DNA of 63,894 bases, counting the filler, from Octopus bimaculoides (Eukaryota), in NCBI RefSeq assembly GCF_001194135.2. It is 6 parts of 6 records of this genome, joined end to end, with 100 filler letters (N's around TTAATTAATTAA, not from the genome) between each part and the next. Parts side by side here need not be neighbours in the genome. Positions count along the whole stretch, not along the records: positions 1 to 11,764 come from NW_026335580.1; 5 more parts are not named here. One strand, written 5' to 3'. The notes beneath the pieces were generated by a model. The model saw nothing but the letters and a program-made list of their open reading frames with translations, was not told where the DNA came from and made no database searches. Position numbers and translations under genes: made by a program. Shown one piece after another: positions 1 through 63,894 of this stretch. How positions within the stretch are numbered: position 1 is the first letter of the stretch; the number at the start of each line of letters is the position of its first letter.

Positions 1-37
<37 letters not shown>

Positions 38-1716
38 TCGTCTAAAAAATCTATAGACTGCGGTTATTCTAGGGACCGCCTTTGATGGGTTTAGTCGAAG
101 AAATTGACCCCAGTACTTGTAAGTCTGGTACCTCTTATATCAGTCTCTTTTACAAAATTGCTACGTGGACGTAAACTAACCAACACTAATCCTCAAACGA
201 TGGTGAGGACAAACACAATCACACTCTAACAGACGATGGGCTTCCACAGTTTCCAGTTACCAAATTCATTCACAAAGCATTAGTTGACCCGGGGCTATAG
301 TAGACGGCACTTGCCCACAGTGGGACTGAACCCAAAACCACGACGTCACAAAGCGAGTTTCTAAACGACACAGCTATGCCTCCGCCTGTAGAACAATATG
401 GAACGCTTCACGAATTTGTTTGTCATTATTACACAAATGGATGTGATTTTTAATATGTTCACTTTGCAGCCACGTGTCTTCGAGGTAAGTCCCTGAGCGG
501 ACACCTTTTACTAAGTGTCTTCTACAATAATCTTGAATCAACCAAAGCTTCGTGAAAGAAATTTCATAAACGGTAACTGGATAGAAGCTCACTATACTTA
601 ACGTGTGTATCTATGTGAGCGTATGCACGAATGTGTTACCGTGATTTCGTTTGTTCGCTTATACAGACTAATCTTAAGATTCGACAAGTAAAGATCAATA
701 AAATTAAGTACCAGTCTTAAAAACAAGTAGAGTACTCGGTATAATCAACTAAGTTCTTGGAGGCAGTGCTCCAGAATGACCATGGTCCAGCGGTTGAAAT
801 TGGTTGAAGTATACACACACATATTTCTTATATACAGTGTAATTTTATCTGATTTATCTTCAGTTTCCTAAAATTAGAAGTTTAGTAATGCACATTCACC
901 CTCCCTCCGATACCCTACGTATTTATCACCTGAAAAGTAAGAATTATTTATTCTCTTCAAAGTATAGTATTCTTGAAAAAGGAAAAAAAAACATTTATCG
1001 TCAGTACATTTATATATAATACAAAGATATTCCGAGTGTCTATATCGATATGTACGTACGTATTTGATACGCTGTACGTATTTTAAAAAAAACAAAAAAA
1101 AACTACGTTTGTCAACTCACCTTTTTAATTAGGTCTATATTAAACAGCTAGTTAAACTATCTCGTCTAATTAGATCGTTTTCACACAATTTCCTAACCAA
1201 ATCATCTGTATTTCAATGGTAGTTAGATCCAGAATTAGGTAGACAGTAACATAACGGGAAGAAGAAAAAAAAAAAAAACCACACGGCTTGGAATGCCACT
1301 TGCGAGGTTTAACCACACTCCATAACAACAGCTCTAGTGTCCAATAGGAATGTGAACAACGTGAATTCCACTTACTCTAATTCAAACTACATTCAGTCGA
1401 GAATGAAACAATAAATGAATAGTTTGTGAAAGTGTTGTGCTTAAACAGCGTATCGGCAGGTGACAAGCTGCCGGACAGCATTATACTACGAGAAGTGGAC
1501 ACGGGAGAGAGAGATCCAAGTTGTAGTTGGTTCGGGGTACGCAGTCTAACAACCGCCTTCTTTTCTCATGATTCTCTGTTACACACCAGTTCATTTACCA
1601 CAAGATATGATCGCACTTAATATTCAACAGTGTGTGTGAACGGGTGGGGAGAAATAACTTAATATTTGATTATCGATAGCATGATTACTTGTAAATATGT
1701 GACGCAAAGTTTAGAG

Positions 1717-2045
1717 CAGGGGTTCTCAACAATTTTTTGCCCATCGACCCCTCCGATTCCGATTTTACTCGAATGAACCCTCATAACCATTCGTTGTTTT
1801 AAAAATCCTGTTAAATTTTTATAATTAAATATTATCTGGAATTGTATAAAAATAATTAAAACGTTTTGTGTATTATGGACATATTACCTATTTATATAGC
1901 ATAAACTTTACTCGTCAGGAACACCATTCTTTCATGGCTGCTGAAAATTTACTGTGGACCCCTAATTTACTATATTGTATCTATGGACGCTCATAAATCT
2001 TATATGAACCCTAAGGGTCCATGTGGACCCCGTTGAGAACCCCTG
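1717..2045. mobile_element. hAT MITE with perfect TIRs and 8-bp TSD
   Basis: TIR caggggttctcaac / gttgagaacccctg. TSD gtttagag at 1709-1716 and 2046-2053. Confidence 0.92.
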
Positions 2046-2529
2046 GTTTAGAGAAAGACACTTTTATTGTTTAGCTCATGGTCAGCCCTGTTGAAGAAAA
2101 GCTTTGATTAAAAGCATTCCGACCAGGACTATCTCTTCTCAGTGCAGACATAGTGCAATTTGAATTACAATTTCAATTGCCACCTTGATTTTTTTGTAAA
2201 GATTGAATGGTTTGAACTGGAGATTTCGTTGTCGCTTGCAAGAGATCAAACGAGAACATATATTCTTTGTTAGCTCAAGGTAGATACAATATCAACGTTG
2301 TATGAAGCTGAGAGGTTTGTACAACGAATAGGTTAGATAGAAACAAAAGTATAAACCAAACATACAGTTCCTGTAATGTTATTGTTACTATTTCCAGCTG
2401 TTTGTTTTCAGGGTTTTTGCACTTCTTGTTAGGGATATGTTTTCGAAATTGAAAAATCTTATTCGAAATGGTCTTTTAGAATAATCTAGGATTCTTTAAT
2501 TCTGCCCAAAGTAAACAGATGTTTTAACC

Positions 2530-2846
2530 CAGTGGTTTTCAATCGGGGTTCAAATATAATTTTTGAGGGTCCATGTGACAAAATAGTAAATTGGGGATCC
2601 CTGAAAAATTTTTGCTTTCGACGTATATATTGGTATGTATTGCAATAAACAGCTAGGTTTCTTTCTCTAACATTTTACATAGTTCAACCTTTAATACAAG
2701 TTAATGCATGAAAAACAAAATAGAAATTTTGAAAGAAGATTCTATAAAACTAGCTTTTTAAACATCGAATAGTTATGGGATTCCACACGAAAAAAAAAAA
2801 TGGTAACCAAAGGGGTCTATAGATATAAAATGGTTGAGAACCCCTG
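2530..2846. mobile_element. hAT MITE (related family)
   Basis: cagtggttttcaatc / ggttgagaacccctg ends. The 8-bp flanks match imperfectly. Confidence 0.7.
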
Positions 2847-3987
2847 TTTAAAACAAAAAGATATTTCAAGTTTGAGATGTATGTTTGATATGGATGATTA
2901 AAGAGTGTGTTTGAAGTTGCTGGCATTGTTTCGCTCCAGAGCAACTCTGACCAAGCTGACTTATGATCAAAGACATTCTTTGACCATCCTGTCTTTTTAA
3001 GCATATCGAGGAATACATTCTTTGTGTTCTTTTTTGGAGATTTGACTTCTACGTAGAAGCACCTTTGTTGGCTAGTATGTGAGACCATGCCAATTCGCTG
3101 CATCCATCTGCGATTTTCATTTTTCTTTTCCTTTGTTTCCCCCCCCCCCCAGTAACGTTTAGTCAGGGGAGGATGAGCAGTATGAGTGACATTTTCTTTT
3201 CAGGACTTCCGAGACTGATGGGAGGAAAATATATTAAAAACGGGAGACTTGAACTGAATGCTTACAGCAAATTGAACTCCAAGGGACCAGCTAGTGATGT
3301 TAAACCAAGCGATAGATGTACATATATACCCGGTTTCTATTACATTCCGCTTACATTGTTTGTGCTCTAATACTTAAATAATATCAAATCCAATATGGTA
3401 TTTAAAAGTTCTAATAAAAAAATGTGAAATAATCATATGTAGACAAAAAAGAGTTGTAGTGTTGAAACAAAATTCCCATTAGTGTCATTTCATCATTTAC
3501 GCTGCTATTGGTGTATTAATTGCTATTTCTAGCATATCCAGCTAAGGTGTAGAGCAGACATGGACAACATTTCTCGAGAAGCGACCTGCATGAGACATGG
3601 CTCATCATCACACGGGCTGCTTTACGAAAAAGGTTCAAGGTAATTTTTTGTTACGCATGCCATTCAGAAAGTCCCACAGTTTGCTTGCGACTAGTGTACA
3701 CTCTCTTTTGTTGATTCATATTTGTTTACGTGATTTTCTTAATATTCTATGTATGCAAAAAGATACTTTTTTACTTTTAAAAACAATATATGAAAAGTAG
3801 AAGTCTGACATTAGGTTAAGGGTAGGTCGTATGTCTTATAGACAGAATCCAGACCAACTTATGTCAAATGAATTGTGTAATGAAAGTGTTTTGTTGAGGA
3901 CAGAAAAATTGATTCAAGGATTCGTTAAAAACGTCAATTATCTTGATTGGAACAATTGAAAACAAAGTTACTGACACTTTTTACTTT

Positions 3988-4020
<33 letters not shown>

Positions 4021-4940
4021 TAGGCACAAGGCTTGAAATTTTGTGATGAGGGGCTAGTCGATTAGGATCTTTCTGATTTGACGGGCGCCACTTGTTTTCT
4101 TAACGAAACATTTTCAAACTTGGGACATTGGTAGAGTGTGTCATATAAAACATCTTTTACTCTTAGTGTTATTGAGAAAATTTTATCTTTTTAAAGTTAT
4201 TTCGTGTTAAAATTGTCGTATTTCGGTACCCCATCCCTTAGTGCTCAACTGGTACTTATTTTATGAAAGGCAAAGTCGATCTTGGCGGCATTTGAACTCA
4301 GAACACAAGAGGCTGGAAGAAATGCTGCTAAGCATTTTATCCGGATCAGTAACGATTCTGGCCGCTTATCGCCTTTAAAGCTGCTGATACAATAAGAACA
4401 GAACGAGTAAATAACAAAATGTGAGTCACCTATATATTTATATATTTCCTCAGATTTCCCAAATCCGGAAGACGCTTCTTTAATTAGATTGGTGTGTCCA
4501 TTAATCGCTTGACATATCACACATAGCAAAGTAAAATCGCAAGAACTTAGAAGCTTAGATGAAGAACATGCCTTTGCATATGTATATATGGGTGAAGCCA
4601 GGACTTAAGGTGGGGGTTTCCCCAGTTATTAAAATGGATTTAATATTAACTGTCAAAAATATGTGAGAAAAAAAAACAAAAAAACCCCACAAAATTAAAA
4701 TAAATGTTAGATAATAATTTTCATTAGTATGACACTACCGGGGATGGAGGGATTCTTGTGAATCTATCCACCCTCCTCTGGTCACGTCTGTAATGTGTGT
4801 GTGTGGTCTAATTGTAAGGATATTGCACTCACGATCGCAAGATTACGGTTTCGATTCCCAAACTGGCGGTGCGCTGTGTTCATGAGCAAAACAATTCATT
4901 TTATGCAGCACCAGTCCACTCAGCCGATAGTCTGGTATAC

Positions 4941-4976
<36 letters not shown>

Positions 4977-5682
4977 GAGTGCGCGCGTACACACACACAC
5001 ACATGATTGACTGGCTAAAAAGCTCGCTTCGGAATCACGAGATGCCAGTTCCACTACCACTGTGCACAACACCTTTGGAAAGGGCCTGAAACAATCCAGG
5101 ACTTATGAGTGAAATTATATAAACGAAAACTGTGTCGAAGCCAGTCAGATGGGCCGGTATATGTCATTCGCAGCGTCGCTCTAGTCACTCAGTGTGCCAC
5201 ACTGATTCTACCAGAAGATTCGTTTAAGTTACTGAGGAACTATCGGTCAACTTTACACTACAATAGATGATGGACGGTACTCGTAATTCAAACGACCGGC
5301 TTCGTGTGTGTGTGTGGCTGGTCGTTTGAGTTACGAGTACAGTCCATATAATGCATTTAAACTGATTCTACCTGATGATTACATTACCCCTTTGGCTGTC
5401 CAAAGCATTTTCATAAGTTTGTCCTAAACACCCCTGCTTATATTCGGACGTTTAGTTAGCCCTTGTTTTATATGTTTTATAAAGCTTTCTTTTCATAAGT
5501 CCAAAGTTAATCTAGAGGCTGAAGAAAAAAAAAGGCGTGGGGGGATGGATACCAGGAAAACAGGATAGGCAAAAGGCTCTGAAGAGTATCTATGACATAT
5601 TCAGCTATTTATAGTATATATACAGTAAATAACCCGGAAATCACGATACACATATATTGTTTTGAGCTGAATGGGGGGGGGG

Positions 5683-6030
5683 GTGCTAGATTCCCTTGTT
5701 CGAAAACATAAGGACACGTCGTGTCGTATAGCCAGCTGGAGACGATGTCTCCTGGGACTAAATTACAGCAACATTCGTCCCAAATCAGGACTGCCATGTT
5801 ATGTTGGCAAACAATCTTTACTACAATCTTTGCTGAATATCTCACGCCGTGAGATTTAAAAATAGTAATTTTCTTATTTACAGTATAGTCCAAAGCGTAG
5901 GTAGCGTCGTTGATCGAATAAACAGCAAGATACATTCATGAACAGGAGAATCCAGCACACATGCAATTTTATATTTGAAGAGTTAGTCATGAACCAGAAC
6001 CCACTCATCAAATAAAGTATGCCGGACGGT
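5683..6030 (+). mobile_element. Circularly permuted ~350-nt retrozyme-like monomer with degenerate HHR (copy 2)
   Basis: ggacac-gtc-gtgtc ... gccagctggagacgatgtctcctgggactaaa is homologous to 62371-62424. gtgctagattcccttgttc (5683) pairs with gaacaggagaatccagcac (5940). Decayed core TTGAAGA (5975-5981) ... GAAC (5997-6000). Confidence 0.6.
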
Positions 6031-6329
6031 GTTATACAATGAAAATAATTATTTATATCAAACTGATTCATGACAAACAGCAAAATGTTTAATAATTCTT
6101 TTGCACTTTAAATTTAAAACAAAAGTTCTTATCTTCAAATATTTTACCTCAAAATGTCTTTCTAGAACTTCATCTTGAGTTAATCATTATATATTCAACC
6201 ATCCGTTATAAATTATCATTTGTCTGAAAAAAAGCAAAGGAGCAAAACATTTGGCAGACTCTCATGAACCATTTTAATAAATAATAAATATGGATGTGTA
6301 TGCATATCTGTGAGTGTGTGTGTGTGTGT

Positions 6330-6640
6330 AGCATCACAGGGGCCAGTTGGCAGAAGGCCATCAAGTTGGTTATGGAGATAGCAGAGGTTACCTCAAGGTG
6401 GCAAGGGATCAAAATGTGCGGGCCAAATGTTCCATATCCCGTCTAGAGTAAGGACAATGTACTGCAAAAGCTTGGGATTCAAAGGTCCATAGCTATTTAA
6501 TATCTTGCCAAAAAACCTGAGAGATCTACATGGAATGGGAGAAGATGTTTTCATGAAGCACCTTGACCCTCCCAGAAGGCAAGAAACTCAAATTAGAGCA
6601 GCAGTATCAAACTCTCTTATTCACCCATAACCAACTACAT
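6330..6640 (+). mobile_element. Decayed CR1/L2-type LINE 3' end
   Basis: Translates as SRVRTMYCKSLGFKGP*LFNILPKNLRDLHG..F.KHLD...RAAVSNSLIH, the typical post-RT C-terminus. Contains stops. Confidence 0.7.
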
Positions 6641-8085
6641 AGGAATAACTATTGAAAAGGTGATGATACTGGAGGTGATCCAGTATGGCTACAGCCTTTA
6701 GGCTGGAACACAAAAGAATACAAGAATAAAAGAATATATTTTCAGGACACACACTTCTATTTGTTAGCAGTCGTAGCAGTAAAATGAATGTTTCTTTATA
6801 AAAGTTTCTTTACAATCTAAAAGATCGTAAAAGAATTCTCGATACTTACATAGATATGTGTGTACGTGTATGTGTGTGTGTTATCTTGGTATGTTATAGC
6901 AATGTGTTTGTATATGCTGATACCCCAGTACTCTTTACATTTTATTAACCACTTTCCCCCCAGTTATTTGTGAACTGTTCCTTCCACTTCAGCTCAATAT
7001 TTGTTAAAGAAGACATGCCTGATGAACACACAATACGACGTTTTCAATAAGGGATACATTTATAGAATACCGGGAGAGGGAGGGGGCGTCGAGTACGTGT
7101 TTATCTATACATGCGCGTGTATGTTTGTGTACATGTCATACCCTTTAGTTTCTTGTAGTCTTCACATTTAAGGCTATGCCAGAGTATGCGTTCCTGTCTG
7201 ATATGATTCCCACCGGGCTTCATTTTCACCTTCACAGAGAGAGAGGGGGGAGAGGAAGATAGAGAGTAAGTGTCCATTAATCCAGTGTCCAATAGACTGG
7301 CAGACCCAGCTAAATGGTAGGAGCTTATAGGGATTTTCAGTGTTTAGCTAAGCTGAGAATACCAAACGTTCCTATGAAAAGGACACTAGTTTCTCGTATG
7401 GGTAACCCACAGGTGTCAATGGGCTATATAGATTTCAAATTTTGGCACAAGGCCAGCAAGTTCAGGGGAGAGGTCTAGTCGATCACATCGATCTCAGTAC
7501 TCAACTGGTACTCATTTCATCGACCCCGAAAGGATGAAAGAAAAAGTCGATCTCGGCGGATTTTGAACTCAGAACGTAAAGACGGACGAAATGCCGCTAA
7601 ATATTTTACCCGGCGCGCCGACGATTCTACCAGCTCGCCGCCTTGCCACTGAGCCATATTGATGTAATTTTTTTGTTTGGGATACACGCACTGCATTGAC
7701 GAAGAAAATCCATTCTAAAGTTTCTTACTCCTTTGTTCAGTTTCTTTACATAGGCGCGGGGTTTTCTGTGTGATTAAGAAGTTTGCTTTGTAACCACGTA
7801 GTTTCAAGGCGGTGCTCCAGTATGACCACAGCCCATTGACTGAAACAAGTAAAAGAGAAAAAGTACCCAAACACACAATCGCGCGCACTGACACGCCCAC
7901 ATGTACGTGGAAAATAGTTTCCCTGCAAACTAAATCGATTTCTTGACGTCCCTAATTAATGCTTTTAAGCCTACCAATTATTCTTGCATTTAATTTGCAT
8001 GTGGCTATTTATGTATATATATGTATGCGCGTGTGTGTGTGTACGGCAGTGTTTATTTATGCATGCACGTATGTGTGAATGTGTG

Positions 8086-8125
<40 letters not shown>

Positions 8126-9000
8126 NNNNNNNNNNNNNNNNNNNNNNNNNNNNNNNNNNNNNNNNNNNNNNNNNNNNNNNNNNNNNNNNNNNNNNNNNNN
8201 NNNNNNNNNNNNNNNNNNNNNNNNNNNNNNNNNNNNNNNNNNNNNNNNNNNNNNNNNNNNNNNNNNNNNNNNNNNNNNNNNNNNNNNNNNNNNNNNNNNN
8301 NNNNNNNNNNNNNNNNNNNNNNNNNNNNNNNNNNNNNNNNNNNNNNNNNNNNNNNNNNNNNNNNNNNNNNNNNNNNNNNNNNNNNNNNNNNNNNNNNNNN
8401 NNNNNNNNNNNNNNNNNNNNNNNNNNNNNNNNNNNNNNNNNNNNNNNNNNNNNNNNNNNNNNNNNNNNNNNNNNNNNNNNNNNNNNNNNNNNNNNNNNNN
8501 NNNNNNNNNNNNNNNNNNNNNNNNNNNNNNNNNNNNNNNNNNNNNNNNNNNNNNNNNNNNNNNNNNNNNNNNNNNNNNNNNNNNNNNNNNNNNNNNNNNN
8601 NNNNNNNNNNNNNNNNNNNNNNNNNNNNNNNNNNNNNNNNNNNNNNNNNNNNNNNNNNNNNNNNNNNNNNNNNNNNNNNNNNNNNNNNNNNNNNNNNNNN
8701 NNNNNNNNNNNNNNNNNNNNNNNNNNNNNNNNNNNNNNNNNNNNNNNNNNNNNNNNNNNNNNNNNNNNNNNNNNNNNNNNNNNNNNNNNNNNNNNNNNNN
8801 NNNNNNNNNNNNNNNNNNNNNNNNNNNNNNNNNNNNNNNNNNNNNNNNNNNNNNNNNNNNNNNNNNNNNNNNNNNNNNNNNNNNNNNNNNNNNNNNNNNN
8901 NNNNNNNNNNNNNNNNNNNNNNNNNNNNNNNNNNNNNNNNNNNNNNNNNNNNNNNNNNNNNNNNNNNNNNNNNNNNNNNNNNNNNNNNNNNNNNNNTATA

Positions 9001-9360
9001 TATTTCTAATTTTGCTGATCAGTGAATGAACTTCACTATGATTTACATAAGTCTGTGAAGGAGAAACAGGCCTCTCTATCCAGCTGGCAAGCTACTTCAG
9101 GCTGATGACGAGCAAAGACTCAGAAACATGTCCCTGAATGCTGGCTAGGCTGGGTGGGGGAGCTTGTCTCCCCTTCACAAACTTAAGGACACAGTAATTG
9201 TGTCAAGGCCGACAGGAAGTGGTCCAGCTTCCTAGGGCTAAACGGCAGTAGTGTATTCCCTTATTGGGATTGTCACATTAAGTTGACAATATACTACAAC
9301 TTTGTCGCTCCACTACTGCTTAAATCTCTCTGAGAGATTTAGAAATATTATATTTCTAAT
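9001..9360 (+). mobile_element. Full-length 350-nt retrozyme-like monomer
   Basis: tatttctaat occurs at 9001 and again at 9351 (period 350). A long rod (9050-9070 pairs with about 9163-9183) carries the HHR at its apex, followed by hairpins gacaca/tgtgtc, aggaag/cttcct, a GGGCTAAA motif and aaatctctc/gagagattt. Confidence 0.7.
9096..9138 (+). ncRNA. Type I hammerhead ribozyme motif (retrozyme-like unit, copy 1)
   Basis: Stem I ttcagg(9096-9101)/cctgaa(9133-9138); core CTGATGA 9102-9108; stem II gag/ctc with one unpaired base on each side; GAAA 9123-9126; palindromic stem III ACATGT; GUC site, predicted cleavage after 9132. Confidence 0.75.
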
Positions 9361-10289
9361 ATATATATATATAAATAAATGGCAGTGCCCCAACATGGCC
9401 ACAGCTCATGAGCTGAAACTAGATAAATAAAATAAAATGAAAAATTTTATCGTTTATCTTTTACTTGTTTCAGTCATTAGTCTGGTAAAAAGCATCTAAA
9501 TTCAGGGCACAAATACAGATTTTCATAGATTAACATGTAGTCCAAAACCAAGAAATTGTAAGAAAAATTAATATTTTTAAAAACTTAGCTTAACCCTTTG
9601 AGGGTAGTGTAGTGAGCTGTAGTATGGTAGAAAGACTAATTTCATTATAGTACATGAATTAGTCCTATCGTATTCTGAAATTAATTCCGGAATCCTACTT
9701 TTTTTATTATTATTCATTATAGCATTAAGATGGCGAGTCGGCAAAATGCTTAGCAGCATCTCTTCTGGCTTAACGTTCTGAGTTCAAATGCCTTTCATCC
9801 TTTCGGAGTTGATGAAATAAATACTAGTTGAATACTGGAGTCGATATAATCGACTAGCCCTTCCCGAAAATTGTCACGCCTTGTGCCTATAAAAGAAAAT
9901 ATTATTGGTGCTACTTTGGTGTGTGATCTACAACTTAAAGGACGATTACTTTAGGTTACTTTTTAATTTACTTTTCAATTTCTAAAAGCCCTTAAGATGG
10001 CTAAAGATTTTTTGCAATAAATTCTTTTGTACATACTTAGTACTGTAAATGAAGTTTTCAAAATTTTTACTATTTTAATAATAATAAAACCATGTCTCAT
10101 TTATGTCTTAGTAAATAATAATAAGAAACCAAGAATAAACAATATAATAATTAAAATAAGCACGTAGATCACACAAGTTTGGCAGCTGCGAGTTTTGCAA
10201 CGTAAAGAAACTAAAAACTAACCTAAAGTAATCGCCCTTGAAGTTGTAGATCATACGCCAAAGTAGCACCAAATTATTTGTAGCATAGT

Positions 10290-11135
10290 GACTTGGCAGA
10301 ATCGTTAGCGTGTCGGGAAAATGCTTTGCATTATTAGTTCCGACTCTCTACATTTTAAGTTCAAATCCCAACAAGGTCAACTGCGCTTTCCCTCGTTTTG
10401 GGTGTCGATAAAATGAAGTTCCAGCCATGCACTAGGGTTACTGGTATCAACAAACTTCATCCCCTCAAAATTGCTGGCTTTCCGTCAAAATCAAAACAAA
10501 GGTGGTAAGTTGGTAGAATCGTTAGCATGCCTGACAAAATGCTTAGCAGCATTTTTCTTTTATTGCTTCGGGGTCGATAAAATGAGAACCAGTTGAGCAC
10601 TGGGTTCGGTGTAATCGACTCATGCCCTTCCCCGAAATCGCTGGTCTTGTGCCAAAATTTAAAACCATTATTATTATGATTATTACTAGGAAAGCGGTGA
10701 ACTAGCAGAACCGTTAGCACGTTTAGTGGTATTTTGCCTGCCGCTACGTTCTGAGTTGAAACTCCGCCGAGGTCGACTTTGCTTTTACATCCTTTCGGGG
10801 TCAATAAATTAAGCACCAGTTGCGTACTGAGGTCGATCTAATCGACTGGCACCCCCCCCCCCAAATTTCAGGCCTTGTGCCTATAATAGAAAGGATTATC
10901 ATCATTATTATTATTATTATTCAGAAAGCGGTTAGTTGGCAGAATCATTAGCATACCGGACTAAATGCTTAGCGGTATTTCGTCCGCCTTTACATTCTGA
11001 GTTCAAATCCGCCGACGTCGACTTTGCCTTTTATCTTTTCAAGACAATAAACTAAGTACTAATTGCATACTGGAATCGACGTAATCTATTTACTTGTACA
11101 CCAAAAATTGCTGGCTTAATGCCAAAATTTGAAAC
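10290..11135 (+). mobile_element. Cluster of four head-to-tail SINE family A copies (ggcagaatcgttagc...gttcaaat...gtcgactttgcctttcatcc...(ATT)n)
   Basis: tRNA-like head with B-box-like gagttcaaat, shared body and (ATT)n tails. Other copies: + 9725-9900, 15490-15880, 38380-38530, 55020-55215, 57075-57270; - 4020-4375, 7430-7645, 45775-45960. Confidence 0.85.
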
Positions 11136-11764
11136 CATTATTACCATTAAGTTGATGAAATATATACCGGTGGAAAACGAGAAGTTCATAAGACTACAAC
11201 TATCTTCCTGTCTAATCAACAGAAATCAATATTTCATTCTATTCTAGTAATATGAGATATAAGTGCATGTTCTATAGTCATTGCAATAGGTGAATGTAAA
11301 ACAAAAAAAATTAAAAACAAACGTTATAACAGGCTACACAACAAACAATACGACAGCCGTTACAAGTTTTCACAACAGACAATACAATGACAATGGTCAT
11401 TACAACCGTTGTTACAACAGTTGGAAACAACAATCATGATAACAGACATTACCTAATTTTGGATGTCCTCCTCCGTCCACAAACGGTCTGCTCCCGAGCC
11501 CGTCTCGTTTTGTTATGTTTTGGTCCCATTACTAGCAACTTTCTTGCCAGTGCCTCCAGAGTGGAAGCAATATTACCGATAATGGCCGAAATTGCGTTTG
11601 ACACTCTGGCCGATAACTGATAAGGAGTTGGTGACCTGTGTTTTCTGTTCGCCTCTGTATTTAGTATATGTTCGTTCGTTTATTTCACGACATGTTTTTT
11701 GTGAATTATATATATATACGATGAAAGTAAACAAACAAAGTTTGTTCTTTTTTAGAAGCGTTGA

Positions 11765-11864
11765 NNNNNNNNNNNNNNNNNNNNNNNNNNNNNNNNNNNN
11801 NNNNNNNNTTAATTAATTAANNNNNNNNNNNNNNNNNNNNNNNNNNNNNNNNNNNNNNNNNNNN
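11765..11864. other. Artificial scaffold-joining spacer N44-TTAATTAATTAA-N44 (also 32829-32928, 36913-37012, 56838-56937, 61850-61949)
   Basis: Identical 100-nt structure five times. The 12-mer is palindromic and has stops in all six frames. Confidence 0.97.
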
Positions 11865-11885
11865 CACAGAGCGCATCCATACCTA

Positions 11886-11920
<35 letters not shown>

Positions 11921-40979: not shown

Positions 40980-41680
40980 ATGTTTATGATTGTGATGGTG
41001 ATGGTGTGGTAATGGTGATGATGACTATAGTGAAGGCAATGGGGGAAAGAGAAAGGATATGGTTACTGGAGATTCGGAGGACTGCTGGTTTTGGTGGTGG
41101 TGGTGGTGGTGGTGGTGGTGGCTGGTATAGTTGAAGGTAAGTAGCTATAGTGATGATGGTTAAGATTACGTAGGTAATGGTGATGATGATAATGATGATG
41201 ATGATGATGATGATGACGATGATGATGATGATGATGATAATGATGATGATGATGGCAGTTGTGATGACGATGGCAGTTGTGATGATGATGGCAGTTGTGA
41301 TGATGATGGCAGTTGTGATGATGGTGATGATGATGACGATGATGACGACGATGATGATCGAAATGATGTTGATGAAGATGATGATTATAGTGATGATGCT
41401 AGTGATAGTGATGATGGTGATGATGACGATGATAATAAGGATGATGATATCCGTAGTGATGATAATGATGATGATGATGATGATGATGATGATCACAATG
41501 ATGATAATGACGATGATCATGTTGGGGATGATGGTGATAATTATAGTAATGGGGAAAAATAATAACGATCATGGTGATGATGATGACGATGACGATGAGG
41601 ATGACTATCATGATGGTGATGAGGATGACGAAGATGATGATGGTGAGGATGAAGATGATGAGGATGATGATGATGATTAG
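40980..41680. repeat. Degenerate (GAT)n/(GGT)n low-complexity tract
   Basis: GAT-based repeats with an 18-bp higher-order unit gatgatggcagttgtgat at 41229-41320. Confidence 0.85.
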
Positions 41681-42208
41681 AGGTAGGGAGAATGAAAAGA
41701 ATAACAAAAAACCACACACACACACACACACACACACGCACAACATGAAGTAGAGAAGGGTGCATTGTGGGTAAGCTAGGCGTGGAGTTTGATTCCATGG
41801 TGAGTGAAAGCTGACGTGGTGAAGGGAATGGTAAGGAACTCCATATGCTGTAAGCAACTAAAATATGCGCCATTTTACTTTGTGTGTTATTTTAAAAAAT
41901 TCTTTCTTTCTTTCTTTCTTTTTTTTTACCTGCTGAAAGGCAAAACCGCATCAATAACAAACACAGGCATGAGTGGCAGCGGGAGGAGGAATGTGGGTGA
42001 GTACGTGTGTGGCGAGTTTGTGTACGTGTGTGGGTGTATGTGTGTATGTGTATGGCAGGTGTGTATGTGTATAAGTGGAGCGTNNNNNNNNNNTACACAT
42101 ATGTATATATACATATTTATATATATATATATATATCTATATATATATATGTACATATATATGCGTGTGTGTGTGCGTCATTGCGTGTGTATATGTCTGA
42201 GTTTGTGG

Positions 42209-42252
<44 letters not shown>

Positions 42253-43763
42253 GTACATATATATGTATATATATATATATATAAAATATATTGTATATAT
42301 TGTATATGTGTGCGTGAGTGAGCGTGTACGCGCGCGCGCGTGTGTGAGTATGCACGTGTGCGTATGCTTTTGTCAGACAATGTTATGAGAAGGAGTTTGG
42401 CTAGCATTTCTAGCAGGTTCTATAGTCCACATGTAGAAGTATTCATTAGATTGTCTGGCGTCTTCAATAGGCGGAAGATGTGAATGAAGAGGTGTATGTG
42501 TGTGTGAGGAAATTGATCAAGTAGGGAGTGTGAGTGTGGGTGTTTTCTGGTAGTGGTAGTTGTGATGGGGCAAGGTACTGTCATCGGCATGGTGGAAACC
42601 TTAAAATTTCTTAATGCTACCTAATGGAGGGAGTGGAATGAGAGAAGGGAGAGAAGAGTGAGAGAGAGAGAGAGGAGGTAAAGAGTGGCGAAGGAGAGAA
42701 GAAGTAGAGAGAGGTGGGATAGAGAGGAGATGGAGTGATGAGAGAGTGAGGCAGAGGTACAGAGGAGGTGGCGAGAGGCGAGGGAGGCGAGATGTAAAAA
42801 GGTGAGGGAGAAGAGACAGGGAGACGCGAGAGAGAGAGAGAGAGAGAGAGAGGAGGCAAAGAGAGGTGAGAGAGAGAGAGACGAGAGAGAGGTGAGAGAG
42901 AAAGAGAGAGGATGTAGAGAGAAAACGGATGGGTTGAGAATACTGTGTGTGTGGGCGAGTGTATCAACGACACAAGACGGTAAGTAAATTGTCAAATGTA
43001 TCTCTGTGTGTGTGTGTGAAGAATGAAAGTGTGGTGAATGCAGTGGAAATAGTGTTGGTGTATTGGGGGCATGGTGTGGGGGAGATGTTGGTAGTGAAGG
43101 CGGAATGAGTGTGAGGGGGCGCAATGAATTGATGTGGGCGACTGGGAGAGGGGCCGACAAAGGAAAAGATGCATAGCGATGGAGAAGTTGGAGGGTAAGA
43201 ATTGAGTTTCAGTTTTCAGAGAGAAAATGCGCTGCTGTTCTCTCTGAAGGGGAATGGCTGTCGGTCCGGGGAGAGCATCCCCCCCCCAAAGACCAAAGGG
43301 TATTGGTTGGAATGAGCAGCGGAGAGGATATGTCGAGAGACAGGTGACCCGTTGCCAAGTCAGTTATCTCTGAAGTGCATTGCGAGCCTGTCTGACAGCT
43401 GGCAGCTGGAACGCCTGATGAATAAGATTACAGAGGGTAGATAGTAGCACATAGATCGAATTACTCAGGTGCTATATGTATGTATGTATGTATGTATGTA
43501 TATACATACATATGTATGTATGTATATGCATATATGTCTGTGTGTGTGTATATAGATTGAGCGATACTTGTATGCATTCGTACATATACGGAGACTGGAG
43601 CGAAAGAAATTCAACACCATATGTCAGTACATAGCAAAGAGTTGAACCGAAATGTAATGCAAAAGAGCAGCATTCTGGCTAATAACTTTATATATATATA
43701 CGCATATAAATATATATATATATACATATAAATATATATATAAATGTATATATACATATACAT

Positions 43764-43796
<33 letters not shown>

Positions 43797-43999
43797 GTTC
43801 AGTTATTGGGATTTCAATGAAAAGATTTTTGGGTATTCCATTTCAGTTAATGCAAAAAGAACATAAGGAGTAATTATGATGGAAAACTCGTGGTATTTAT
43901 ATGCACATCAAGAAATAATACTTGCGGGTAAAACCAGTACCATAGCAGGGTATATAATATACTCCCTAAATTAGCCCTTACTTGAGTTCAAATTATAAT

Positions 44000-45450
44000 T
44001 AGAAAAGAACTACACGTGTTTCTGTATTGGAAGATCAGAATATATGTAATCATCAGATTTATAATTCTACCAACACATCTTCAGGTTCATTTTTCAATAT
44101 ATTGTTCACCTATTTTAAATCATCATAAATATTAAGCGTTAAATTAAAACTTAAATATAATTTTTAAAAAATTAAGAATTAAAAATTATAAATTATATAT
44201 TGTAAATAGAAGTTTGCATACATAAATCTAACTTAGAATGTCAAATAGAGAATGTCAAATATAAAATTATAAATCTGAATGAAGCGGTCTGTGATTAAAT
44301 GTAAAAGAATTTATAGAACCGATAAAGTCAAGAGACGGAACAAGATGTCATTCAAAATGGCGATTAAAGGAAGTGAATATAGCAGAGCACTATGGGAATT
44401 TATAGGTGATTAGTTCTAAGGGGGGGTAATTCCATTATGCATAATTTAAATTAAATTGCCTCCTTTTATTATTATATTCTATCCAACTACGTTGAGAGAT
44501 ATATATATAATTTGTTATAATGTAATATTTCATAATATTTAATCAATTTATTTATTTAAATACTTATATAATCTATTCATCTACTGTAGAAATCAAAAGT
44601 GTGTGGTGATGAGATTCAGGGGAGGGGTTCGGTTTAGTATTTTATTGTTTGAAAGTAAAATTAATTTGGTGTCTACATTTGCCTCCTCTTTCTGCGTATG
44701 TGTTTGATAATTCGTCTCTTGACTTTATCGGTTCTATAAATTCTGTTATACATAATAAGCACATTTTATTCCCAATATTATAAGAGTGGGCTCTACTTAT
44801 TATACTCCAACTAAGGTTGTACTCACTTTTTCTAGAATTCAATTCCTATATATATTTACTTAAACCTGTGGACTTACTTAAATTTGGATTTTTGAAAGTC
44901 TGGTAGTGTTGGGAGATTCTTTTTTAATTTCGTAAGCTGTAGATCCTATATATACCTTATTTATATTTTTATTATTACTGTCCTTAGAAATTACAATACA
45001 TTTATAAATTACATTGTTAATATTACAATTATTAGAGAGCTTACATTTAGTCTTATCACGACACGAACATTTATCTATATGTGGATTATGTCTTCCATCA
45101 CTGGTGGTTATATTATAGTTAGAGCTATTATTTATTGTGCTGTTATAATAATTATTTAACTTCTTATTTATTGAGGAGATATTACCTACATTCCTCGATA
45201 TTAAATAACCCACTCTTATAGTTTTAGTGGAAAATATATCAGAAAAAATGTTGTCCTTTTCAAAAGACACTTTTCCAATTTTTAGTATCTTCTTAATAGT
45301 ATTAGTCATCACTTGAGTCCCATATAGAATAATCAACCATCTAATATCCTTTTTATTTTTTGCATTATGATTATTAGAGACTATCGGTATCAAAGTGTTA
45401 TTCGGAGGTGTATTATATCTCCGCTTATATAATTTATTATGTTTCTTATT
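44000..45450 (-). mobile_element. 5'-truncated, frameshifted Penelope-like retroelement (RT-EN linker plus GIY-YIG endonuclease plus 3' region)
   Basis: IRWLIILYGTQVMTNTIKK..IFSTKTIRVGY..RNVGNI (linker); CSCRDKTKCKLSNNC..NVIYKC..KVYIGST (GIY-YIG start); LSWSIISRAHSY..KMCLLCITE..GKCRHQINF (typical PLE C-terminus). Frame shifts near 44890. Confidence 0.9.
44002..44095 (-). ncRNA. Type I hammerhead ribozyme motif downstream of the Penelope ORF
   Basis: Minus strand reads gaaaaatgaac CTGAAGA tgtgttgg...ccaataca GAAA cacgtg TA gttcttttc: bulged stem I, 8-bp stem II, palindromic stem III ACACGTGT, GUA site. Confidence 0.85.
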
Positions 45451-45958
45451 ATTGATCTTATTCCCATCATCTGTATTACTATTATTATTATTATTGTAAT
45501 CATTAATAGTAAATATGTTGTTTTTATCTTTATTATGTTTCTTATATTATCTTTTATTATTATTCATATTTTTGCTGTTAGAATGAGTTATTACCTGTTA
45601 TATTGCCTGTTATATTACCTGTTGTATTATTAAGGTGTTCGTAATGATTAATTGATTTTATTTTAGAGTTATACCCGGCTTCTGTTTATGTCTTATTGTA
45701 ATAAGGTGCATGTCTATTAAAAGCATCATGATCAGAAGATAGCATAGATATTATTTTGCCTATATTATCTATTAAAGGATGGGGCTAGTCGATTACATCG
45801 ACCCCATTACTCAGTTGGTTCTCATTTTATCGACCCCCGAAAGGATGAAAGGCAAAAAGTCAACCTGGGCGGAATTTGAACTCCGAATGTCAAGGCCGAC
45901 GAAATGCCGCTAAGCATTTTGTCCGGCATGCTAACGTTTCTGCCAGCTCGCCACCTTC

Positions 45959-46040
<82 letters not shown>

Positions 46041-46689
46041 NNNNNNNNNNNNNNNNNNNNNNNNNNNNNNNNNNNNNNNNNNNNNNNNNNNNNNNNNNNN
46101 NNNNNNNNNNNNNNNNNNNNNNNNNNNNNNNNNNNNNNNNNNNNNNNNNNNNNNNNNNNNNNNNNNNNNNNNNNNNNNNNNNNNNNNNNNNNNNNNNNNN
46201 NNNNNNNNNNNNNNNNNNNNNNNNNNNNNNNNNNNNNNNNNNNNNNNNNNNNNNNNNNNNNNNNNNNNNNNNNNNNNNNNNNNNNNNNNNNNNNNNNNNN
46301 NNNNNNNNNNNNNNNNNNNNNNNNNNNNNNNNNNNNNNNNNNNNNNNNNNNNNNNNNNNNNNNNNNNNNNNNNNNNNNNNNNNNNNNNNNNNNNNNNNNN
46401 NNNNNNNNNNNNNNNNNNNNNNNNNNNNNNNNNNNNNNNNNNNNNNNNNNNNNNNNNNNNNNNNNNNNNNNNNNNNNNNNNNNNNNNNNNNNNNNNNNNN
46501 NNNNNNNNNNNNNNNNNNNNNNNNNNNNNNNNNNNNNNNNNNNNNNNNNNNNNNNNNNNNNNNNNNNNNNNNNNNNNNNNNNNNNNNNNNNNNNNNNNNN
46601 NNNNNNNNNNNNNNNNNNNNNNNNNNNNNNNNNNNNNNNNNNNNNNNNNNNNNNNNNTATATATATATATATATATAAAGAGAAAAGAG

Positions 46690-46725
<36 letters not shown>

Positions 46726-47136
46726 GTGTGTGTGTATGTCGTGTGTGTGTATGTGCGTGTCTTGGGCCTCTGTGTTTTTTTCTATATGTAGATGTGTGTA
46801 TATGTATATGTTTAGTGTGTATGCGTGTATATATGTGCGCGCATATATATGCGCATTGGTCTGTTTGCGTATGGCTTGAAGTGATTGTAGAATGTATGTC
46901 TGCATGCACGTGAACGTGCTAGTGTGAGTAGTACGTGTGTTTGTGTAAGTATGTGCTTGTGAGTGTAAATATATACATATATACACGCACATATATATAT
47001 ATATACGCACACATACATACACACACACAAATATATAAATATATATTTATATCTAAATATATAGAGATAGACATATATATGTATGTATGTATGTATGTAT
47101 GCATGCATGCATGTATGTGTATGTATGTGTGAGCTT

Positions 47137-47171
<35 letters not shown>

Positions 47172-47302
47172 GGAAAGAGAAAGAAAGAGAGACGGAGAGA
47201 GAGAATGACAGAAAATGGTGGTATATCTGTGCATCTGATTACGTGTATTTTTGTATGTGTGAGTATGTGTGTTTGTGTATATGAATATATGTCAGTGTGT
47301 CG

Positions 47303-47338
<36 letters not shown>

Positions 47339-47536
47339 ACGTATGTATATAAATACATATATGCACACATACACACACGCACACACACAAGCACATACAC
47401 ACACAAACACATACACACACACGCGCACACACATATGCGCATGTTTGTGTACGTGTATGAGTGATATTCAAGCTTTATGCTGTTTCACTACGTAAACACA
47501 TCTGAATATAAACGTGTAGGTGTTTGAGGTATGTGC

Positions 47537-47595
<59 letters not shown>

Positions 47596-47621
47596 CATTA
47601 TTATTATTATTATTATTATTA

Positions 47622-48308
47622 TGTTACTTTTTTTCTTCTTTCTTCGAATTTTCTTCCATTTCTCGCCGAGTATTTTCCGTACACCTAGGGCAGAGAAGCT
47701 CATTGTATGCATTCCCAGTTTACACACGCAAATTCACAGGTAAAATAGGTATTAAAAAATAATAATAATAAATACATAAATTCATGAATGGATGCTGTTT
47801 TCACAGCGATAATGCTCTTCTCAGTACATGAGTCGTTCCAGTTAACACGATTTTTTGCTCTTCCTGTAGGGATAGTAAGCCTGGTATCATTTTCAAATAG
47901 GTTTCAGTACCTTTTTTTTATATCATTCCTAGAGATCCTACAATCACTGGTACGGTAGTCGCCTTGAGGTGCCACATTTTTTCAATTTCTATTAGCAAGT
48001 CTTTATATTTACTGATCTTGTCAAATCGTTTCGCTGCTATATTGTGATCGCAAGGAATACTCATTGTCAATTAATAAACACATCTTTTTTGTCTGATCTT
48101 TTATAATAATATCCGATTTATTAGCTTTTATAGTTTTGTCGGTATGTACGGGGAAATTCCAGAGAATCGACACATTTTCTCCCTCATTCACAGCTTCAGG
48201 ATGGTGTTTATACCATTTGTCAGCGGTTTTGATTTTATAATGCCGACATATTGTCCAGTGTAAATACTGGCCGACTCTGTCATGTCTTGCTTTATATTCT
48301 ACAGGTGC
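47622..48308 (-). mobile_element. 3' fragment of an R4/Dong-clade non-LTR retrotransposon (restriction-like endonuclease domain plus 3' UTR)
   Basis: YKARHDRVGQYLHWTICRHYKIKTADKWYKHHPEAVNEGENVSILWNFPVHTDKTIKANKSDIIIKD, then after a frameshift SIPCDHNIAAKRFDKISKYKDLLIEIEKMWHLKATTVPVIVGSLG. Flanked on both sides by (TAA)n. Confidence 0.85.
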
Positions 48309-48377
<69 letters not shown>

Positions 48378-49744
48378 NNNNNNNNNNNNNNNNNNNNNNN
48401 NNNNNNNNNNNNNNNNNNNNNNNNNNNNNNNNNNNNNNNNNNNNNNNNNNNNNNNNNNNNNNNNNNNNNNNNNNNNNNNNNNNNNNNNNNNNNNNNNNNN
48501 NNNNNNNNNNNNNNNNNNNNNNNNNNNNNNNNNNNNNNNNNNNNNNNNNNNNNNNNNNNNNNNNNNNNNNNNNNNNNNNNNNNNNNNNNNNNNNNNNNNN
48601 NNNNNNNNNNNNNNNNNNNNNNNNNNNNNNNNNNNNNNNNNNNNNNNNNNNNNNNNNNNNNNNNNNNNNNNNNNNNNNNNNNNNNNNNNNNNNNNNNNNN
48701 NNNNNNNNNNNNNNNNNNNNNNNNNNNNNNNNNNNNNNNNNNNNNNNNNNNNNNNNNNNNNNTATATATATATATATATATATATATATCCTTATTAGCC
48801 ACGCAGGGCAATACAATGTAGAACTTTTCTTTTCGGAAAAAAAAATACGATCAAAAGGGATCGAAAGCGTTTGGGACGTGTAAAGAGCGAAATAGCAATG
48901 TTCCGTTTATTATAGAGTTCCCAAAAAGGGGGAGTAAAAATGTAATACAGATTAGGTTTATCCGTGGAAAGAAAGGCCTACGGAAAAGACCACGGTGACC
49001 TCAGGCAGGGGAAGAAACGCATAAGAGGAAAGCCCCTTCTTTTTCTCTTTTTTCGATTTACAGCGTCATGCTCAAAGTGGTTTCGTCATTCGTACCTACC
49101 ATCGTTGCTACATTCACTCACCTTTTATTGAAAGTTTCATGAGACAAAGCTTCCCGCTCTATTCTCACCTTCCTTTTCAAGTGGTACTTGAAAATGTTTA
49201 TGAGCGGTTGGCCAGAGAGGAAAGTGTTTATCTTTTAACCTTTCGCATGAGTCCACCACACACACATTATTTCACCATGGCCACCAGGACAATGAAAACT
49301 GCCTTGCCTCAGAAAATGAGATGCCAAAGCAATAGACGATTATCTTATGAATGGCATATATGTATATCATCATCGTCATCATCATCATCATCCTCATCAT
49401 CGTCATCATCTTCATCGTCCCTCCCCTTCCCGTCTTCGTCCGTATCATCGTCGTTGTTGTTGTCCTCTTCCCCATCTTTATTATCATCGTCATCATCATC
49501 TTCAACAACAACAACCACGCCCTATCTACTCTAAACTAGACGTCAATGCTACTAACCGCACTTTATTAGCATTCATCCCAAACCCAGTGGCATGTTTTTC
49601 TTTGGTCAGGGTTTATCTTTATTACCTCGACTGATGTTTACTTCGATGGTGATGATGATGATGATGATGATGAAATCGACGTCGACGATTGTGATAATGA
49701 TGATGATGATGGGATGATAGCAATAATATTGAAGATGATAATGA

Positions 49745-50201
49745 GAGCGAGCGAGAGAGAGAAAGAGGAGAGAGAGAGAAAGAGGAGAGAGAGAGAGAAA
49801 GAGGAGAGAGAGAAGGTGAGAGAGAAAGAAAGAAATTAGAGATAGAGATAGGGAGAGAGAGAGGGAGAGAGAAAAAGAGAAAGTGAGAGAGAGTTAGAGA
49901 GAGAAAAGGTGAGACAGAAAAGGTGAGACAGAAAGAGTTTGGATATAGAAATAGAGAGGGAGAGAGAGAGAGAAAGAGAAAGCGAAAGTGAGAGAGAGAG
50001 AAAAGGTGAGAAAGAAAGTGGGAGAGAAAGAGAGAGAAAGAGAAAGAAAGAATGAGATTGGAGATAGAGAGGGAGAGGGAGAGAGAAAAAGAGAAAGTGA
50101 GAGAGTAAGAGAGAAAAAGTGAGAGAGAGAGAGAGACGGAAAGAAAAGGTGAGAGAAAGAGAGAGAGAGAGAAAGGTGAGAAGAGAGAAAGAGAGAAAGA
50201 G

Positions 50202-50236
<35 letters not shown>

Positions 50237-50250
50237 GAGAAAGAGAGAGA
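49745..50250. repeat. GA-rich low-complexity tract (similar tracts at 18932-19170, 35380-36180, 42640-42920, 53760-54430)
   Basis: (GA)n, (GAAA)n, (GATA)n and (CTAT)n runs. Confidence 0.9.
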
Positions 50251-51639
50251 AGCCGAAACAAAATGTAATTTCCTTTCTGTTTTCTGTGTTTTTTCTCCTC
50301 TTCTTTTGTATTTGTTTTTGTCTTCCTTCTGTAACAAGGAGTCCAACTTCACAGATCACTGCTTCACACATCGCACACTTTGTCATATATGTATATATGT
50401 ACGGATGGATGGATGGATATAAGAATGTATCTATGTATATTTATAAGTACTCATTTCTTTACATACGATGTTCGCTCATGCTCGACATTGACTACATGGC
50501 CACCATATATATATATATATATATATATATANNNNNNNNNNNNNNNNNNNNNNNNNNNNNNNNNNNNNNNNNNNNNNNNNNNNNNNNNNNNNNNNNNNNN
50601 NNNNNNNNNNNNNNNNNNNNNNNNNNNNNNNNNNNNNNNNNNNNNNNNNNNNNNNNNNNNNNNNNNNNNNNNNNNNNNNNNNNNNNNNNNNNNNNNNNNN
50701 NNNNNNNNNNNNNNNNNNNNNNNNNNNNNNNNNNNNNNNNNNNNNNNNNNNNNNNNNNNNNNNNNNNNNNNNNNNNNNNNNNNNNNNNNNNNNNNNNNNN
50801 NNNATATATATATATATATATATATATATATCTGAGTGTGTATGTGTGTATGTATGTATGTATGTATGTATGTATGTATGTATGCGTTCATTATAGCTTT
50901 GTATTTCAGTTGAATTCTTCCTGTAAAAAATAGCTGGCTTCTCTACCAAGAAACAAGATGTCATTGCTGTAATTTAGAATCTAACATCCTATTGTTTTCT
51001 AAACCTTGAATAATTTCACTGTTCCGCTTGTAGATTCTATTTCCAAAGTGTGTTACAACTTGCCAATTTCTTTAGAAAATAAATAAGGAAATAAATAAAT
51101 AAAAAATAAATGAAAATAAAATCACCACCGTTTGGAGATTAGCACTTAGCGATGTCATGACCTGGCCAAATGCATCGATAACTATGAGAGTAAAATTAAA
51201 TATGATGGATTGACAAGCTGATGGTTTAGGAATAGTTGTCCCTGTATGATCTCTCTCTCAATGATGTTGAAACAAATGACGAAATCTGCAGGGTAAATAA
51301 TATTTACAAATATTCATAATATTTTCGTGACTACTAGCGGCCAAAATGTGGTTTCTCTGAAAGATACCTTGAGCAACGTTACTTGTTAGGGTGCGTAGCT
51401 CGCCGATCAGGGCGTCTCTCTTGTCGAACCGCTAGTACTTTGCGTTGAGAGGTGACAACTTGGGTACTGAGGACATTTGATTAGAATGTCACAGGAAAGA
51501 ATTGAAAGAACGATTCTTTGGCGACAACCAGAAGCTGACTTAGGTGTAAACCAAGAACGAGATGGTGGAGTAATATCCATCGTCTCAGTTGGTCAAGCTT
51601 GGGAATCCAGCCAGAAAGTGTAATGTCGAGAGATGTTTT

Positions 51640-52088
51640 GCTTCATAGTGACGACAAATATTGTACTTTCATAACAGCAACACTTTCGTTGCATATCAAG
51701 CAACTAGCTTTCTGGTCGTTTGTTTCCCCAAAGGAGTACTTTTCTCCCCGTTCTTTATTGAAAATGCGACATTCATCATCAACCTTTCTCTTCTTAGTAG
51801 CCATAACGATGGGTGAAGAAAAAAACAAAAGCAGTCCTAGGCCTCGGCGTCAGATAGTCTCGTTTTAATTGTGATCACTAATAAGTGACTAGTCCGAGGC
51901 ACACGTGATGTACTATAGTAATTATTATGGCGCGTGAGATACGTAGCGTGTGACGTAACTGACTCAGTATACATAGGACGTATAATCTAAGAAGTGTATG
52001 AAGCAGTATAAAAGCATGTTTATTTTTTTCAGCATACGACGGCGGGCCGGACAAATTGACGTCGCGGGCCGTAGTTTGGTGACCCATG
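51640..52088 (-). mobile_element. hAT (Charlie/SPIN/GTF2IRD2-like) transposon 5' remnant
   Basis: Terminus catgggtcaccaaactacggcccgcg. MATKKRKVDDECRIFNKERGEKYSFGETNDQKASCLICNESVAVMK matches the BED-finger N-terminus of Charlie/SPIN transposases. Confidence 0.85.
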
Positions 52089-52153
52089 ACTTGGACGAAT
52101 CATGGTTTAAATGTTCCGGCGTTGGGTGATGCTTGGAGGCAAAGAACTCCATC

Positions 52154-52386
52154 TTGTCTCTTTATTGCCCACAAGGGGCTAAACATAGAGGAGACAAACA
52201 AGGGCAGACAACGGAATTAAGTCGATTACATCGACCCCAGTGCGTAACTGGTACTTAATTTATCGACCCCGAAAGGATGAAAGGCAAAGTCGACCTCGGC
52301 GGAATTTGAACTCAGAACGTAACAGCAGACGAAATACCGCTAAGCATTTCGCCCGACGTGCTAATGTTTCTGCTAGCTCGCCGCCT
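52154..52386 (-). mobile_element. Young SINE family A variant with ~21-bp TSD
   Basis: Near-consensus body. Flanks ttggaggcaaagaactccatc (52133-52153) and ttggaggcaaagttctccatc (52387-52407). Confidence 0.8.
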
Positions 52387-52778
52387 TTGGAGGCAAAGTT
52401 CTCCATCTGGATTAGTCAACAGCCCCACCTCAATGCATTTTTCCATTGAAGTTTTGCCATCAAAAGGTCCCTGTCGATCGTTTGCGCCAGTTCTTCTCAA
52501 CACATCCCATGCATCGTTGCCGCCATGACAATAGTTCTCACATGGGGTCCACAAGACCTTTGGGGGTCCGTATAAGATTTCGTTGCCAAAATTTATGTGC
52601 AACAGTGTAGTTACACTTCTACAATACACAAAATATTTTAACAACTGTTTTTTTAATGCAATTCCCAAAAAATATTTAATTATAGAAGTATAATAGGATT
52701 TTTTAAACATCAAATGGCTATAGGGGTCCAGTAGGGTTAAATAGAAATCAAAAGGGTTCACAAGCAAAAGATGGTAGG

Positions 52779-53130
52779 GAACTACTTCTCTAAGGAAAAG
52801 GGCCTCAAGGCAAGGCTGAATTACTTCTTTACGGAAAAGGGCCTCAAGGCAAGGCTGAATTACTTCTCTAAGGAAAAGGGCCTCAAGGCAAGGCTGAATT
52901 ACTTCTCTCAGGAAAAGGGCCTCAAGACAAGGCTGAACTACTGCTCTAAGGAAAAGGGCCTTAAGACAAGGCTGAATAACTTCTCTAAAGAAAAGGGCCT
53001 TAAGACAAGGCTGAACTACTGATCTAAGGATAAGGGCCTCAAAGCAAGGCTGAACTACTGCTCGAAGGAAAAGGGCCTCAAAGCAAGGCTGAACTACTGC
53101 TCGAAGGAAAGGGCCTCAAGACAAGGCTGA
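52779..53130. repeat. 39-bp minisatellite, about 9 copies
   Basis: Unit actacttctctaaggaaaagggcctcaaggcaaggctga. Confidence 0.95.
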
Positions 53131-53758
53131 TTTTTTAATAGTACAACAAACAAGGGATAGTCCTTAGTTAAGAAAAAATGTCACGTGAGTGCACGTGATT
53201 TAGGGGTTAGGATATTCGGTTGATGATCGTAAGGCCGTTAGTTTGATTCTTGGCGGGTGGGTTGTACCCTTGATCAAGACACTTTATTTCACATTACTCC
53301 TGTCCACTAAGTTGGCAAAAATGAGTTAGTTGTACATTCAATTCAAAGGGCCAGCCATGACATATTCTGTGTCACGCTGTGTCTGTGGAGTACTCAGCCA
53401 CTTGCACGCTAATTTCATTGGTCGTCGTAACCGACGGAGTGCCAGTGAAAAATAGATGACACGTTATACTTCACCTATCATTAGTAAAGACAATCCAACC
53501 GTGACATCGTATATTTCTTTCTCTACCCACAGAAATATATGTGTATTCCTTACTTTCAGACGGTAGGCTGATATTTGAAGGAGATTTAGTTTCTATTACT
53601 GGAAGAATGAACAGCTACAGGTCTTTCTCATTAGCTCTTTTGTCTATTCTTCAATGTTTGTGTATGGATGTGTGTGTGTGTGTGTGAGCGCGTCAGTAAA
53701 TGTGTATGTTGGCTTAGACAAGCAGATACTGAAAGAGCTTGCGTGTACATAATATACA

Positions 53759-53801
<43 letters not shown>

Positions 53802-53803
53802 GC

Positions 53804-53893
<90 letters not shown>

Positions 53894-54001
53894 CTGTATA
53901 TGTATTTATATATTTATCTCTCTCTCCCTCTCTATTCTTCTATTTCTCTCTCTCTCGCTCTATCTATCTAACTGCCTGTCTGTCTGTTCGTCTTACCTAT
54001 G

Positions 54002-54074
<73 letters not shown>

Positions 54075-54241
54075 GTTTGTCTGTCTGTCAGTCTCACTGT
54101 CTATCTAAGAGCGAATACGCTGTACAAATATATACTTAAGAATTCGCACGTACACATACACCTATACATGCACTCATTTGTTTGTATATGTGTATGTATA
54201 CGTGTGTGCATTGTGCAACAGGTGAGAGTGAGCGAGCGAGC

Positions 54242-54274
<33 letters not shown>

Positions 54275-63894: not shown

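What the first reader, a model, noticed from the sequence alone, without database searches (positions are those of the whole stretch)
9001..9360. Complete 350-nt hammerhead retrozyme-like monomer, probably the last unit of a tandem array hidden in the gap
Seen: an intact type I HHR (9096-9138) at the tip of a long rod (9050-9070 with about 9163-9183), then a series of hairpins; terminal redundancy tatttctaat at 9001 and 9351 gives a period of exactly 350 nt; an 872-N gap lies immediately upstream. Known: metazoan non-LTR retrozymes are tandem units of a few hundred nt, each with a type I HHR, that self-cleave into monomers, circularise and are thought to be mobilised by Penelope RT. Minimal HHRs with a palindromic stem III (here ACAUGU) can cleave as dimers. 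Inference: this is a cephalopod retrozyme able to yield a 350-nt circRNA.
Basis: partly seen in the sequence, partly recalled or inferred. Interest (0 to 1): 0.9.

Follow-up and report, generated by a model that had tools for sequence, protein, structure and literature searches.

The report
Hammerhead-ribozyme tandem repeat (retrozyme) unit
This 350-base stretch is one unit of a very abundant (about 10,000-25,000 copies) head-to-tail repeat family that carries a classical animal-type self-cutting hammerhead RNA motif, i.e. an ordinary "retrozyme"-type mobile repeat of a kind already known from mussels, corals and salamanders, here with one unusual mismatch in the ribozyme and no direct proof yet that it cuts or forms RNA circles.

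Summary
Window 9096-9138 (+) has every invariant hammerhead core base, a 6-bp helix I, a 4-position helix II, a palindromic ACAUGU helix III and C17 at 9132. It sits at the tip of a long rod (9048-9092 with 9140-9185). The 350-nt unit folds far better than shuffles (z -7.2). A 12-mer recurs exactly 350 nt apart. Rfam reports no hammerhead, but a covariance model built from 16 Rfam-accepted type I hammerheads hits exactly 9096-9138 (33.9 bits, E 8e-9). The family has roughly 1-2.5x10^4 copies per genome. Its ribozyme core is almost invariant. In DNA contigs the unit start is nearly always preceded by a unit end, and RNA reads cross the same 350-nt junction. This fits a metazoan non-LTR retrozyme, a new member of a known kind. 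Not shown: self-cleavage, circular RNA, mobilisation by Penelope-like elements, or further units in the 871-N gap. No read ends pile up at 9132/9133 and RNA levels are low. One deviation is family-wide: a C-A mismatch replaces the conserved G10.1-C11.1 pair, so the ribozyme may be weak. Interest is modest.

The parts
8999..9010 (+). First copy of the 12-nt junction word TATATTTCTAAT (start of the unit)
   Evidence: Identical to 9349-9360 at an offset of exactly 350. RNA joint 9348->8999 has 12 letters that fit both sides.
9001..9350 (+). The register is arbitrary for a tandem or circular element.
   Evidence: Fold of -133 kcal/mol, z -7.17. G+C 43.4%. No reading frame longer than 48 codons. 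Word depth is 10^4-fold above single copy.
9048..9092 (+). 5' arm of the long rod that extends helix I
   Evidence: The minimum-free-energy fold pairs 9048-9092 with 9140-9185. The main subfamily's different 5' arm (overhang consensus before 9091) still pairs with its 3' arm (checked by hand).
9093..9095 (+). UAC bulge ('loop 1') on the 5' side of helix I. U9139 is its 3' counterpart.
   Evidence: Same UAC + 6 bp + core spacing and a 3' U after helix I as in the metagenome type I hammerheads accepted by Rfam. In those, UAC was fixed by the search pattern; the 3' U was not.
9096..9101 (+). Helix I, 5' strand (UUCAGG)
   Evidence: Six Watson-Crick pairs with 9133-9138.
9102..9108 (+). Core box CUGAUGA (C3-A9)
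   Evidence: Read from the sequence. Invariant in the family.
9109..9122 (+). Helix II (CGAG/CUCA) with loop 2 CAAAGA. Its base pair 10.1-11.1 is C9109-A9122, a mismatch.
   Evidence: Flagged as the only non-standard pair by the model alignment. No variant at or above 2% at 9109 or 9122 in three DNA runs.
9123..9125 (+). Core G12 A13 A14
   Evidence: Read from the sequence; model alignment.
9126..9131 (+). Helix III ACAUGU: A15.1-U16.1 plus a palindrome that cannot close on itself but can pair with a second copy
   Evidence: Read from the sequence. It is one pair shorter than the ACNNNNGU of the 16 reference hammerheads. The dimer logic is from PMC4209133 and PMC7229834.
9132..9132 (+). C17. 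The predicted self-cleavage is between 9132 and 9133.
   Evidence: Position in the model alignment. No experimental or read-end support.
9133..9138 (+). Helix I, 3' strand (CCUGAA)
   Evidence: Its two common family variants, 9133 C>T (23-28%) and 9137 A>G (18-24%), both keep the pair as G-U.
9140..9185 (+). 3' arm of the rod
9188..9339 (+). Branched right half: hairpins 9188-9204, 9207-9239, 9244-9320 (with two inner hairpins) and 9323-9339
   Evidence: Blocks 9192-9230, 9257-9295 and 9322-9347 are depth maxima, meaning they are conserved among copies.
9349..9360 (+). Second copy of the 12-nt word: the first 12 nt of a next unit, or a target-site duplication
   Evidence: Family homology stops at 9360, where depth falls about 20-fold at 9361.
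9359..9377 (.). (AT)n microsatellite forming the right flank
   Evidence: Tandem Repeats Finder. Right flanks of other copies are also AT-rich (overhang behind 9360).
8126..8996 (.). Assembly gap of 871 N, with (TG)27 at 8072-8125 on its left
   Evidence: Its content is unknown.

Best explanation
The segment is one complete unit (plus 12 nt of the next) of a high-copy, non-coding, head-to-tail repeat family of the metazoan 'non-LTR retrozyme' type. Each unit encodes, on the + strand only, a canonical animal type I hammerhead at the tip of a rod-and-branches fold.

Proposed working, with each step marked as shown or inferred:
1. Arrays are transcribed into multimeric RNA. Shown only in that RNA reads span the unit-unit junction.
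2. Helix III is a bare palindrome (ACAUGU), so a single ribozyme is unstable. Two ribozymes of neighbouring units pair through it into a double hammerhead and cut after C9132. This would release 350-nt monomers with 5'-OH and 2',3'-cyclic phosphate ends. Inferred from anatomy and from published behaviour of such hammerheads.
3. A host RtcB-type tRNA ligase closes the monomers into 350-nt circles. Inferred from PMC7229834.
4. The reverse transcriptase-endonuclease of co-resident Penelope-like elements copies the RNA, possibly around the circle, giving tandem cDNA. It inserts the copy at AT-rich or (TA)n sites. Inferred; the (AT)n flank here fits.

The family-wide C10.1-A11.1 mismatch predicts a slow ribozyme, or one that needs a helper.
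For: **Motif**
- All invariant core bases and the three helices are at 9096-9138.
- The model R1, built from 16 Rfam-accepted type I hammerheads, scores it 33.9 bits, E 7.9e-9. It is the only significant hit on either strand.
- The loop architecture (UAC bulge, 6-bp helix I, 4+6+4 helix II with loop CAAAGA, 3' U) matches those references.

**Family**
- Summed word depth is 0.4-1.0 million, against 34 (X1) and 62 (X3) for the single-copy flank 9597-9700. That gives about 1-2.5x10^4 copies.
- The core 9096-9132 has a single variant at or above 2% (9116 A>T, 5-7%), while the rest of the unit varies about every 5 nt.
- Helix I variants are G-U compatible.

**Tandem arrangement**
- Overhangs in front of 8998-9003 read ...GAGAGATTTAGAAATAT, which is the unit's 3' end.
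- One DNA contig joins 9359->9012.
- RNA reads 'go back 350' (13 reads), which accounts for essentially all RNA coverage of the unit start.

**Other retrozyme traits**
- G+C is 43%. There is no ORF over 48 codons and no protein relatives. z is -7.2.
- No Penelope-type or other protein domain was found in the >=70-codon ORFs of the piece.

**Literature**
- Mussel retrozymes are 350-390 bp with about 5000 hammerheads (PMC7229834).
- Octopus genomes hold active Penelope elements (PMC13282606).
- Penelope-like elements prefer AT-rich or microsatellite targets, form tandems and break short-read assemblies (PMC8557442, PMC11167929).
Against: - Rfam's own hammerhead models give no hit at E<=10.
- The highly conserved G10.1-C11.1 pair is replaced by C-A in the whole family, which may cripple catalysis.
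- In three raw RNA-seq runs only 286-352 of about 12 million sampled reads map. They map in both read orientations, coverage tracks DNA copy number, and no molecule ends accumulate at 9132/9133.
- Junction reads are equally explained by read-through of tandem DNA.
- No sequence link to a Penelope-like element could be tested.
- At this locus only one unit is visible.
Confidence: 0.75

Rival explanations
1. It is a hammerhead-bearing satellite or relic. The family is a tandem repeat that descends from a retrozyme, but its ribozyme is catalytically dead or nearly so because of the C10.1-A11.1 mismatch. The family now spreads, or merely persists, at the DNA level through unequal crossing-over or segmental duplication, or is copied by a Penelope-like element without any RNA cleavage or circle.
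For: - The C-A mismatch at the most conserved helix II pair is family-wide.
- Rfam does not call the motif.
- There are no read ends at the cleavage site, and RNA is low and in both read orientations.
- For a lizard Penelope element, hammerhead mutants did not affect insertion in vitro, and no RNA-seq ends were found at the cut site (PMC11167929).
Against: - The core is far more uniform than the rest of the unit across about 10^4 copies, and helix I variants keep pairing. This points to selection on the ribozyme at each round of copying.
- About 1000 copies are at least 95% identical in the 5' region, so amplification was recent.
- Axolotl retrozyme hammerheads with a U-U mismatch at the same place still cleave as dimers (PMC7229834).
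Confidence: 0.17
2. At this particular locus the element is a solitary, SINE-like retro-insertion of 1.03 units into a (TA)n microsatellite. The 12-nt repeat would be a target-site duplication or a 'more-than-unit' tail, and the gap would hide only microsatellite, not an array.
For: - The three bases at the gap edge are TAT, not the ATT expected from a preceding unit. They continue the (TA) pattern seen on the right flank.
- The gap's left edge is (TG)27, which by itself can break a short-read assembly.
- Monomeric copies are common in some retrozyme families (bioRxiv 10.64898/2026.07.22.740005).
Against: - In 9 of 10 contigs at least 95% identical to this copy, the unit start is preceded by a unit end.
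- Junction variants differing by one base (…GAAATATA|ATATTTC, …GAAATA|ATATATTTC) exist, so TAT could be such a variant.
- Tandem arrays are a classic cause of gaps.
Confidence: 0.3
3. It is the terminal repeat (pseudo-LTR) of an autonomous Penelope-like element whose coding part lies in the gap.
For: Penelope-like elements carry hammerheads in their terminal repeats, form partial tandems and disrupt assemblies (PMC4209133, PMC8557442).
Against: - An 871-N gap is too small for a 2.5-3 kb RT-endonuclease ORF, if the gap size is roughly right.
- Overhangs in front of the unit are unit ends, not coding sequence.
- The hammerhead is of the canonical retrozyme type (4-position helix II, UAC/CAAAGA loops). 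It is not the 'minimal' Penelope type with a long helix II and no loop contacts (PMC4209133).
- No RT or GIY-YIG domain was found in the >=70-codon ORFs of the piece.
Confidence: 0.04
4. It is a chance resemblance to a hammerhead inside an unrelated repeat.
For: Rfam is negative.
Against: - E is 7.9e-9 with an independent model, matching full length at the exact coordinates.
- The core is invariant across about 10^4 copies.
- The loop architecture matches the references, and the motif sits at the tip of a rod in a tandem unit of typical retrozyme size.
Confidence: 0.01

Closest known systems
Non-LTR retrozymes of the mussel Mytilus galloprovincialis (Cervera & de la Pena 2020, PMC7229834)
   Same: Both are described as mollusc repeats (the host here is not verified). 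Both are tandem repeats of 350-390 bp, with thousands of type I hammerheads per genome. Both are non-coding, low in G+C, strongly self-paired, and carry a ribozyme in one polarity only.
   Different: The mussel hammerheads lack most of the loop 1/loop 2 contact bases, whereas this one keeps the UAC / CAAAGA arrangement. The mussel RNAs are proven abundant circles and cleave in vitro; here neither is shown. There is no sequence similarity beyond the core.
Axolotl and newt satellite hammerheads (HHR_Amex1 / HHR_Amex2; PMC7229834)
   Same: Unit size is 330-350 nt. Helix III is reduced to one pair plus a palindromic loop, so cleavage needs a dimer. Amex2 has a mismatch (U-U) at the base of helix II, as here (C-A). 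Copy numbers are very high.
   Different: The host is a vertebrate. The mismatch is a different one. Activity as dimers was demonstrated there, not here.
Canonical type I hammerhead, Rfam RF00163 (Schistosoma Sm-alpha / coral type)
   Same: The 13 core bases, 6-bp helix I, 4-position helix II with a 6-nt CAAANA loop, palindromic helix III, cleavage after C17, and a UAC bulge 5' of helix I.
   Different: C-A replaces G10.1-C11.1. Helix III is one pair shorter. The motif falls below Rfam's reporting threshold, whereas the reference sequences score 35-51 bits.
Minimal hammerheads in the terminal repeats of Penelope-like elements (PMC4209133)
   Same: A hammerhead tied to a retroelement that forms head-to-tail tandems and inserts in AT-rich or microsatellite DNA. 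Dimer-dependent helix III. Probably the same mobilising enzyme.
   Different: Those have a long helix II (6-8 bp), a short helix I, a bulged base between positions 9 and 10.1, no loop contacts, and flank an RT-endonuclease ORF. None of this applies here.

Membership tests
Hammerhead ribozyme, type I | Invariant core: C3 U4 G5 A6 N7 G8 A9, G12 A13 A14, A15.1-U16.1, H17 | tested here: met
   CUGAUGA at 9102-9108, GAA at 9123-9125, A9126/U9131, C9132.
Hammerhead ribozyme, type I | Three helices around the core, with helix I open-ended (type I topology) | tested here: met
   Helix I is 6 bp, helix II is 3 standard pairs plus 1 mismatch, and helix III is a palindrome. The match covers the model full length.
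Hammerhead ribozyme, type I | Conserved G10.1-C11.1 pair at the base of helix II | tested here: not met
   C9109 opposite A9122. No variant at or above 2% at either position in DNA of three runs.
Hammerhead ribozyme, type I | Reaches the curated Rfam score (RF00163, 34 bits) or any Rfam hammerhead model | tested here: not met
   No hammerhead family listed at E<=10 in 1-11764 or in 8997-9400. Control sequences score 35-51 bits.
Hammerhead ribozyme, type I | Significant match to a structure-plus-sequence model of accepted members | tested here: met
   Model R1 gives 33.9 bits, E 7.9e-9. Caveat: the training sequences were fetched with a pattern that fixed TAC, CTGATGA, CAAANA and GAAAC.
Hammerhead ribozyme, type I | Self-cleavage 3' of position 17 | not testable with these tools
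   Indirect evidence only: no accumulation of read ends at 9132/9133 in three RNA runs.
Metazoan non-LTR retrozyme | Head-to-tail tandem units of about 150-450 bp, each with one type I hammerhead | tested here: met
   Met for the family: unit-end overhangs lie before the unit start, a DNA joint runs 9359->9012, and the period is 350. For this locus the result is inconclusive, because only one unit plus 12 nt lies beside a gap.
Metazoan non-LTR retrozyme | Non-coding, G+C below about 45%, highly self-paired RNA | tested here: met
   G+C is 43.4%. The longest open frame is 48 codons and there are no protein relatives. z is -7.17.
Metazoan non-LTR retrozyme | Transcribed and accumulating as unit-length circular RNA | tested here: inconclusive
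   Junction-spanning RNA reads exist (13 reads), but the same junction is in DNA. Overall RNA is low (about 300 of 12 million sampled reads). The libraries may be poly(A)-selected.
Metazoan non-LTR retrozyme | No LTRs, primer-binding site or polypurine tract | not tested
   The unit is a single 350-nt repeat with no internal long direct repeat. PBS and PPT were not searched for.
Metazoan non-LTR retrozyme | Co-residence with, and sequence relation to, Penelope-like elements | not testable with these tools
   No eukaryotic genome collection was available. The literature reports active Penelope elements in Octopus vulgaris (PMC13282606). No PLE domain was found in the >=70-codon ORFs of the piece.
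Penelope-like element terminal repeat (pLTR) with minimal hammerhead | Flanks an RT + GIY-YIG ORF; hammerhead with long helix II, bulge between positions 9 and 10.1, and no helix III | tested here: not met
   No such ORF. The helix II and loop architecture is of the canonical type.
tRNA-derived SINE | tRNA-like head with internal pol III promoter; dispersed single copies with target duplications | tested here: not met
   ARAGORN finds no tRNA-like sequence. Copies are predominantly head to tail.

The most novel reading that the evidence does not exclude
The family-wide C10.1-A11.1 mismatch might not be decay. It could be a selected variant of the canonical hammerhead, a protonation-, protein- or dimer-gated switch that keeps about 10^4 ribozymes silent until a Penelope protein or a particular cell state is present. 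In that case the resulting rod-like 350-nt RNAs, in an animal lineage reported to edit RNA heavily, would be major double-stranded substrates or sponges for ADAR. One RNA run shows more A>G/T>C positions (12/10) than DNA does (7/5).
Probability: 0.08. Interest if true: 0.65.

Novelty: new member of a known kind. Interest (0 to 1): 0.3.

Why it matters
If the ribozyme is active, this family would extend retrozymes (self-cleaving, circle-forming, Penelope-dependent repeats) to another animal group. Its roughly 10^4 copies would rival axolotl and exceed mussel. It would also supply a natural hammerhead with a C-A mismatch at the metal-binding 10.1/11.1 pair, useful for structure-function work.

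In practical terms, the family marks a class of sequence that breaks short-read assemblies and may be mis-annotated as 'unknown' or 'SINE' in repeat libraries. It does not open a new category or settle a long-standing question.

Tried and rejected
- **Rfam scans.** I ran Rfam on the whole piece and on 8997-9400 at E<=10. No hammerhead or other ribozyme appeared on either strand. The only hits were weak microsatellite-driven miRNA look-alikes.
- **Other copies in the piece.** Sensitive blastn found none.
- **Retrieving real genomic copies through spurious ORF calls.** A 249-aa concatenation of the unit's seven longest open frames gave no hit at E<=0.01 against the 5.8-billion protein collection.
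- **Exact 31-mer of the ribozyme** in metagenome and prokaryote genome collections: 0 matches. A search for the motif strings in the paper library also gave 0.
- **Reading into the gap.** Including Ns in the laid stretch did not help.
- **RNA cofolding of two ribozyme regions.** It gave a swapped-helix structure rather than the double hammerhead (-36.6 against 2 x -16.9 kcal/mol), so it is uninformative. Thermodynamic folding cannot model the core.
- **Proper covariation statistics on the rod.** These were not possible because the read tool returns tables, not sequences. I could only note candidate compensatory pairs: 9056 U>C with 9177 A>G, and 9059 A>G with 9174 U>C.
- **Rejected readings.** Chance motif, tRNA-SINE, and Penelope terminal repeat; the reasons are given under the rival explanations.

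Full report

Yes. Reading 9090-9142 directly gives AGC UAC UUCAGG CUGAUGA CGAG CAAAGA CUCA GAA ACAUGU C CCUGAA U GCU. The parts are:
- Helix I: 9096-9101 with 9133-9138, six Watson-Crick pairs.
- Core box: C3-A9 at 9102-9108.
- Helix II and loop 2: 9109-9122.
- G12 A13 A14: 9123-9125.
- Helix III: a six-base palindrome at 9126-9131, holding A15.1 and U16.1.

The minimum-free-energy fold of 9001-9350 extends helix I into a rod (9048-9092 with 9140-9185). A branched set of hairpins follows (9188-9204, 9207-9239, 9244-9320, 9323-9339). Energy is -133 kcal/mol against -92.6 +/- 5.6 for dinucleotide shuffles, z -7.17.

The word TATATTTCTAAT occurs at 8999-9010 and again at 9349-9360, an offset of exactly 350.

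**2. Is it more than chance, and is it a hammerhead?**

Rfam 15 lists no hammerhead family at E<=10, either over the whole piece or over 8997-9400 alone.

To see why, I fetched sequences with the same outer architecture from metagenome contigs (45 loci). Twelve loci were scanned with Rfam and ten matches in nine of them reached RF00163's gathering score, at 35-51 bits. The printed Rfam consensus is aUccagCUGAcGAGUCCCAAAUAGGACGAAACGcgCGUCcuggAu.

Against that consensus, the window's motif differs in two ways:
- C-A stands in place of the G10.1-C11.1 pair.
- One pair is missing from the palindromic helix III.

I built a covariance model from 16 such sequences with the Rfam structure. It scores 9096-9138 (+) at 33.9 bits, E 7.9e-9, full length. 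The next hit in the piece has E 0.039, and nothing significant lies on the minus strand.

One caveat applies. The training set was retrieved with a pattern that fixed TAC, CTGATGA, CAAANA and GAAAC. The 3' half and all helix complementarity were free.

The motif also shares the UAC bulge 5' of a 6-bp helix I, the single U 3' of it, and a CAAAGA loop 2. One reference, L021, has exactly CAAAGA. From my own recollection, not checked here, these are the positions that make the loop-loop contact in the Schistosoma hammerhead crystal structure.

**3. What is the unit?**

Public sequencing runs of the same (coded) organism show that it is a very abundant repeat.
- Summed word depth over 9093-9356 is 0.4-1.0 million.
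- The single-copy flank 9597-9700 has depth 34 (run X1) and 62 (X3).
- That gives roughly 1-2.5x10^4 copies. This is a rough figure, since it sums contig mean depths.

The first 90 nt (9001-9090) are 10-20 times less deep. Overhang consensus sequences before 9091 are recognisably homologous (…CCAGCTGG…) but diverged. So this is subfamily divergence of the 5' rod arm rather than truncation. About 1000 copies are at least 95% identical to this one there.

Checked by hand, the main subfamily's 5' arm (CAAGCATCTTCAGCCAGC) still pairs with its 3' arm (GCTGGGTGGAGGTGCTTG). The rod is therefore kept although the sequence differs.

The ribozyme is the most uniform part of the unit:
- Between 9096 and 9132 only 9116 A>T (5-7%) exceeds 2%.
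- From 9133 onward a variant at or above 10% occurs about every 5 nt.
- The two frequent helix I variants, 9133 C>T (23-28%) and 9137 A>G (18-24%), both convert a Watson-Crick pair into G-U.
- The C-A at 9109/9122 is not a private mutation of this copy. No alternative base reaches 2%.

Near-identical stretches occur in a second organism label (X14, 0 mismatches over 102 nt) and in RNA of a third (X34).

**4. Tandem or dispersed?**

The evidence points to tandem arrangement for the family.
- DNA contigs that run past the unit's start carry …CTCTGAGAGATTTAGAAATAT in front of 8998-9003. That is the unit's own 3' end (9322-9348).
- At 95% identity or above, 9 of 10 such overhangs are unit ends and one is foreign.
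- One DNA contig joins 9359 to 9012.
- In raw RNA-seq, 13 reads in three runs 'go back 350' from 9348 to 8999, and 3 more join 9359->9012. These account for essentially all coverage of the unit's first bases.
- Overhangs behind 9346/9358 in RNA and DNA resemble diverged unit starts.

Head-to-tail arrays with a 350-nt period are therefore the norm for this family.

For this locus the question stays open. The three bases at the gap edge read TAT where a preceding unit predicts ATT, and (AT)n forms the right flank. Against that, one-base junction variants exist among sister copies, and (TG)27 borders the gap on the left. I put about 0.6-0.7 on further units lying in the gap.

**5. Expression and processing**

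Three raw RNA-seq runs give 286-352 mapped reads out of 11.5-12.9 million sampled. The reads are in both orientations, and their profile mirrors DNA copy number. No place near 9132/9133 shows molecules beginning or ending in excess.

Assembled RNA contigs from older runs contain the family at modest depth, including pieces with 0-1 mismatch to this copy.

This shows transcription across unit junctions. It shows neither cleavage nor circles. If the libraries were poly(A)-selected (selection is not on record), they would under-represent circles. The lizard Penelope study likewise found no RNA-seq ends at its hammerhead site (PMC11167929).

**6. Surroundings**

The piece holds no protein domain in any ORF of 70 codons or more and no tRNA. 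It contains many other repeats. No Penelope-like ORF is present.

The unit ends at 9360 against (AT)n. Other copies' right flanks are also AT-rich. This fits the published target preference of Penelope-like endonucleases, which cleave AT-rich DNA (PMC11167929) and microsatellites such as (TA)n (PMC8557442). The same papers note that such tandem insertions break short-read assemblies.

**7. Mechanism**

Shown:
- A canonical-architecture type I hammerhead in one polarity, at the tip of a rod.
- Tandem genomic units.
- Transcripts spanning junctions.
- An AT-rich insertion flank.

Inferred from the family's published biology (PMC7229834, PMC4209133):
- Hammerheads of adjacent units pair through ACAUGU into a double hammerhead and cut after C9132.
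- The 350-nt product is circularised by a tRNA ligase.
- A Penelope-like RT-endonuclease copies it into new tandem insertions.

The C-A mismatch predicts low intrinsic activity. The nearest precedent is the axolotl Amex2 motif, which has a U-U mismatch at the same position and cleaves poorly alone and better as a dimer (PMC7229834).

**8. Comparison and novelty**

All structural criteria of metazoan non-LTR retrozymes that I could test are met at family level. The functional criteria (cleavage, circular RNA, Penelope dependence) are untested. As a hammerhead it fails two conventional marks: the G10.1-C11.1 pair and the Rfam threshold. It passes the core, topology and model tests.

I found no open paper describing this family or its sequence. 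The 2020 retrozyme paper covers a mussel but does not mention cephalopods.

It is a new member of a known kind. Interest is modest, at 0.3.

Noticed in passing
window 9381-9500: Two fragments of another extremely abundant repeat lie directly downstream, in opposite orientation. Word depth reaches 2.8-3.3 million at 9453-9476, several-fold above the hammerhead family. Other copies continue after about 9478 with GGACTGCGGCCATGCTGGGGCACCGCC, which is the reverse complement of a diverged version of 9381-9405. Related pieces lie at 761-799, 6671-6710 and 7807-7845.
   Followed up: partly
window 9321-9359: A specific transcript contains only the last 39 nt of the unit, followed by AACATTTTTCTGATGTTCTTCGGCGTTTCT. 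There are 55-97 reads per RNA run, with molecules beginning sharply at 9321. The same continuation appears in an RNA contig of a third organism label (X34). It looks like a fragment of the repeat captured in a conserved expressed gene or lncRNA.
   Followed up: no
window 9700-11200: At least four degenerate copies of a roughly 230-nt SINE-like repeat (…GGCAGAATCGTTAGCA…AAATGCTTAGC…TTCTGAGTTCAAAT…GTCGATAAAAT…) lie in the same orientation, separated by ATT or AT-rich runs. ARAGORN sees no tRNA-like head.
   Followed up: no
window 9905-9969 and 10208-10272: A 65-nt inverted repeat, 91% complementary, with 238 nt between the arms. It could be a MITE-like element or an inverted pair of repeat fragments.
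   Followed up: no
window 5269-5348: A near-perfect 31-nt-arm hairpin (90% complementary) with a (TG)n loop. It gives weak, sub-threshold matches to plant and animal miRNA precursor models (35.8 bits against a gathering score of 83), which is probably just a palindromic repeat.
   Followed up: no
window 1709-1766 and 2797-2854 (also 2032-2072 / 2833-2873): 58-nt inverted arms (76% complementary) share GTTGAGAACCCCTG with a direct copy nearby. These may be terminal repeats of a DNA transposon or MITE family.
   Followed up: no
window 8997-9420, RNA run X39: This RNA run shows more A>G and T>C positions over the unit (12 and 10) than the DNA runs (7-8 and 5) or the two sister RNA runs. It could reflect A-to-I editing of the rod-like RNA, or simply a different set of expressed copies.
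   Followed up: no
loci L001-L045 (metagenome contigs): A simple architecture pattern retrieved dozens of canonical type I hammerheads from environmental or host-associated metagenomes. One contig, L016, has two identical ribozymes 980 nt apart. These are likely retrozymes of unsampled animals.
   Followed up: partly
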